Assembly: GCA_013360395.1 (NCBI GenBank)
Contig: JABWBQ010000012.1
Span: 2,191-66,190 of the forward strand
DNA length: 64,000 nucleotides
DNA from: Flavobacteriales bacterium
GTDB lineage: Bacteria; Bacteroidota; Bacteroidia; Flavobacteriales_F; PHOS-HE28
Direction: 5' to 3'
Part shown: positions 1 through 64,000 of the stretch, piece by piece
Numbering within the stretch: position 1 is the stretch's first letter
How the letters are laid out: each line of letters begins with the position of its first letter
The notes under the pieces: model-generated
Database searches by the model: none
What the model saw: only the letters and a program-made list of their open reading frames with translations
What the model was told of the DNA's origin: nothing
Position numbers and translations under genes: made by a program

Positions 1-102
1 CTGTTCCGCAGCTGCGACACCCGCCACGCCCGCCGCCTCATGTTCGCCAGTTTCATCTACCTCCCCGTGGTGCAGCTGGCATACGTGCTGGACCGCCCAT
101 GA
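1..102 (+). CDS. cyoE: 3' end of heme o synthase (protoheme IX farnesyltransferase, CyoE/CtaB), partial
   Basis: Frame 1 reads LFRSCDTRHARRLMFASFIYLPVVQLAYVLDRP*, resembling the C-terminus of Bacteroidota CyoE. Its stop overlaps the coxIII start (ATGA at 99-102) and the operon context fits. Confidence 0.75.
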   Translation: MFRSCDTRHARRLMFASFIYLPVVQLAYVLDRP

Positions 103-827
103 CCACCTTCGCCTATTCGCCCACCATCGAGGACCTGCCGCGCAAGTTCAGGGCCCGCCAGCTGCTCACCTGGTTCCTGATCATCGCCATCGTGATGTTC
201 TTCGCCGGGCTCACCAGCGCCTATGTGGTGAGCATGAGCGGCGGCTACTGGGTGGACATCCGCCTGCCGGACGCCTTCCTGGTCAGCACCGCCTGCATTG
301 CCGTGAGCAGCCTCTTCCTGCACATGGCCCTGCACCGCACCCGCCTGGGCCGCACGGCGGGCACGGCCCTGCTGATCGCCCTGGCCCTGGCCTTCGGCGT
401 CGGCTTCGCCATCAGCCAGGTGCAGGGCTGGGGGCAGCTGATCGGCAAGGGCAACTTCGTGGTGGGCAAGGTGCTCCAGAGCACCGGCACCTACGGCAAG
501 GATTGGAGCATCCGGTTCCAGGGCCAGGAGCTGGTGCTGGAGGACGGCAAGTTCTACCTGCCGGACGACACCGGGCGCAGCCACGCGCTGAACGCCGACC
601 TCCAGGAGCAGAAGAACACCGCCAGCTCGTACATCTACGCCCTCACCGCCGCCCATCTGGCCCACCTGGCCCTGGCCCTGGTGAGCCTGCTGGTGATGTT
701 CGTGCAGGCCGCCCGGGGCGCCTATTCCAAGGCCGACCATGCCGGGCTGTGGGCCGGGACCATGTTCTGGCACTTCCTGGGCTTCCTGTGGATCTACCTC
801 TTTTTGTTCTTGACCTTCGTTCATTAG
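99..827 (+). CDS. Cytochrome c oxidase subunit III (first paralog)
   Basis: Multi-TM protein with MFFAGLTSAY, H-L-x-H and FWHFLGFLWIYLFLFL motifs of COX III. Confidence 0.9.
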   Translation: MTTFAYSPTIEDLPRKFRARQLLTWFLIIAIVMFFAGLTSAYVVSMSGGYWVDIRLPDAFLVSTACIAVSSLFLHMALHRTRLGRTAGTALLIALALAFGVGFAISQVQGWGQLIGKGNFVVGKVLQSTGTYGKDWSIRFQGQELVLEDGKFYLPDDTGRSHALNADLQEQKNTASSYIYALTAAHLAHLALALVSLLVMFVQAARGAYSKADHAGLWAGTMFWHFLGFLWIYLFLFLTFVH

Positions 828-852
828 GTTTGCGGCCGGACAATCCGAACCC

Positions 853-1722
853 ATGGCAGGAGAAGCGACCAAGGCCTTGAGCAACGACGTCCTTTGGGGC
901 GGCGGGCGCTCCCCGTTCAGCATCAGCTACGGGAAGATGATGATGTGGTTCTTCCTGGTGTCCGATGCGCTCACCTTCTCGGGCCTGCTGGTGTCCTACG
1001 GCTTCGCCCGGCACAGCACCACCGAGGCCTGGCCCATCGGCGAGGAGGTCTTCCGCGCCCTGCCCTTCCTGCACGGCAGCTATCCGTTGGTCTATGTGGC
1101 CCTGATGACGGCCATCCTGATCTTCAGTTCGGTCACCATGGTGCTGTCCGTGGAGGCCGGCCACCGGATGGACAAGAAGGGCGTCATCAAGTGGCTCTTC
1201 CTCACGGTGATCGGCGGCGCCTTCTTCGTGGGCAGCCAGGCGTGGGAGTGGAGCCACTTCATCCACGGCGGTGGCGGCTACATCACCACGCCCGACGGCG
1301 GCAAATACTGGGTGCACAACGACACCCACGACACCCACGACCCGGCCAACGCACCCGGTTTCCACCTGGTGAAGGCGCGCCCGGGCCACTACCTGCTGCC
1401 CGCCGAGGGTGAGCACGCCCATGTGGAAGGCGCCCAGGCGAAGGCGCTGTGGGCTTCGCGCGTGGCGTACATCGACGGGGCCAACATGACCCGCAACGAG
1501 TACGGTCCGCCGCAGTACGCCAACTTCTTCTTCTTCATCACCGGCTTCCACGGCTTCCACGTGTTCAGCGGGGTGGTCATCAACCTCATCGTGCTGCTGA
1601 TGGTGATCCGCGGCGTGTTCCACCGCCGTGGCCACTACGAGATGGTCGAGAAGGCGGGCCTGTACTGGCACTTCGTGGACCTGGTGTGGGTGTTCGTCTT
1701 CACCTTCTTCTACCTGCTCTGA
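853..1722 (+). CDS. Cytochrome c oxidase subunit III (second paralog)
   Basis: YGKMMMWFFLVSDALTF, TGFHGFHV and GLYWHFVDLVWVFVFTFFYL motifs. Confidence 0.93.
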   Translation: MAGEATKALSNDVLWGGGRSPFSISYGKMMMWFFLVSDALTFSGLLVSYGFARHSTTEAWPIGEEVFRALPFLHGSYPLVYVALMTAILIFSSVTMVLSVEAGHRMDKKGVIKWLFLTVIGGAFFVGSQAWEWSHFIHGGGGYITTPDGGKYWVHNDTHDTHDPANAPGFHLVKARPGHYLLPAEGEHAHVEGAQAKALWASRVAYIDGANMTRNEYGPPQYANFFFFITGFHGFHVFSGVVINLIVLLMVIRGVFHRRGHYEMVEKAGLYWHFVDLVWVFVFTFFYLL

Positions 1723-1764
1723 TCCATCCCTCCAAACGCTTCGCCGGGGCTTCGGCGCATCGAC

Positions 1765-2133
1765 ATGGAACGCGACGACATCATCGAATACAGCCTGGAC
1801 GCCCACCACGGTGAGGAGGAGGGCCGCAGGATCCGCCGCAAGATCTGGATGGTGACCCTGCTGCTGGCCGTGGTCACCACGGTGGAAGTGGCCCTGGGCG
1901 CCTACTGGAAGGAGTGGATGCCCGGCAGCTGGCACCTGGTGAAGTGGACCTTCGTGGTGCTCACCATCGTCAAGGCCACCTACATCGTGATGACCTTCAT
2001 GCACCTGGGCGACGAGCGCCGGAACATCCGGGCGATCATCCTGCTGCCCTACGCGCTCTTCCTGCTCTACCTGGTCTTCATCGCCATCTGGGAGTCGAAC
2101 TACATCCACCGCGTGTGGACCGAGTTCCTCTGA
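1765..2133 (+). CDS. Cytochrome c oxidase subunit IV family protein
   Basis: Three TM helices, LTIVKATYIVMTFMHLGDE motif, position in cox operon. Confidence 0.88.
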   Translation: MERDDIIEYSLDAHHGEEEGRRIRRKIWMVTLLLAVVTTVEVALGAYWKEWMPGSWHLVKWTFVVLTIVKATYIVMTFMHLGDERRNIRAIILLPYALFLLYLVFIAIWESNYIHRVWTEFL

Positions 2134-2240
2134 TCCTGCCGTGACGGCCCCGCTCTCTTTCCGGCGCATCACCATCCCCGCGGCCGGCCTCCGGGCCCTT
2201 CCGGTCCGGTCGTTCGTTGGCGCCCTAGCAGGGTTCCGCC

Positions 2241-2963
2241 ATGGCTGAACCCGGGGTCATGCGCCCGGCGCCCCGCTGGAAGCAACGCGCCATCCTCGGC
2301 GGCATCCTGCTGTTCATCGTCGCGCTCTTCCTGTTCTTCTCGCCCGTGCTCGGGCTGGTGAAGCACCGATTCGTCTTCCCGCCCTACTACGGCCCCAAGG
2401 AAGTGAACGCACCCGGCGACACCACCTACTTCACCGTGCCCCCCTTCGCCTTCACCGACCAGTTCGGCCGCCCCTTCAGCGACCGCGATGTGGAAGGCCG
2501 CATCCTGGTGGTGGACTTCTTCTTCACGCGCTGCACCACCATCTGCCCGCGCATGACCCGCCAGATGCAGCAGCTGCAACTGAAGCTGGATGATGAGGCC
2601 TTCCGCGACGTGGTGTTCCTGAGCCACACGGTGGACCCGGAGAACGACACGGCCGAGGTGCTCAACGCCTATGCGCGGCGCCACCAGGCCGATACCGCCC
2701 GCTGGAAGTTCCTCACCGGGCGCAAGGAGGATCTCTATCTGCTGGGGAGCGAGGGTTACTTCCTGGCCGCACGCGAGGATGTGATGGCCCCCGACGGCTT
2801 CCTGCATTCGGAGATGTTCGTGCTGGTGGACAAGGACCGGCACATCCGCGGTTATTACGACGGCACCCGGTTCGCCGAGGTGGACCGCCTGGCGGGCGAC
2901 ATCAAGATGCTGCTGAAGGAGGAGAAGCTGCGCAAGCGCGAGGCCGCCCGGCCGGCGTCGTGA
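2241..2963 (+). CDS. SCO family copper chaperone
   Basis: FFTRCTTICP (CxxxC), SHTVDPENDT, and H-S-x-x-FVLVD...IRGYYDG; N-terminal membrane anchor. Confidence 0.93.
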   Translation: MAEPGVMRPAPRWKQRAILGGILLFIVALFLFFSPVLGLVKHRFVFPPYYGPKEVNAPGDTTYFTVPPFAFTDQFGRPFSDRDVEGRILVVDFFFTRCTTICPRMTRQMQQLQLKLDDEAFRDVVFLSHTVDPENDTAEVLNAYARRHQADTARWKFLTGRKEDLYLLGSEGYFLAAREDVMAPDGFLHSEMFVLVDKDRHIRGYYDGTRFAEVDRLAGDIKMLLKEEKLRKREAARPAS

Positions 2964-2991
2964 GCTCCGCCGCCCGCTAGGTCCGCCCCGC

Positions 2992-3549
2992 ATGCCCCCC
3001 CGCGAAGCCCATCCCCCCCGCAGCCTCCGCCTGGAGGAACGCCCCGCCCGGCGCCTCATCTGGACCTTCTCGGCCATCGTGCTCACCGCTGTGGTGGTGC
3101 TGGACCGCGTGCAGGTGCCGGCCCCCGCGGGCCTGGATGCGCACGTGTTCGCCCGCATCAACGCGGTGCTCAACAGCCTGGTGAGCGTGCTTCTGCTCAC
3201 GGGCCTCTTCGCGGCCAGGGCCGGCCGCTGGGCCGTGCACCGCGCAGCGATGTTGGGGGCCATGGGGCTCAGCATCCTCTTCCTGGGGAGCTACATCCTC
3301 CACCACCTCTTCGCCGGCAGCACACCCTACGGAGGCACCGGCGCCGTGAAGGTGCTGTACTACGTGATCCTCTTCAGCCACATCGTGCTGGCCGGCCTCA
3401 GCCTGCCCTTCATCCTGTTCACGGCCTACCGCGCGCTGTCGGCGCAGTACCCGGAGCACCGCCGCCTGGCCAAACGGGTGTGGCCCGTGTGGTTCTATGT
3501 GAGTGTCACCGGCGTGGTGGTGTACCTGATGATCAGCCCGTATTACTGA
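2992..3549 (+). CDS. DUF420 membrane protein
   Basis: NAVLNS, HRAAM, FLGSY, SHIVLA and HRRLAK..WPVWFYVSVTGVVVYLM motifs; cox operon context. Confidence 0.9.
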   Translation: MPPREAHPPRSLRLEERPARRLIWTFSAIVLTAVVVLDRVQVPAPAGLDAHVFARINAVLNSLVSVLLLTGLFAARAGRWAVHRAAMLGAMGLSILFLGSYILHHLFAGSTPYGGTGAVKVLYYVILFSHIVLAGLSLPFILFTAYRALSAQYPEHRRLAKRVWPVWFYVSVTGVVVYLMISPYY

Positions 3550-3566
3550 GGGGGGGTGTCGGATCG

Positions 3567-5189
3567 CTACGGCGACACCACCACCCGCTCGTGGAAGACC
3601 CCGTCGGGCCCGGTGAGCTTCAGAAGGTAAACGCCCTGCCCGAAACGCCCCAGGTCGATGTCCTCGCTGGTGGCGCCGCTGGGCAGCGGACGCTGGAAGA
3701 GGAGCCGGCCCCGGCCATCGTATACGCTGTAGAAGCTGTCCGCGCGGAGCGGGTCGGTGAACTTGATGGTCACCTGACCTTGGCTGGGATTCGGCGAAAC
3801 GCTTTGATGCGGGCTCCTGCGGGCACTAGGGACAAGTGCATTGGTGAAGTCACACGCATCGTATTGTGCTATCGGGTTGAAGCTCGTATCCCTCAGGGAG
3901 ATGCTGAAACGGATGCCCCCATCAACGGCGCTCAGCATGAAGCTGCTGTCTGACGGGAAGAGCGAATGGACCTCCACGGTATGGATCCGCTCGGAACAGG
4001 GTAGTTGCCCGAGCGCATTCGCCTTGAAGATATAGGGTGAACCCAGCCATCCCTGCGGCATGTTGCCGCGGACGACCCCGTTGAACATGTATCCACCGTC
4101 ATAAGTTGCCAGCAGATCAATCGTTCTATATCTGTAACCGGCCTCCCCCGCACTGTTCGTCCACAACGTATCGCCGTTCGAGTCGGTCTTCATCAAATAG
4201 GGTCGGTATGCCATACTGAAGCCGGGGCTGCTCAGCGTGGCCAGGACCACGAAACCGCCATCCTGGCTTTCGACAAGCCGGGAAGAACTCAATGCCCACC
4301 ACAAGTGGGGGGCACTGTCATAGCCTTTGCACCACAAGACGTCCCCATCACCATCCAGATTCAGCATGAAGAGCTGCGGATGATATCCACTTGGGATGGG
4401 TTCAAACGGGTTCGTACTGGACAGACTATCCGTATAACCGGTAACTACGAAGTTCGTATCTGATAAAATTATGGCGTCATGGATCATACCCTTTGGTCGG
4501 AAATAGCTCTTGCACCAGAGGAGTTCGCCTTGTGCGTTCATGCGGGCCATCACCGCGCCCGCACTGTCCACGTTCATCCCTGCCAGCAGATCCCCGGAAG
4601 GCAGTTCCTTGATGAACTGAAAACTCCCGTGGGCACCGTAGTGCTTGCCCCAGACCACCTCGCCGAACGGATCGGTGCGCATGGCATAGAAGCTCCACTG
4701 GATACCTTCGCCACCACTGCCCCAGATGATCACATCACCGTTCTGTGCGACCTCAAGGTCCGCAACCCTCGACCAGCATCTATCTGTGTTCGGCTGGTAG
4801 CAGTTGACCGATGAGATCGTTCCAAGGGAATCCATCCTGCCGATCAGAGCGTACGTGTACGGTACGGTGAATGTGCCATTCACGGTGCACGAATCACGCT
4901 GGTATCCGGTAACAAAATAGTAATCGTTCACCCCTGCGGGCCGTATCGAAGCTTGCACCAGGATCGAGTCGCTCCAATAGTGATCCGTATAGATGATACT
5001 CCCGTCAGGGGCCAGCAGCGAGATGCCAGGGCCCCATCCCATCCCCACGAAGACATTCCCGCTGGGCAGCTCATGCATGTTCATCCTGTCGGCGGCACCT
5101 GAGAGGTAGACGCGCTGGAAGGTGGATTGGCCATGGAGGCAGGCACTACACCCAAGCAATGAGGACAAGAGAATGGCTGTCCGGTGCAT
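3567..5189 (-). CDS. T9SS type A sorting domain protein (probable beta-propeller)
   Basis: Signal peptide ending ..HGQ; repeated D-x-x-G-x-x-x-W-x-K-x-Y blades; C-terminal VSPNPSQG...YDGRGR...GVYLLKL...ERVVV type A CTD. Confidence 0.85.
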   Translation of the reverse strand: MHRTAILLSSLLGCSACLHGQSTFQRVYLSGAADRMNMHELPSGNVFVGMGWGPGISLLAPDGSIIYTDHYWSDSILVQASIRPAGVNDYYFVTGYQRDSCTVNGTFTVPYTYALIGRMDSLGTISSVNCYQPNTDRCWSRVADLEVAQNGDVIIWGSGGEGIQWSFYAMRTDPFGEVVWGKHYGAHGSFQFIKELPSGDLLAGMNVDSAGAVMARMNAQGELLWCKSYFRPKGMIHDAIILSDTNFVVTGYTDSLSSTNPFEPIPSGYHPQLFMLNLDGDGDVLWCKGYDSAPHLWWALSSSRLVESQDGGFVVLATLSSPGFSMAYRPYLMKTDSNGDTLWTNSAGEAGYRYRTIDLLATYDGGYMFNGVVRGNMPQGWLGSPYIFKANALGQLPCSERIHTVEVHSLFPSDSSFMLSAVDGGIRFSISLRDTSFNPIAQYDACDFTNALVPSARRSPHQSVSPNPSQGQVTIKFTDPLRADSFYSVYDGRGRLLFQRPLPSGATSEDIDLGRFGQGVYLLKLTGPDGVFHERVVVSP

Positions 5190-5192
5190 CTG

Positions 5193-7577
5193 TCAGTTGA
5201 TGATCAGTTTTTTCACTCCCTGGCCAAAGCCGGAACGGACCTCAACCAGATACAGACCTGGTTCCATGTCTGAAAGATCCATTCGACAGGCCGAACCTCC
5301 AGATCCAGATCTCGCTCGGATCATCCGACCGGTTTGATCGTAGAGGGTGATCGATGCGATCACATCATCATCACGAACGGCAATGGTCGCCCTATCTTGT
5401 GAAGGGTTGGGATATATACTGAACTCATAGCTTCCATTCCAATCAGTAATGGATTCGACATCATTTTTTACCGAAAATGGAGCAATTACAAATGCATAGT
5501 CCGAATGCAGCGTGTCCAGCCAATTATTTGAAATGGCGTTGAAGTCGCCGGGTTGGAACTGGAGCGGAACAAAACCTCCTGAACCCGACACTTGATAGTC
5601 TGTTGGACAGACCGTCGTGTTCATCCGGGTCGGGAACCAGCTCACATAGTAGTCGCCAGCGCTCTGGAAACCGGGTAGGTTAATGATTGGATTCACGTTG
5701 GTCGGAACAGTACATCCAAGGACGTTCTTTTCCGTGGCATCCACCCAATAATTGTTGTGCCAGTACGCACGCATGTTGTGGACCCATCCGATAGCCACAT
5801 CATTCGTCGAGTTCATTACGTAGTAACACTCGTAATCCGGGCTCCACGGATCAAGCACGAGCTGATGAGATGTATACTCCCCATCGAAGAGCCCCAAGGC
5901 TTGTATTTCCGGGTCGGTCAGGAGATCATGCAGTGGCTTGAAGTGATGGTACAGGGTTCGATTGCGTATTGGAAATCCATGTCCAAGTCCGACATCGATG
6001 TTATTGACCGCATTGAACACATTCGAAGGAGGTGTGATCTGATATGGATTGTTTGGATGGGGGGCACCCGGTAAACCGTCCTTCCACCAGAATACACGTT
6101 CCCAATGCCATGTGGTGCCCGTTGCGTAATTGCCAAAGAACGCTGATGCCCAGATCTCGTTATGGAAAGAGACATCATAGTTCAGGAAGACCTTCGAGGT
6201 TTCATACTCTTTGCCATTGCTTGGATCGTTGTCGGCATCGACCATGGCGTAGTAGTTGTGCTCGCCTCTGTTGAACGGCTTGTAGTGGCCGTTACTTGGA
6301 TTGGTGTTTCTGAAGAGCTGGCTCTCTTCCCAACTACTGGACAGTTCCAGTGCCGATTCGCCCATGCCACGATGCACGTCGATAAGGTCGATCCCGCTAT
6401 TGCCAAGAAGATCATAGTAGCCGACGGGCATTCCCAACATGCCAAAGCTGCAGGCCAGGAGTTTATCCGGTTCGCCAAGCGGAGAGTCCGCTGGTTGAGC
6501 AGGTACAGCAGGACCACGGATGTAATCGGATAGTGCGGTGAACCACTGATCGATGATCCCTGGTAGCTGAGGCTGTGCGGCCCAGACCACTTGATTCTCC
6601 GGACAGACATCACACTGACCACCGCTGCTCATATCATGTACTCGGAATCCAAGCATGTGGTCAAGCTCGTTGAAGGGTTCGATCGCAGCGATATTCACCG
6701 ACCATCCCCAACGAGCCATCAAGTATTTGTATTTACGTTTCCAGTAGTAGAGCGCACCTGAATTCAAATTGCTCGCATCGCCATCCTCGAAGAAGAGTTC
6801 TCGAACGTCATATGGTCTTCCGGTCGCGTTCGCCTCGGCGAAGTGCCGCACATAAGGATGCGCCCCCCAAAGGAAGGTCTCATAGGCCGCACCCGTTACG
6901 TAGGGATCAACGCATAGCTGCAAGTAAATGTCATGGTCACGAGCATGTTCCAAGAGAATGTCAAAGCCCTTAGCCTGTGCCTGACAGCTGCCCTCGTGAC
7001 CTGTAGCATCAAATACGCTGCAATTCGCAGGAAAGCCCTGGTCACATATCGGAGGTACCTTGTAGGCATCGTATACACCAGCATTCACCCATTCTGGTGC
7101 GAACAGATAGGGCAACAAAAACATACGCATGAAATTTCCGCCTACCCCGGCAAGTCGTTCCATGGAAACGGTCATCTGATCAAGATCCTGTCTGTAGAAC
7201 TGACGCCACCAATCAGATGGTACACCTTGCATGTACCAGTGTCGTGTATCCGCCATGTTCACCCCCATCCCGAAGAACGGCGTACCGTCCTGGAACCGAA
7301 GGATCCGACGATTGACCGGATGCACTTCCAGGTAACCGTGGTTATCGGGCAAGGGGGCGGTGCATTCCAAGCTGTAGTCAGCGTAGTGGAGGTCTGGCAG
7401 CGGATCGTTGGTGCCGGTGGTGGTGTGGGGCGCACGGACCGTGATGGTAAACTGCCAAGGACCCTCCTCATCAGGTGCGAAGCGGAAGCGTACGTTGTAG
7501 GGGTCGAGCGGCCCGCCCGTGCTCTCTGCCAACACAGCGATGGGGTCGATAGGGTCGCTCCATTGCGCCTCCTTCAT
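5193..7577 (-). CDS. C-terminal fragment of a T9SS-secreted clan GH-A (GH5-like, DUF5060-type) protein
   Basis: GGNFMRMFL, ARWGWSVNIAAIEPFNE (acid/base-like) and KPFNRGEH (nucleophile-like) motifs; type A CTD IYPNPS...GLYLVEV...KKLIIN. No signal peptide of its own, and in frame with 7587-8177. Confidence 0.75.
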   Translation of the reverse strand: MKEAQWSDPIDPIAVLAESTGGPLDPYNVRFRFAPDEEGPWQFTITVRAPHTTTGTNDPLPDLHYADYSLECTAPLPDNHGYLEVHPVNRRILRFQDGTPFFGMGVNMADTRHWYMQGVPSDWWRQFYRQDLDQMTVSMERLAGVGGNFMRMFLLPYLFAPEWVNAGVYDAYKVPPICDQGFPANCSVFDATGHEGSCQAQAKGFDILLEHARDHDIYLQLCVDPYVTGAAYETFLWGAHPYVRHFAEANATGRPYDVRELFFEDGDASNLNSGALYYWKRKYKYLMARWGWSVNIAAIEPFNELDHMLGFRVHDMSSGGQCDVCPENQVVWAAQPQLPGIIDQWFTALSDYIRGPAVPAQPADSPLGEPDKLLACSFGMLGMPVGYYDLLGNSGIDLIDVHRGMGESALELSSSWEESQLFRNTNPSNGHYKPFNRGEHNYYAMVDADNDPSNGKEYETSKVFLNYDVSFHNEIWASAFFGNYATGTTWHWERVFWWKDGLPGAPHPNNPYQITPPSNVFNAVNNIDVGLGHGFPIRNRTLYHHFKPLHDLLTDPEIQALGLFDGEYTSHQLVLDPWSPDYECYYVMNSTNDVAIGWVHNMRAYWHNNYWVDATEKNVLGCTVPTNVNPIINLPGFQSAGDYYVSWFPTRMNTTVCPTDYQVSGSGGFVPLQFQPGDFNAISNNWLDTLHSDYAFVIAPFSVKNDVESITDWNGSYEFSIYPNPSQDRATIAVRDDDVIASITLYDQTGRMIRARSGSGGSACRMDLSDMEPGLYLVEVRSGFGQGVKKLIIN

Positions 7578-7586
7578 GTAGAAACC

Positions 7587-8177
7587 CTATTTCAACTTCT
7601 GCACCCCGGAAGGGCTGGTGAGGTGCAGTAGCAGGAGCAATGAGTCGTCGGCATAGGGGTTGAGGTCGTGCGCCCGGTCGAGCAGGTTGGGCGTCACTGG
7701 GTTCTCGGGGCTGTTGCTGTAGTACCGAGCATAGAAGCTGGCGATCGCATCCCGGTATACCTGCGGCAGCCCGAGGCCGAGTTCGACCTTCTCCCATTTT
7801 GGCACATGCAGCACACCGCCGGTGACATGGGTGGCCGGATCCGGGGCGATGAGGACGAGGTCGCCCGCCGGTCCAACAGCCTCGTCGATGGTGGCCCGGA
7901 ACCGCCCCTGTCCATTGAAGGTGCCCGCGTGGAAGCCGTCCATCAGTCTGACCTGGGTGGCCGAAACGAGCTCGGCATCGGCCGTACCGGCGATGGTCAC
8001 CGGCGCGCTGGGGTCGCCGGGGGCGCGCAGCGCTTGGGCCACGGCCACGTGGTGCGCTCCCGAATTCCAGGTCACATTCTGCACCACATGGTCCGGGAAG
8101 GGTGTCTGCGCCATGGTGGGGAGCACGGCCAAGGGGACCGCGCCGATCCAGAGAAAGGTACGCCGAGCGGGACGCAT
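7587..8177 (-). CDS. N-terminal fragment (signal peptide plus small beta domain) of the same gene as 5193-7577, ended by an in-frame TAG
   Basis: Signal peptide MRPARRTFLWIGAVPLAVLPTMAQ. The minus strand reads AAA TAG GGT TTC TAC ATG AAG, so the frame continues through the stop. ATG at 8177 overlaps the upstream stop. Confidence 0.75.
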   Translation of the reverse strand: MRPARRTFLWIGAVPLAVLPTMAQTPFPDHVVQNVTWNSGAHHVAVAQALRAPGDPSAPVTIAGTADAELVSATQVRLMDGFHAGTFNGQGRFRATIDEAVGPAGDLVLIAPDPATHVTGGVLHVPKWEKVELGLGLPQVYRDAIASFYARYYSNSPENPVTPNLLDRAHDLNPYADDSLLLLLHLTSPSGVQKLK

Positions 8178-9541
8178 CACCTGGACGTGTCGAGGGTCCT
8201 CAACCGCTGCTCCACCCGGCCCAAGCGCTCTTCGAGCTGCAGGATGTACAGCGCCTGCTGCTCGATGGTCTCCAACAGGCGGCGCTGGATATCTCCCACT
8301 TCCGCGCCACCGCTGGCCTCCACCTCGGTCGCGGAGGGTATCCCTGGCAGGTGGTGGTGCTTATGTAGGAAGGCCCGCAGTTCGTTCAAAGGCATCAAGC
8401 GGTATCCGCTTTGGAACACATGGTCCGGCCAGGTCCCGTGCTTCACCAGCACGTCCCGTGTGGCGATACCGTCCTCCACGAACACGCGGTATTGGTCGAT
8501 GGGTCCGGGTGGTGGGACCGTTCCGATGCCCAATTTTCCATCCACGGTCAACACCATCCGCGACTCATCATCCGTGATGAAGGTGACCGGATTGGGGGTT
8601 CGGGTCCCGATCCTCGGTGTGACCTCTGGATCGCATTGTGGGTGCAGGAAAACATTCCCGTCGATCCGCCAATGTTGGTCAACCTGCGGATACGAGCCCA
8701 ACGTGAGGGCGCACGGTGTAGCAGGTATGGGAAGGGCCATGGGGAGTGATCCTGCTCGCAAGATCCCGTCGGTATCGCGGTAAAGCGGTCCTTCGCCCAG
8801 CCCGGGAATGTTGAGCTTCACCTCGCCGTTCGCCAGAAGACGGATCCGCTCAAGGCCATTGGTCCGGAGGACCATGTCCTTGTTGTCGCTCGTGCCGATG
8901 AACTGCGAGGCCGGGTCCGTGCCCGCATTCCCGCTCATGGTCCAGTCGTTGCGCTGCGGTTCGCGCAGGATCAGGGTGATGCCGGCCGCCTCGCATGCGT
9001 TGGCATCGCGCACCACCACGGTGTAGTCCCGTGCGCCCAGGCCGCTGCGATCCTCCACGGTGGAGCCGTCCCTCCATTCGTAACTGTACGGCGCCACACC
9101 ACCAATGGCCCCCGCATCGATGCTGCCGTTGTAGCACGAGTGGCAGCTCACGTTGAAGTCGTTCGGGTACTCGAAAGCCGTGGCTGTCCCCACCAAGAGC
9201 TCCGGCTCGCTCAGGGTGATCTCCCGTTCCACATAGCCCGTGTCACTGTCGTATACGGCCACGCGGTAGTACCCTGCGGCCACGCCGGAGATGTCCTGGG
9301 TATTGGCACCCGTGCTCCACTCGTAGGTGTAGGGCGGTGTGCCGCCGGAAACCGTGAGGTCGATGCTCCCATCCCTCCCGCCGAAGCAGGAGATCGCGAA
9401 GCCGTTGTGGTCACTGGGGTCGAGTTGTACGCTCAGGGCTTGGCCGCTGATCCCTCCAGGGATCGCGAAAAGAAGCGCGAGGATCAGCGGACTTCCACCT
9501 CCAATACCCCCCCCCCATTCGGTCCGCCGAACGCCGCGCAC
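8177..9541 (-). CDS. SprB-repeat protein with C-terminal tail-fibre/intramolecular-chaperone-like domain; true start uncertain (GTG 9541, or ATG 9560 out of frame)
   Basis: Two SprB repeats (ISCFGGRDGSIDLTVSGGTPPYTYEWS...; VSCHSCYNGSID...GGVAPYSYEW). C-terminal GKLGIGT...WPDHVF..Y.L.PL.EL..F...HHLPGIPSA.EV...LLETIEQQALYILQL coiled coil. Confidence 0.8.
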   Translation of the reverse strand: MRGVRRTEWGGGIGGGSPLILALLFAIPGGISGQALSVQLDPSDHNGFAISCFGGRDGSIDLTVSGGTPPYTYEWSTGANTQDISGVAAGYYRVAVYDSDTGYVEREITLSEPELLVGTATAFEYPNDFNVSCHSCYNGSIDAGAIGGVAPYSYEWRDGSTVEDRSGLGARDYTVVVRDANACEAAGITLILREPQRNDWTMSGNAGTDPASQFIGTSDNKDMVLRTNGLERIRLLANGEVKLNIPGLGEGPLYRDTDGILRAGSLPMALPIPATPCALTLGSYPQVDQHWRIDGNVFLHPQCDPEVTPRIGTRTPNPVTFITDDESRMVLTVDGKLGIGTVPPPGPIDQYRVFVEDGIATRDVLVKHGTWPDHVFQSGYRLMPLNELRAFLHKHHHLPGIPSATEVEASGGAEVGDIQRRLLETIEQQALYILQLEERLGRVEQRLRTLDTSR

Positions 9542-9629
9542 AACGGGTGTGTGTGCACATGGTCCGGTCGTTTGATGCGGTGAAGCTATTCGCCCGGAAA
9601 CGGAGAACCAAATCGATCTGAGGAACGGT

Positions 9630-9917
9630 TTTCGGCCTCAAGCCGCCAGCTTACGGCTTCCAGCCGAACGCCAACGTCCACAGATGGACGCCGATGGGCA
9701 CAGATGCTCGCTGGCGCTCGCCTTCAGCCTCCGGCCACCGGCTTCCGGCCGCTAGCCTACAGCTTCCAGCCAAATGCGAACGTCCGCAGATGGCCGCCGA
9801 TGGCACAGATGCTCGCTGTCGCTCGCCTCCGGCTTCCGGCCGCCGGTTTCCAGCTTCCAGCCTCCAGCCACCGGCTTCCAGCCTCCAGCCTCCAGCTTCC
9901 AGCCACCGGCTTCCAGA
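9630..9917. repeat. Composite intergenic repeat: three heptamer arrays (5, 7 and 13 units, consensus near YWCCRGC) separated by two ~57-bp cores carrying a CACAGAT triad
   Basis: Heptamers at 9630-9664, 9722-9770 and 9827-9917. Cores 9665-9721 and 9771-9826 are near-duplicates with period 106. Confidence 0.9.
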
Positions 9918-9968
9918 GGCTTGATCCTCAACGAGGCCGTGAACAATGCCACTGCCTACCTTTGCCCC

Positions 9969-10229
9969 ATGCTCCGCCGGGCCTGGCCTTTGCTGCTCCT
10001 GTTGCCCCTGCTGCTGGTCCTGCCGGCTGATGGGCTGGCCCAAGGCTGCGCCATGTGCAAGGCCACCGTGGAGGGACAGCAGCAGGCCTTCGGTGGCGAG
10101 CAGAACATCGGCCGTGGGTTGAACAGCGGCATCCTGTACCTGATGGCGGCGCCCTACGTGCTGCTCTTCCTGCTGTTCCGCAAGAAGATCGTGGGCTTCT
10201 TCAAGGAGTTCGCGAACGCCGAAGGTTGA
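9969..10229 (+). CDS. Small conserved Bacteroidota membrane protein with CxxC (AQGCAMCKA...GLNSGILYLM..PY)
   Basis: ATG at 9969 follows TACCTTTG. Signal-like N-terminus, CAMC motif, C-terminal TM helix. The ORF-track extension to 9774 merely runs through the repeat. Confidence 0.8.
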   Translation: MLRRAWPLLLLLPLLLVLPADGLAQGCAMCKATVEGQQQAFGGEQNIGRGLNSGILYLMAAPYVLLFLLFRKKIVGFFKEFANAEG

Positions 10230-10340
10230 ACCCCGGCGCCGAGGTCCTGGAGGCGGCGTGCTTCGAGGCTCGAGCTTCCCGGGTGCGGACATGACCCGAA
10301 TGCCGATCTTCGCTCATTGCGTACGATCCCCCTTGTAGCC

Positions 10341-12404
10341 ATGATGTACCGGCACACACTCTCCATCGCCGCAGGCCTTCTGTCCGTGTTCGCCGCGCAG
10401 GCCCAGCCCAAGTCCCCCTTCACCTACCAAAAGATGCTGCTGCTGGACCGCATCAGCGGCCTGGACGTCAGCCCCGACGGGCGCTACGCGGTGTTCAACG
10501 TGCGGGCCACCGACATGGAGAACAACAAGGGCGTGACCACGCTGTGGATGAAGGACCTCAGCGATCCGGCCAAGCCCGAGGTGAAGCTCGGCGTGTCCGA
10601 GGGTGGCGCCAACGGTGCGCAGTTCAGCCCGGACGGCCAGAGCATCTACTTCCTCTCGGGCCGCGGCAGCGACGGCATCACCCAGGTGTGGAAGACCGAC
10701 CTGAAGGGGGAGATGGCGGCGCAGGTCACCACCCTGCCGCTGGACGTGGGCAGCTTCCGCATCACCCCGGACGGCAAGGGCCTCGTGGTCTCCCTGGCGG
10801 TGTTCCCGGAGTGCAAGGGCAATGAGATCGCCTGTACCGTGGAGCGGAACGAGGCCCGCAAGAAGGACAAGGCCACCGGCACGGTGTACACCAGGATGTT
10901 CGTGCGCCACTGGTCCACCTGGGAGGACGGCACGCGCAACCACCTCTTTTACGTGCCCATGGCCGGCGGCACGCCGGTGGCGATCACCGACGGACTGGAC
11001 GGTGACGTGCCCTCCAAGCCGTGGGGCGATGAAGGCGACTACTGGATCGCGCCCGATTCGAGGACCGTGTACTACAGCGTGCGCACGGCGGGCACCACCG
11101 AGCCGTGGAGCACCAACTTCGACATCTGGAGCGTGCCCATCACCGGCGGCACGGCTACCAACCTCACCGCGGAGAACAAGGCCTGGGATGCAAGCCCGCG
11201 CCTTTCGCCGGATGGCAAGACCTTGGCCTACCTGGCCATGCAGCGGCCCGGCTTCGAGGCCGACCGCTTTTGGATCAAGCTGCGCGACCTGGCCACCGGC
11301 AAGGTGACCACGCTGGCCGGCGACTGGGACCGTAGCGTAGGCGCGATGAAATGGAGCAAGGACGGCAGGAGCCTGCTGGTGACGGCGCAGGACGTGGGCC
11401 GCACCAAGCTCTTCCGGATCGACGTGAAGAAGGGCACCGTCACGCCGCTGAGCAAGGATGGCCACATGGACGCCTTCTTCGAAACGCCCAAGGGCTTCGT
11501 GTTCCTGAAGAGCGGCCTCAACAACCCCTCGCAACTGTTCGCCGCCAAGCCCAAGGCCAAGCTGATCGATGAGGGTGCGACCAAGCTCACCGCCATCAAC
11601 AAGGAGCTGGAAACGCTCGCCTTCGGCCAATACGAACAGTTCAGCTTCCCCGGCTGGAACAACGAGACGGTGCACGGCTACGTGATCAAGCCCGCCAACT
11701 ATGTGGAAGGGAAGAAGTACCCCGTGGCCTTCCTGATCCATGGCGGTCCGCAGGGCAGCTTCAGCGAGTCGTGGAGTTTCCGCTGGAACCCGCAGACCTA
11801 CGCCGGCGCGGGCTACGCCGTGGTGATGATCGACTTCCACGGCAGCACCGGCTACGGACAGGCCTTCACCGATGCCATCAGCCAGCACTGGGGCGACCGT
11901 CCGCTGGAGGACCTGCAGAAGGGCTGGGCCTACGCGCTGAAGACCTATCCCTTCCTGGACGGCGACCGCGCGGCCGCGCTGGGCGCCAGCTACGGCGGCT
12001 TCATGGTGAACTGGATCGCCGGTGTCTGGCGGGATGCCTTTAAGTGCCTGGTGTCGCACAACGGCGTCTTCGACCAGCGTGCCATGGGCTATTCCACCGA
12101 GGAGCTCTGGTTCACCGACTGTGAGGTGGGCACGGACGTGTTCAACCACCCGGAGGCCTACGACAAGTTCAACCCCGTGATGCACGCCAAGGATTGGAGC
12201 GTGCCCATGTTGGTGATCCACTCCGACCACGACTACCGCATCCCGCTGTCGCAGGGGCTGGGCGTGTTCACCGCCTTGCAGGCCAAGGGCATCCCCTCGG
12301 AGTTCCTGCGTTTCCCCGACGAGAACCACTGGGTGCTGAAGCCGCAGAACTCACGCATGTGGCATGACACGGTGTTCGGGTGGCTGGAGAAGTACTTGAA
12401 GTAG
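10341..12404 (+). CDS. S9 family peptidase (prolyl oligopeptidase/DPP5-like), secreted
   Basis: Signal peptide, PD40-like SPDG propeller repeats, IHGGPQ, GASYGG nucleophile, DYRIP and ENHW triad residues. Confidence 0.92.
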   Translation: MMYRHTLSIAAGLLSVFAAQAQPKSPFTYQKMLLLDRISGLDVSPDGRYAVFNVRATDMENNKGVTTLWMKDLSDPAKPEVKLGVSEGGANGAQFSPDGQSIYFLSGRGSDGITQVWKTDLKGEMAAQVTTLPLDVGSFRITPDGKGLVVSLAVFPECKGNEIACTVERNEARKKDKATGTVYTRMFVRHWSTWEDGTRNHLFYVPMAGGTPVAITDGLDGDVPSKPWGDEGDYWIAPDSRTVYYSVRTAGTTEPWSTNFDIWSVPITGGTATNLTAENKAWDASPRLSPDGKTLAYLAMQRPGFEADRFWIKLRDLATGKVTTLAGDWDRSVGAMKWSKDGRSLLVTAQDVGRTKLFRIDVKKGTVTPLSKDGHMDAFFETPKGFVFLKSGLNNPSQLFAAKPKAKLIDEGATKLTAINKELETLAFGQYEQFSFPGWNNETVHGYVIKPANYVEGKKYPVAFLIHGGPQGSFSESWSFRWNPQTYAGAGYAVVMIDFHGSTGYGQAFTDAISQHWGDRPLEDLQKGWAYALKTYPFLDGDRAAALGASYGGFMVNWIAGVWRDAFKCLVSHNGVFDQRAMGYSTEELWFTDCEVGTDVFNHPEAYDKFNPVMHAKDWSVPMLVIHSDHDYRIPLSQGLGVFTALQAKGIPSEFLRFPDENHWVLKPQNSRMWHDTVFGWLEKYLK

Positions 12405-12439
12405 CGCACGTCCATTCGCGACCGTTGTATCTTCGTTGT

Positions 12440-12616
12440 ATGGTGGTGGTCATCAAACGGGGCATGTCGAAGCAGCGCATCCAGGTGCAACTGCGGAAAC
12501 TGCGCACGCAGCGGGCCAAAGCGCAGAAGCCTGTTGACGTCTACAAGTATGTAGGTGTCCTCAAGCTCGACGAAGATCCTGTTGCACTCCAGCGCAAGTG
12601 GCGGGATGAGTGGTGA
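12440..12616 (+). CDS. Putative antitoxin (58 aa) of a vapBC-type pair
   Basis: Small ORF ending DPVALQRKWRDEW that overlaps the PIN gene start; preceded by TATCTTCG at 12428-12435. Confidence 0.7.
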   Translation: MVVVIKRGMSKQRIQVQLRKLRTQRAKAQKPVDVYKYVGVLKLDEDPVALQRKWRDEW

Positions 12617-12980
12617 GAGCCTGGTGTTGGACACCAACGTGGCCCTCTTTCTCCTTCGTGGGGACAGGTCCGCCGCAGATGCGATCGCAGGTCAACGGGT
12701 GGTGATCTCCTTCATCACGTACATGGAGCTGCTCAGTAAGCCTGGCATGAGCCGAGCAGAGACCAAGGCCGTGACCGCGTTCGTGAACGAGTGGCCGATG
12801 ATCGAGCTGGATGCCCGGATCATGGAGGAGGCCATCCGTTTGCGGAAGACCTACCGCTTGAAGATCCCGGATGCCATCGTGGCCGCCACGGCCTTGACAC
12901 AACAGATCCCTTTGCTCACCGCCGATGGCGACTTCGAGCGGATCAAGGACGAGGTCGCGGTGTTGATGTACGAGGTGTAG
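12606..12980 (+). CDS. vapC: VapC-family PIN domain toxin
   Basis: LVLDTN, ISFITYMELL, LKIPDAIVAATA and LLTADGDF PIN motifs; 124 aa from ATG 12606. Confidence 0.9.
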   Translation: MSGESLVLDTNVALFLLRGDRSAADAIAGQRVVISFITYMELLSKPGMSRAETKAVTAFVNEWPMIELDARIMEEAIRLRKTYRLKIPDAIVAATALTQQIPLLTADGDFERIKDEVAVLMYEV

Positions 12981-13014
12981 GTGCCCGGTCATCAACCGCC
13001 CACCAACGGGCAAC

Positions 13015-13044
13015 TTGAAGAGCACGCCAACGCTCTTATCTTCG
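13015..13044 (+). promoter_or_regulatory. Bacteroidota sigma-70 promoter (-33 TTG, -7 TATCTTCG) for the SAM riboswitch-metH transcript
   Basis: TTG at 13015-13017, 19-nt spacer, TATCTTCG at 13037-13044; matches TTG-N19-TAnnTTTG with one mismatch. Confidence 0.7.
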
Positions 13045-13062
13045 CACCGCGTTCTTTCCATC

Positions 13063-13203
13063 GCTTATCCAGAAAGGCAGAGGGACTGGCCCTGTGAAGC
13101 CTTGGCAACCTTCGTCCCGCCGAAGTCCGTGAAAGCGGACGCAGGCGGACGTCCGACGATAGGTGCTAAATCCAGCTCCGGATGTTTCCGGGGAAAGATG
13201 AGC
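13063..13203 (+). promoter_or_regulatory. SAM-I (S-box) riboswitch aptamer
   Basis: GCTTATCCAGAAAGGCAGAGGGACTGGCCCTGTGAAGCCTTGGCAACC...GGTGCTAAATCCAG...GAAAGATGAGC; P1 GCTTATC/GATGAGC; upstream of methionine synthase. Confidence 0.95.
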
Positions 13204-13239
13204 CGTGATCAGGTCGCGATCCTCCTTCGGGAATAGTGC

Positions 13240-13270
13240 AGCCTCATCCGGAACATCGGGTGGGGCTTTT
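13240..13270 (+). terminator. Riboswitch intrinsic terminator (expression platform)
   Basis: GCCTCATCCG...CGGGTGGGGC followed by TTTT. Its 5' arm (CTCATC) can alternatively pair with the P1 3' strand GATGAG as an antiterminator. Confidence 0.8.
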
Positions 13271-13281
13271 GTCTTTCTGGG

Positions 13282-13384
13282 ATGCGGTGAAGGTGGTGAG
13301 GGTGGAAAGAATGGTGAGAAAGCACCGGGCAAGCCGTGGCTCTCTTTCTCACCACTCTCACCCTTTTCACCCTTCTCACCGCAT
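13282..13384. repeat. Imperfect inverted repeat built of 9-mer GGTGA-type units (four per arm)
   Basis: Left arm ATGC-GGTGAAGGT-GGTGAGGGT-GGAAAGAAT-GGTGAGAAAG (13282-13322). Right arm CTTTCTCACC-ACTCTCACC-CTTTTCACC-CTTCTCACC-GCAT (13344-13384). Confidence 0.85.
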
Positions 13385-13416
13385 TCAGCACGGAAAGCAC
13401 GCACAAACGCACCACG

Positions 13417-14418
13417 ATGACCACCCTCGAACGCATCGCCCAAGAACGCATCCTCGTCCTCGACGGGGCCATGGGCACCATGATCCAACGCCTCGGCCTG
13501 AAGGAGGAGGACTTCCACCCCAAAGGCATGGAGGACCACAAGGTCCTGCTCAAGGGCAACAACGAACTGCTCTCGCTCTCGCGGCCCGACGCGATCCGCA
13601 AGATCCACGAGCAATACCTGGAGGCCGGTGCCGACATCATCGAGACCAACACCTTTAGCGCCACCAGCATCGCCCAGGCCGAGCACGAATGCAGCCACCT
13701 GGCCCGCGCGATGAACCTGGCCTCCGTGCGCCTGGCCAAGGAAGCCTGCGCCAAGTACACCGCGATGGATCCCGCCAAACCGCGCTTCGTGGCCGGTGCC
13801 ATCGGGCCCATGAACAAGACCGCCTCGCTCAGCCCCGATGTGAACGACCCCGGCTTCCGCGCCGTCACCTTCGACCAGCTCGTGGCCGCCTACAAGGAAC
13901 AGGTGGAGGCCATGCTGGATGCCGACGTGGACATCCTGCTCGTGGAGACCATCTTCGACACGCTCAACGCCAAGGCCGCCTTCTACGCCATCGACGAGGT
14001 GTTCGAGGCACGGGGCAAGCGCGTGCCGCTCATGTGCAGCGTCACCATCACCGATGCCAGCGGGCGCACGCTCAGCGGCCAGACCATCGAGGCCTTCCTC
14101 ATCAGCATGCAGCATGTGCCGCTCTTCAGCATGGGCCTCAACTGCGCGCTGGGCGCGGCCCAGATGCGTCCCTACCTGGAAGTGATCGCCGAGCAGAGCC
14201 CCTGCCGCGTGAGCATCTACCCCAACGCCGGCCTGCCCGACCAGATGGGTGAATACCGCGAAACGCCCGATGTCACCGCGCGCCTCGTGGGCGAGTTCAT
14301 GGCCAACGGCTGGGTGAACATCGTGGGCGGGTGTTGCGGGACCACGCCGGAGCACATTGCAGCGCTGGCGGCGGAAGCGAAGAAGCATCAACCTCGTAAG
14401 GCTCCGGTGCTGGTATGA
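13417..14418 (+). CDS. metH: Methionine synthase N-terminal part (homocysteine S-methyltransferase domain)
   Basis: ILVLDGAMGTMIQ, GADIIETNTF, ETIFDTLN, GLNCALG and GGCCGTTPEHI motifs; ATG at 13417. Confidence 0.95.
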   Translation: MTTLERIAQERILVLDGAMGTMIQRLGLKEEDFHPKGMEDHKVLLKGNNELLSLSRPDAIRKIHEQYLEAGADIIETNTFSATSIAQAEHECSHLARAMNLASVRLAKEACAKYTAMDPAKPRFVAGAIGPMNKTASLSPDVNDPGFRAVTFDQLVAAYKEQVEAMLDADVDILLVETIFDTLNAKAAFYAIDEVFEARGKRVPLMCSVTITDASGRTLSGQTIEAFLISMQHVPLFSMGLNCALGAAQMRPYLEVIAEQSPCRVSIYPNAGLPDQMGEYRETPDVTARLVGEFMANGWVNIVGGCCGTTPEHIAALAAEAKKHQPRKAPVLV

Positions 14419-14457
14419 GTGCATCACCACAGAGGCACAGAGGGCACAGAGGAGGGG

Positions 14458-14850
14458 ATGACGCACAACGAAGTATCAGGCAAGGTCATCAGGGCGGCCA
14501 TTGCCGTCCATCGGGAGTTGGGTCCCGGTCTTCTGGAGAGCGTGTATCAAGTCTGCTTGATGGCCGAATTGAAGAGCATGGGCTTGCACGTGGAAGAACA
14601 AGTCGCGGTTCCCATTGTGTACCGTGGGGAACGGTTGGCGAACAGCCTTCGGATCGATCTGCTCGTGGAGGACCGGGTCGTCGTGGGGATCAAGGCCGTC
14701 GAGGATCTTCATCCCATTCATATGGCCCAACAGCTGACCTATCTGAGACTGACCAAAAAGAAGCTCGGCTTGCTCATCAACTTCAACACGACCAAGCTCG
14801 TTGACGGGATCGAGCGTGTCATGAACGGATACTTGGATGAAGGGGAGTAA
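14458..14850 (+). CDS. GxxExxY protein (PD-(D/E)XK-like nuclease family)
   Basis: VHRELGPGLLESVY (GxxExxY), RIDLLVE..VVVGIK, AQ..TYL and GLLINF motifs; 130 aa from ATG 14458. Confidence 0.92.
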   Translation: MTHNEVSGKVIRAAIAVHRELGPGLLESVYQVCLMAELKSMGLHVEEQVAVPIVYRGERLANSLRIDLLVEDRVVVGIKAVEDLHPIHMAQQLTYLRLTKKKLGLLINFNTTKLVDGIERVMNGYLDEGE

Positions 14851-14900
14851 TGCGAAATACTTCACCACAGAGGCACAGAGGACACGAAGTGAGTCCAGTT

Positions 14901-15040
14901 GCATTTCTCTGTGCCCTCTGTGTCTCTGTGGTGAGCCCCGCCATCCCGTCGTCGCATTTCTCTGTGCCCTCTGTGCCTCTGTGGTGAGCCCCGCCATCCC
15001 GTCGTCGCATTTCTCTGTGCCCTCTGTGCCTCTGTGGTGA
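14901..15040. repeat. 53-bp tandem repeat, about 2.6 copies
   Basis: GCATTTCTCTGTGCCCTCTGTGYCTCTGTGGTGAGCCCCGCCATCCCGTCGTC starting at 14901, 14954 and (partially) 15007. Confidence 0.95.
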
Positions 15041-15053
15041 ACCCGCATTTCCA

Positions 15054-17735
<2,682 letters not shown>

Positions 17736-17768
17736 ACCTTCCGCCGGGCAATTGCGTATGCAGGCCCC

Positions 17769-18995
17769 GTGCGACGCATACGCCTTCCGTCCGTCCTGGT
17801 CTGTTGCCTGGCCATAGCCGGGGTACAGGGCCAGGATGCCGTCCGCCTGACCCAGGAGAACGGCGACTGCACGGGGGCCATCCCCATCGCCGACTCCGTG
17901 TTCCACCAACCGGCGGCGGTGCGCGGCTTCGGCAACAAGCTGGAGATCAAGGAGAACCCGGTGGACCACTTGCAGTGGTTCGAGCGGGAGCACCACACCA
18001 CGTGGTACAAGTTCCGCAGCCCGGCCACCACCACGCTCACCTTCGACATCATCCCCGACGATCCGGCGGACGACATCGATTTCCTGCTCTTCGAGGGTGC
18101 CATTCCGGGCATCTGCGAGAAGATCCCCGACCGGCAGGTGCAGCCCGTGCGTTCGAACATCTCCCGGAACGATCCGGCGTTGGGCAGCCGATGCGGTCTC
18201 AGCAGGGAGGCCACGGAGGATTATGTGCGTTCCGGGGTGGGGGCCAGCTACAGCAGGGCCATCGAGGTGAAGGAGGGCGACCTGTTCTACCTGGTGATCG
18301 ACTATCAGGACCGTCCCCTGGCCGGCTACACCATCCACTTCCACTATGACCCGCCGCCCAAGCCGGTGGAGGAGGAGACGGTGGAGCAGCAGCAGCTGGT
18401 GATCAACATCACCGACGCGCGCAGCCGTGAACCGGTGGAGGCCAACGTCACCATCGACGGCATGGTGTTCGACAAGGTGGTGGAGGCCAAGGGCAGCAGC
18501 ACCTACACCTATCGGATGGACATGTACCGCAACCTGAAGATCGGTTGCGTGCGGGAGGGATACATGTTCACCTCCGTGAAGGTGAAGGGAAGCATGGAAC
18601 CCACGGTCACCGTGGACCTGAAGCTCACGCCCATCGCAGCAGGCGAGCACGTGGTGCTGGAGGACATCCGATTCGTGGGCAACGAGGACAAGGTGCTGCG
18701 CCAGAGCGAGGCGAGCCTGCTCCTCTTGCTCCGGTTCATGCAGGCCAACCCCCGCGTCCGCATCGAGGTGGAGGGTCACGTGAACGGACCGACCTTCAAG
18801 AACAAGAAGGAGTTCATCGACCTGAGCACCTCCAGGGCCCGGGCCGTGTACGATTTCCTCCTGGTCAATGATGTGGAGCCCGAGCGCATCAGCTACGTGG
18901 GCCTGGGCAACTCGCGGATGCTGTTCCCCGAGCCCAAGAACAAGGAGCAGAGCGAGGCCAACCGCCGGGTGGAGGTGAAGGTGATGAGCAACTGA
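17769..18995 (+). CDS. OmpA family protein (N-terminal beta domain, carboxypeptidase-regulatory-like domain, C-terminal OmpA domain)
   Basis: Signal peptide; C-terminal IEVEGH...LSTSRARAVYDFL...G.G...NRRVEV. Confidence 0.85.
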   Translation: MRRIRLPSVLVCCLAIAGVQGQDAVRLTQENGDCTGAIPIADSVFHQPAAVRGFGNKLEIKENPVDHLQWFEREHHTTWYKFRSPATTTLTFDIIPDDPADDIDFLLFEGAIPGICEKIPDRQVQPVRSNISRNDPALGSRCGLSREATEDYVRSGVGASYSRAIEVKEGDLFYLVIDYQDRPLAGYTIHFHYDPPPKPVEEETVEQQQLVINITDARSREPVEANVTIDGMVFDKVVEAKGSSTYTYRMDMYRNLKIGCVREGYMFTSVKVKGSMEPTVTVDLKLTPIAAGEHVVLEDIRFVGNEDKVLRQSEASLLLLLRFMQANPRVRIEVEGHVNGPTFKNKKEFIDLSTSRARAVYDFLLVNDVEPERISYVGLGNSRMLFPEPKNKEQSEANRRVEVKVMSN

Positions 18996-19109
18996 GGTCC
19001 GCCGTCCGAACCCGCCCATCACCGTTCATCCGTTCCGCCGCTCCGGGCCCGACGTCCCGGGTATTTTTGCCCGTACCGCCCCCTGTTCCGATGCTGGTGG
19101 GCGGCGGAC

Positions 19110-20525
19110 ATGCGCTCCATCGCCCCACTGTTGCTGCTGATCGCGCCGCTGGCGCACGCCCAGACCGCCTGGACCCTCGCGCAGTGCGTGCAGCGCGCCG
19201 AGGAACGGAACCTCACCCTGCGCAGCGCCGGGTTGGACACCGAGCTGGCCGACCGTACGCGGGAACAATCCTTCTGGAGCTTCTTTCCCGACCTGAACGG
19301 CGGGGCCACGCACGGCTACAACTACGGCCGGGTGATCGACCGGTTCACCAACACCTTCGCCACGGACCGTGTGCGGACCAACAACTTCTACCTCAGCAGC
19401 GACCTCACGGTGTTCAACGGGCTGCGGTTGCACAACGAGCGGAGGCGTGCCGGCCTCGACCTGGAGGCTGCGCGGGAGGGGGGCAACGCGGTGCGGAACG
19501 ATGTGCGCGCCACCGTGGCCCGGCAGTTCGTCGAGGTGCTGAGCGCCGAGGAACGCATCCGGGCCGGCGAGGCCCAGCTGGCCAGCGCCACGGCCCAGGT
19601 CGAACGCATGCAGACCCTGGTGGAGGCGGGGCGCAACGCGCTGTCCGAGCTGATCAACCTGCGTTCGCAGCAGGCCCAGCAGGAATACGCCCTCGTGGAC
19701 CTGCGCAACCGGCGCGACCAGTCGCTGTTGCTCCTGGCGCAGACCCTGCAGCTCACGGCCGAAGAGCTGTCCACCTTCACGATCGCCGCCCCGGCCCTTG
19801 CCGCCATGAACATCGCCGAACCCACCGCCGACGTGGAGCATGTGCTCACCACCGTGCTGGCCCAGGACCCCCTGTACAAACAGGCCGAGCTGCGCGCCGC
19901 CAGCGCCGACCGTGGCGTGGCCATCGCACGGTCCGGCAGCTATCCGGTGATCAGCTTCAACGCCTCGGCCGGCACGGGTTATTCGGGCCGCAACCTCGAA
20001 TCCATCGGCGACCCCATCGTCGGTCCGCCGCTGCAGATCGGCTACACGGCCGGCAACGAGGCCGTCTACGCCCCGAACGTGGACTACGAGACCCGCGTGC
20101 GCCCCTTCGGCAAGCAGCTGGACGACAACCTGAACGAATCGCTCGGGCTCACCCTTTCGGTGCCCATCTTCAACAACCGCCGCACCGAGCTGGCGGTGAG
20201 CCAGGCCCGCATCCAGCAGGAAAAGGCCGAACTGGAGCTGGTGAACGTGCGCGACCGGCGCCGCCGCGATGTGCAGGATGCCATCCTGGCCCAGCGTGCC
20301 GCGTATCAGCAACACCAGGCCGCCGAGCGTTCCGTGGAAGCCGCCGCCGAGAACCTGCGGCTCACCGAGGCCCGGTACGAGCAGGGTGCCGCCAACGCCC
20401 TGGAACTGAACACCGCGCGCAACGACCTGCAGCGCGCCACGGCCGACCGGATCACGGCCCGGTACAGCTATGTGCTGGCGGCGATGCTGCTGGACATCCT
20501 GCAGGGCATTCCCCTTGCGCATTGA
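19110..20525 (+). CDS. TolC family outer membrane protein
   Basis: WTLAQCVQRA.ERN N-terminus, two helical repeats, LTLSVPIFN and ARYEQG motifs. Confidence 0.9.
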   Translation: MRSIAPLLLLIAPLAHAQTAWTLAQCVQRAEERNLTLRSAGLDTELADRTREQSFWSFFPDLNGGATHGYNYGRVIDRFTNTFATDRVRTNNFYLSSDLTVFNGLRLHNERRRAGLDLEAAREGGNAVRNDVRATVARQFVEVLSAEERIRAGEAQLASATAQVERMQTLVEAGRNALSELINLRSQQAQQEYALVDLRNRRDQSLLLLAQTLQLTAEELSTFTIAAPALAAMNIAEPTADVEHVLTTVLAQDPLYKQAELRAASADRGVAIARSGSYPVISFNASAGTGYSGRNLESIGDPIVGPPLQIGYTAGNEAVYAPNVDYETRVRPFGKQLDDNLNESLGLTLSVPIFNNRRTELAVSQARIQQEKAELELVNVRDRRRRDVQDAILAQRAAYQQHQAAERSVEAAAENLRLTEARYEQGAANALELNTARNDLQRATADRITARYSYVLAAMLLDILQGIPLAH

Positions 20526-20528
20526 GCC

Positions 20529-21203
20529 ATGGCGGCGATCCTGGCCATTGAGACCGCTACCCACCTGTGCTCGGTGGCGGTGGGCCGTGAGGGGTCGCTG
20601 CTGGCCGAGCGCAACGAGGAGGGCGAGGGTTTCGTTCACGCGGAGAAGCTGCATGTGCTGGTCGCGGCGACCATGGCCGGGGCGGGCCTGCGTTTCGCCG
20701 ACCTGGGCGCGGTGGCCGTCGGCATCGGCCCCGGCAGCTACACCGGCCTGCGCATCGGGCTCAGCGCCGCCAAGGGCTTTGCGCACGCCCTGGGCATCCC
20801 CCTGCTGGGCGTGGGCACCCTGGACATCCTGAACGCAGCCCTGCCCGGGGCCGATCCGCACCTGGTGCGCCGGCCCATGGTGGACGCACGCCGGATGGAG
20901 GTCTTCACCGCCGCGTTCACCGCCGCCGGGCGGCCCCTGGACAGCCCCGGTCCGCTGGTGCTGGATGAGGCGTGGGCCCGGGGCCCGGGCGATGGGTCCG
21001 TGGTGTTCGGCGATGGTGCCGACAAGGCTGCCGCACTTTGGGCCATGGCGCCGGGCATCGTGCATGTGCCGGGTGTCAGGCCCTGGGCCAGGGCCCTGCT
21101 CGGCCTGGCGGAGGTGCGTTCACGCAACGGCGTGGTGGACGACCTGGCCTATCTGGTGCCGCTGTACGGCAAGGAGGCGGCTGTGACCCGCCCGCGGTCC
21201 TGA
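20529..21203 (+). CDS. tsaB: tRNA threonylcarbamoyladenosine biosynthesis protein TsaB
   Basis: ILAIETAT, GPGSYTGLRIG, DARRMEVF and P.YGKE motifs. Confidence 0.95.
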   Translation: MAAILAIETATHLCSVAVGREGSLLAERNEEGEGFVHAEKLHVLVAATMAGAGLRFADLGAVAVGIGPGSYTGLRIGLSAAKGFAHALGIPLLGVGTLDILNAALPGADPHLVRRPMVDARRMEVFTAAFTAAGRPLDSPGPLVLDEAWARGPGDGSVVFGDGADKAAALWAMAPGIVHVPGVRPWARALLGLAEVRSRNGVVDDLAYLVPLYGKEAAVTRPRS

Positions 21204-21207
21204 GCGC

Positions 21208-21714
21208 TCACAGCCCGGCCAGGATCACCAACAGGGCCGCCGGGTCGATCGCGCCCTCCAGCACCAGGAGGGCGTCTCCTTTGCGTGCGAAGGCACCCTC
21301 GGCCAGGTACACCACGTTGCCCTCGACCAGGAAGGCGGCCTCCGCCTTGGTGCAGAAGGCCCCTTCGCTGCGGAACACGGCCGGACCTTCGGCGACCAGC
21401 GCGCAGCTGCCGCGGGTGCACAGGGCACCGCTGGCGTGTGCGATCCCCTGGCCGTCCAGCACGTAGGCACAGTCGCCGCGCGACCACAGGCCATCGGCGC
21501 TGCGGAACACCCGGTCGCCTTCGATCAGGTACAGGCACGGGCCCCGCGTGCCGAACGGACCGCTGGCGGCGTGGATCGCACCGCCCTCCACCACGAAGGC
21601 CGCATCGCCCGGGCGGGCCAACGGCCCGTAGGCCCAGCGCACCAGCACCTGCTGGGCGTTCACGCAGGCCGCGCTCGCCAGGGCCAGGAAGGTGGGCAGC
21701 AGAGCGTATCTCAT
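21208..21714 (-). CDS. Secreted hypothetical protein with five tandem 22-aa repeats
   Basis: Signal peptide then repeats such as CLYLIEGDRVFRSADGLWSRGD; start overlaps the upstream stop. Confidence 0.75.
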   Translation of the reverse strand: MRYALLPTFLALASAACVNAQQVLVRWAYGPLARPGDAAFVVEGGAIHAASGPFGTRGPCLYLIEGDRVFRSADGLWSRGDCAYVLDGQGIAHASGALCTRGSCALVAEGPAVFRSEGAFCTKAEAAFLVEGNVVYLAEGAFARKGDALLVLEGAIDPAALLVILAGL

Positions 21715-22607
21715 CGGCGTTCGGTGCGGTAGCGCACCACCTGGATCCGACCCGTGGCCACGTCCTTGCTGAGCCGCGCCTTCAGGAACATGGTCCCTTC
21801 CTCGTACAGCAGCTCCTCGTGCCGCACCAGGCGGTCGTCCTGGTACAGTTCCGTGGCCAGGAGGTTGCCGACGGTGTCGTACCGGTAGGTCTCCCTGACG
21901 TGCTGCGGCCCGCGCAGGTCGGGCTTTTCGGTGCGCTCGGCCAGCCGCCCCTTCTCGTCGTAGCGGAACTCCACCCGCGAACGCCTGCCGCTCATCAGGT
22001 AGAGGTCCTCGATGCTGCGCAGGTAGCCCCAGCGGTCGTAAGCGTGCCGCTGTTCCCGGTAAGGCAGGTCCAGGTCGTTGCGGTACACGCGCACCCAGGC
22101 CGTGTCGCTTTCCTTGCGGTATCCGAACCGTTCCTGGCCGATCACCGTGCGCTCGCCCGGCCGGAAGTGGTAGCGGTCCGGCCCGAGGTTCGCCACCCGC
22201 ACGTAGGTCTCACCCACCGCCCTTCCGGTGCTGTCGTAGGCGGTTTCCAACAGGTAGTGCCCGGCGATGTCGGTGCGCAGTTGCGACAGGGGCCGGCCCA
22301 GACTGTCGTGCTCCCAGATCACCGAGGTGGTGTCCGTTCCGCTGCCGGGGCGGCCGCGCGAGGTGTTGGCGTACACCATCCGCCCGGCCGGGTCGAACCG
22401 GTACAACACGCGTTCGGGCAGATCGTACATCGGCTTGCCCTCGACCTTCACCGCGGTGGTGCCGATGATGGCCGCCACGGCGTTGCGCCGCATGAAGGCC
22501 GTGTCCCACGATGGATGGTCGGGCTTCTTTTCCGAAGGCAGGATGCGCAGCACTTGGGCGGGCAGTACGCCGGGGACAAGGGCCAGGAGCAGGGCGACGG
22601 TCCTCAT
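21711..22607 (-). CDS. Secreted hypothetical protein with YD-like repeats
   Basis: ATG at 22607 ([10 protein letters not shown]...) overlaps the upstream stop; repeated YDxxGR units (YDSTGR, YDRWGY, YDEKGR, YDTVGN). Confidence 0.75.
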
Positions 22608-24724
22608 GGCATTTGGCGCAGCGCTTCCTCCACCGTGGCCACGGGCATGCGGCAGGTCTTGTCCAGGCACACGTGGATCATGGAGGCGCCGGATTTCAGT
22701 TTGCCCTCCAGCAGCGGCAGGGTGGAGCCCGCCACGGTGCCCAGGAAGACCGCGTTGGGCAGGAAGTGGCCGCCGAAGCCGGCACGCAGGGCGATGGCTT
22801 CCGGGCCGGTGATGGCGATCTCGTGGAAGGGGAAGACGTGCGCCTGCATCAGCATGGCCCAGTTGCTGTAGCCGCCCGGGTAGCTGTCCATCTGTCCCTT
22901 CACGTTCTGCAGCATCTGCTCGGCCATGGCCAGGTAGCGCGGCCGGTCCAGCAGGTGGCCCAGCAGGAAGAGCCCCTTGGCCATGCTGCTGTTGGACGCC
23001 GGCACCACGTTGTCGTTGATCTCCTTGCGGCGGGCCACCAGGGGCGGGTCGAGGTCGCTGGTGAAGTGGAACATGGCGCTGGTGCTGTCGTGGAAATGGG
23101 CGATGGCATACTCGGCCAGCTTCTCCGCCTCGCGCACGTATGCCTCGTCGAAGGTGACGCCATACAGGGCCAGCAGCGCCTCGATGGTGAAGCAATGATC
23201 CTCCAGGTAGCCGTTGATGGTGGCCCTGCCGTTCTTCCAGCTGTGCCAGAGCCCGCCGTCGGGGCGCCTGCACGAGCCGAGCAGCAGGGCCATGGTGCGC
23301 TTGGCCTGCTCCAGGTAGGCCGCTTCGCCGAACGCTTCGTAGGCATCGGCGTAGGCCTGCACGGCGAGGGCGTTCCAGCTCACCAACGCCTTGTCGTCCA
23401 AGCCGGGCCTTGGTCGCCCGGCGCGTGCCTCCAGCAGCCGCGCGTTGATGCGGTCGATGCGGGTGCGCAGCGTGGCAGGGTCCATGCCGTTGCGCTTGGC
23501 GAAGGTGGCATCGTCCACCGGCCGCAGCAGGATGTTGCGCCCATGCTCCCAGAGGCCCTCCCCGCCCACGCCGTAATACTTCAGGGCCAGTTCGAGGTCA
23601 TCGCCCAGCGCGGCACGAAGCTCCGCCTCGGTCCACACGTAGAAACGCCCCTCTTCGCCCTCGCTGTCGGCGTCGAGCGCACTGAAGAAGGCGCCTTCGG
23701 GGGAGCGCAGCTCGCGTTCCAAGAAGGCCAACGTGCGTTCCACCACGCGCCGGTGCCCGGGGTCCCCGTAGGCTTTCCAGGCCTGGCAGTAGAGGCTGAC
23801 GAGCTGCACGTTGTCGTACAGCATCTTCTCGAAGTGGGGCACCTTCCAGAGCACGTCGGTGCTGTACCGTGCGAAACCGCCGCCCACCTGGTCGAAGATG
23901 CCGCCGCGCGCCATGCGGTCCAGCGTGAGCTTCACGTACGCCCCGAGGGTCGTGTCGCCGGTGAGCCGGGCCTGCCGCAGCAGGAACAGGAGGTTGTTGG
24001 GCATGGGGAACTTGGGCGCACCGTCGGTGCCGCCGTGTTCCCGGTCGAACTGCCGCTCCCACACCGCCACGTAGTGGTCCAGCTCCTTGCGGGTGAAGGG
24101 CGCGGGGTCCTCGTTGAGCACCACCAGGTCCAGTTCGGCGATCCCCTGCTGCAGGCGTTCGGCGTAGCCGCGCACGCGGTCGGGTTCCTGGGCCCAGGTG
24201 GTGGCCAGGTCCTGAAGCAGCTGCCGCCATTGGCCCGGCGGGAAGTAGGTGCCGCCGTACACCGGCCGGCCGTCGGGCAGCGTGAAGCAGTTGAGGGGCC
24301 AGCCGCCGCGGCCGGTCATCAATTGCACGGCGCCCATGTACACCTGGTCCACGTCGGGGCGTTCCTCGCGGTCCACCTTGACACAGACGAAGTGGCGGTT
24401 CATGAGCGCCGCGATGCTGTCGTCCTCGAAGCTCTCACGCTCCATCACGTGGCACCAGTGGCAGCTGCTGTAGCCCACGCTGACGAGCATGAGCTTGTTG
24501 CCGGCGCGTGCCGCATCCAGGGCCTCCTGCCCCCAGGGATACCAATCCACCGGGTTGTGCGCGTGCTGCAGGAGGTAGGGGCTTGTTTCGTGGATCAGCC
24601 GGTTGGCAGGGCGGTGCGCGGTGCTGTCGTCCATGGTTGCGGTGCGCCCGCTGCCTGGGTCACCACATCCCCCGGCGGACAGCAGCAGCGCTGCGCAGCA
24701 GGGGAGCAGGGACCGCCGGGACAC
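22604..24724 (-). CDS. Thioredoxin domain-containing protein (YyaL/SSP411, DUF255 plus alpha/alpha barrel)
   Basis: [36 protein letters not shown] and [11 protein letters not shown] motifs. Start is either GTG 24724 (lipoprotein-like signal) or ATG 24634. Confidence 0.92.
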
Positions 24725-24807
24725 GGGGTCAAAGAAAGGCCCGTGGTACGGCGACCGGGTGCGACCGTCCCCGCAGGTCGTCAACGATCGGGCGTGCGCA
24801 GCGGCGG

Positions 24808-25251
24808 TCATTCCCGCAGGGGGGCCTCCAGGCGGAAGGGGATTCGCCGGCCCACCCAGCCGGCACGCACATGCACGGTGCCCTCGGCGCGCAGCACCGG
24901 CGTGCGGCCCAGCAGCATGCCCAGGCCCGTGGCCAGCAGCGGGCCGCCCTCCAGGCGGGCATGCAGGGGCACCCGGACCACGGAGGTGGCCCGCGCGGGC
25001 ACCGTGAGCGGGGTGTCCAGTACGGCGGTGCCGACGCGCGTGCCGTCCAGGAAGAGTTCCAGGTCCGGGTCGCGCAGGCGGATGCGGTAGCCGTTGGGGT
25101 TGTTCACCCGCACCTCGGCCCGCACCGCCAGGCCACGCGCGTCGAGGCCCGTCAGCCGCAGGGCCTCCACGCCTTCCACGGTCACCTCGCGGTAGCTGAG
25201 GCAGCCGGCGAGCAGCACGCACAGCCCGAGGGCCGGCAGCGCGGCCACCAT
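24808..25251 (-). CDS. LEA_2/WHy-domain lipoprotein
   Basis: Lipobox LLAGC; [11 protein letters not shown] and VPA...VRVP motifs. Start at ATG 25251 or GTG 25278. Confidence 0.8.
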
Positions 25252-25274
25252 GCGAAGCGGGTGGGGCAGCGGGC

Positions 25275-26654
25275 TCACGCCTTGCCGTTCATCAAGGCGG
25301 CGTAGTGGTGGAAGAACCGCGGGATGGTGCGGATGCCCATCATGTAGTTGAACACGCCGTAGTGCTCGTCGGGGCTGTGGATCTTGTCCGAGTCCAGCCC
25401 GAAGCCGAACAGCACGGTTTTGAGCCCCAGCTCGGCCTCGAACAGGGCCACGATGGGGATGCTGCCTCCCCCGCGCGTGGGGATGGGCCGCTTGCCGAAG
25501 GTCTCCTCCATGGCCATGCTCGCGGCGCGGTAGGCCTCCGAGGTGATGGGCGTCACCACCGCCTCGCCCCCGTGGTGGGGCCGCACCACCACCGTCACCC
25601 CGGGCGGGGCCATGCGCACGAAGTGCTCTTGGAACAGCCGGGTGATGTCGGCGCTCCGCTGATCGGGCACCAGGCGCATGCTGATCTTGGCGTAGGCCTT
25701 GGAGGGCAGCACGGTCTTGGCCCCTTCGCCGATGTAGCCACCCCAGATGCCATTGACGTCCAGGGTGGGGCGGATGCTGCTGCGCTCGGGGGTGCTGTAC
25801 CCCTTCTCCCCGTGCACGGCACCGATGGTCAGGTCGCGCATATAGGCCGCCTCGTCGAAGGGCGCTTCGGCCAGGGCCTGGCGTTCCGCGGCGCTCAGTT
25901 CGCGCACGGCGTCGTAGAAGCCGGGTATGGTGATGCGGCGGTCGGCGTCGTGCAGGCCGGCGATCATCTCGCACAGGGCGTTGATGGGGTTGGTCACCGC
26001 GCCCCCATAGACCCCGCTGTGCAGGTCGCGGTCCGGGCCGGTGACCTCCACCTCCAGGTAGCTCAGTCCGCGCAGGCCGGTGTTGATGCTGGGCACGTCG
26101 TTGGCGAGCATGGCCGTGTCGCTGATCAGCACCACATCGGCCCGCAGCCGCTCCTTGTTGGCCCGCACGAAGGGCCCTAGGTTCACGCTGCCCACCTCCT
26201 CCTCACCCTCGATCATGAACTTCACGTTGCAGGGCAACCCGCCGTGGTGCAGCATGGCCTCCACCGCCTTCACGTGCATGTAGAACTGGCCCTTGTCGTC
26301 GGCGCTGCCGCGCGCGTAAATGCGGCCGTCCCGCACCACCGGCTCGAAGGGCGGGGAGGTCCACAGCTCCAGCGGGTCGGCCGGCTGCACGTCATAGTGC
26401 CCGTACACCAGCACGGTGGGCTTCGCCGGGTCCACGATCTTCTCGCCGTACACGATGGGGTGGCCCGCCGTGGCGATCACCTCCACGGCGTCGAGGCCGG
26501 CCTCGGTGAGCCGTTGCCCCACGGCCCCGGCACAGCGTTGCACATCGGCCTTGTACCTAGGGTCCGCGCTCACGCTGGGGATCCGCAGCAGGTCCATCAG
26601 CTCGGCCAGGTAGCGCTCCTGGGCCGCCTGGATATGGTCGTCAAGTACAGTCAC
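25275..26654 (-). CDS. M20 family dipeptidase
   Basis: [32 protein letters not shown] and IHSPDE motifs; probable GTG start at 26654. Confidence 0.92.
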
Positions 26655-26828
26655 GATATCTCGGTATATTGTTGACCAAGTGCTTCTTCTTGAGGAACTT
26701 GGTCGTGTGGATCCGACCCGAAAGATAGCGGACCGCCGTTGGCGCGATCGTTCAGGCCACTTGCTCGGTGGCGGTCCCGTCTTGTACCCAGCAGGGGTTC
26801 CTTCGCCCATCGAACGCCCCTCCCCCCC

Positions 26829-29681
26829 ATGAAACGCGCCCTGATCCCTGTGCTGCTCGGCCTGACCTTCCTGCCCGCCATGGGGCCGGAGGCCCAGGCG
26901 CAACTGTTGATCAACAACGCGCCCACCCCGCAGAACCTGGTGCTGAACACCTTATTGGGCGGTGGTGTGGCCGCCAACAACGTTCTGTACAACGGCATGG
27001 CCGGCGCTCCGGGCGGGCAGGCCGGGTGCGGGGCCTTCACGGCCAGCGGCACCAACCTGGGACTGGCCTCCGGCATCATCCTTTCCACCGGCAGCGTGCT
27101 CGATGCCCCGGGCATGGGCGACATCACCTTCGCCAGCACGTCCATCTTCGGCGGGAGCGACCCCGACCTGCAGCTCCTTTCCGGTGTGCAGATCTCCGAC
27201 GCTTCCGTACTGGAGTTCGATTTCGTGCCCACCGGCAACGCTATCTCGTTCAACTTCGTGTTCGCTTCGGAGGAATATCCCGAGTACGTGTGCAACACGG
27301 TGAACGACGCCTTCGGCTTCTTCCTGAGCGGCCCGGGCATCTCCGGCCCGTACTCCAACGGTGCGGCGAACATCGCCCTGATCCCCGGCACCGGGGTGCC
27401 GGTGACCATCAACACCCTGAACAGCGGCTCATCCGGCGATCCAACCTTGGGCTCCGACCCCATGTACTGCTTCGCGGCCGATCCCAACTGGGTCGCCAAC
27501 AGCGTGTACTATGTGGACAACATGATGGGCAACACGATCACCTATGATGGGATGACCACCGTGCTCACCGCCAGTGCGGCCGTGCAGTGCGGCCAGACCT
27601 ACCATATCAAGCTGGCGATCGGCGACGGCGGTGACGACCTCTACGACTCGGCCGTGTTCCTGGAATCGGGCAGCTTCGTGAGCGCGCAACCGGTGGTGAC
27701 CGTCAGCCCCGACGTCAACCTGCCGTGCAGCGGCACAGTGGACATCAGCATCCTGAACGTCACCGGCGGCACGCCGCCCTACAACTACCAGTGGACCCTC
27801 AACGGGAGCCCGGTGAGCAGCAACCAGACCATCACCGTGGGGCAGGGCCAGCAGGGCAACTACGTGGCCACCGTGACCGATGGCTGCGGGGCCGTGGTGC
27901 AGGAGACCGTGGTGGTGGGTGCTCCGGTGAGCCCGCCCATGACCCTGACGCTGACGCCCGACCTGAACCTGCCTTGCAGCGGCACGGTGGACCTGGAGGT
28001 GCTGAACCTCACGGGCGGCACGCCTCCCTTCACCTACACCTGGACACTGAACGGCACCACGGTGGGCACGGGCACCTCCATCACCGTGCCCAACACGGCC
28101 CCCGGGACCTACGTGCTGACGGTGAACGACAACTGCGCCGGGACCGTGCAGGAGGACGTGGTGGTGGGCCCGCCGGTAAGCCCGCCCATGACCCTGACGC
28201 TGAGCCCCGACCTGACCTTCGACTGCCTGGGCACGGGCGACCTCAGCGTGCTGAACGTGGCCGGCGGCACCCCGCCCTTCACCTACACCTGGACGCTGAA
28301 CGGCACCACCGTGGGCACCGGCACCAACATCCCTGTGGACGCCACGGCCCCCGGTACTTACACGGTGACGGTGAACGACAACTGCGGCGGTGTGCAGCAG
28401 GGCACCATCACCGTGACGGTACTGCCCCCGGCCGTGCTGACGGTCACCGCGTCGCCGGACCTGGAATTGCCCTGCCAGGGCACCGTGCTGTTGGAGGTGC
28501 TGAATGTGGTGGGCGGGGTGGCCCCGTACACCTACGAATGGACCCTGAACGGCGCGACCCAGGGCACCACGGCCCAGTTGACCGTGCCCGCCGGTTCGCC
28601 CGGCGCCTACGTGGTGACCGTGGAGGACGCCTGTGGCGGCAGCGGCACGGCCACCGTGCAGGTGAGCCCGCCCAACATGCCCACCCTCACCATCACCCCC
28701 GGTGGGCCCTACACCGTGCCCTGCCTGGGCAACGTGGTGTCCCTGACCCCGGGCGTCACTGGCGGCGATGGCCAGTACACCTACCTCTGGACCGATGATG
28801 CGGGCAACGGCGTAGGCAGCGGGGCCACCCTGAACGTGCCGGTGACCGCCGACGCCACCTACACACTGACGGTGAACGACAACTGCGGTCAGCAGACCAG
28901 TGCCACCCTGGCCGTGGATGCCCCGGAGCCCTTGGACCTGTTGCTGCCCGCCACGGCCGTGGCCTGTGAGGGCGGCAGCGCCACGGTGACCGCCGGTGGC
29001 ACGGGCGGCGGTGGGACCTACACCTTCCTGTGGCAACCCTCGGGCGCCACCGACAGTGCGGTCACCGTATTCCCCGCGGGCGACACCACGCTGACCGTGA
29101 CGGTGATCGACGCCTGCGGGGACAGCGTCAGCGGGGCCGTCACCGTGATGGTAGAGATCCCCGTGGTGGAGATCACCACCAGCGAACTGGGTGGCGACGA
29201 ATTCCGCTTCACAGCGCAATGCCTGCCCGGGGCGGAGACCTACCATTGGACCTTCAGCAACGGGGCGCAGGCCTTCGGCACGCCCGTGCAGACCACCTTC
29301 GCCGATGGCGACGAGTACTGGGCCACCGTGACGGCCATCACCCCGGCGGGATGCACCGATGTGGACAGCGTGTTCCTGCAGCCCGGTGGACAGCTTTACA
29401 TCCCCAACGCCTTCACCCCGGACGGCGATGGCATCAACGACACCTGGGGCCCGGTGTGGTACGCCATGACCGAGGTGAGCTACACCATCTACGACCGTTG
29501 GGGTGAGGTGATCTTCACCACCGATGAACCGGGCCGCACCTGGGATGGGCGTTTCACCAACGGCCAGCCCTGTCCCACCGGGGTCTACGTGTACCAGTAC
29601 AAGGCCAAGGGCGTACGTTTCCCCTCCACCAAGGGCATCGGCTCGGTGACGCTGCTGGGCCAGGACCTCGACCCGGATTGA
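26829..29681 (+). CDS. Choice-of-anchor L domain protein with Ig/PKD-like repeats and a gliding-motility (type B T9SS) C-terminal domain
   Basis: LEFDFVP...FASEEYPEYVC..NDAFGFFLSGPG...YHIKLAIGDGGD..YDSAVFLE; C-terminal IPNAFTPDGDGINDTW...IYDRWG...WDG...GVYVY. Confidence 0.9.
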   Translation: MKRALIPVLLGLTFLPAMGPEAQAQLLINNAPTPQNLVLNTLLGGGVAANNVLYNGMAGAPGGQAGCGAFTASGTNLGLASGIILSTGSVLDAPGMGDITFASTSIFGGSDPDLQLLSGVQISDASVLEFDFVPTGNAISFNFVFASEEYPEYVCNTVNDAFGFFLSGPGISGPYSNGAANIALIPGTGVPVTINTLNSGSSGDPTLGSDPMYCFAADPNWVANSVYYVDNMMGNTITYDGMTTVLTASAAVQCGQTYHIKLAIGDGGDDLYDSAVFLESGSFVSAQPVVTVSPDVNLPCSGTVDISILNVTGGTPPYNYQWTLNGSPVSSNQTITVGQGQQGNYVATVTDGCGAVVQETVVVGAPVSPPMTLTLTPDLNLPCSGTVDLEVLNLTGGTPPFTYTWTLNGTTVGTGTSITVPNTAPGTYVLTVNDNCAGTVQEDVVVGPPVSPPMTLTLSPDLTFDCLGTGDLSVLNVAGGTPPFTYTWTLNGTTVGTGTNIPVDATAPGTYTVTVNDNCGGVQQGTITVTVLPPAVLTVTASPDLELPCQGTVLLEVLNVVGGVAPYTYEWTLNGATQGTTAQLTVPAGSPGAYVVTVEDACGGSGTATVQVSPPNMPTLTITPGGPYTVPCLGNVVSLTPGVTGGDGQYTYLWTDDAGNGVGSGATLNVPVTADATYTLTVNDNCGQQTSATLAVDAPEPLDLLLPATAVACEGGSATVTAGGTGGGGTYTFLWQPSGATDSAVTVFPAGDTTLTVTVIDACGDSVSGAVTVMVEIPVVEITTSELGGDEFRFTAQCLPGAETYHWTFSNGAQAFGTPVQTTFADGDEYWATVTAITPAGCTDVDSVFLQPGGQLYIPNAFTPDGDGINDTWGPVWYAMTEVSYTIYDRWGEVIFTTDEPGRTWDGRFTNGQPCPTGVYVYQYKAKGVRFPSTKGIGSVTLLGQDLDPD
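27708..28700 (+). repeat. Four intragenic 249-bp (83-aa) domain repeats
   Basis: PD(V/L)xxxC..TV.L.VLNV.GG.PP..Y.WTLNG units begin at 27708, 27957, 28206 and 28455. Confidence 0.85.
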
Positions 29682-29770
29682 CCCCCATCCCGGGCGGCTC
29701 CGGGCAACCGATCGCCCCCCGGAGGGGTCATGTGGTCGTTGAGGCTTAATTTTCAAGGCCTTTTCCCGTC

Positions 29771-32449
29771 ATGGCCACCCTGAACCGCCCCCTGTTCGCG
29801 CTCTGCACCCTGCTGCCTCTCGGCACCGCCGCCCAATTGGTGGTGACCAACACGCAGACCCCGGCCCAGCTGGTGCAGAACGTGCTGTTGGGCGGGGGGG
29901 TGACCGCCAGCAACTTCGTCTTCAACGGGGCGCCGGGCAACACCATCCATCCGCAGGCCGGGGAGTTCGACGGCACGGCCTCCAACGTGGGCCTGGCCGC
30001 CGGCATGATCATGGGCTCGGGCGACGTCACCTTCGCCATCGGCCCCAACAACATCGGCAGCGGATCCCTGGGCGGAGGCAACTGGGGCTTCAACGACCCG
30101 GACCTCGATCAGTTGAGCGGCGTGGCCACCCACGATGCCGCCATCCTGGAGTTCGACTTCATCCCCACGGGCGATTCGCTCCGGTTCAACTACGTCTTCG
30201 GTTCCGAGGAGTACGATGAGTACGTGTGCGGCACCGTGAACGACGTGTTCGGTTTCTTCCTCAGCGGGCCGGGCATCACCGGGCCTTTCAGCAACAACGC
30301 CATCAACATCGCCCTGGTGCCCGGCACCCAGGTGCCCGTCTCCATCAACACGGTGAACAACGGCACCGTCGGCATGAACGGCACGGCCTCCAACTGTGCC
30401 GCGCTGGACCCCAACTGGATGAACAACAACATCTACTACACCAGCAATGCCAACGGCACCACGGTGCAGTACGACGGCATGACGGTGGTGCTGACGGCGC
30501 GTGCCGCGGTGGTCTGCGGCCAGACCTACCACATCAAGATCGCCATCGCCGACGGTGGCGACACGGCCTTCGACAGCGGCGTGTTCCTGGAGGCCGGCAG
30601 CTTCGTGAGCACCGGCCAGGTGGTGCCCGAGCTGGTGAGCGGCGTGCTGGTGAACGACAGCACCATGCTGGAAGGCTGCGGCCTGGTGGATTTCACCTTC
30701 TACCGGGTGGGCGACACCTCGATCACCGACACGGTGAACCTCAACATCCTGGGCACGGCCACCCCCGGCGTGGACTACAGCCCCGCCTTCCCCAGCCAGC
30801 TCATCTACTACCCGGGTGACACGGCCATCACCTTCCTGCTCACCATCCCCCAGGACGCCGACGGCTTGGAGTCCATCATCATCCAGATCCAACAGATGAT
30901 CCAGTGCGCCGGACTGCAGGTGCAGACCGAGTTCCACTTCTACATCGATTCACCACCACCGCTGGACGTGCAGGCCAGCAACATCCAGAGCGACTGCAAC
31001 CTCACCGAGCTGCTGGCGCCGGTGGTCTCCGGCGGATCGGGCAACTACGATTACGCCTGGAGCACGGGCGAGACCACGCCCACCATCTCGGTGAGCCCCG
31101 GGGTCACCACCACCTACACCCTCACCGTGAGCGATACGTGCAGCATCGTACCTGTCACCGTGGACATCACCGTGGATGTGCCCGTGTACGCGCCCATGGT
31201 CCTGACCCTCACGCCGGACACGGCGATCCCCTGCCTGGGCAATGCGGACCTGAGCGTGCTGAACGTGGCCGGGGGCGACGGCACCTTCACCTACCAATGG
31301 ACCGTGGGCGGCACGGTGCTGAGCAACACCGCCACGGTGAATGTGCCCGCCGGGCCGCCCACCTACTACGTGGCCACGGTGACCGACGGATGCGGCTCGG
31401 TGGCGGTGGACAGCGTGCTGACCTCCACGGCCCCGCTGCCCCCCATCGCGATCGTCACCAACGGCGACCCCACCGTGATCTGCACGGGCGACACCATCAC
31501 CATCTCCATCGCCTCGGTCACCGGCGGCAACGGCGTGTACACCTATACCTGGGAGGATGCCAACGGCACGGTGATCGGCACGGGGACCAGCGTGGACGTG
31601 CCGGTACCCACCGACGCCGTGTACACCTTCACGGCCAGCGACCAATGCGGCTACACGGGCAGCGCCACCGTGGCCACCTACATCCCCCATCCGCTTCCGA
31701 TGGCCATCGACCTCACGGACGACCAGGTGATCTGCTACGGTGAAAGCATCCTGTTGAGCGCGCAGATCACCGGCGGCTCGGGCATCTACACCATCGAATG
31801 GCCCCTGCTGGGCCACAGCGACCCCGAGGTGATGGTGGCCCCCCTGGCCAACACCACCTACGTGGTGAACGTGTACGAGGAGTGCGGCCTCTTCAGCACC
31901 GCGCAGGTGGAGATCGAGGTGGAGCCCACCCTGGCCGACATCGTGGTGACCAACCTGGACGTGGACGGCTGGCAGTTCGAGGCCGCCACGCATCCCGAGC
32001 CGATCGCCTACTTCTGGACCCTGGGCGACGGCACCAAGGCGAGCACGCAGGAAGTGGTGCATCACTACAACGACATGGAGGACCACTGGGTGCACCTGGA
32101 AATGGTGACCGCCAACGGCTGCCGCGCCACCGACTCGGTGTACATCATCCCCCCGGCCCAGATCCACTTCCCCAACGCCTTCACGCCCGACGGCGACGGC
32201 CTCAACGAGCTCTTCGGACCGGTGAGCCACATGGTGTCGGCCTTCGAGATGGCCATCTTCGACCGCTGGGGTGAACTGATCTTCGCCTCCAGCGACGAGG
32301 AGCCCTTCTGGGACGGCAAGGTGATGGGCGGCCAGATGGCACCCACCGGGGTGTATGTGTACAAGTACAAGGCCGAGGGCCACTACATGCCGCCACGCGA
32401 GGGCTATGGCCATGTGACGTTGATCCGCGGCACGATCGAGGAGAACTGA
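29771..32449 (+). CDS. Choice-of-anchor L domain protein, type B T9SS CTD (paralog 2)
   Basis: Same N-terminal domain, a Calx-beta-like segment (GTATPGVDY) and FPNAFTPDGDGLNE CTD. Confidence 0.9.
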   Translation: MATLNRPLFALCTLLPLGTAAQLVVTNTQTPAQLVQNVLLGGGVTASNFVFNGAPGNTIHPQAGEFDGTASNVGLAAGMIMGSGDVTFAIGPNNIGSGSLGGGNWGFNDPDLDQLSGVATHDAAILEFDFIPTGDSLRFNYVFGSEEYDEYVCGTVNDVFGFFLSGPGITGPFSNNAINIALVPGTQVPVSINTVNNGTVGMNGTASNCAALDPNWMNNNIYYTSNANGTTVQYDGMTVVLTARAAVVCGQTYHIKIAIADGGDTAFDSGVFLEAGSFVSTGQVVPELVSGVLVNDSTMLEGCGLVDFTFYRVGDTSITDTVNLNILGTATPGVDYSPAFPSQLIYYPGDTAITFLLTIPQDADGLESIIIQIQQMIQCAGLQVQTEFHFYIDSPPPLDVQASNIQSDCNLTELLAPVVSGGSGNYDYAWSTGETTPTISVSPGVTTTYTLTVSDTCSIVPVTVDITVDVPVYAPMVLTLTPDTAIPCLGNADLSVLNVAGGDGTFTYQWTVGGTVLSNTATVNVPAGPPTYYVATVTDGCGSVAVDSVLTSTAPLPPIAIVTNGDPTVICTGDTITISIASVTGGNGVYTYTWEDANGTVIGTGTSVDVPVPTDAVYTFTASDQCGYTGSATVATYIPHPLPMAIDLTDDQVICYGESILLSAQITGGSGIYTIEWPLLGHSDPEVMVAPLANTTYVVNVYEECGLFSTAQVEIEVEPTLADIVVTNLDVDGWQFEAATHPEPIAYFWTLGDGTKASTQEVVHHYNDMEDHWVHLEMVTANGCRATDSVYIIPPAQIHFPNAFTPDGDGLNELFGPVSHMVSAFEMAIFDRWGELIFASSDEEPFWDGKVMGGQMAPTGVYVYKYKAEGHYMPPREGYGHVTLIRGTIEEN

Positions 32450-32450
32450 T

Positions 32451-34115
32451 ATGAACAACAAGACTTTCGGTGGCCTGATGATGGTCGCCCTGCTGATGCC
32501 CACCCTGGCCTCGGCGCAGATCACCGTGGACAACAGCCAGACCCCGGAACAACTGGTGCAGAACGTGCTGCTGGGCGCCGGCATCACGGTGAGCAACGTG
32601 ACCTTCAACGGACAGCCCGGCAACCTGGTCAACGACCAGATCGGCAGCTTCGACGGCACCAATTCCAACGTGGGCATCGCCCAGGGCCTGGTGATGTGCA
32701 GCGGGAGCATCCCGGAAGTGGTGGGCCCCAACGACGATGAGTCCTTCTCCGTGGGGCCTGCCTCCCCGGCCTTCACGGGCGACATCGACCTTGAGACCAT
32801 CTCCCAACAGGCCGTGAACGACAAGGCCGTGCTGGAATTCGACTTCGTGCCCGCCGGGGATTCGCTGGTCTTCCGTTTCGTGTTCGGCAGCGAGGAATAC
32901 AACGAGTACGTATGCTCCTCGTTCAACGATGTCTTCGGTTTCTTCCTCAGCGGGCCGGGCATCAACGGGCCCTTCAGCAACAACGCTGCGAACATCGCCC
33001 TGGTCCCCGGCACCAACGTGCCCATCGGCATCAACACGGTGAACAACGGTACCCCCGGCAGCTTCGGAGACGCCGCCAACTGCGCCGCGGTGGACCCCGG
33101 CTGGCAGAACAACAGCATCCACTACTTCGACAACGCCGGCGGCCTCACCGTGCAGTACGACGGCTTCACCGTGGTGCTCACGGCCTACGCCCTGGTGCAG
33201 TGCGGGCAGACCTACCACATCAAGCTGGCCATCGCCGATGCCTTCGACTCGGCCTTCGACAGCGGTGTGTTCCTGGAGGGCGGCAGCTTCAGTTCGCCCA
33301 ATGCCATCGACCTGGAGGTGGTGACCGCCAGCGCCGACGGCACCATGACCGAGGGCTGCACCGATGCCACCCTCACCATCACCCGCCCGGGCAACGAGGA
33401 TGACCTCGACGTGTCGGTCGTCGTGTCGGGCACGGCCACGAACGGCGTGGATTACCCCAGCATCCCGGTGACCATCGTGATCCCCGACGGACAGAGCTCG
33501 GTGAGCTTCCCCTTGAGCGCCTTCGAGGACGGGGTCGCCGAAGGCATGGAGGAGATCATCCTGACCGCCACCTACGTCAATGCATGCGGCGACACCTCGG
33601 TGAGCACGGCCGCGGTGCCCATCCTGGAGTACGTGCCCATGCAGCTCTTCGCCGAGGACCTCGCACTGCAATGCGAGGACGACTCGGTGATGCTCACGGC
33701 CTCGGCCACCGGCGGGTTCGGGGACCTGACCATCACCTGGGCCACGGGCGACCAGGGCACCACCACCTGGGTGCCGGGCATGCAGAACGGGACCTACCAG
33801 GTGACCGTGACCGATGCCTGTGCGCGGACCGTGACCGACCAGGTGAACGTGGACAGCGGCTGCCAGATCGTGATCCCGAACGTGTTCAGCCCCAACGGCG
33901 ATGGCGACAACGATACGTTCTACATCGACGGTATCCAGGGCACCAACAACAAGGTGAGGATCTTCAACCGCTGGGGCCAGGTGGTCTTCGAGGCCAACAA
34001 CTACCGCAACACCTGGGATGGGCGCAACGTGCCCGACGGCACCTACTTCTATGAGGTGGTGGTGGAAGGTGGTGAAGGGCCCTTCACCGGTCATCTGACC
34101 ATTCTGAACAACTAA
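32451..34115 (+). CDS. Choice-of-anchor L domain protein, type B T9SS CTD (paralog 3)
   Basis: Same N-terminal domain, GTATNGVDY, and IPNVFSPNGDGDND...IFNRWG...DGTYFY CTD. Confidence 0.9.
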   Translation: MNNKTFGGLMMVALLMPTLASAQITVDNSQTPEQLVQNVLLGAGITVSNVTFNGQPGNLVNDQIGSFDGTNSNVGIAQGLVMCSGSIPEVVGPNDDESFSVGPASPAFTGDIDLETISQQAVNDKAVLEFDFVPAGDSLVFRFVFGSEEYNEYVCSSFNDVFGFFLSGPGINGPFSNNAANIALVPGTNVPIGINTVNNGTPGSFGDAANCAAVDPGWQNNSIHYFDNAGGLTVQYDGFTVVLTAYALVQCGQTYHIKLAIADAFDSAFDSGVFLEGGSFSSPNAIDLEVVTASADGTMTEGCTDATLTITRPGNEDDLDVSVVVSGTATNGVDYPSIPVTIVIPDGQSSVSFPLSAFEDGVAEGMEEIILTATYVNACGDTSVSTAAVPILEYVPMQLFAEDLALQCEDDSVMLTASATGGFGDLTITWATGDQGTTTWVPGMQNGTYQVTVTDACARTVTDQVNVDSGCQIVIPNVFSPNGDGDNDTFYIDGIQGTNNKVRIFNRWGQVVFEANNYRNTWDGRNVPDGTYFYEVVVEGGEGPFTGHLTILNN

Positions 34116-34122
34116 CGAAGCC

Positions 34123-35655
34123 TCACCCGGCCTCCACGAGCGAACGCCCGGTCATCTGCGCGGGCTGGGGGAGGCCCATGAGCTGCAACAGGGTGGGCGC
34201 CACGTCGGCCAGGATCCCATCGCGCAGCGTCCATCGCCGGTCGTCCACCAGCACGATGGGCACCGGGTTGGTGCTGTGGGCGGTGTTGGGCGAGCCGTCG
34301 GGGTTCAGGGCCTTGTCCGCGTTGCCGTGGTCGGCGATGATCACGAAGCTGTAGCCCGCGGCACGGCCAGCGTCCACCACGCGGCCCAGGCAGGTGTCGG
34401 TGGTCTCCACGGCCTTCACCACCGCGCTGAACACGCCGGTGTGGCCCACCATGTCGGGGTTGGCGAAGTTGAGCACCACCAGGTCGGGGCCGTCGGGTGT
34501 GAGGGCCTGCGCCACGCGCTCGGCCAGCTCCGGCGCGCTCATCTCCGGTTGCAGGTCGTAGGTGGCCACCTTGGGGCTGGCGACCAGGATGCGTTCCTCG
34601 CCGGGGTAGGGTGCTTCGCGGCCGCCGCTGAAGAAGAAGGTGACGTGCGGATACTTCTCGGTCTCGGCCGCGCGCACCTGCCGCAACCCCGCCGCGCTCA
34701 CGGTCTCGCCCAGCGTCATCGGCAGTTCGTCCTTGCCCAGCACCACGCGCACGTCGCGGTAGGTGGGGTCGTACTCGGTGAGGGTGACGTAGTGCAACGG
34801 GAGCGGCGTCATGCCGTGCTCTGGGAAGGCCTGCTGGGTGAGGGCCTGGGTGATCTCGCGGCAGCGGTCGGTGCGGAAGTTGAAGCAGATCACCACGTCG
34901 CCGGGGCGGATGGTGCCGAGCGGCGCACCGTCGGATCCCGTGATCACGTGCGGCACGATGAACTCGTCGGTGATGCCTTCGGCGTAGCTGCGCGTGTAGG
35001 CCTCCGTGGCGTCGGCCACCGCCGTGCCCGTGCCGTGGACGAGCAGGTCGTAGGCGCGCTTCACCCGCTCCCAGCGCTTGTCGCGGTCCATGGCGTAGTA
35101 GCGGCCCACCACGCTGGCCAGGTGCACCGGAAGTCCCTTCACCCCGGCGAGGAAGTCGCGCAAGTAACCCAGGCCGCTCTTCGGGTCGGCATCGCGCCCG
35201 TCGGTGAACGCGTGCACGAACACCTGCGGCGCGCCCGCCTCCACGGCCGCGTGGCACAGCGCGCGCAGGTGGTCCTGGTGGCTGTGCACGCCGCCCTTGC
35301 TGAGCAACCCGATGAAGTGCAGCCGGACACCGGGGGTGCGCGCCGCGCGGAAGGCCTCCTGCAGCACGGTGTTGCGCGCCAGGGAGCCGTCCTCCACGGC
35401 CTTGTCCACGCGCAGCAGGTCCTGGTAGACCACGCGGCCCGCGCCGATGTTGAGGTGGCCCACCTCGCTGTTGCCCATCTGCCCGGCGGGCAGGCCCACA
35501 TGTTCGCCATCGGTGCGTAGTGTGGCGTGCGGGCAGGTACTGCATAGTGCGTGGAAACGCGGCGTGCGGGCCTGGGCGATGGCGTCGGTGCGATCGCCGG
35601 CGCCGATGCCCCAGCCGTCGAGCACGACCAGGGCGACCTTGCGGGTTGCGGGCAT
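34123..35655 (-). CDS. gpmI: 2,3-bisphosphoglycerate-independent phosphoglycerate mutase
   Basis: LDGWG, GQMGNSEVGH, GRYYAMDRD, ETEKYPHVTFFF, NFANPDMVGHTG and ADHGN motifs. Confidence 0.97.
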   Translation of the reverse strand: MPATRKVALVVLDGWGIGAGDRTDAIAQARTPRFHALCSTCPHATLRTDGEHVGLPAGQMGNSEVGHLNIGAGRVVYQDLLRVDKAVEDGSLARNTVLQEAFRAARTPGVRLHFIGLLSKGGVHSHQDHLRALCHAAVEAGAPQVFVHAFTDGRDADPKSGLGYLRDFLAGVKGLPVHLASVVGRYYAMDRDKRWERVKRAYDLLVHGTGTAVADATEAYTRSYAEGITDEFIVPHVITGSDGAPLGTIRPGDVVICFNFRTDRCREITQALTQQAFPEHGMTPLPLHYVTLTEYDPTYRDVRVVLGKDELPMTLGETVSAAGLRQVRAAETEKYPHVTFFFSGGREAPYPGEERILVASPKVATYDLQPEMSAPELAERVAQALTPDGPDLVVLNFANPDMVGHTGVFSAVVKAVETTDTCLGRVVDAGRAAGYSFVIIADHGNADKALNPDGSPNTAHSTNPVPIVLVDDRRWTLRDGILADVAPTLLQLMGLPQPAQMTGRSLVEAG

Positions 35656-36605
35656 CAGGAGGCGGTGGGGAAGGAGGCCGCGAAGATAGCCCCCCCTTGC
35701 GGGGCGTTGCGGACCGTGAGCGTGCCGCCCATGCGGCGCATGAGACGCCGGGCGATGTATAGGCCCAGACCGGTGCCCTGCGTGGCGCGCACGGCCTCGT
35801 CGCCACCGCGGTGCAGGCGTTGGAAGATGCGTTCCTTCTCACTCTCGGGCACACCGGGCCCTTCGTCGGCCACCTCCAGCACGGCGCCCTCGCCCTTGCG
35901 GCGCACGGCCACAAGCACACGGCTGCCCGGCGGGGTGTACTTGCCGGCGTTCTCCAGCAGGTTGTCCACCACGGAACGCAGCGCCAGCGCCTCGGCCTTC
36001 ACCGTGAGCGACGGTGGTGCTTCCAGCGTCACTTGGTGCCCTGCCAGGATGGTGCTGCGGGCCTGGTCCACGGCGTGGCGCACCCCGGCCACCAAGTCCA
36101 TCATGCCCATCTCCAGGGGCAGGTCCGTCTCCTCGGCCCGTGCGGCCAGCAGCACCTTGTCGGTGAGGGCCGCCAGCCGGTCCAGGTCGGCCACCGCCCG
36201 GGCCGCGAGCTGGTCGCGCAGCCCCGCCTCCAGGTCGTGGCGCTGGAGCGTCTGCATGTTCAGCTTGGCGCCGGCGATGGGGGTGCGCAGCTCGTGGGTG
36301 ACCGCCAGCAGGAAGTTGCGCTGCGCACGGGCCAGTTGCAGGTCGCGGCGGATGGCGCGGTAGGTGAGCACCAGGGCGGCGATGAGCAGGGCCAGGAACA
36401 CGCTGCCCTCGCCCACCACCATCCGGAAGGTGCGGTCGGCCCGCCCTGCGCCGCCGTCGGTCGCCAGTTGGAAGGCTTCGATCAACGCCTGCATCTCCTG
36501 GTCCTTGCGCACCAGCAGATAGGCCCACCACAGCGATTGCAGCACGATGTACACCGCCAGGACGCCGAAGAGCAGCAATGTGCGCCGGTGGCCCTGCGGG
36601 AACAT
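35655..36605 (-). CDS. Membrane sensor histidine kinase
   Basis: Two TM helices; THELRTP H-box, NLLENAGKY, DEGPGV and GTGLGL; ATG at 36605. Confidence 0.92.
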   Translation of the reverse strand: MFPQGHRRTLLLFGVLAVYIVLQSLWWAYLLVRKDQEMQALIEAFQLATDGGAGRADRTFRMVVGEGSVFLALLIAALVLTYRAIRRDLQLARAQRNFLLAVTHELRTPIAGAKLNMQTLQRHDLEAGLRDQLAARAVADLDRLAALTDKVLLAARAEETDLPLEMGMMDLVAGVRHAVDQARSTILAGHQVTLEAPPSLTVKAEALALRSVVDNLLENAGKYTPPGSRVLVAVRRKGEGAVLEVADEGPGVPESEKERIFQRLHRGGDEAVRATQGTGLGLYIARRLMRRMGGTLTVRNAPQGGAIFAASFPTAS

Positions 36606-36653
36606 GGGGCCAAGGTACAGGTGCCCGGGGGGCGTTATCTTGGTCGCTCCCGT

Positions 36654-37247
36654 ATGGACCTTCAGGCCGCCAAAGCCTACATCCTGCGGAAGCTGCGCGA
36701 GGAGCTTCCCGAGCGGCGCGCATACCACAGCCTGGAGCACACCCTGGACGTGTACGCCTCGGTGATCGACATCGCCGCACAGGAGGGCGTGACCGGCGAT
36801 GACCTGCTTTTGTTGAAGACGGCCGCCCTCTACCACGATGCCGGTTTCACCGAACAGGAGGTGGAGCATGAACGCGTGAGCTGCGACATCGCCCGCCGGG
36901 TGCTTCCGGGATGCGGCTATGCCCCGCCACAGATCGAGCGGATCTGCACCCTCATCATGGATACGCGGGTCCCACAGCGCCCCACGGATGCGCTTTCCAT
37001 GATCCTCTGCGATGCGGACCTGGACTACCTGGGGCGGTCGGACTACCCGCGCATCAGCCGCCTGCTCTTCGAGGAGATGCGGGCCCACGGGAAGCTCACC
37101 TCCGAGCTGGAGTGGAACCGCCTGCAGGTGCGTTTCCTGGAGGACCATCGCTACTTCACGACCACCAACAAGCGCTCCCGCGAACCTGGCAAGGCCGGGC
37201 ACTTGGCCGCCCTGCGGCGCCTGGTGGAGGATCAAGGCGCGCCCTGA
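36654..37247 (+). CDS. HD domain phosphohydrolase
   Basis: YHSLEHT, AALYHDAG and LCDADLDYLG motifs; ATG at 36654. Confidence 0.88.
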   Translation: MDLQAAKAYILRKLREELPERRAYHSLEHTLDVYASVIDIAAQEGVTGDDLLLLKTAALYHDAGFTEQEVEHERVSCDIARRVLPGCGYAPPQIERICTLIMDTRVPQRPTDALSMILCDADLDYLGRSDYPRISRLLFEEMRAHGKLTSELEWNRLQVRFLEDHRYFTTTNKRSREPGKAGHLAALRRLVEDQGAP

Positions 37248-37251
37248 ACGG

Positions 37252-37279
37252 CGAAGGCCGGTCCTGCGACCGGCCTTCG
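37252..37279. terminator. 12-bp stem hairpin between the convergent HD gene and tRNA-Phe
   Basis: CGAAGGCCGGTC-CTGC-GACCGGCCTTCG; no U-tract. Confidence 0.55.
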
Positions 37280-37284
37280 GAGGG

Positions 37285-37357
<73 letters not shown>

Positions 37358-37419
37358 CTATGTTTCGCCCGTCCTCGGCCCAGGGGCCGGACGGACAAGG
37401 GCGGCAAAGATAGGACTTC

Positions 37420-38223
37420 ATGCGTTCCCCGGACCACAGCTGCACCGACCTGGTGGTGGACATCGGCAATTCGCGGGTGAAGCTGGCCCTGTTCCGGGGC
37501 CGGCAGGTGCTGCGCTTCACGCGGATGGACCGGCCCGATGCCGAGGCCCTGCGGGACTTCCTGGGAGCCGACCGACCCGCATGCATCGCCGTGGCCTCCG
37601 TGGGCGTGCCCGCCACGACGGTGATGCCGATGCTGGAAGCCTACGGCCCTGCGATCGAGCTCACCGGTGCTTCGCCTGCGCCCCTGCCGGTGGCCTATGC
37701 GACCACGGCCACCCTGGGGGTGGACCGCCTGGCCAACGCCGTCGCGCTGCACGAAGGCTTCCCCGGCCGGCCGGCCCTGGCCATCGACCTGGGCACCTGC
37801 ATCACCTACGACCTGGTGCTGCCCGGGGCCGGTTTCGTGGGCGGGGCCATCAGCGCGGGCCCCCGCATGCGCGGCCAGGCCATGCACCGCTACAGCGCCC
37901 GGCTGCCGCTGGTGGAAGATCCCGGATCGCCCCCCCTGGTGGGCCGCGACACCCTTTCGTGCCTGGCCTCGGGCATCCACCACGGGGTGCGCTTGGAGCT
38001 GGCCGGCATGATCGCCGAACTGACCCTGCAACACCCCGGGCTGGCCGTGGTGCTCACCGGCGGCGCGGCCCCGGCCTACGCGGCCGCCCTCAAAAGTGGC
38101 ATCTTTGCCGACCCGCTGCTGACCCTTCGCGGACTCCATGCCCTGCTTGCGCACCACCGCCACCTTGCTCACGATCGCGGGACTGGCGGGCCTGCCGGAG
38201 GCCGTCGCTCAGGAGAGCCTTGA
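37420..38223 (+). CDS. coaX: Type III pantothenate kinase
   Basis: DIGNSRVK, LGVDR, IDLGTCITYD, GGAISAG and LTGG motifs. Confidence 0.93.
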   Translation: MRSPDHSCTDLVVDIGNSRVKLALFRGRQVLRFTRMDRPDAEALRDFLGADRPACIAVASVGVPATTVMPMLEAYGPAIELTGASPAPLPVAYATTATLGVDRLANAVALHEGFPGRPALAIDLGTCITYDLVLPGAGFVGGAISAGPRMRGQAMHRYSARLPLVEDPGSPPLVGRDTLSCLASGIHHGVRLELAGMIAELTLQHPGLAVVLTGGAAPAYAAALKSGIFADPLLTLRGLHALLAHHRHLAHDRGTGGPAGGRRSGEP

Positions 38224-39493
38224 ATCGCCGTACACTTCCTATGGCTTCGGCGACCTGCTGAACACCAACCAGGTGGTGCAGGCCGCCATGGGCGGGGTGG
38301 GCGTGGCCGCCACCGACCCGTACAGCGTCAGCGCCCAGCAGCCGGCCAGCTACGCCCACCTGTTGAAGCCGACCTTCGAGGTGGGGGGCCTGGCCCGCTG
38401 GATGCGCCTGCGCGCGGCGGGCGGGGAACAGCGGCTCAGCACCATGCGGCCCCTGGGCCTGAGCGTGGGCATCCCCTTCGCACAAGGCAAGGCGGGGCTG
38501 GCGTTGGGCCTTTCCCCTTTCACCGATGTGGGTTACCGCATCAACGACCAAGGCGCCCTGCCGGACGGGGCCACGGTGCGGTACGCCTACGAAGGCTCCG
38601 GCGGGCTCAACAAGGCCTTCGCCGGCCTGGGGACCACCGTTTGGCAGAAGCGTGACTCGCTGGCCAACGGGCACAAGCTCACCGTGGGGGCCAACTTCGT
38701 GTACCTCTTCGGCGGCATCGAACGCACGCGCAAGGTGTACTTCCCCGAAGGGGCCAACTACCTCAACACCCAGGCCTTCTCCTCGCTGGTGATGCGGGGT
38801 CCGGCGGCCACCGTGGGCCTGCAGTACCTGGGCGACCTGCGCCGGCGCAGCTCCCTGGATGACGAACCCCTGCGGTGGACCGTGGCGCTGAGCGTGGATC
38901 CCGGCCTGGCCATCAGCGCCCGCCGTACCGAACTGGTGAACTCCTTCACGGCCACCACCACCGGGGTGGAGACCTTCCGCGACACCATCGCCTTCACCGA
39001 CGGGGCGCGCGGCACCGTGGGCCTGCCCACCGCGTATGCCATCGGTTTCGGGGTGGTGAGCCCCACCTGGACCGTGACGGCCGAAGTGCGTCGGCGCGAT
39101 TGGAGCGCCCTGCGGATCGATGTGGAAGGCTATGCGCTGCCCGAAGGGCTCGGCCCCAGCATGAGCTACGCTGTGGGTGCCGCCTGGACGCCGCTCGGCC
39201 TGCGCAACGGCTCATTCCTCGGCCGGACCACCTACCGCCTGGGCTTGCGCCACGCCCAGGATTATTTGCGTGTGGGCGGGGAAGCCCTGCGGGGTACGGC
39301 GCTGAGCGCCGGCCTGTCGCTGCCCCTCATGGGCTCCACCACCCGGTCACGCTTCAACCTGGGCGTTGACCTGGGCGAGCGCTCCACCCCGGCCGCCGGC
39401 CGGATCACCGAGGGTTTCATCGACCTCTTCGTGGGCTTCACGATCACACCGGACATCCGGGAGGTCTGGTTCCGCAAGCGCCGCATCGAATGA
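38138..39493 (+). CDS. Conserved outer-membrane beta-barrel protein (hypothetical)
   Basis: Signal peptide, SPYTSYGFG, alternating beta-strand pattern, C-terminal WFRKRRIE; coaX-lptC operon context. Confidence 0.75.
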   Translation: MPCLRTTATLLTIAGLAGLPEAVAQESLESPYTSYGFGDLLNTNQVVQAAMGGVGVAATDPYSVSAQQPASYAHLLKPTFEVGGLARWMRLRAAGGEQRLSTMRPLGLSVGIPFAQGKAGLALGLSPFTDVGYRINDQGALPDGATVRYAYEGSGGLNKAFAGLGTTVWQKRDSLANGHKLTVGANFVYLFGGIERTRKVYFPEGANYLNTQAFSSLVMRGPAATVGLQYLGDLRRRSSLDDEPLRWTVALSVDPGLAISARRTELVNSFTATTTGVETFRDTIAFTDGARGTVGLPTAYAIGFGVVSPTWTVTAEVRRRDWSALRIDVEGYALPEGLGPSMSYAVGAAWTPLGLRNGSFLGRTTYRLGLRHAQDYLRVGGEALRGTALSAGLSLPLMGSTTRSRFNLGVDLGERSTPAAGRITEGFIDLFVGFTITPDIREVWFRKRRIE

Positions 39494-40074
39494 GCTGCCG
39501 CACCGGCGGACCCCTGCCCTGGTTCGCCCTCGCCCTGCTCGGCGCGGGGCTGGTGGCGTGCACCAACGACCTGGACCGCGTGGCGGCCGTGGAGCTGCCG
39601 GCCGATGCCCCGGACCGGGTGACCGGCAACGCCGAATACCTGTACAGCGACAGCGGGCGCCTGCAGAACAGGCTCCGCGCCGGCCGCATCGTCGAGCACC
39701 TGGCCCCCGACCGGCGCCGCACCGAACTGAGCGAGGGGATCGAGCTGGTTTTCTTCGACCGCACCGGAGCACCCGGCAGCGTGCTCACCGCACGCCGTGG
39801 GATCATCCTGCCCGCGGCCGACCGCATGGAGGTGAGTGAGAACGTGGTGTTCACCAACCCCCGGGGCGAACGCCTGGAGACCGAACACCTGGTGTGGGAC
39901 CGCGACAGCGGCCGTGTGCATACCGAGCGCCCGGTACGCATCGCCCGCCGTGGCGACGTGATCCACGGGGTGGGCCTGGAGGCCAGCGAGGACTTCAGCC
40001 GTTACACGGTGAAACGCATCACGGGCACCTTCCATATCGCCACGGGCGATACCTTCGCCACACCAGCCCGCTGA
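39490..40074 (+). CDS. lptC: LPS export ABC transporter periplasmic protein LptC
   Basis: Lipobox LVAC; YSDSG, LETEHLVWD, TERPVRI and G.GLEA..DF motifs. Confidence 0.85.
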   Translation: MSCRTGGPLPWFALALLGAGLVACTNDLDRVAAVELPADAPDRVTGNAEYLYSDSGRLQNRLRAGRIVEHLAPDRRRTELSEGIELVFFDRTGAPGSVLTARRGIILPAADRMEVSENVVFTNPRGERLETEHLVWDRDSGRVHTERPVRIARRGDVIHGVGLEASEDFSRYTVKRITGTFHIATGDTFATPAR

Positions 40075-40079
40075 CCACT

Positions 40080-40289
40080 GTGCGCAAGGTCCATCGCTTC
40101 ATGGAGCACTTCTGGCTCGCCGTGGCCATAGGCACCGCCCTGGCAGCCGTATGGAGCATGGCCGTGTACGGCTGGAAGGAGGGGGGGCGCTGGCTGTGGT
40201 TCCCGGTGATCGCCGCGGCCATGTGGGGCATGCGCCGCATGATGCGCGGCAAGCTGGAGGCCATGGACGACCGGGCCCGCAAGGCTTAG
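40080..40289 (+). CDS. Small two-TM hypothetical protein
   Basis: GTG 40080 or ATG 40101; EHFWLAVAIG...WLWFPVIAAAMWGMRR; fills the gap in the operon. Confidence 0.65.
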   Translation: MRKVHRFMEHFWLAVAIGTALAAVWSMAVYGWKEGGRWLWFPVIAAAMWGMRRMMRGKLEAMDDRARKA

Positions 40290-40299
40290 GCCCGCTGCC

Positions 40300-41577
40300 A
40301 TGGCCACGGCCGACCTTGTGCTGATCATCGCCAGTCTGCTGGTGGCGGCCCTGTGCGCGGGGCTGGAGGTCGCCTTCGCCGCCGGCAACAGGCTTTACAT
40401 CGAACTGCAGCGCAAGGAAGGGGCCTGGTGGGCGGCCATGGTGGCCCCCCTGCTCGACCGCCAGGCCCGTGTCTCCGGTGTCCTTCTGGTGGGAAGCATC
40501 CTGGCCCAGGTGGTCTTCGGCCTGGTGGCCGCCAAGGCCATGGGGCCCTGGCTCCACGGCCTGTATCCGCATGGGCTCTTCGTCCTGGCCGGGCAGGTCG
40601 GCCTTTGCACCCTGGCCGTGCTCGCCCTGGGGGAGTTCCTGCCCCGGGCCCTGTTCCGCATCGACCCCGACCATGGCCTGGCCCTGTTCGCCGTACCCCT
40701 GCGGGGGCTTTACCTGCTGTTCCGGCCCCTGGTGGCACTGCTCACCGCCGTGAGCCAGGGCCTGCTCGGCCTTTTCGGGGTACGCGGCCAGGCCGCACTG
40801 CCCGGCATGGGCCGGGTGGACCTCGACGAGTTCCTGCGCACCATGGACAACCGGTCCCCGCGGTCCGAAGTCCTGGACGCGGAGGTGGAATACTTCCGCA
40901 ACACCCTGACCCTCAGCGCCACCAAGGCCCGCGACCTCATGGTGCCCCGGGCCGAGGTGGAGGCCATCGGCGTGGATGAGCCCATCGAAGCGCTGCACCG
41001 GCGGTTCGTGGACACCGGGCTCAGCAAGCTGCTTGTGTACAAGGACAGCATCGACAACATCATCGGGTATGTCCACGGCCACGAGCTGTTCCGCAGGCCC
41101 CGCACCATCCGTTCGGTGCTGCGGCCTGTGGACTTCATCCCGGGAACGATGCCTGCCGACGAGGTGCTTCGCAAATTCACCCGTCAGCGCGGCCATGTGG
41201 CCGTGGTGGTGGACGAGTTCGGCGGCACCGCCGGGCTGCTCACCATCGAGGACGTGGTGGAGACCATCGTGGGCGACATCGAGGACGAGCACGACATCGG
41301 CCAGGAGGTCGAGGAGCGCGTGGGCGAGCACGAATTCCTCTTCAGTGCGCGCACCGAGGTGGAGCACCTGGTGACGGCCCACCGCCTGGCCCTGCCGCGC
41401 AGCGACCATTACGACACCCTGGCGGGGTTGCTGCTCCACCACACCGGCTCCCTGCCCGAGCAGGGCCGGGTGATCGACCTGGGCCCTTTCCGGTTCACCG
41501 TGGCCCAGGTGGCCCACAGCCGGATCGACCTGGTGCGCCTGGAGGTCACCGACCCCGCCCAAGGCTACGTCCCCTAA
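40300..41577 (+). CDS. Hemolysin family CNNM/CBS/CorC protein
   Basis: DUF21 TM region (GLEVAF, GEFLPR), CBS pair, VVDEFGGTAGLLTIEDVVE motif. Confidence 0.92.
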   Translation: MATADLVLIIASLLVAALCAGLEVAFAAGNRLYIELQRKEGAWWAAMVAPLLDRQARVSGVLLVGSILAQVVFGLVAAKAMGPWLHGLYPHGLFVLAGQVGLCTLAVLALGEFLPRALFRIDPDHGLALFAVPLRGLYLLFRPLVALLTAVSQGLLGLFGVRGQAALPGMGRVDLDEFLRTMDNRSPRSEVLDAEVEYFRNTLTLSATKARDLMVPRAEVEAIGVDEPIEALHRRFVDTGLSKLLVYKDSIDNIIGYVHGHELFRRPRTIRSVLRPVDFIPGTMPADEVLRKFTRQRGHVAVVVDEFGGTAGLLTIEDVVETIVGDIEDEHDIGQEVEERVGEHEFLFSARTEVEHLVTAHRLALPRSDHYDTLAGLLLHHTGSLPEQGRVIDLGPFRFTVAQVAHSRIDLVRLEVTDPAQGYVP

Positions 41578-41619
41578 GGACCAGCCTCCTATATTTGCAC
41601 CCCTTTCAACAGAGCACCC

Positions 41620-43704
41620 ATGGCAGTCATCGGCAAGATCCGTGAGCGTAGCGGCCTCCTCCTCGTCCTGGTGGGCGGCGCCATGGTGGCCTTCATCCTG
41701 ACGGACCTCTTCAGCAACCGCGGCAGCAGCGTCAACGACCAGGCCGTGGGAAGCATCAACGGCGAGGAGATCCCCCTGGTGCAGTTCGAAAAGCGCGTGA
41801 GCGACGAGCTGGACAGCTACCGCAACGACTTCGGCCAGTCCGTGGACGGCCAGATGACCGAACAGGTGCGCAACAGCGTGTGGCAGGAGGTGGTGCGCGA
41901 GCATACCCTGTTGCGCAACGCCGTAGAGGCCGGCTTCGGCAGCACCCTGAGCAAGGAGGAATATGACGACATCCGCTTCGGCAACAACCTGCTGGCCGAG
42001 TTCAAGGGCAACCCCAACTTCCAGGGCCCCGACGGGCAGCCCGACAAGGAGGTGCTGCGCAAGTACTTCGAGAGCGTGCAGACCAATGCCCCGGTCTATC
42101 ACGAGATCCAGAAGCGCCGCATCATCACCAACCGCATCATCACCAAGTACAACACCCTGGTGCGCAAGAGCGTGTTCGTCAACGCCGCCCAGGTGAAGGA
42201 CGACCACATGCAGCGCAACGCCAAGGCCTCCTTCAACTTCGTGGCCAAGCGTTTCGACAGCGAGCCCGACAGCCTCTACACCGTGAACGAACAGGAGCTC
42301 AGCCGGTACTACGAGGCGCACAAGGACGACAAGCGGTACGCCCAGAAGCCGTCGCGGGCCTTCGACTACGTCACCTTCCCGGTGACGGCCACCGCCGCCG
42401 ATATCGAGCAGCTGCGCACGGAGATGGCGGCCCTGAAGCCCGACATGGAGACCGCCACCAGCGATTCCCTGTTCATCGTGGGCAACAGCGAGGACCGCAG
42501 CTACGCGGTGACCCCCTACAGCCCGGGCACGGCCGACGCCCTCAACGACAGCCTCATCCAGGCCGCGGCCGTGGGCACCGTGGTGGGCCCCTTCCGCGAC
42601 GGCCAGAACTTCAAGCTGGTGAAGGTGAAGGAGCTGGCCAAGGTGGAGGAGGCCCGTGTGCGCCACATCCTGCTCAGCACCCAGAGCGGCAAGCCCGAGG
42701 ATGAGGTGAAACAGCGCGCCGACAGCGTGCTGGCCGCTGTGAAGCGCAACAAGGGCGTGTTCGAGGAGCTGGTGAAGAAGTACAGCGAGGACCCGGGCAG
42801 CGTGCCCAACGGCGGGGTTTACGAGTGGTTCGACCGCACCCGCATGGTGCCCGAGTTCACCAAGGCGAGCTTCGACGAGAAGGTGGGGGCCATCACCATC
42901 GCCAAGACCAGCTACGGGTACCACATCGTGGAGGTGCTCGGCCAGCGTGAGCGCGACGAGCGCCGTGTGGTGAGCCTTTCGCGCCGCATCAAGCCGTTGC
43001 CCGCCACCTTCAAGGAGGTGTACAAGACGGCCAACGAGTTCAGCCTCAACCACGCCGGCCCCGACAGCATGAAGGCCGCCGCCGAACGACGTGGCCTGAA
43101 GTTCATGAACGTGGATGAGCTGCGTGCCGACCAGCGGTTCGTGCCCGGCCTGCAGGAGCCCTTCAGCCTCATCAGCTGGGTGAACCGCGCCGAGGTGGGC
43201 AAGGTCAGCGAGCCCATCGAGGTGGGTGAGAGCTACGTGGTGGCACTGCTGCGCAAGGTGCGTGCCCAGGGCCGGCCCCAACTGGAGGACGTGCGGGAGA
43301 CCTTCACGCGCGAGGCCGTGAAGGAGAAAAAGGCTGCGGCCTGGATGGAGAAGATGAGCGGGAAAACCGACCTGAACGCCTTGGCGGGCGAGCTGGGCGG
43401 TGCGGTGCAGAACGCCACCGACCTGGCCTTCAATGCCACCAGCATCCCCGGCGGCTTCACCGAGAGCGAGGTCATCGGCAGCATCTTCGCCATCCCCGCC
43501 GGCGAGACCCGCGGGCCCCTCAAGGGCGACATCGGTGTGTACATGGTGAACATGACCGCACTGACCCCGGCACCCGAGCTGGCCGACGTCAACGCCGAGC
43601 GCAGCGGCCTGCTCCAGCGCATGCAGAGCCGGGCCGAGGGCAATCTCTTCAGCGCGTTGCGTGAGGCCGCCCAGGTGGTGGACGACCGCAGCAAGTTCTA
43701 CTGA
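41620..43704 (+). CDS. Peptidylprolyl isomerase (PpiD/SurA-N plus parvulin)
   Basis: MAVIGKIRERSG TM anchor; VRHILL, YSEDPGS..NGG and KTSYGYHIV parvulin motifs; TATATTTG promoter at 41590-41597. Confidence 0.9.
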   Translation: MAVIGKIRERSGLLLVLVGGAMVAFILTDLFSNRGSSVNDQAVGSINGEEIPLVQFEKRVSDELDSYRNDFGQSVDGQMTEQVRNSVWQEVVREHTLLRNAVEAGFGSTLSKEEYDDIRFGNNLLAEFKGNPNFQGPDGQPDKEVLRKYFESVQTNAPVYHEIQKRRIITNRIITKYNTLVRKSVFVNAAQVKDDHMQRNAKASFNFVAKRFDSEPDSLYTVNEQELSRYYEAHKDDKRYAQKPSRAFDYVTFPVTATAADIEQLRTEMAALKPDMETATSDSLFIVGNSEDRSYAVTPYSPGTADALNDSLIQAAAVGTVVGPFRDGQNFKLVKVKELAKVEEARVRHILLSTQSGKPEDEVKQRADSVLAAVKRNKGVFEELVKKYSEDPGSVPNGGVYEWFDRTRMVPEFTKASFDEKVGAITIAKTSYGYHIVEVLGQRERDERRVVSLSRRIKPLPATFKEVYKTANEFSLNHAGPDSMKAAAERRGLKFMNVDELRADQRFVPGLQEPFSLISWVNRAEVGKVSEPIEVGESYVVALLRKVRAQGRPQLEDVRETFTREAVKEKKAAAWMEKMSGKTDLNALAGELGGAVQNATDLAFNATSIPGGFTESEVIGSIFAIPAGETRGPLKGDIGVYMVNMTALTPAPELADVNAERSGLLQRMQSRAEGNLFSALREAAQVVDDRSKFY

Positions 43705-43727
43705 GCGCCGCCCGGCGCCAGGGGAGA

Positions 43728-43752
43728 GGAGGCGGGCCACAGGCCCGCCTCC
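43728..43752. terminator. 11-bp stem hairpin between the convergent PPIase and rodA
   Basis: GGAGGCGGGCC-ACA-GGCCCGCCTCC. Confidence 0.55.
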
Positions 43753-43758
43753 GCGCTT

Positions 43759-45081
43759 TCAACGCAACTGCGTCAGCCTTTCGGCATCCATCCGCACCAG
43801 GATGCCCAGCAGGACGGTGAACCCGATCAGCGAACTGCCGCCGTAGCTGAAGAAGGGCAACGGGATGCCGATCACCGGGGCCAGGCCGATGGTCATGCCC
43901 ACATTGATCATCAGGTGCATGAAGAAGACGCACGCCACGCAATAGGCGTAGATCCGCGTGAAGCGCGATCGCTGCCTGTCACTGATCTGGATGCACCGCA
44001 GGATGAGGAGCGTGAACAACAGCACCACGGTGGTGGTGCCCAGGAAGCCCCATTCCTCGCCCACGGTGCAGAAGATGAAGTCGGTGCTCTGCATGGGCAC
44101 GTACTTGTACTTGGTCAGCGTGCCCTTCAGATAGCCCTTCCCGGTGAAGCCTCCGCTGCCGATGGCCGTCTGGCTCTGCTTCACGTTGTAGCCCAGCCCC
44201 TGGGGATCCTCCATCTGGCCGAGCATCACCAGGATGCGGTCGCGCTGATGCTGGGCGAGCCCGCTCACCAGGTGGTCCACGCTGCTGATGAAGCCGATGC
44301 TGCCCAGCAGGGCGAAGAGAATGAGACCGTAGTAACGCTTGCGGTAGCGCCGCACCACCAGGTTGCGCACGGCCCAGAAGGCCACCAGCGCGAAAAGGGC
44401 GATGAGGGCCATCAGGAAGTACTGCCCGCCCAGACGGACCCCGGTGAAGGGCAGCCCGAAGGTGCTCTCCTTGAGGATCAGCGCCAGCACGCTGAGCACG
44501 GCGGCCACGATGGCGATGAGCAGGATGTTGCCCGACAGCCCTTCGCGGTAGAGCACCAGGATGAAGGCGCCGGAGACCAGCGCGGTGCCCGTGTCGGGCT
44601 GCAGCATGATCAGGGCCACCGGGGCCAGGATCAACAACGTGGCGACCGCCCGCGAGCGCAGGTCGGCCAGGGCCTTGAGCCCGCTGAGGTAGCGCGACAG
44701 GGCCAGGCTGGTGGCGAACTTGGCGAACTCGGCGGGCTGGATACCGAAGCTGCCCACGCCGAACCAGGCCTTGGCGCCGTTGACCTCCTTGCCCACCACC
44801 AGCACCAGGGCGAGCAGCACGAGCACGGCGGCGTAGATGCCCCAGGCCAGGTCGCGGAAGAACCGGCCCTGCACCAGCAGGATGCCCGCGCCCAGCACCA
44901 GGCTGGCCACGATCCACACGCTCTGGCGGCCGTATTCCATGGACTGGTCGAACAGGCCGGGGTGCTCCGGATCGTAGGCCGCCGAGTAGATGTTGGCCCA
45001 GCCGGCGCCCATCAGCACCAGGTACAGGAACACGAGCACCGGGTCCAGGTGCGCGGTGATGCGGTCGCGCGGGGTGCTCAT
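43759..45081 (-). CDS. rodA: Rod shape-determining protein RodA
   Basis: GAKAW, IQPAEFAK, QPDTGT, TDFIF..VGEEWG and GIPLPFFSYGGSS motifs. Confidence 0.96.
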   Translation of the reverse strand: MSTPRDRITAHLDPVLVFLYLVLMGAGWANIYSAAYDPEHPGLFDQSMEYGRQSVWIVASLVLGAGILLVQGRFFRDLAWGIYAAVLVLLALVLVVGKEVNGAKAWFGVGSFGIQPAEFAKFATSLALSRYLSGLKALADLRSRAVATLLILAPVALIMLQPDTGTALVSGAFILVLYREGLSGNILLIAIVAAVLSVLALILKESTFGLPFTGVRLGGQYFLMALIALFALVAFWAVRNLVVRRYRKRYYGLILFALLGSIGFISSVDHLVSGLAQHQRDRILVMLGQMEDPQGLGYNVKQSQTAIGSGGFTGKGYLKGTLTKYKYVPMQSTDFIFCTVGEEWGFLGTTTVVLLFTLLILRCIQISDRQRSRFTRIYAYCVACVFFMHLMINVGMTIGLAPVIGIPLPFFSYGGSSLIGFTVLLGILVRMDAERLTQLR

Positions 45082-46931
45082 CGGCGGCGGCGGGTGGGCT
45101 TGGGTTTCCGGCGGAAGAACTTCTCCTGGGCGATCAGGTCGGCCTCCAGCATGCGCTTCTCAAGGTCGGGCCGGCTGATACTGTCCGTGAGGTACTGCTC
45201 GATCAGCAGGCTGGCGATCGGGGCCGCCCAGGTGCCGCCGAAGCCGCTGTTCTCCACGTACACGGCCATGGCGATCCGCGGCTGTTCCATGGGCGCGAAG
45301 CACACGAACACGGCGTGGTCCTGCCCGTGCGGGTTCTCGGCCGTGCCGGTCTTGCCGCACACGGTGATGCCCGGGATGCGCGCCTGGCGGGCGGTGCCGC
45401 CGGGTTCGTTCACCACGCGCCGCATGCCCTCCTGCACCAGGTCGTAAAGCCGGGGGTCGACCCCGGTGTAGTGCTTCTCCTCCCACCTGGCCAGCAGGCT
45501 GTCCGGGCTGCCCACCGCGCGCACCACATGCGGGTCGCGGTACCAGCCCTTGTTGGCGAAGATGGCCGCCAGGTTGGCCATCTGCATGGGCACCACCAGC
45601 ACTTCGCCCTGCCCGATGCTCACACTGTAGATGGTGCTGAAGGCCCATCGCCCCCGGCCGTAGATGCGGTCGTAGAACGCCGCGTCGGGGATGCTCCCGC
45701 CCTTGAGCGCAGGCAGGTCCACCTTGGGGCGCTGGCCCAGGCCGAAGGCATGCATCCCCGCGTTCCACTTGTCCAGGTTGATGCGTGCCGCCGTGAATCG
45801 GTCGCCGTGGTCCCCCTGCTCCAGCATGCGTTTGAACACCATGTAGAAGTAGGGGTTGCACGAATACTGGATCGCGCTTTGCACGTTGCCCGCGTTGGGG
45901 TGGGCGTGGCAGCCCACCAGCGCCTTGTTGCAAGGGAAGCCCGTGTTGGGCGTGATGGCCGTGTCCTCCAGGGCCAGCAGCACCTGCACCAGCTTGTAGA
46001 TGGAGCCGGGCGGGTATTGCGCCTGCAGGGCACGGTCGAAGAGCGGCTTGAGGCTGTCGCGCTGCAGGATTCCGTAGTTGGTGTTGCGCACCCGGCCCAC
46101 CAGCAGCTCGGGGTCGTAGGTGGGCGAGGATACCAGGCAGAGGATCTCCCCCGTGGCCGGTTCGATGGCCACGATGCTGCCCTTCTTGCCCCGCATGAGC
46201 CGCTCACCGTAGGCCTGCATGCGCGCGTCGATGCTGGTGTACAGGTGCTTTCCCTCGTGGGCCAGGGTGTCGTAGCGTCCATCCTGGAAAGAGCCCTGCA
46301 CCTTGTTGTGCACGTCCACCACCACGTAGCGCACCCCGCGCCGTCCGCGCAGTTCCTTCTCGTAGTACTGTTCCAGCCCGCCCACCCCGATCACGTCGCC
46401 AGGTTTGTAGTACGGGTCCTGCTCCACCTTGCGGGCGTCCACCTCGCTGAGGTAGCCCAGCATGTGGGCGGCGATCCGCTGCGGATAGGTGCGCAAGGTG
46501 CGGCTCTGCCCGTAGAACCCTCGGTATTTCGAGAGGTGCGGTGCGATGGCGGCGTACTGGTCGGCGGTGACCTGCTTCTCGAAGACCGAGGGTTTGTAGC
46601 TGCTGTAGCGGCCGGCCTCGGCGATGCGGCGACGCACCTCGGCCACCTCCACACCCACCAGCGCCGCGAAGGCCGCGGTGTCGAAAGGGGCCACTTCGCG
46701 CGGCACCACCATCAGGTCGTACACCGGGGTGTTGGCCACCAGCAGCTCGCCCTTGCGGTCCAGGATCAGCCCGCGGGCCGGGTACACGGTCACCTTGCGC
46801 TCGCTGATGTTCGCCGCTTCGGCCTTCCATTGGTCGTCCACCACCTGCACCCAGAACAGGCGCAGCACGAACACCGTGCTGATGAGGATCACGGCGGCGA
46901 TGAGGACGTATTTGCGCTCCTCGAAGTTCAT
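45078..46931 (-). CDS. mrdA: Penicillin-binding protein 2
   Basis: PARGLILDR, PPGSIYK (SxxK), SCN and GKTGTAE motifs; ATG at 46931. Confidence 0.95.
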   Translation of the reverse strand: MNFEERKYVLIAAVILISTVFVLRLFWVQVVDDQWKAEAANISERKVTVYPARGLILDRKGELLVANTPVYDLMVVPREVAPFDTAAFAALVGVEVAEVRRRIAEAGRYSSYKPSVFEKQVTADQYAAIAPHLSKYRGFYGQSRTLRTYPQRIAAHMLGYLSEVDARKVEQDPYYKPGDVIGVGGLEQYYEKELRGRRGVRYVVVDVHNKVQGSFQDGRYDTLAHEGKHLYTSIDARMQAYGERLMRGKKGSIVAIEPATGEILCLVSSPTYDPELLVGRVRNTNYGILQRDSLKPLFDRALQAQYPPGSIYKLVQVLLALEDTAITPNTGFPCNKALVGCHAHPNAGNVQSAIQYSCNPYFYMVFKRMLEQGDHGDRFTAARINLDKWNAGMHAFGLGQRPKVDLPALKGGSIPDAAFYDRIYGRGRWAFSTIYSVSIGQGEVLVVPMQMANLAAIFANKGWYRDPHVVRAVGSPDSLLARWEEKHYTGVDPRLYDLVQEGMRRVVNEPGGTARQARIPGITVCGKTGTAENPHGQDHAVFVCFAPMEQPRIAMAVYVENSGFGGTWAAPIASLLIEQYLTDSISRPDLEKRMLEADLIAQEKFFRRKPKPTRRRR

Positions 46932-47452
46932 GCCCGTTGGCGGCGTTCGCTGCGCATGAGCAGCTGGCCCAGCAGCACGAGCACCAGCGTGAAGGCGGCG
47001 CTGCCCACCGCCCGCAGGAAGGTCCCGCCCGCGCGGTCGAACCGGTGCAGCTCGAAGAAGAAAAGCCACAGGTGATGGACCAGCACGAGCACCCCGGCGT
47101 AGGTGAGGGTCCAGGAAAGGCCCATGTGCCGCAGGTCCGGCCGCATGCCGAACTCATAGCCTTCGCGTGGTGCGATGAGGCGCTGCCAGGGGCTGCGCAC
47201 GTACATCATCACCAGGCAGGCCGTGGTGTGCATGCCTGGGGTGGCGCTCAGCAGGTCCATCAGCGCACCGGTGGCCGCCCCGGCCAGCAGCAGGGCCCAC
47301 GCCGGCAGCTCGAAGGGCAGCATCAGCAGGAAGAGCACGTACAGGTGGGGAACAAGCCACCCGTTGGCCACGTCCAGATGGTCCAGCACGATCACCTGCA
47401 GGGCGATGAGCGCCACGAAACGCAGAAGGTTGGCGACGATCGTGGCGATCAT
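46928..47452 (-). CDS. mreD: Rod shape-determining protein MreD
   Basis: Multi-TM protein between mreC and mrdA; YVLFLLMLP and G..MD...TPGMH motifs. Confidence 0.88.
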   Translation of the reverse strand: MIATIVANLLRFVALIALQVIVLDHLDVANGWLVPHLYVLFLLMLPFELPAWALLLAGAATGALMDLLSATPGMHTTACLVMMYVRSPWQRLIAPREGYEFGMRPDLRHMGLSWTLTYAGVLVLVHHLWLFFFELHRFDRAGGTFLRAVGSAAFTLVLVLLGQLLMRSERRQRA

Positions 47453-48279
47453 GGGGCTTGGGTGCGGGCTTCGAGGGTGTCGCGCTCCAGCCGGTGCAGG
47501 TCCTTGACGATGTACACGTGGCCGCTGCGGCCCAGGTCCTCGGTGAGCCGCAGGCGGATGGTGCGGTAGTTGCTCGCCGGATCGTCGATTACCCGGGTGA
47601 CCACGCCCACGTCGATGCCGGCCGGGAAGATGCCGTCGCCCCCGCGGGTCACCAGCGTGTCGCCCACGGCCACGGGCGCATGCTTGGCGATGTCCACCAC
47701 CGAGGCCGTGTACGGGTCGCCGGTGTCCCAGCTCAGCAGGCCGAAGTGTCCGGTGCGCTTGAGTTGCACACTGGTGTTGAGGTCGGGGTCGAGCACGCTG
47801 GCCGCCACGCAGAAACGCGGGCCCACCTGCCGCACCACCCCCACGATGCCGTGGTCGCCGATCACACCCATGTCCGGCGCCACCCCGGCCTGCAGGCCCT
47901 TGTCCAGCGTGAGCGTGTTGCGCTGGCGGTGCACCGTGCTGTTCACCGTGCGGGCGGCCAGGTAGGCGTACTGCTGCTCCTGCACCGTGTCGTGGAAGGC
48001 GACGAACCGGGCGGTCACCGGGGCGTAGTTGCCGCGGCCGCGCATCATCAGTTCGGCGTTGGCGCGTGCCAGGCGATCGTTCTCGCCGCGCAACCCGGTG
48101 TAGGCGGTGAGCTCCGAACGCCAGGTGTACAGCGTGCCGATGGCCGTGCTGGCCGAACCGATGGCCCGCGACCGGTGGTGCTCGTTACCGCCCAGCGCCC
48201 AGCCATAGGCCAGGACCATCAGCAGCAGGAACAGGAGCGTGCTGCGGATGCGGAAGAGGAAGCGGAAGAGGTCGCGCAT
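47449..48279 (-). CDS. mreC: Rod shape-determining protein MreC
   Basis: N-terminal TM plus coiled coil; TLDKG..AGV.PDMGVI, GIVGVV and GDTLVT.G..GIFP.GI motifs; ATG at 48279. Confidence 0.93.
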   Translation of the reverse strand: MRDLFRFLFRIRSTLLFLLLMVLAYGWALGGNEHHRSRAIGSASTAIGTLYTWRSELTAYTGLRGENDRLARANAELMMRGRGNYAPVTARFVAFHDTVQEQQYAYLAARTVNSTVHRQRNTLTLDKGLQAGVAPDMGVIGDHGIVGVVRQVGPRFCVAASVLDPDLNTSVQLKRTGHFGLLSWDTGDPYTASVVDIAKHAPVAVGDTLVTRGGDGIFPAGIDVGVVTRVIDDPASNYRTIRLRLTEDLGRSGHVYIVKDLHRLERDTLEARTQAP

Positions 48280-48344
48280 CCCTTGCGAATGGCGGGTGCC
48301 GGATGGCGGGCGGCGGGTGCGGGGCACCCATCACCCGCCATGCG

Positions 48345-49370
48345 TCACTCCCTCATGAGGAACTGGAAACGGTCGATGTTCTTCAGGGCGATGCCGGTGC
48401 CGCGCGCCACGGCCCGCAGCGGGTCCTCGCTCACGTGCACCGGCAGCTTGGTCTTGATGCTCACCCGCTTGTCCAGCCCGCGCAACAGCGCACCGCCGCC
48501 CGCCATGTAGATGCCCGTCTTGTAGATGTCGGCGCTCAGCTCGGGCGGGGTGGCCTCCAGCGCGCTGAGGATGGCCTCCTCGATCTTGCTGATGCTCTTG
48601 TCCAGCGCCTGTGCGATCTCCCCGTACGTGACGGTGATCTCCTTGGGGATGCCCGTCATCAGGTCGCGGCCCCGCACGGCATAGTCGGGCGGCGGGTTCT
48701 CCAGCTCGGTCATCGCCGCGCCCACTTCGATCTTGATCTGCTCGGCGGTGCGTTCGCCCACCAGGATGTTGTGCTGGCGGCGCATGTATTCCTCGATGTC
48801 CTGCGTGAACTCGTCGCCCGCCACGCGGATGTTCTTGTCGCACACGATGCCGCCCAGGGCGATCACCGCGATCTCCGAGGTGCCCCCGCCGATGTCGATG
48901 ATCATGTTGCCCATCGGCTCCTCCACGTCGATGCCGATGCCGATGGCGGCGGCCATGGGCTCGTGGATCAGGTAGACCTCCTTGGCGCCGGCGTGCTCGG
49001 CGCTGTCGCGCACGGCCCGCTTCTCCACCTCGGTGATGCCGCTGGGGATGCAGATCACCATCCGCAGGTTGGGGGTGAAGAGCTGCCGGCCGGGCTTGAT
49101 CATCTTGATCATGCCCTTGATCATCTCCTCGGCCGCCTGGAAGTCGGCGATCACCCCGTCGCGCAGCGGCCGCACCGTCTTGATGTTCTCGTGCGTCTTG
49201 CCGTGCATCTGCTGGGCCTGCCTGCCGATGGCGATCACACGCCCCGTGGTGCGGTCCACCGCCACGATGCTCGGCTCGTCCACCACCACCTTGTCGTTGT
49301 GGATGATCAGGGTGTTGGCCGTGCCGAGGTCGATCGCGATCTCCTGGGTGAAGAAGTTGAGCAGGCCCAT
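48345..49370 (-). CDS. mreB: Rod shape-determining protein MreB
   Basis: IDLGTANT, EPMAAAIG, DIGGGT and GGGALLRGL motifs. Confidence 0.97.
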   Translation of the reverse strand: MGLLNFFTQEIAIDLGTANTLIIHNDKVVVDEPSIVAVDRTTGRVIAIGRQAQQMHGKTHENIKTVRPLRDGVIADFQAAEEMIKGMIKMIKPGRQLFTPNLRMVICIPSGITEVEKRAVRDSAEHAGAKEVYLIHEPMAAAIGIGIDVEEPMGNMIIDIGGGTSEIAVIALGGIVCDKNIRVAGDEFTQDIEEYMRRQHNILVGERTAEQIKIEVGAAMTELENPPPDYAVRGRDLMTGIPKEITVTYGEIAQALDKSISKIEEAILSALEATPPELSADIYKTGIYMAGGGALLRGLDKRVSIKTKLPVHVSEDPLRAVARGTGIALKNIDRFQFLMRE

Positions 49371-49379
49371 GCGCAGGCG

Positions 49380-50912
49380 TCAGTGTTTGAAGTGTCGGTT
49401 GCCGGTGATGCACATGGCCATCCCGCGCTCGTCGCAGGCGTCCACGCTTTCCTGGTCCTTGATGCTGCCGCCCGGTTGCACTACCGCCGCGATCCCGGCG
49501 GCGCCGGCGATGGTCACGCAATCCGGGAAGGGGAAGAAGGCGTCGCTGGCCATCACGGCGCCCTGGAGCTCGAAGCCGAACTTGCGCGCCTTGGCGATGG
49601 CCTGTTCCAGGGCGTCCACCCGGCTGGTCTGGCCGGTGCCGCTCGCCAGCAGCTGCCGGTCCCGGGCCAGCACGATGGCGTTGCTCTTGGTGTGCTTCAC
49701 CAGGATGTTGGCGAAGACCAGGTCCTGCAGCTCGGCGTCGGTGGGCGGCCGCTTGGTGACGGTGCGCATCGTACTGGCCGTGTCGAGCACCTGGTCGGGC
49801 GTCTGCTCGAGCAGGCCGTTGAGGGCCGAGCGCCACTTGCGTGCGATGCGTCCGGTGGAACGGCGCTTCAGGATGATCCGGTTCTTTTTCCGACGCAGCA
49901 CCTCCAGGGCCTCCGGCGTGTGGTCCGGGGCGCAGATGATCTCGAAGAACAGGTCGCCGATGGCCTCGGCGGTGGCCTTGTCGATGGGCGCGGTGGTGAT
50001 GAGCACCCCGCCGAAGGCGCTCACCGGATCGCCGGCCAGGGCCGCCTCCCAGGCTTCCTTCAGCGTGGGCCGGACGGCCGCGCCGCAGGCGTTGTTGTGC
50101 TTCAGCACGGCGAAGGGCACGCCCGGCAGGGTGGCCAGGTCGTCGATCAGCTCCAGCGCCGCGTCCAGGTCCAGCAGGTTGTTGTAGCTCAGCTCCTTGC
50201 CCTGCACCTGCTCGAACAGCCCGTGCAGGTCGCCGTGGAAGCGGGCCGGCTGATGCGGGTTCTCCCCGTAGCGCAGCGCATGCACGGGCTGCCCGCCGGC
50301 GGGGGGCAGTGCCGTCGGCGCTCCGGTGAACCAGCCGTGGATGGCGCGGTCGTAACCGCTGCTCACCCCGAAGGCGAGCCCGGCCAGGCGTTTGCGTTCG
50401 GCGAGGTCGGTGGTGCCGTCCCGTTCGCGCAGGATCGTCAGCAGGTCGGTGTATTGCGCCTTCGCGGCGATGATCACCACGTCCGCATGGTTCTTGGCCC
50501 CGGCGCGCACCAGGCTGATGCCGCCGATGTCGATCTTCTCGATGATGGCCTGTTCGCTGCCCCCGGCCGCCACCGTGGCCTCGAAGGGGTACAGGTCCAC
50601 CACCACCAGGTCGATCGGCGGGATGGCGTACGTCTCGAGCTGGGCCACATCGTCCGCCAGACCGCGCCGGCCCAGGATGCCGCCGAAGACCTTAGGGTGC
50701 AGGGTCTTCACCCGGCCGCCCAGGATGCTGGGGTAGCCCGTGAGCTCCTCCACGGGCACCACCGGCAGGCCGAGGCCCTCGATGAACGTCTGTGTGCCGC
50801 CGGTGCTGTACAGGGTGACGCCGAGCCGGTGCAGTTCACGCACGATGGGCTCGAGCCCGTCCTTGTCATGGACCGAGACCAACGCACTGCCGATGCGCTT
50901 CGTATCGCTCAA
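49380..50912 (-). CDS. purH: Bifunctional AICAR transformylase/IMP cyclohydrolase
   Basis: STGGT, GGRVKTLHP, IDIGG, LRYGENPHQ, SDAFFPF and RHFKH motifs; TTG start. Confidence 0.97.
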   Translation of the reverse strand: MSDTKRIGSALVSVHDKDGLEPIVRELHRLGVTLYSTGGTQTFIEGLGLPVVPVEELTGYPSILGGRVKTLHPKVFGGILGRRGLADDVAQLETYAIPPIDLVVVDLYPFEATVAAGGSEQAIIEKIDIGGISLVRAGAKNHADVVIIAAKAQYTDLLTILRERDGTTDLAERKRLAGLAFGVSSGYDRAIHGWFTGAPTALPPAGGQPVHALRYGENPHQPARFHGDLHGLFEQVQGKELSYNNLLDLDAALELIDDLATLPGVPFAVLKHNNACGAAVRPTLKEAWEAALAGDPVSAFGGVLITTAPIDKATAEAIGDLFFEIICAPDHTPEALEVLRRKKNRIILKRRSTGRIARKWRSALNGLLEQTPDQVLDTASTMRTVTKRPPTDAELQDLVFANILVKHTKSNAIVLARDRQLLASGTGQTSRVDALEQAIAKARKFGFELQGAVMASDAFFPFPDCVTIAGAAGIAAVVQPGGSIKDQESVDACDERGMAMCITGNRHFKH

Positions 50913-51017
50913 GGTGCCCTGTGCTGTAGGATGGGCGCAAGTTTACGCCACGGCCATGGGCGCAGGATGGCGGGGACGGTTCCGTTGCCCATAGGTTACG
51001 AACAAGGTTGCCCACGT

Positions 51018-51995
51018 TCACCGGGCCCGCAGGCCGAGGCGATCGCGCACACGGCCCAGGGTGGCGGCCGCCACGGTGCGTGCCTTGTCGGCGCCGATGC
51101 GCAGGCGGCGCTCCATCTCGCCGCGATCGGCCATCAACCGCGCGTAGGTCGCGCGCTCCTCGCGGAAGCCGTCGAGCAGGGCGGCGAGGAGTTCCTTCTT
51201 GGCGTGGCCGTAGCCGTAGCCGCCTGCGCGGAGCTTGCCGGCCATGTCGTCCGCCGCCCCGGCCGGGGCCACCAGCCTGAACAGCCGGTACACCGTGTTG
51301 GTGTCGGGGTCCTTGGGCGCCTCCAGCGGGGCGCTGTCGGTCACGATGCCCATCACCTCCTGCTTGAGCTCCTTCTCCGGGGCGAACAGGCGGATGAGGT
51401 TGCCGCGGCTCTTGCTCATCTTCTCCCCGTCGGTGCCCGGCACGATCATCACCGCCTCGTCGATCCGCGCCTCGGGCAGCACGAAGGTGTCGCCCATCTG
51501 GTGGTTGAAACGCTCGGCCACGTCGCGCGTGAACTCCAGGTGCTGCTTCTGGTCCTTGCCCACCGGCACCACCTCCGCATCGTACAGCAGGATGTCGGCG
51601 GCCATCAGCATGGGGTAGGTGAAGAGCCCGCCGTTCACGTCCTCCAGGCGGTCGGCCTTGTCCTTGAAGCTGTGCGCCAGCGCCAGCCGCGAATAGGGGA
51701 AGAAGCAGCTGAGGTACCAGGCCAGCTCGGTCACTTCGGGCACGTCGCTCTGGCGGTAGAAGACGGTGCGTTCCGGATCGAGCCCGCAGGCCAGCCAGGC
51801 GGCGGCCACCCGGTCGGTGTTCTCGCGCATGGTCACGGGGTCCTTCACCTGGGTGAGGGCGTGCAGGTCGGCGATGAAAAGGAAGGAGGAGCCTTGGGCC
51901 TTTTCGGCCATGGCGATGGCCGGGCGGATGGCCCCGAGCACGTTGCCCAGGTGCGGGGTGCCGGTGCTCTGGATGCCGGTGAGGACGCGGTTCAT
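51018..51995 (-). CDS. trpS: Tryptophan--tRNA ligase
   Basis: TGIQSTGTPHLGN (HIGH-like), YPMLMAADIL, VPVGKDQKQH and KMSKS motifs; ATG at 51995. Confidence 0.97.
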   Translation of the reverse strand: MNRVLTGIQSTGTPHLGNVLGAIRPAIAMAEKAQGSSFLFIADLHALTQVKDPVTMRENTDRVAAAWLACGLDPERTVFYRQSDVPEVTELAWYLSCFFPYSRLALAHSFKDKADRLEDVNGGLFTYPMLMAADILLYDAEVVPVGKDQKQHLEFTRDVAERFNHQMGDTFVLPEARIDEAVMIVPGTDGEKMSKSRGNLIRLFAPEKELKQEVMGIVTDSAPLEAPKDPDTNTVYRLFRLVAPAGAADDMAGKLRAGGYGYGHAKKELLAALLDGFREERATYARLMADRGEMERRLRIGADKARTVAAATLGRVRDRLGLRAR

Positions 51996-52007
51996 GGATC
52001 GGGCGCG

Positions 52008-52029
52008 CGAAGATAGCCGGTTAGCTTTG
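52008..52029. promoter_or_regulatory. Back-to-back -7 elements for divergent trpS and plsC-gatC
   Basis: TATCTTCG on minus (52008-52015) and TAGCTTTG on plus (52022-52029). Confidence 0.6.
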
Positions 52030-52046
52030 CGGCCTTTCGGCCGGCC

Positions 52047-52859
52047 ATGCCCGCGCACCCGCACCACCACCGCCCGGCGATCCGCACCGGGGAGGAGCGC
52101 CGCCATCCGGTGGCCCGGTGGCTTTTCGCGCCGCTGCGCCTGGCCTACAAACTGTGGTTCGGGCTCATGTTCTGGCTGAGCCTGCTAGTGCTCTACGTCC
52201 CTTTCAAGCTCGCCCTGCGCCGACCCAGCGGTTACCGCACGGCCTTCCGGCTGAAGCGTGCCTGGGGCGCCTTCCTCCAATGGGCGGGCCTCTTCCCCCA
52301 GCAGGTCACCTGGCACGGACGCCTGCCCGCCCCCCCGTATGTGGTGGTGAGCAACCACTCCAGCTACATCGACATCGTGCAGATGTTCAACCTGGTGCCG
52401 CACTACTTCCTGATGATGGGCAAGTACGAGCTGCAGCGCTGGCCCCTGTTCCGCATCTTCTTCAAGGGCATGGACATCGCCGTGAACCGCGGCAGCCGTG
52501 TGGAGGCCGCCCGGGCTTTCCGTCGCGCGGCCAAGGCGCTGGAGGGCGGGGCCTGCGTGGTGCTCTTCCCCGAGGGCACCATCCCCCACACGGTGCCCCG
52601 CATGAAGCCCTTCAAGGACGGGGCCTTCCGCCTGGCCATCGAGAAGCGCGTGCCCGTGGTGCCTGTCACGTTCGTGAACCATTGGCGGCTCTTCGGCGAC
52701 CCGGAGGACCTGCTGAGCCGCGGCCACCCGGGCATCAGCCGCGCCGTGGTGCACCCGCCCGTGACCACCGACGGCCTGGGCGAAGGCGATGTGGTAGCTT
52801 TGCGCCAACGCGTCTTCGCCCTCATCGAAGCGCCCCTGCTGGAGCATGAAGCTGGATGA
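52047..52859 (+). CDS. plsC: 1-acyl-sn-glycerol-3-phosphate acyltransferase (PlsC family)
   Basis: NHSSYID, FPEGT and FKDGAF motifs. Confidence 0.9.
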   Translation: MPAHPHHHRPAIRTGEERRHPVARWLFAPLRLAYKLWFGLMFWLSLLVLYVPFKLALRRPSGYRTAFRLKRAWGAFLQWAGLFPQQVTWHGRLPAPPYVVVSNHSSYIDIVQMFNLVPHYFLMMGKYELQRWPLFRIFFKGMDIAVNRGSRVEAARAFRRAAKALEGGACVVLFPEGTIPHTVPRMKPFKDGAFRLAIEKRVPVVPVTFVNHWRLFGDPEDLLSRGHPGISRAVVHPPVTTDGLGEGDVVALRQRVFALIEAPLLEHEAG

Positions 52860-53142
52860 CGCAGCCCTGGACCGCATCGCCGAACTGGCGCGGCTGGACT
52901 TCAGCGACCCCGACCGGCGGGCGGCCGTGCTGCGCGACATGGAGCGCGTGCTGGCCTTCGTGGAGCAGCTCAACACCGTGGACACCCGCGGGGTGGAACC
53001 CCTGGTGTTCATGACCGAGGAGGAGAACGTGCTGCGCGACGACGTGGCCCTGCCCGGCGTGAGCAAGCAGGATGCCCTGCGCAACGCCCCGGTGAAGGAC
53101 AGCGACTATTTCAAGGTGCCCCGCGTGGTGGACAAGGGCTGA
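52846..53142 (+). CDS. gatC: Asp-tRNA(Asn)/Glu-tRNA(Gln) amidotransferase subunit C
   Basis: IAELARL, VDTRGVEPL, LRDD and NAP...YFKVPRV motifs. Confidence 0.95.
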   Translation: MKLDDAALDRIAELARLDFSDPDRRAAVLRDMERVLAFVEQLNTVDTRGVEPLVFMTEEENVLRDDVALPGVSKQDALRNAPVKDSDYFKVPRVVDKG

Positions 53143-53148
53143 ACGCCC

Positions 53149-54060
53149 TCACCGGCGCAGCGGCGTGTCCACCGCCAGCGGCGACGTCAGCTCCCGGTCC
53201 GCTTCCTCCGTGGGTGCGGGGAACACCGTGTCGGTATCCCAACGTGCACGCGGCCGCCGTGCCAGGTCCCTGGCACCGTAGAGCAGGGGCAGCAGGGCAC
53301 AGAAGCTCATGAACACCCAGCTGTAAGCCACGATGAAGTGCTGGTCGCCGGTGACCGCCGGGAGCACCGGGGTGACGAAGAAGGCCGTGTTGCTGATGAT
53401 CTGCATCACCAACAGCACCAGGCCGCTGCGCGTCATGTTGTACGCCCAGGTGAGCATGATGCCCAGGCCCAGCATGCAACCCATGAACACCGGCACGGGG
53501 TAGCCCGGCGGGACCCCTTCGTCGATGATCAGCATCGGCAGGTACCACATGCCCCAGCTGAACCCGATGATCAGCGCCGATGTGAGCGCGTTGTACCGCA
53601 TCTGCAACCGGGTGACCCCGAACTTCATCCAGCTCGTCTCCTCCATGAGGGCGATGTAGATGATGGCGGGCAGGTTCACGGCCCAACCCTCCCAGAACCG
53701 GTCCACGTAGAAGCCGGGGAAGACGCCGTAGATCAGGAACACCGCCCCGATGGCCAGATAGGCGTTGATGAACTTCCAGGTGAAGGCCAGCAGGTACCAG
53801 CGCGCCGGCACCTTCCACCGGGTGTAGGCCGCGAACAGCTTGACCACGCCCTTGCCCCCTTCCAGGTACCAGGTGAGCACCAGGCAGACGAGCAGGGGGC
53901 CCAGCAGCCGCAGGCGGAAGAGGCCATGGGCCGTCGCATCCTCCGAGACATGCACACCTGGAGGCGTGATGACCTTCACCACACCCACCAGCCCCCATTG
54001 CAGGATCCAGGTGATCGCGATGAAAGTGAATACCGGATTTCTTGCGACGAATGCGCGCAT
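53149..54060 (-). CDS. CPBP/CAAX (Abi) family intramembrane protease homolog with degenerate motifs
   Basis: Multi-TM; EETSW..FG..RLQ and WGMWYLP, YNMTRS..L..MQ..SN align to the CPBP motifs. Confidence 0.75.
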   Translation of the reverse strand: MRAFVARNPVFTFIAITWILQWGLVGVVKVITPPGVHVSEDATAHGLFRLRLLGPLLVCLVLTWYLEGGKGVVKLFAAYTRWKVPARWYLLAFTWKFINAYLAIGAVFLIYGVFPGFYVDRFWEGWAVNLPAIIYIALMEETSWMKFGVTRLQMRYNALTSALIIGFSWGMWYLPMLIIDEGVPPGYPVPVFMGCMLGLGIMLTWAYNMTRSGLVLLVMQIISNTAFFVTPVLPAVTGDQHFIVAYSWVFMSFCALLPLLYGARDLARRPRARWDTDTVFPAPTEEADRELTSPLAVDTPLRR

Positions 54061-54079
54061 TTAACCGATGAATTGGCTG

Positions 54080-54123
54080 CGAATATAGACCAATGGTTCC
54101 AGTTGTCAACATTTTATTAACAA
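54080..54123 (-). promoter_or_regulatory. Promoter of the CPBP gene with an overlapping palindromic putative operator
   Basis: On minus: TTG (54107-54109), 19-nt spacer, TATATTCG (54080-54087). Palindrome TTGTCAACATTTTATTAACAA at 54103-54123. Confidence 0.6.
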
Positions 54124-54323
54124 GCCGGTCCCGATGAACACCGCACCCCAGGATGTTCCGGAGCGGACCGAACGGATGTTGTACACGGCCTTCGTTCGTT
54201 GGCCCGCGCCCTGACGATGCCGGAACGTGCTGGCTGTCCCGGCCTCGGGCATCGCCTTGGCGGCCGGGCCGGTCGGGTGGACCCGGCCTGCCAGTACCTT
54301 CGCGGCCCCCAGCCCCGGCACCC

Positions 54324-55517
54324 ATGTACGGCTCCCTCCAGCACCATCTGCAACGTGAACTGAAGGCCATCGACGAGGCCGGATTGTTCAAACGCGAACG
54401 CATCATCACCAGCGATCAGGGCGCGGAGATCACGGTGAACGGCAGGCAGGTGCTGAACTTCTGTGCCAACAACTACCTGGGCCTGTCCGCGCATCCCGAG
54501 GTGGTCCAAGCGGCGCATGCCACGCTCGACACCCACGGCTACGGCATGAGCAGCGTACGCTTCATTTGCGGCACGCAGGACATCCACAAGGAGCTCGAAC
54601 GCAAACTGGCGGAGTTCCACGGTACCGAGGACACCATCCTCTACGCCGCCTGTTTCGATGCCAACGGCGGGGTGTTCGAGCCCCTGCTGGGCGAGGAGGA
54701 TGCCATCATCAGCGATGCGCTCAACCATGCCAGCATCATCGACGGGGTGCGGCTGTGCAAGGCCCGGCGCTACCGCTATGCCAACAACGACATGGCCGAT
54801 CTGGAGCAGCAGCTCAAGACCGCCCGGGCGGAAGGCGCCCGCCACATCATCGTGGTCACCGACGGGGTTTTCAGCATGGACGGCATCATCGCCGACCTCC
54901 AGGGCGTGTGCGACCTGGCCGATCGCTACGAGGCCCTGGTGATGGTGGACGAATGCCATGCCGCAGGCTTCATCGGCCGGACCGGCCGGGGGAGCGTGGA
55001 GCATTGCGGGGTGATGGGCCGGGTGGACATCATCACCGGCACGCTCGGCAAGGCGCTGGGCGGTGCCATGGGCGGCTACACCACCGGGCGCAAGGAGATC
55101 ATCGAGATGCTGCGACAGCGCAGCCGGCCCTACCTCTTCAGCAATTCGCTGGCCCCGGCCATCGTGGGCGCGTCCATCAAGGTCATTGACCTGCTCAGCA
55201 AGAGCACCGCGCTGCGCGATCGTCTGGAACGCAACGTGGACCGCTTCCGCACCGGCATCGAAGCCCTGGGTTTCAAGACGCGCGGTGCAGGCGCCGCCAT
55301 CGTCCCGGTGATGCTCGGCGATGCCCGGCTGAGCCAGGTGATGGCCGACAAGCTGCTTGACGAAGGGATCTATGTGATCGGCTTCTTCTACCCCGTGGTG
55401 CCCAAGGACACCGCCCGGATCCGGGTGCAGCTCAGCGCCGCCCACACCGACGCGCATATCGACAAGGCGTTGGCCGCCTTCGGGAAGGTGGGCCGGGAAC
55501 TGGGCGTGCTGGCCTGA
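54324..55517 (+). CDS. kbl: Glycine C-acetyltransferase (2-amino-3-ketobutyrate CoA ligase)
   Basis: [37 protein letters not shown] and [11 protein letters not shown] motifs; ATG at 54324. Confidence 0.96.
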
Positions 55518-55604
55518 TCGGGAGCGGTCGGTGAATACCGGCTTTCGTCATTTTTCCAGCTTAGAATTGCGTTATCCTCGTTCACCGTTCAACCCGTCCA
55601 TGGC

Positions 55605-57302
55605 ATGGTGCGGAAAACCGCCATCCTGGCGCTTCTCGTGGTCGCGGTGGGCAACTGCCTCCCCGCCCAGGACCTCGCAACCTTGGGCCAGCAGGACAAT
55701 TTCCGGCTGAGCGCGGGCCTGCAGGCACAGTTCACCTTTTACCAGGCGCACGGCATCGACCCGCGGCGCACGCCCTGGTCGTGGTCGCTCTGCGGCACGC
55801 CCACGGCCACCATCGCCGGTGTGGACCTACCCTTCCTGCTGGTGATCGGCGACCAGCAGCGCTCGTTCCAGCAGCCCTTCAACCAGTTCGGCATCAGCCC
55901 CAAGTACAAGTGGGCCAAGCTGCACCTGGGCTACCAGGACGTCAGTTTTTCCAAGTTCACCATGGCGGGCTACCGTGCACTGATGGCCGGCGTGGAACTG
56001 AACCCGGGGAAGTTCCGCTTCGGCTTCCTCTATGGCCGCTTCCAGAAGGCCGTGGAGGAGGACACCACCGCGGTGTACGACCCCGCGAAGTTCATCAGCG
56101 ACGTGCCCGTGCCGGCGTACGAGCGCAAGGGCTTCGCCGTAAAGGTGGGCGTGGGCACCGAGGAGGAGCACGTGGACCTGGTGCTGCTGCGTGCCAAGGA
56201 TGATCCGCGCTCCATCCGGCGGCCGGTGCGCACCGCCCTGGCCCCGGCGGGGAACCTGGTGGCCGGGCTGAAAGGCCGGGTGAAACTGGCGAAGGACCTG
56301 CATTGGGACTTCGATGTGGCGGCCAGCGGGTATGTGCGTGATCTGGAGGCCCCGGCCCTGACCGGCGAAACCGGGCCGATCGTCACGGTCGTGTCCAACA
56401 TCCTGGGGCCGAACACCAGCACCCAGGCGCTGATGGCCTTGGAGACAGGCTTGCAGCTCAAGCGGAAGCGCGCCCGGTACAAGCTCACCTACCGCCGGGT
56501 GGACCCTGACTTCAAGAGCATGGGCGCGTACTACCTGCAGACCGACGTGGAGCAGGTGACCGGCACGGTGACGGCCACCCTGCTCAAGGGCAGGCTCAGC
56601 ACCAACCTCACCGCAGGCTGGCAGCACAACAACCTGAAGAAGCTGCGCGAGGCCACCGCGCGGCGCATCATCGGCAACCTGGGCCTGAACTACCAAGCCA
56701 AGAAGGTCTTCGGCTGCCTGGTGAACTACACCAACTTCGGCATCACGCAGACACCGGAGCGCCGCAGCGTGAACGATACCACCCTGCTGGAACAGGTGAG
56801 CCAGAACCTGCTGGTGCAGCCGCGTGCCCGCTTCGCCGCGCCCAATGGCGGCCACGCCGTGTCGTACACGTTCAACTATTTCGCGCTCAGCGACCGCAGC
56901 GAGAACGCCTTCAGCAGCGCCCAGCTCACCGGGTTCCACAACGACCTGGCCTACACGCGCAACTGGAAATGGGCGCAGGCCACCCTCGGCGGCGGGTTGA
57001 TCTGGCGGCGCACGGAGAACTTCGCCGGGCGCATGGAAAGCCGGGGTGCGCACGCCGAGGCCGGCTGCGCCTGGCTGAAGAAGGACCGCCTGCGCACCGA
57101 GCTGCGCACCAGCTTCGTGGCCAATGCGCTGCCCGCCGGCGGCGACGGCAGCACCTGGCAATTGGACCTGCGCGCCACATGGCAGTTGGACAAGCTCGCC
57201 ATCACGCTCACCCTGGGCCATCAGGATAACCGAAGCCGCGATGCCACCGTGCCCTCCTTCACCGAGGACCTGGCGCAGCTCGGCGTCAATTACCGTTTCT
57301 GA
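55605..57302 (+). CDS. Putative outer-membrane beta-barrel protein
   Basis: Signal peptide, long run of amphipathic strands, QPFNQFGISPKYKW and YRRVDPDFKSMGAYY segments, C-terminal LGVNYRF (terminal Phe, BAM-type signal). Confidence 0.75.
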   Translation: MVRKTAILALLVVAVGNCLPAQDLATLGQQDNFRLSAGLQAQFTFYQAHGIDPRRTPWSWSLCGTPTATIAGVDLPFLLVIGDQQRSFQQPFNQFGISPKYKWAKLHLGYQDVSFSKFTMAGYRALMAGVELNPGKFRFGFLYGRFQKAVEEDTTAVYDPAKFISDVPVPAYERKGFAVKVGVGTEEEHVDLVLLRAKDDPRSIRRPVRTALAPAGNLVAGLKGRVKLAKDLHWDFDVAASGYVRDLEAPALTGETGPIVTVVSNILGPNTSTQALMALETGLQLKRKRARYKLTYRRVDPDFKSMGAYYLQTDVEQVTGTVTATLLKGRLSTNLTAGWQHNNLKKLREATARRIIGNLGLNYQAKKVFGCLVNYTNFGITQTPERRSVNDTTLLEQVSQNLLVQPRARFAAPNGGHAVSYTFNYFALSDRSENAFSSAQLTGFHNDLAYTRNWKWAQATLGGGLIWRRTENFAGRMESRGAHAEAGCAWLKKDRLRTELRTSFVANALPAGGDGSTWQLDLRATWQLDKLAITLTLGHQDNRSRDATVPSFTEDLAQLGVNYRF

Positions 57303-57304
57303 CC

Positions 57305-60300
57305 ATGAGACACAGGCTCCCCTCCCTGATCGCCGCGGCCCTGGTCACCGTCGCCGCGGCGGCGCAGACACAGATCTCCGTGATACCCGTGATCACGCCG
57401 CCCTACAGCACCCACCTCAGCGACTACCAGGGCGCGCTGATCGTGAACCTCACCAACACCACCAACGAGCAGGTGGCCCTGAAGCTCATCGGCACCCTCA
57501 CCGGCGACAACGGCTTCAGCGGCCACACGCGCAGCACCTACGCGCCCCCCGCACCGGTGGTGCTGGGCCCGCTGGAGACCCGCGTGCTGCAGGCCAATGC
57601 GCAGGCGATGGACTTCATCGACCCCAACAACTTCGAGGTCAACGCGCCGCAGCAGGTGCAGAACGCCGTGATCCAGACGGGCCTCCTGCCGGAGGGCAAC
57701 TACGAGTTCTGCGTGCAGGCCGTGGACTACCAAACGGGCGAGCCCTTGTCCGCCGAAGCGCCCGTGGGCTGCCTCTTCTTCCCCATCACCTACGCGCAGC
57801 CGCCGGTGCTCACCTTCCCCTGGTGCGACGGCACCGTGGGCGATCCCTGGCCGGTGTTCACCTGGAGCCCGCCGGTGGGCGCCATCAACATGGCCAACGT
57901 GCGCTACGACCTCTACGTGCTGGAGGTGCTGCCCGGGCAGAACCTCGTGAACGCGATGATGCTGGCCATGGACGGCGTGGCCGGCAACCCTATGGTGCGC
58001 ACGGACCTGTTGGTGCCTTCCTATCCGTGGCAGCCCTACGATCCGCCGTTGAAGGAGAATACCCTCTATGCCGTGGGCGTGGTGGCACGCGATGTAACGG
58101 GAAGCGTCCTCTTCGAGAACCGGGGGCGGAGCGAGGTGTGCACCTTCACCATACAGCCGCCGACCCCGACCACCGGCACGGGCGCCTCCGTTACCGGTCA
58201 GGGAATCAGCACGGTTGTTCCGGCGATCACCTTGCCCATCGGGCCGTTGCCGGACACGCATGTGAAGGGGCGGTTGCTGTACCGCTTCAAGGAAAGCACG
58301 CGCCCAGGCTGTGATCCGGCGGGGCCACTATCGATCGCGAACATCGGTGGGGTCATCCTCTCACCCAATGCCGCGGTAGGCCTCGCTGGCCTTCCGCCAT
58401 CGGCCGGGGGCGCAACTGGCCAAGGCACCAACACGGCGATGGCGGGTCCGTTGATCAACGCCATGGGCGCAGGCGCGGCGGGCGGCACCCTTTCCATGGG
58501 GGCGTTCATGGGCGCCTTCAACCAGTCCGGCGGCTCCTCGAGCTACAGCTATGGCATGGGCGAAAGCCTGATCGCGTCGGTGGGCATGGAGCTGATCAGC
58601 CTGTTCCCGCAGGACAAGTGGAAGGACCCCTTCCCCGTGAGCACCACCGGAGCGAAGCCCTTGAAGAACATCCCCATCAAACTGGTGGAGCATGTGGTGC
58701 TCACCAATGCCACCATTCACTACGGCCAAGGCCAGACCGTGGAGCGCGACCGTTTGATCCTCGGCGTGGATTCCCTGCCTTTCATGGGCGGTGCACTCAC
58801 CGGCCAGCAGGGTGATGCGGTGGAATGGCATTACGGCAAGGTGGTGGCCACGGGCACCACCGATGGCAACGGCAACTTCGACCTTTTCTACCACCAGCCC
58901 AGCTACACGGGCATCCACTTGGGCAGCTCGTCGGCGGGGATCAACAGCCTGATCATCGACCCCATCAGCCAGGAGCCGTTGATGCTGGGCTCCATCGATG
59001 CCCTCAACACTTCCAAGGTGCTGATGATCGAGGTGGCCTCGCCCTATTACTGCAGCCCCGACCTGGAGATCTACGCACAGCCCGGCGATGTGGTGGAACT
59101 ACCGGAACAGGCGTGCTACGTGCGCAGCTACGACCTGAAGGTGAGCGTTCGGCAGGGCCAATGCGCCATGCAGATGGGCGGCACCGGCTCGCCCATGGGG
59201 AACGTGCAGGTGAGCGTGATGCGCCCGGCGGACCATACGCCAACGGAGATCCCGGATGACGAAGGGCAGCACCTGGACCAAAGCATGCCGATGCCCGGCC
59301 TGGGCGATGTGCCGCTGGTGGCCCGGTGCGCCACCAAGGCCAGTGATGGCAGCGCGCTCTTCCACAACATGGTGGTGCACAGTGACGCCGCTCCCGACGA
59401 TTATTTGCTGGACTGCCGCACCAGCACTGAGCGCGGGCTTTACCACTACCTGTCGTGGAACAAGACCTGGCCCAACTGGTACGGCAAGCCGCCCGTGGTG
59501 CTTCACGGCGCACGCAGCCCGCTGAACAGCCAGCTGGGCGACATCCCCGTGTACGAGGTGCCCGTGGACCTGGTGCCGCTGCAGCCCCGCGTGATGGGCC
59601 GCGTGATGGTCTCCGCCACCGAGCCGCTGCCCAATGCGCTGGTCACCTTGAGGCTGGCCTACGATCCCGCGCCGGGCAACGTGTCCCCGGTGATCGTGGG
59701 CTGCGACCAGAACACCGGGACCGCCGACTTCACCTACTTGGAATACACACGGCTCACGGACCCGGACGGCTTCTTCGATTTCACCGGCATCCTGGTGAAG
59801 GGCTCCAGCGACGGCATGTTCTTCCTGGGCCCGCATGCCAGCATCCTGGTTTCCAAGCCGGGCTACTGGCCTGCCGTACGCCCTTTGGCCGGCGAACCGC
59901 CCGGTGTGCCGCCCGGGCAGGTGAACAACAGCAACCCCGCCAGCCCCAAAGTGGACCTGAAGATGGGCCTGCAGTGGGACATGACCAGCGGCATCCTGAT
60001 GAAACCCGTGGGCTGGGTGAAGGGCTTGATCCAGGATGAAGAGGGCCGGCCCGTGCGCTGCGATGTGCAGGTGGGCGATGGACCGTGGGGCCGGTCGGAG
60101 TTGATGATGGAAGTGGTGGGCACCACCGGCGGCGGTCAGGCGCCACCAAGCGGGAACACGAATGCGCCGCTGGTCCAGATGGGGGACCCGATCATTCCGT
60201 GGTTGTTCCAAGTGCCCGCTGCGGGCGGTGGGCAGAACGTGCAACCGGTGCTGCCGCAGGGGCAAACCCAGACCCAGGCGCCGTTGCTTGGGGCCGGCGG

Positions 60301-63300
60301 TTTCATGACGTTCAAGGCCACCGAGCAGTTCATGGTGCACGGCCCTTCGGGCATGCAGCAGGTGAAACTGGTGCCGCTCAGCGACCAGTACTTCCCGCTC
60401 ACGGTAACGCGCAACGTGCCCTTCCCCGTGGGTGATCAACCCGTGGACCTGGGTGCCTTCACCGTGAAGGAGAAGCGGCACCGCCTGCGCGTGAAGCTCG
60501 ATTCGTTCGGCGGGCCCGTGGCCGGTGCCGTGGTGCGCGTGGACGACCGCCAGCAGGTTTCCGGCAGCGACGGCGTCGCCTACTTCGAGTTCCTCTCCGC
60601 CGCCTCCGAGTTCCGCCTGCGCGTGCAGCCGGGCGGCGACCTGATCCCGGTGGACCGCATCATCGTGAACGACGTGTCGCCCGAACCGGTGACCTTGGAG
60701 CAGTTCCTGGACAACGGCACCCAGCTTGTCGGCCATGTGGTATCCGCGCCCGGCAATGCGCCGGTGCCCGGTGCGCGCGTGTGGGTGGAGATCGGCAGCG
60801 ATCAATACGGTCCGCAGCTGAACCAGACCACCACCGACGCCAACGGCAACTTCACCCTGTCCGGCGTGCCCATGGGGCCCTTCACCGTGCATGCCGCCAA
60901 GTCCGACCCGCAGGTGAGCTACATCGGCACCGCGCAGGATGTCACCTACCTGATGGTGCCCGGCCCGCCGCCGAACTTCGGCATGGTGCCCAAGATGCCC
61001 GAGGTGACGCTGGTGCTGCAGCGCGCGGACGACCTTGACCTCACCACCCTGCTGGGCTTCCCCGTGGAGGTGACCGGGCGGACCAAGAACAACGACGGCA
61101 GCTCCACCATCAGCGGAGCCTTCGTCAACCTGCCCGCCAACCCCAACTTCCGCCTGTACGATCCCGCGCAGCGCATCCTCTTCAGCGCCATCACCGTGGA
61201 CCCCGGGCCGCCCGGACCCGGCGGCAAGCCGCGCGCTGTGCCCCGCGACGGGAAGGTGGTGACGGACATGGCGCAGGTGCCGCTCGGCCTCTACACCGGC
61301 CTGCGCGCCAGCCTGAAGGGCCTGCCGTTCTCCTTCTTCCCGGGGCGCGTGGAGGTGCACGCCATACCGAACGGAGGCGAGGTGCGCGGCACGGTGGGCA
61401 GTGAGCTCTCCTCCTTCAACTTCTCCTACGACTTCACCGGCAGCTTCTACCTGGGTGATGGCGCGGAGCAACCCCTGATCACGGTGTTCCGCAACGGCGC
61501 GCCGCTGCCCCAGCGCAGCTACAACCTGATGACGCTGGCCTACGGCGGAGGCCTGTTCGGCACATGGTCCCCCTCGAACGCGCAGTTCTCCCTCCGCGGC
61601 TTCCCCGCCCGCAGCGACCGCGCGCGCTCGGTGGTGGAGCCCGACGTGTTCCGCATCGCCACGGTGATCCAGGTGAAGGACGTGCCCGACATCACCCCGG
61701 CCGTGCTGGACCTGGACGTGGGCGAGATCCGCGTGAACGCCACCACCATCGAGGGTATCCAGGGCGGCGGCAGCACGCTCAACTTCAAGCTGAACGACTG
61801 GAGCTTCAGCGCCACCAGCCCGTGGACCTTCAACAACGAACTGGCCGCCATCGTGATCCCCAGCGGCGTGCTGGACATGAAGCTGGCCAAGGCCGACATG
61901 AACCAGGTGATGATCCGCCCCAACGCGCTGGAGATGGCCGCGAAGAACCTGGGCGAGGTGCGCCTCGGCGGCGTGGCCCCGCTGCAGCCCGCGCCCGGCA
62001 CCACCTGGACCTTCGGCTACGATCCGGGCTACCTTTTCCAAGGCAAGGCCGGTGCCTGGCGCTTCGGTGCGCTCACTGCGGGCAGCACCTCCGTGGCGTC
62101 CATCAAGGGCCCGCCGGAACTGGTGCCGGGCCAGGTGGAGCTTTCCAGCTTCTCGCTCTTCAGCCGCGGCATGCCCCTGGCCGAGGTGCGCGCACGCAAC
62201 TACCGCTACCACGACATCGTGGACCTGGTGCCCGTGGGCGCCATGCAGTTCACCCCCGACGGCGTGGACCTGCTGGCCAACTGCTCGCTGGCCATCCACG
62301 GTCTGCCGCAGACCACCGGCTTCTTCAGCTTCTACAAGGAGAACGGCCAGCCCGCCAGCCGCCTGAAGCCCCTCGGCGCCACCATCACCACGGGCCGGGG
62401 CAACGTGTACTTCCAGCTCGATGACCGCATGGCCTCGCAAGCGATCGGCCCCGGCCATTTCACCTGTTACGGCCGCTTCCGCATCGATCCCGGCGCCGGC
62501 GAGACCGGGGCGCCCGTGTACGCCTACGGCTTCCTGGACCACAAGGCGGGCAACACCTTCATCGACCTGATCCGCGAGGATGCCCAGCACTACAAGGGTT
62601 CCACGCGGCAGGCCATCGCCTTCGGCGGCGACAAGAAGATGCTGCTCAACAGCGGAAGGCAGACCATGGGCAGCAGCCAGTGGGAGGAGCTTTCCTTCAA
62701 GGGCAACCTGGTGAACATGGAGGGCATCGCCGATGCGCCGGAGAATGAATTGTCGTTCACGGTGAAGGGCGCCGTGAGCCTGCAGGACGGCAAGATCGGC
62801 ATGGACCAGCTGGCCACGCCCTTCGGCAACATGGCCATGAGCTACGACTTCGAGCATGCACGCCTGGTGGGCAGCCTGGGCCTGCACAACAACATGTTCG
62901 GCGCGGTGAACATCGTGGACGCCCAGCTCGGCCTGCTGGTGGACAAGGGCGGCTTCCTGGTGAGCTGCTACGATGCGCACGTGATCGTGCCGCCCGTGCC
63001 CTGGCCGTTGAACGATCACCACCCGGCCTTCCTGATCGGTTCGCACAACAGCATCCCGGACACCCTGCTCTCCAACATGATGGCCGGCTTCCGCCTGAAG
63101 AACCTGCCCGCGCACATGGCGGGCAAGCAGATCAAGGGCCTCTACCTGCAGGACAAGATGAGCCTCGTGGACATCTCGGTGCCCAGCGTGGACCTGCTGC
63201 TGCTGGGCGTGGAAGGCCATGCCGGCTGTGCCGTGGAAGGCCGCAACTGGGTGGACCTCGGCGGCAGCATCGGCTTCGGGGGCATGGCCTACGCCGATGC

Positions 63301-63544
63301 CAGCCTCAACTTCTGGCTGCTGAGCCCCATCCCCAACTGCAGCAGCCTGGACCTGTCCACCGGCGCCTCGGCGCTCTTCGAAGCCTCCCTGCAGAACGGC
63401 AGCTTCGGGCTCGATGCTTGCGGCTCCACCAGCGCCAGCGCCTCCATCTGCGGCGTGGGCGACAGCTACACCTTCACCGTGAAGGCCGGCGTGAACTCGG
63501 GCGGCTTCTACCTGAACCGCACCGACGCACCCTGCGGACAATGA
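57305..63544 (+). CDS. Very large (2079 aa) secreted protein with an N-terminal TANFOR-like domain and carboxypeptidase-regulatory-like domains
   Basis: Signal peptide then QISVIPVITPPYSTHLSDY...LPEGNYEFCVQAVDY (TANFOR-like, recognised by eye); several P(L/V)xxAxV...TDxxGxF modules; no T9SS CTD. Confidence 0.75.
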   Translation: MRHRLPSLIAAALVTVAAAAQTQISVIPVITPPYSTHLSDYQGALIVNLTNTTNEQVALKLIGTLTGDNGFSGHTRSTYAPPAPVVLGPLETRVLQANAQAMDFIDPNNFEVNAPQQVQNAVIQTGLLPEGNYEFCVQAVDYQTGEPLSAEAPVGCLFFPITYAQPPVLTFPWCDGTVGDPWPVFTWSPPVGAINMANVRYDLYVLEVLPGQNLVNAMMLAMDGVAGNPMVRTDLLVPSYPWQPYDPPLKENTLYAVGVVARDVTGSVLFENRGRSEVCTFTIQPPTPTTGTGASVTGQGISTVVPAITLPIGPLPDTHVKGRLLYRFKESTRPGCDPAGPLSIANIGGVILSPNAAVGLAGLPPSAGGATGQGTNTAMAGPLINAMGAGAAGGTLSMGAFMGAFNQSGGSSSYSYGMGESLIASVGMELISLFPQDKWKDPFPVSTTGAKPLKNIPIKLVEHVVLTNATIHYGQGQTVERDRLILGVDSLPFMGGALTGQQGDAVEWHYGKVVATGTTDGNGNFDLFYHQPSYTGIHLGSSSAGINSLIIDPISQEPLMLGSIDALNTSKVLMIEVASPYYCSPDLEIYAQPGDVVELPEQACYVRSYDLKVSVRQGQCAMQMGGTGSPMGNVQVSVMRPADHTPTEIPDDEGQHLDQSMPMPGLGDVPLVARCATKASDGSALFHNMVVHSDAAPDDYLLDCRTSTERGLYHYLSWNKTWPNWYGKPPVVLHGARSPLNSQLGDIPVYEVPVDLVPLQPRVMGRVMVSATEPLPNALVTLRLAYDPAPGNVSPVIVGCDQNTGTADFTYLEYTRLTDPDGFFDFTGILVKGSSDGMFFLGPHASILVSKPGYWPAVRPLAGEPPGVPPGQVNNSNPASPKVDLKMGLQWDMTSGILMKPVGWVKGLIQDEEGRPVRCDVQVGDGPWGRSELMMEVVGTTGGGQAPPSGNTNAPLVQMGDPIIPWLFQVPAAGGGQNVQPVLPQGQTQTQAPLLGAGGFMTFKATEQFMVHGPSGMQQVKLVPLSDQYFPLTVTRNVPFPVGDQPVDLGAFTVKEKRHRLRVKLDSFGGPVAGAVVRVDDRQQVSGSDGVAYFEFLSAASEFRLRVQPGGDLIPVDRIIVNDVSPEPVTLEQFLDNGTQLVGHVVSAPGNAPVPGARVWVEIGSDQYGPQLNQTTTDANGNFTLSGVPMGPFTVHAAKSDPQVSYIGTAQDVTYLMVPGPPPNFGMVPKMPEVTLVLQRADDLDLTTLLGFPVEVTGRTKNNDGSSTISGAFVNLPANPNFRLYDPAQRILFSAITVDPGPPGPGGKPRAVPRDGKVVTDMAQVPLGLYTGLRASLKGLPFSFFPGRVEVHAIPNGGEVRGTVGSELSSFNFSYDFTGSFYLGDGAEQPLITVFRNGAPLPQRSYNLMTLAYGGGLFGTWSPSNAQFSLRGFPARSDRARSVVEPDVFRIATVIQVKDVPDITPAVLDLDVGEIRVNATTIEGIQGGGSTLNFKLNDWSFSATSPWTFNNELAAIVIPSGVLDMKLAKADMNQVMIRPNALEMAAKNLGEVRLGGVAPLQPAPGTTWTFGYDPGYLFQGKAGAWRFGALTAGSTSVASIKGPPELVPGQVELSSFSLFSRGMPLAEVRARNYRYHDIVDLVPVGAMQFTPDGVDLLANCSLAIHGLPQTTGFFSFYKENGQPASRLKPLGATITTGRGNVYFQLDDRMASQAIGPGHFTCYGRFRIDPGAGETGAPVYAYGFLDHKAGNTFIDLIREDAQHYKGSTRQAIAFGGDKKMLLNSGRQTMGSSQWEELSFKGNLVNMEGIADAPENELSFTVKGAVSLQDGKIGMDQLATPFGNMAMSYDFEHARLVGSLGLHNNMFGAVNIVDAQLGLLVDKGGFLVSCYDAHVIVPPVPWPLNDHHPAFLIGSHNSIPDTLLSNMMAGFRLKNLPAHMAGKQIKGLYLQDKMSLVDISVPSVDLLLLGVEGHAGCAVEGRNWVDLGGSIGFGGMAYADASLNFWLLSPIPNCSSLDLSTGASALFEASLQNGSFGLDACGSTSASASICGVGDSYTFTVKAGVNSGGFYLNRTDAPCGQ

Positions 63545-64000
63545 ACGGCACTGCGATGAAAACGATCCTGTTCTCCCTCTTGCTCCTGGCCGCCGTGCCC
63601 AGCCTGGGCCAGCAGGCCGCCGCCAAGGCCGCCCAAGGGACCTGTGCGCTGAAGCCCCTGCATGCGCAAGGCCATGGCACCCGGATCCAAGTGACCTGGG
63701 CCGCACCCGCCTGCACCATCGCCAAAGTGCGCATCTACCGCCGCCGCCAGCATGTGGGCGACGAAGCGGAGATCCATCCCGCGGTCCTCATCGGCAACCG
63801 GCACGACACCACCTTCGTGCAGTGCTGGGACAGCGCCTTCACCGCGCTGGGCATCTACGAGTACCGCGCCGTGCCGGTGGATGCCGACGGCAGGGAAGGG
63901 GGCAGCTCCGGTTGGATCTCCGCGGACAACCTGGCCGATGAGGTGCGGCCGTGGATCAGCTCGGCAAGCGCCGCGGACCTGCCGGGCCAGCGGGCCATCC
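63541..64000 (+). CDS. Secreted fibronectin type III-like protein, partial (runs off the window)
   Basis: ATG 63541 overlaps the upstream stop (second ATG at 63556). Reads MKTILFSLLLLAAVPSLGQ...IQVTW...VRIYRR...GIYEYRAVPVDADGREG, open to the window end. Confidence 0.75.
   Translation, partial: MNGTAMKTILFSLLLLAAVPSLGQQAAAKAAQGTCALKPLHAQGHGTRIQVTWAAPACTIAKVRIYRRRQHVGDEAEIHPAVLIGNRHDTTFVQCWDSAFTALGIYEYRAVPVDADGREGGSSGWISADNLADEVRPWISSASAADLPGQRAI

Follow-up and report, generated by a model that had tools for sequence, protein, structure and literature searches.

The locus considered here raises the question of why a small GxxExxY gene, framed by copies of one short repeat, sits at the point where metH is split into its two halves, and of whether gene and repeats form a unit that came to this place together. 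It belongs to a window of 64,000 nucleotides (G000:C90:2191-66190) from a Flavobacteriales genome, G000, of 3.68 Mb and 66.7% GC. A reading of the sequence alone had proposed a transposase-free element, analogous to RAYT/REP, in which the nuclease and its cognate repeats propagate through the intergenic gaps of housekeeping operons.

The arrangement that had prompted this proposal agrees with the coordinates found. The 28-mer TCACCACAGAGGCACAGAGGGCACAGAG begins 5 nt after the stop codon of the upstream metH half (14416-14418) and occupies 14424-14451; the GxxExxY reading frame extends from the ATG at 14458 to the stop at 14848-14850, and the last inverted arm ends 13 nt ahead of the ATG of the downstream half at 15054. 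The three inverted copies are all present, two of them (14960-14987 and 15013-15040) complementary to the left arm at 28 of 28 positions and one (14907-14934) at 27 of 28, and they sit in tandem 53-nt units, of which the second and third are 96% and 79% identical to the first. Two details had to be amended. The 28-mer with three cores is found upstream of the gene as described, but the copy said to recur downstream of it matches over 24 nt (96%) and holds only two exact cores; and the GGAGG attributed to the left repeat end is there (14451-14455), but shares only the last base of the repeat. It ends only 2 nt before the GxxExxY ATG. Chance is ruled out for the repeat, since the CACAGAG pattern has 12 matches in the genome and its reversed control 0. 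The lower GC content of the gene region was likewise confirmed (0.54 within the cassette versus 0.64-0.69 outside). Table 1 collects the features.

Table 1. Features of the metH operon and the inserted cassette, in window coordinates
Feature	Position	Strand	Basis
SAM riboswitch, heads metH operon	13062..13204	+	Rfam RF00162, 82.7 bits versus gathering score 44.4
Gene-less hairpin of a different repeat flavour (GGTGAGAA / TTCTCACC units)	13286..13381	+	Direct sequence reading
metH N-half, homocysteine S-methyltransferase domain	13417..14418	+	PF02574, 325.9 bits; NF007024 positions 4-338 of 1234
Left purine-rich arm, three CACAGAG units	14424..14451	+	Repeat comparison within window
GxxExxY gene, 130 aa, predicted PD-(D/E)XK fold	14458..14850	+	TIGR04256, PF13366, AF2 model
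Degenerate second direct arm: two exact cores, then CACGAAG	14862..14889	+	Repeat comparison
Three tandem 53-nt units, each with one inverted pyrimidine-rich arm	14898..15056	+	Repeat comparison
metH C-half: pterin-binding, B12-binding and activation domains	15054..17735	+	NF007024 positions 345-1231 of 1234

The profile positions of the two neighbours place the metH split exactly between the homocysteine and the pterin-binding domains; in the C-half the Pfam matches are PF00809, PF02607, PF02310 and PF02965. A terminator-like stem (13240-13267) lies 3' of the SAM riboswitch, and between the riboswitch and the metH start the leader contains the gene-less hairpin of another flavour, whose pyrimidine arm was also caught by a generic triad detector (C90:15536). 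The ATG at 13417, in frame and downstream of this hairpin, is likely the true start of the N-half.

Relatives show what the junction looks like without the insert. All matches to the metH N-half in the genus are short open frames (271-405 aa), and in other families of the class frames of fused length (924-1268 aa) occur in 8 genomes and split ones in 6. Fourteen loci of the genus, that of G000 included, have both halves and could be compared. Three junctions (G005, G003 and G001) are empty, consisting of an ATGA stop/start overlap, so that the empty sites which the sequence-only reading had suggested looking for do exist. Four others have ORF-less spacers of 100-158 nt (G012, G014, G022 and G024); that of G022 retains one inverted CACAGAG-type arm, and that of G024 a hairpin of the CGCAGAG flavour. 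The GxxExxY cassette is found at two, in G000 and G008, with proteins that are 85% identical. Unrelated ORFs fill the other five (G009, G020, G016, G018 and G013), the one in G009 encoding a CdiI_3 immunity-like protein and the remaining four giving no match in a Pfam search. A conserved element of about 95 nt precedes the junction ORF in G009, G020, G016 and G018, not in G013; in three of these it has weak Flavo-1 matches (26.9-36.2 bits, below the gathering score of 42), and in G018 it is recognised by sequence likeness only. CACAGAG arms reappear in G016, where they enclose the Flavo-1-like element and a 146-aa ORF without a Pfam match, and in G015 the N-half is followed by more than 1.5 kb of other genes. 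With empty, cassette-filled and differently filled junctions among relatives, the metH split must be older than the cassette and the junction a hot spot of turnover. ATGA(G) flanks the G000 cassette on both sides, and selection for stop and start codons would retain ATGA anyway.

A genome-wide count of the repeat had been proposed as a check. In G000 a profile of the CACAGAG arm detects 28 arms, of which 5 belong to the cassette and the other 23 are spread over 15 further loci (8 full hairpins and 7 single arms; 2 of the 23 arms score only E about 1), nearly all of the latter in short spacers between co-directional genes, and none of them near the other three GxxExxY genes of the genome. The idea that GxxExxY genes and repeats have no link was dropped all the same, because these three paralogs carry arms of other unit sequences. 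A solitary + arm at C38:15237 was rejected as a further cassette, since it precedes ordinary accessory genes.

The flanks of GxxExxY genes were then surveyed in 41 genomes of the genus, where 86 of 99 matched places were analysed; the full-length genes at G021:C339 and G014:C193 and 11 fragments below 100 bits were excluded. Nearly all surveyed genes are directly preceded by a triad of 8-9-nt units and followed by inverted triads, with the purine-rich arm consistently 5' of the ORF, and the unit varies from gene to gene (CACAGAG, CGCAGAG, CGCAAAG, CGCAACG, CGCGACG, CGCCAAG, C(A/G)CAGATG, CACGGATG and ACAGGAT). The best ungapped inverted-repeat score between 150 nt upstream and 250 nt downstream exceeded the 95th percentile of 400 random G000 genes for 74 of the 86, and the 99th for 65, with medians of 20.5 for GxxExxY genes and 8.5 for controls. 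The outer flanks sort the 86 genes into 42 distinct sites, and every flavour is found at several of them, CACAGAG at 5. When one representative was taken per site and flavour, and pairs were drawn from different sites, mean protein identity was 52.9% for pairs of the same flavour versus 40.7% for pairs of different flavours, a gap reached by 0 of 2000 permutations; in 19 of 37 cases the closest relative at a different site shared the flavour, and the remaining ones mostly deviated by a single base in each unit. Arm flavour thus follows the protein clade across different sites, from which it was concluded that arms and ORF travel together, being inherited and relocated as one.

Gene and repeats therefore do behave as the single unit that had been proposed, and the suggested co-variation of GxxExxY clade with flanking repeat is present. 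Given the genus-wide link and the empty sites in relatives, neither of the two outcomes named beforehand as speaking against the proposal, a repeat not enriched beside GxxExxY genes or a gene vertically conserved at this locus, was found. No pair of genes at different sites is more than 81% identical, so that no recent jump of the gene is seen. Sites 6, 7 and 15 were colonised independently by different clades, each with its own arms. Concerted rewriting of all units at one site was rejected as the origin of such differences, because sharply differing flavours at a site go with proteins only 30-53% identical, which indicates independent colonisations.

The protein itself was assigned correctly to the GxxExxY family (TIGR04256, 146.2 bits, cut-off 35), and it also matches PF13366 (PDDEXK_3; 142.9 bits, cut-off 22), whose function is listed as unknown, and which is described as having undergone multiple transfers, in PMC3424549. 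A sequence search of solved structures returned no match at E up to 1, and searches with PADLOC and PHROGs returned no family. An AF2 model (pLDDT 93.9; alignment A1, 75 sequences) resembles BpuSI (Z 8.1, rmsd 3.2, 95 aligned), Cas4 SSO0001 (Z 7.8), 3ijm (Z 7.5) and Hjc (Z 6.7), the top structural rows being mostly PD-(D/E)XK nuclease domains, and its best Foldseek match is 4ic1 (E 1.9e-3). The model thus places the protein in the PD-(D/E)XK nuclease fold, within which no subfamily can be named because the Z values are middling and tied.

In the window copy the family motif reads G24-L-L-E27-S-V-Y30, of which G24, E27 and Y30 are invariant in 75-78 genus sequences. Across 78 sequences G22, G24, E27, Y30, D67, G104, N108 and F109 are invariant, and 77 of them have K79. 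At position 77 an E stands in 61 sequences and a D in 16, and the single G is that of the window copy (codon 77, GGG, 14686-14688), whose G008 ortholog has E. The catalytic residues D ... (D/E)xK are thus present in the family, and incomplete in the G000 copy, which keeps D67 and K79 and lacks the acidic residue of (D/E)xK (E77G). Judging from this substitution the nuclease of the G000 copy is probably inactive, which would make it a passenger now. Of 10 ortholog pairs compared, 9 have a dN/dS of 0.04-0.17 and one was saturated; by this measure GxxExxY proteins are under purifying selection. For the G000/G008 cassette ORF the ratio is 0.089, with a dS of 0.97 versus 0.30-0.41 for the flanking metH halves. 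Between the same two genomes the arms (31/31 identical for the left arm, and 27/28) are far better conserved than the synonymous sites of the ORF (pS 0.54).

Hairpins that contain no gene have a history of their own. The CACAGAG hairpin at C44 is absent in 11 of 12 aligned relatives, whose spacers measure 10-24 nt, and the twelfth, G044, has a hairpin of a different flavour at that place; no target-site duplication is visible in this alignment. Gene-less hairpins are therefore gained and lost by themselves, as shown for this one site. Strict patterns for three arm flavours detect CACAGAG in 23 of the 41 genomes, CGCAGAG in 23 and CACGGATG in 26, their reversed controls giving near zero, and single genomes show bursts of 31 (G024), 38 (G007) and 45 (G012) arms.

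Nor are short-unit arrays restricted to GxxExxY genes. In G000, 7 genes encode four-helix-bundle proteins of TIGR02436, the family to which the ORFs of rRNA IVSs belong; read by eye, all 7 are flanked by such arrays, and 5 reach an inverted-repeat score of at least 12.5 in windows slightly larger than those of the GxxExxY survey; their unit sequences are unlike those of GxxExxY cassettes. A RAYT as driver of the hairpins was rejected, since the sole clear Y1_Tnp gene of G000 (C116:7061-7402) has different flanks, without these arms.

The insertions have a preferred orientation. Among 68 cassettes with both neighbours called, 51 are co-directional with both versus 6 antisense to both, and counted by site the figures are 22 and 4, in agreement with the earlier suggestion that intergenic gaps in operons are colonised: the cassettes occupy spacers of co-directional genes, in the sense orientation. 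A scan of the cassette with the sigma-70 consensus, which may not fit this host, found no promoter or terminator site. In the minimum free energy fold of 14405-15070 the left arm is paired to the last of the inverted arms, so that the ORF lies inside the stem (z = -6.7, equalled by 0 of 20 shuffles); the predicted stem also covers the GGAGG and the ATG, and the inner direct arm pairs with another inverted arm. On the sense strand the arm mismatches of the 68 cassettes comprise 59 G.U and 67 A.C, with register slips in the tandem units adding noise, and as there is no excess of G.U over A.C, pairing as RNA is not favoured over a palindrome at the DNA level. Two contigs from RNA libraries, drawn from two runs of one study, cover the region: X15 (14277-14577) spans the end of the metH N-half, the left arm and the ORF, and X16 (14589-14898) runs from the ORF into the second arm. 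Such contigs cannot reveal transcript ends, and because RNA libraries can contain DNA they give a weak hint of co-transcription. A gene for RNase III is encoded in G000.

The explanation preferred here, given about an even chance of being right, is that of a selfish gene cassette bounded by a stem, of the type of the ORF-bearing 23S rRNA IVSs, which resides in an operon spacer, has its stem processed and is tolerated by the operon. The parts of the unit are a small ORF, a purine-rich arm made up of three units of 8-9 nt, and at least one inverted arm rich in pyrimidines. At metH it lies in sense orientation in a spacer of the SAM-riboswitch-controlled operon, with no promoter or terminator signal of its own, and it is most likely transcribed together with that operon. 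According to the predicted fold, the outer arms can pair over about 30 bp in the transcript; the ORF with its start region would then be enclosed by the stem, and the stop of the metH N-half would come to stand beside the start of the C-half. By analogy with the rRNA IVSs, RNase III may cut this stem. The cut would serve as insulation between host operon and insert, and would thereby account for the tolerance of inserts of this kind in essential operons. Hairpins of the same flavour that have no gene would be derivative or independently spreading copies. Insulation leaves the movement of the cassette, the build of the arms from tandem units, and the stricter keeping of arms than of ORF unaccounted for. 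Purifying selection on a protein of nuclease fold implies, moreover, that the GxxExxY protein does something, and this speaks against the IVS-type model as a full account.

Less probable, at somewhat under one chance in three by the analysts' own estimate, is a nuclease-driven unit of RAYT/REP-like behaviour. Here the GxxExxY protein would cut its own arms after recognising their unit sequence in the form of a palindrome, cruciform or hairpin of DNA. Through repair, the cassette would then be copied into sites that are empty or hold just a hairpin, and the hairpins without a gene would be its non-autonomous, MITE-like derivatives. The co-diversification of arm flavour and protein clade across sites fits this well, as do the conservation of the arms beyond the synonymous sites of the ORF, the independent colonisation of the same sites (6, 7 and 15) by clades bringing their own arms, and purifying selection on a nuclease fold with invariant E27 and D67, K79 in 77/78 and an acidic residue at position 77 in 77/78. 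Genomes that have a GxxExxY gene of matching flavour also contain more arms (raw Mann-Whitney p = 0.025, 0.0007 and 0.002 for the three flavours), in a comparison over 41 genomes that used no species tree and left relatedness and tandem arrays uncontrolled. This association loses significance (p = 0.31-0.42) once a gene's own arms are removed by subtracting 6 matches per matched gene, and related genomes are not independent. A flavour-matched gene was found in 11 of 15 genome-by-flavour cases with at least 10 arms, the base rate being 24%; arm bursts thus occur mostly in genomes with such a gene, which favours the nuclease-driven explanation over the IVS-type model. Against it stand several single cases. 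G056, which is 99% complete, has 11 CACAGAG arms and a sole GxxExxY gene of GCAACG type, and in G044 no GxxExxY match accompanies the 6 arms of this kind. The repeat-bounded design is shared by four-helix-bundle genes, whose products are not nucleases; the limit of 81% identity between sites gives no sign of recent transposition; the G000 copy is without its catalytic acid although the genome has 23 further arms; and no target-site duplication is definable beyond the ATGA. Propagation of the repeat by the nuclease, the central point of the sequence-only reading, was left unsupported, the four-helix-bundle genes, G056 and G044, and E77G in this very copy being the main objections.

A broader proposal may be attached to this one, and it is likewise doubtful rather than probable. 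GxxExxY nucleases could drive an extensive class of mobile elements that have no transposase and have so far gone undescribed. On the same tentative footing, each nuclease clade would recognise its own periodic arms and spread along with gene-less hairpins, and loss of the gene would leave orphan hairpins. The ORF-bearing rRNA IVSs could then, with equal reserve, be regarded as a special case, and spacers like the split-metH junction as recurrent landing sites.

It is rather improbable that the hairpins are a host-wide REP-like repeat that spreads by a mechanism of its own, and in or beside which small genes merely land, with no functional tie to the arms. Such capture would suit the G016 metH junction, where CACAGAG arms surround unrelated cargo, the insertion of gene-less hairpins by themselves, and the finding that only 8 of 109 strict CACAGAG-arm matches in the genus adjoin a GxxExxY gene (5 in G000, 2 in G008 and 1 in G019). 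Random landing would not, however, make flavour follow the protein clade over 42 sites (0/2000 permutations), and the 74 of 86 flanked genes lie far above the share of spacers with hairpins; the constant position of the purine-rich arm 5' of the ORF argues in the same direction. Most improbable of all is a host function, in which cassette or stem serves to regulate the metH operon and might, for instance, set the proportion of one MetH half to the other: its place within a riboswitch-controlled operon, exactly at what is a coupled ATGA overlap in relatives, and the drawing together of stop and start by the predicted stem would suit that role, but relatives have no cassette or unrelated cargo at the same metH spot, and the same cassette type occurs at 42 unrelated sites.

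The IVS-type cassette thus remains the preferred explanation, and it concerns more than one locus. A search of the available literature found no account of cassettes in operon spacers that join a GxxExxY gene to periodic inverted arms; this common kind of cassette is apparently undescribed. New here are the genus-wide count with its control and the co-variation of arm and protein; a split-gene junction that is a hot spot of insertion and occurs empty, with the cassette, or with different cargo; direct evidence for the gain and loss of gene-less hairpins; and a copy with a broken catalytic motif. GxxExxY (PF13366) and four-helix-bundle IVS proteins are among the commonest small bacterial proteins of unknown function, and at this locus and in this genus they come packaged, each with periodic inverted arms of its own, precisely in the spacers of essential operons, as units that turn over between species and leave gene-less hairpins behind. 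This provides a testable frame for the function of PF13366, for the origin of rRNA IVSs, and for intergenic repeats that break assemblies and mislead gene callers.

Several known systems share part of this design. MITEs are likewise short non-coding elements with terminal inverted repeats, polymorphic between relatives, and have longer coding relatives with the same ends; the cassettes and hairpins described here differ in being without a transposase and without a defined target-site duplication. With free-standing homing endonuclease genes the cassette has in common a small nuclease gene present or absent at one intergenic site among relatives, in sense orientation and with no promoter of its own, whereas its long inverted arms, its gene-less derivatives and the lack of a known cleavage site set it apart. 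In REP/REPIN and RAYT systems, inverted copies of a short palindromic repeat stand on either side of the gene for the RAYT, a Y1/HUH transposase, and further copies are found without a gene in extragenic spacers. Common to these and to the cassette are a gene flanked by an inverted repeat that is dispersed gene-less in the genome (5 + 23 arms, the latter at 15 other loci) and the coexistence of several repeat flavours in a genome. The cassette gene belongs, unlike a RAYT, to PF13366 and not to PF01797, the Y1 (HUH) transposases, and its repeats differ from REP in copy numbers of tens rather than hundreds, in arms made of tandem 8-9-nt units, and in having no known activity.

Closest among known systems is the ORF-bearing 23S rRNA IVS, which also has a small ORF inside stem-forming inverted repeats. 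For the IVS in helix 45 of the Coxiella burnetii 23S rRNA, PMC4990558 describes three tandem heptamers directly upstream of the ORF start, ends that form a stem, excision by RNase III at the first repeat, and an ORF reported as decaying; it also cites ORF-bearing IVSs in Leptospira, Brucella and Xanthomonas. The three tandem short repeats directly upstream of the ORF start are shared with the Coxiella IVS, and a patchy distribution and, probably, passive carriage in a host transcript with rRNA IVSs in general. Unlike these, the metH cassette lies between protein-coding genes and not in 23S rRNA (helix 25 or 45), its ORF is of PF13366, with a predicted PD-(D/E)XK fold, and not of the S23p or four-helix-bundle family, and its excision by RNase III would be expected only by analogy; GxxExxY ORFs, unlike the decaying one described for Coxiella, are under purifying selection as judged by dN/dS. 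Within G000 itself, four-helix-bundle genes of the IVS type share the repeat-bounded layout with the GxxExxY cassette.

All same-genus genomes with a match have metH divided where the homocysteine domain meets the pterin-binding domain, and in three of these the junction is an ATGA stop/start overlap. Among other families of the class, metH is found as fused-length frames in eight genomes and as split frames in six. In the window, ATG 13417 is likely the start of metH; a gene-less hairpin, that is, arms lacking an ORF, precedes this codon, and the gene is therefore overcalled by the long ORF that opens with GTG at 13336.

Comparison of the cassettes of the window genome and of G008 (L001 and L007) showed a dS of 0.97 for the cassette gene, two to three times the 0.30-0.41 of the flanking metH halves, whereas the arms hardly differ. 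This could mean that codons are less constrained in the cassette gene, or else that the copies are not orthologs in the strict sense. In G007, two identical cassette copies with identical flanks, lying in opposite orientation on one contig, reflect a duplicated segment or a faulty assembly rather than transposition. In G011, a GxxExxY gene remnant directly adjoins CACGGATG arms and looks like a decaying cassette.

Elsewhere in the window genome (G000), the suf operon holds three CACAGAG arms or hairpins and two four-helix-bundle cassettes. Beyond a four-helix-bundle cassette there, a stretch of about 65 nt repeats the 3' end of the gene upstream and is followed by an element resembling the Rfam family Flavo-1. 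Insertion thus seems to have either copied or substituted that gene end, which may hint at the route of cassette integration. Units of the TTCTCACC type additionally occur in long arrays (at least 10 units) at or close to contig ends; these arrays probably break the assembly, and true copy numbers therefore exceed those counted.

Positions of metH, hairpin, array and cassette features in the genomes compared
Feature	Sequence	Position	Details
metH halves	window	13417-14418 and 15054-17735	compared with loci L005-L034
Gene-less hairpin, GGTGAGAA/TTCTCACC flavour	window	13286-13381	between SAM riboswitch terminator and metH start
Repeated gene end and Flavo-1-like element, suf operon	G000:C69	5500-6500	
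TTCTCACC-type arrays (examples)	G000	C4:1778, C39:19391, C76:98, C118:16439, C135:100	
Identical cassette copies, including flanks	G007:C1	23456-23806 and 58475-58825	L037, L038; opposite orientation, one contig
GxxExxY gene remnant	G011:C9	53482-53657	40 residues, 23.7 bits
Genes after metH N-half	G015 (L018)	2529-4026	

The metH junction has other contents in relatives. In G015, other genes spanning at least 1.5 kb replace the C-half after the N-half: first a 269-aa ORF with no Pfam match, then an ORF that, judged by eye alone, may be methyltransferase-like. In four further genomes (G009, L006; G020, L009; G016, L010; G018, L021), unrelated small ORFs at the junction, one of them CdiI_3 immunity-like, are preceded by a conserved element about 95 nt long. 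The element matches Flavo-1 weakly, under the Rfam gathering score, in three of the four loci (L006, L009, L010); L021 gave no Flavo-1 match for it. A clear match (74.8 bits) occurs in G035 (L032), from another family, at a different place in the locus, upstream of the riboswitch. A study of Flavobacterium transcriptomes reports Flavo-1 matches in both orientations, with no hint of function (PMC9723704). Flavo-1 may be the marker of another kind of cassette.
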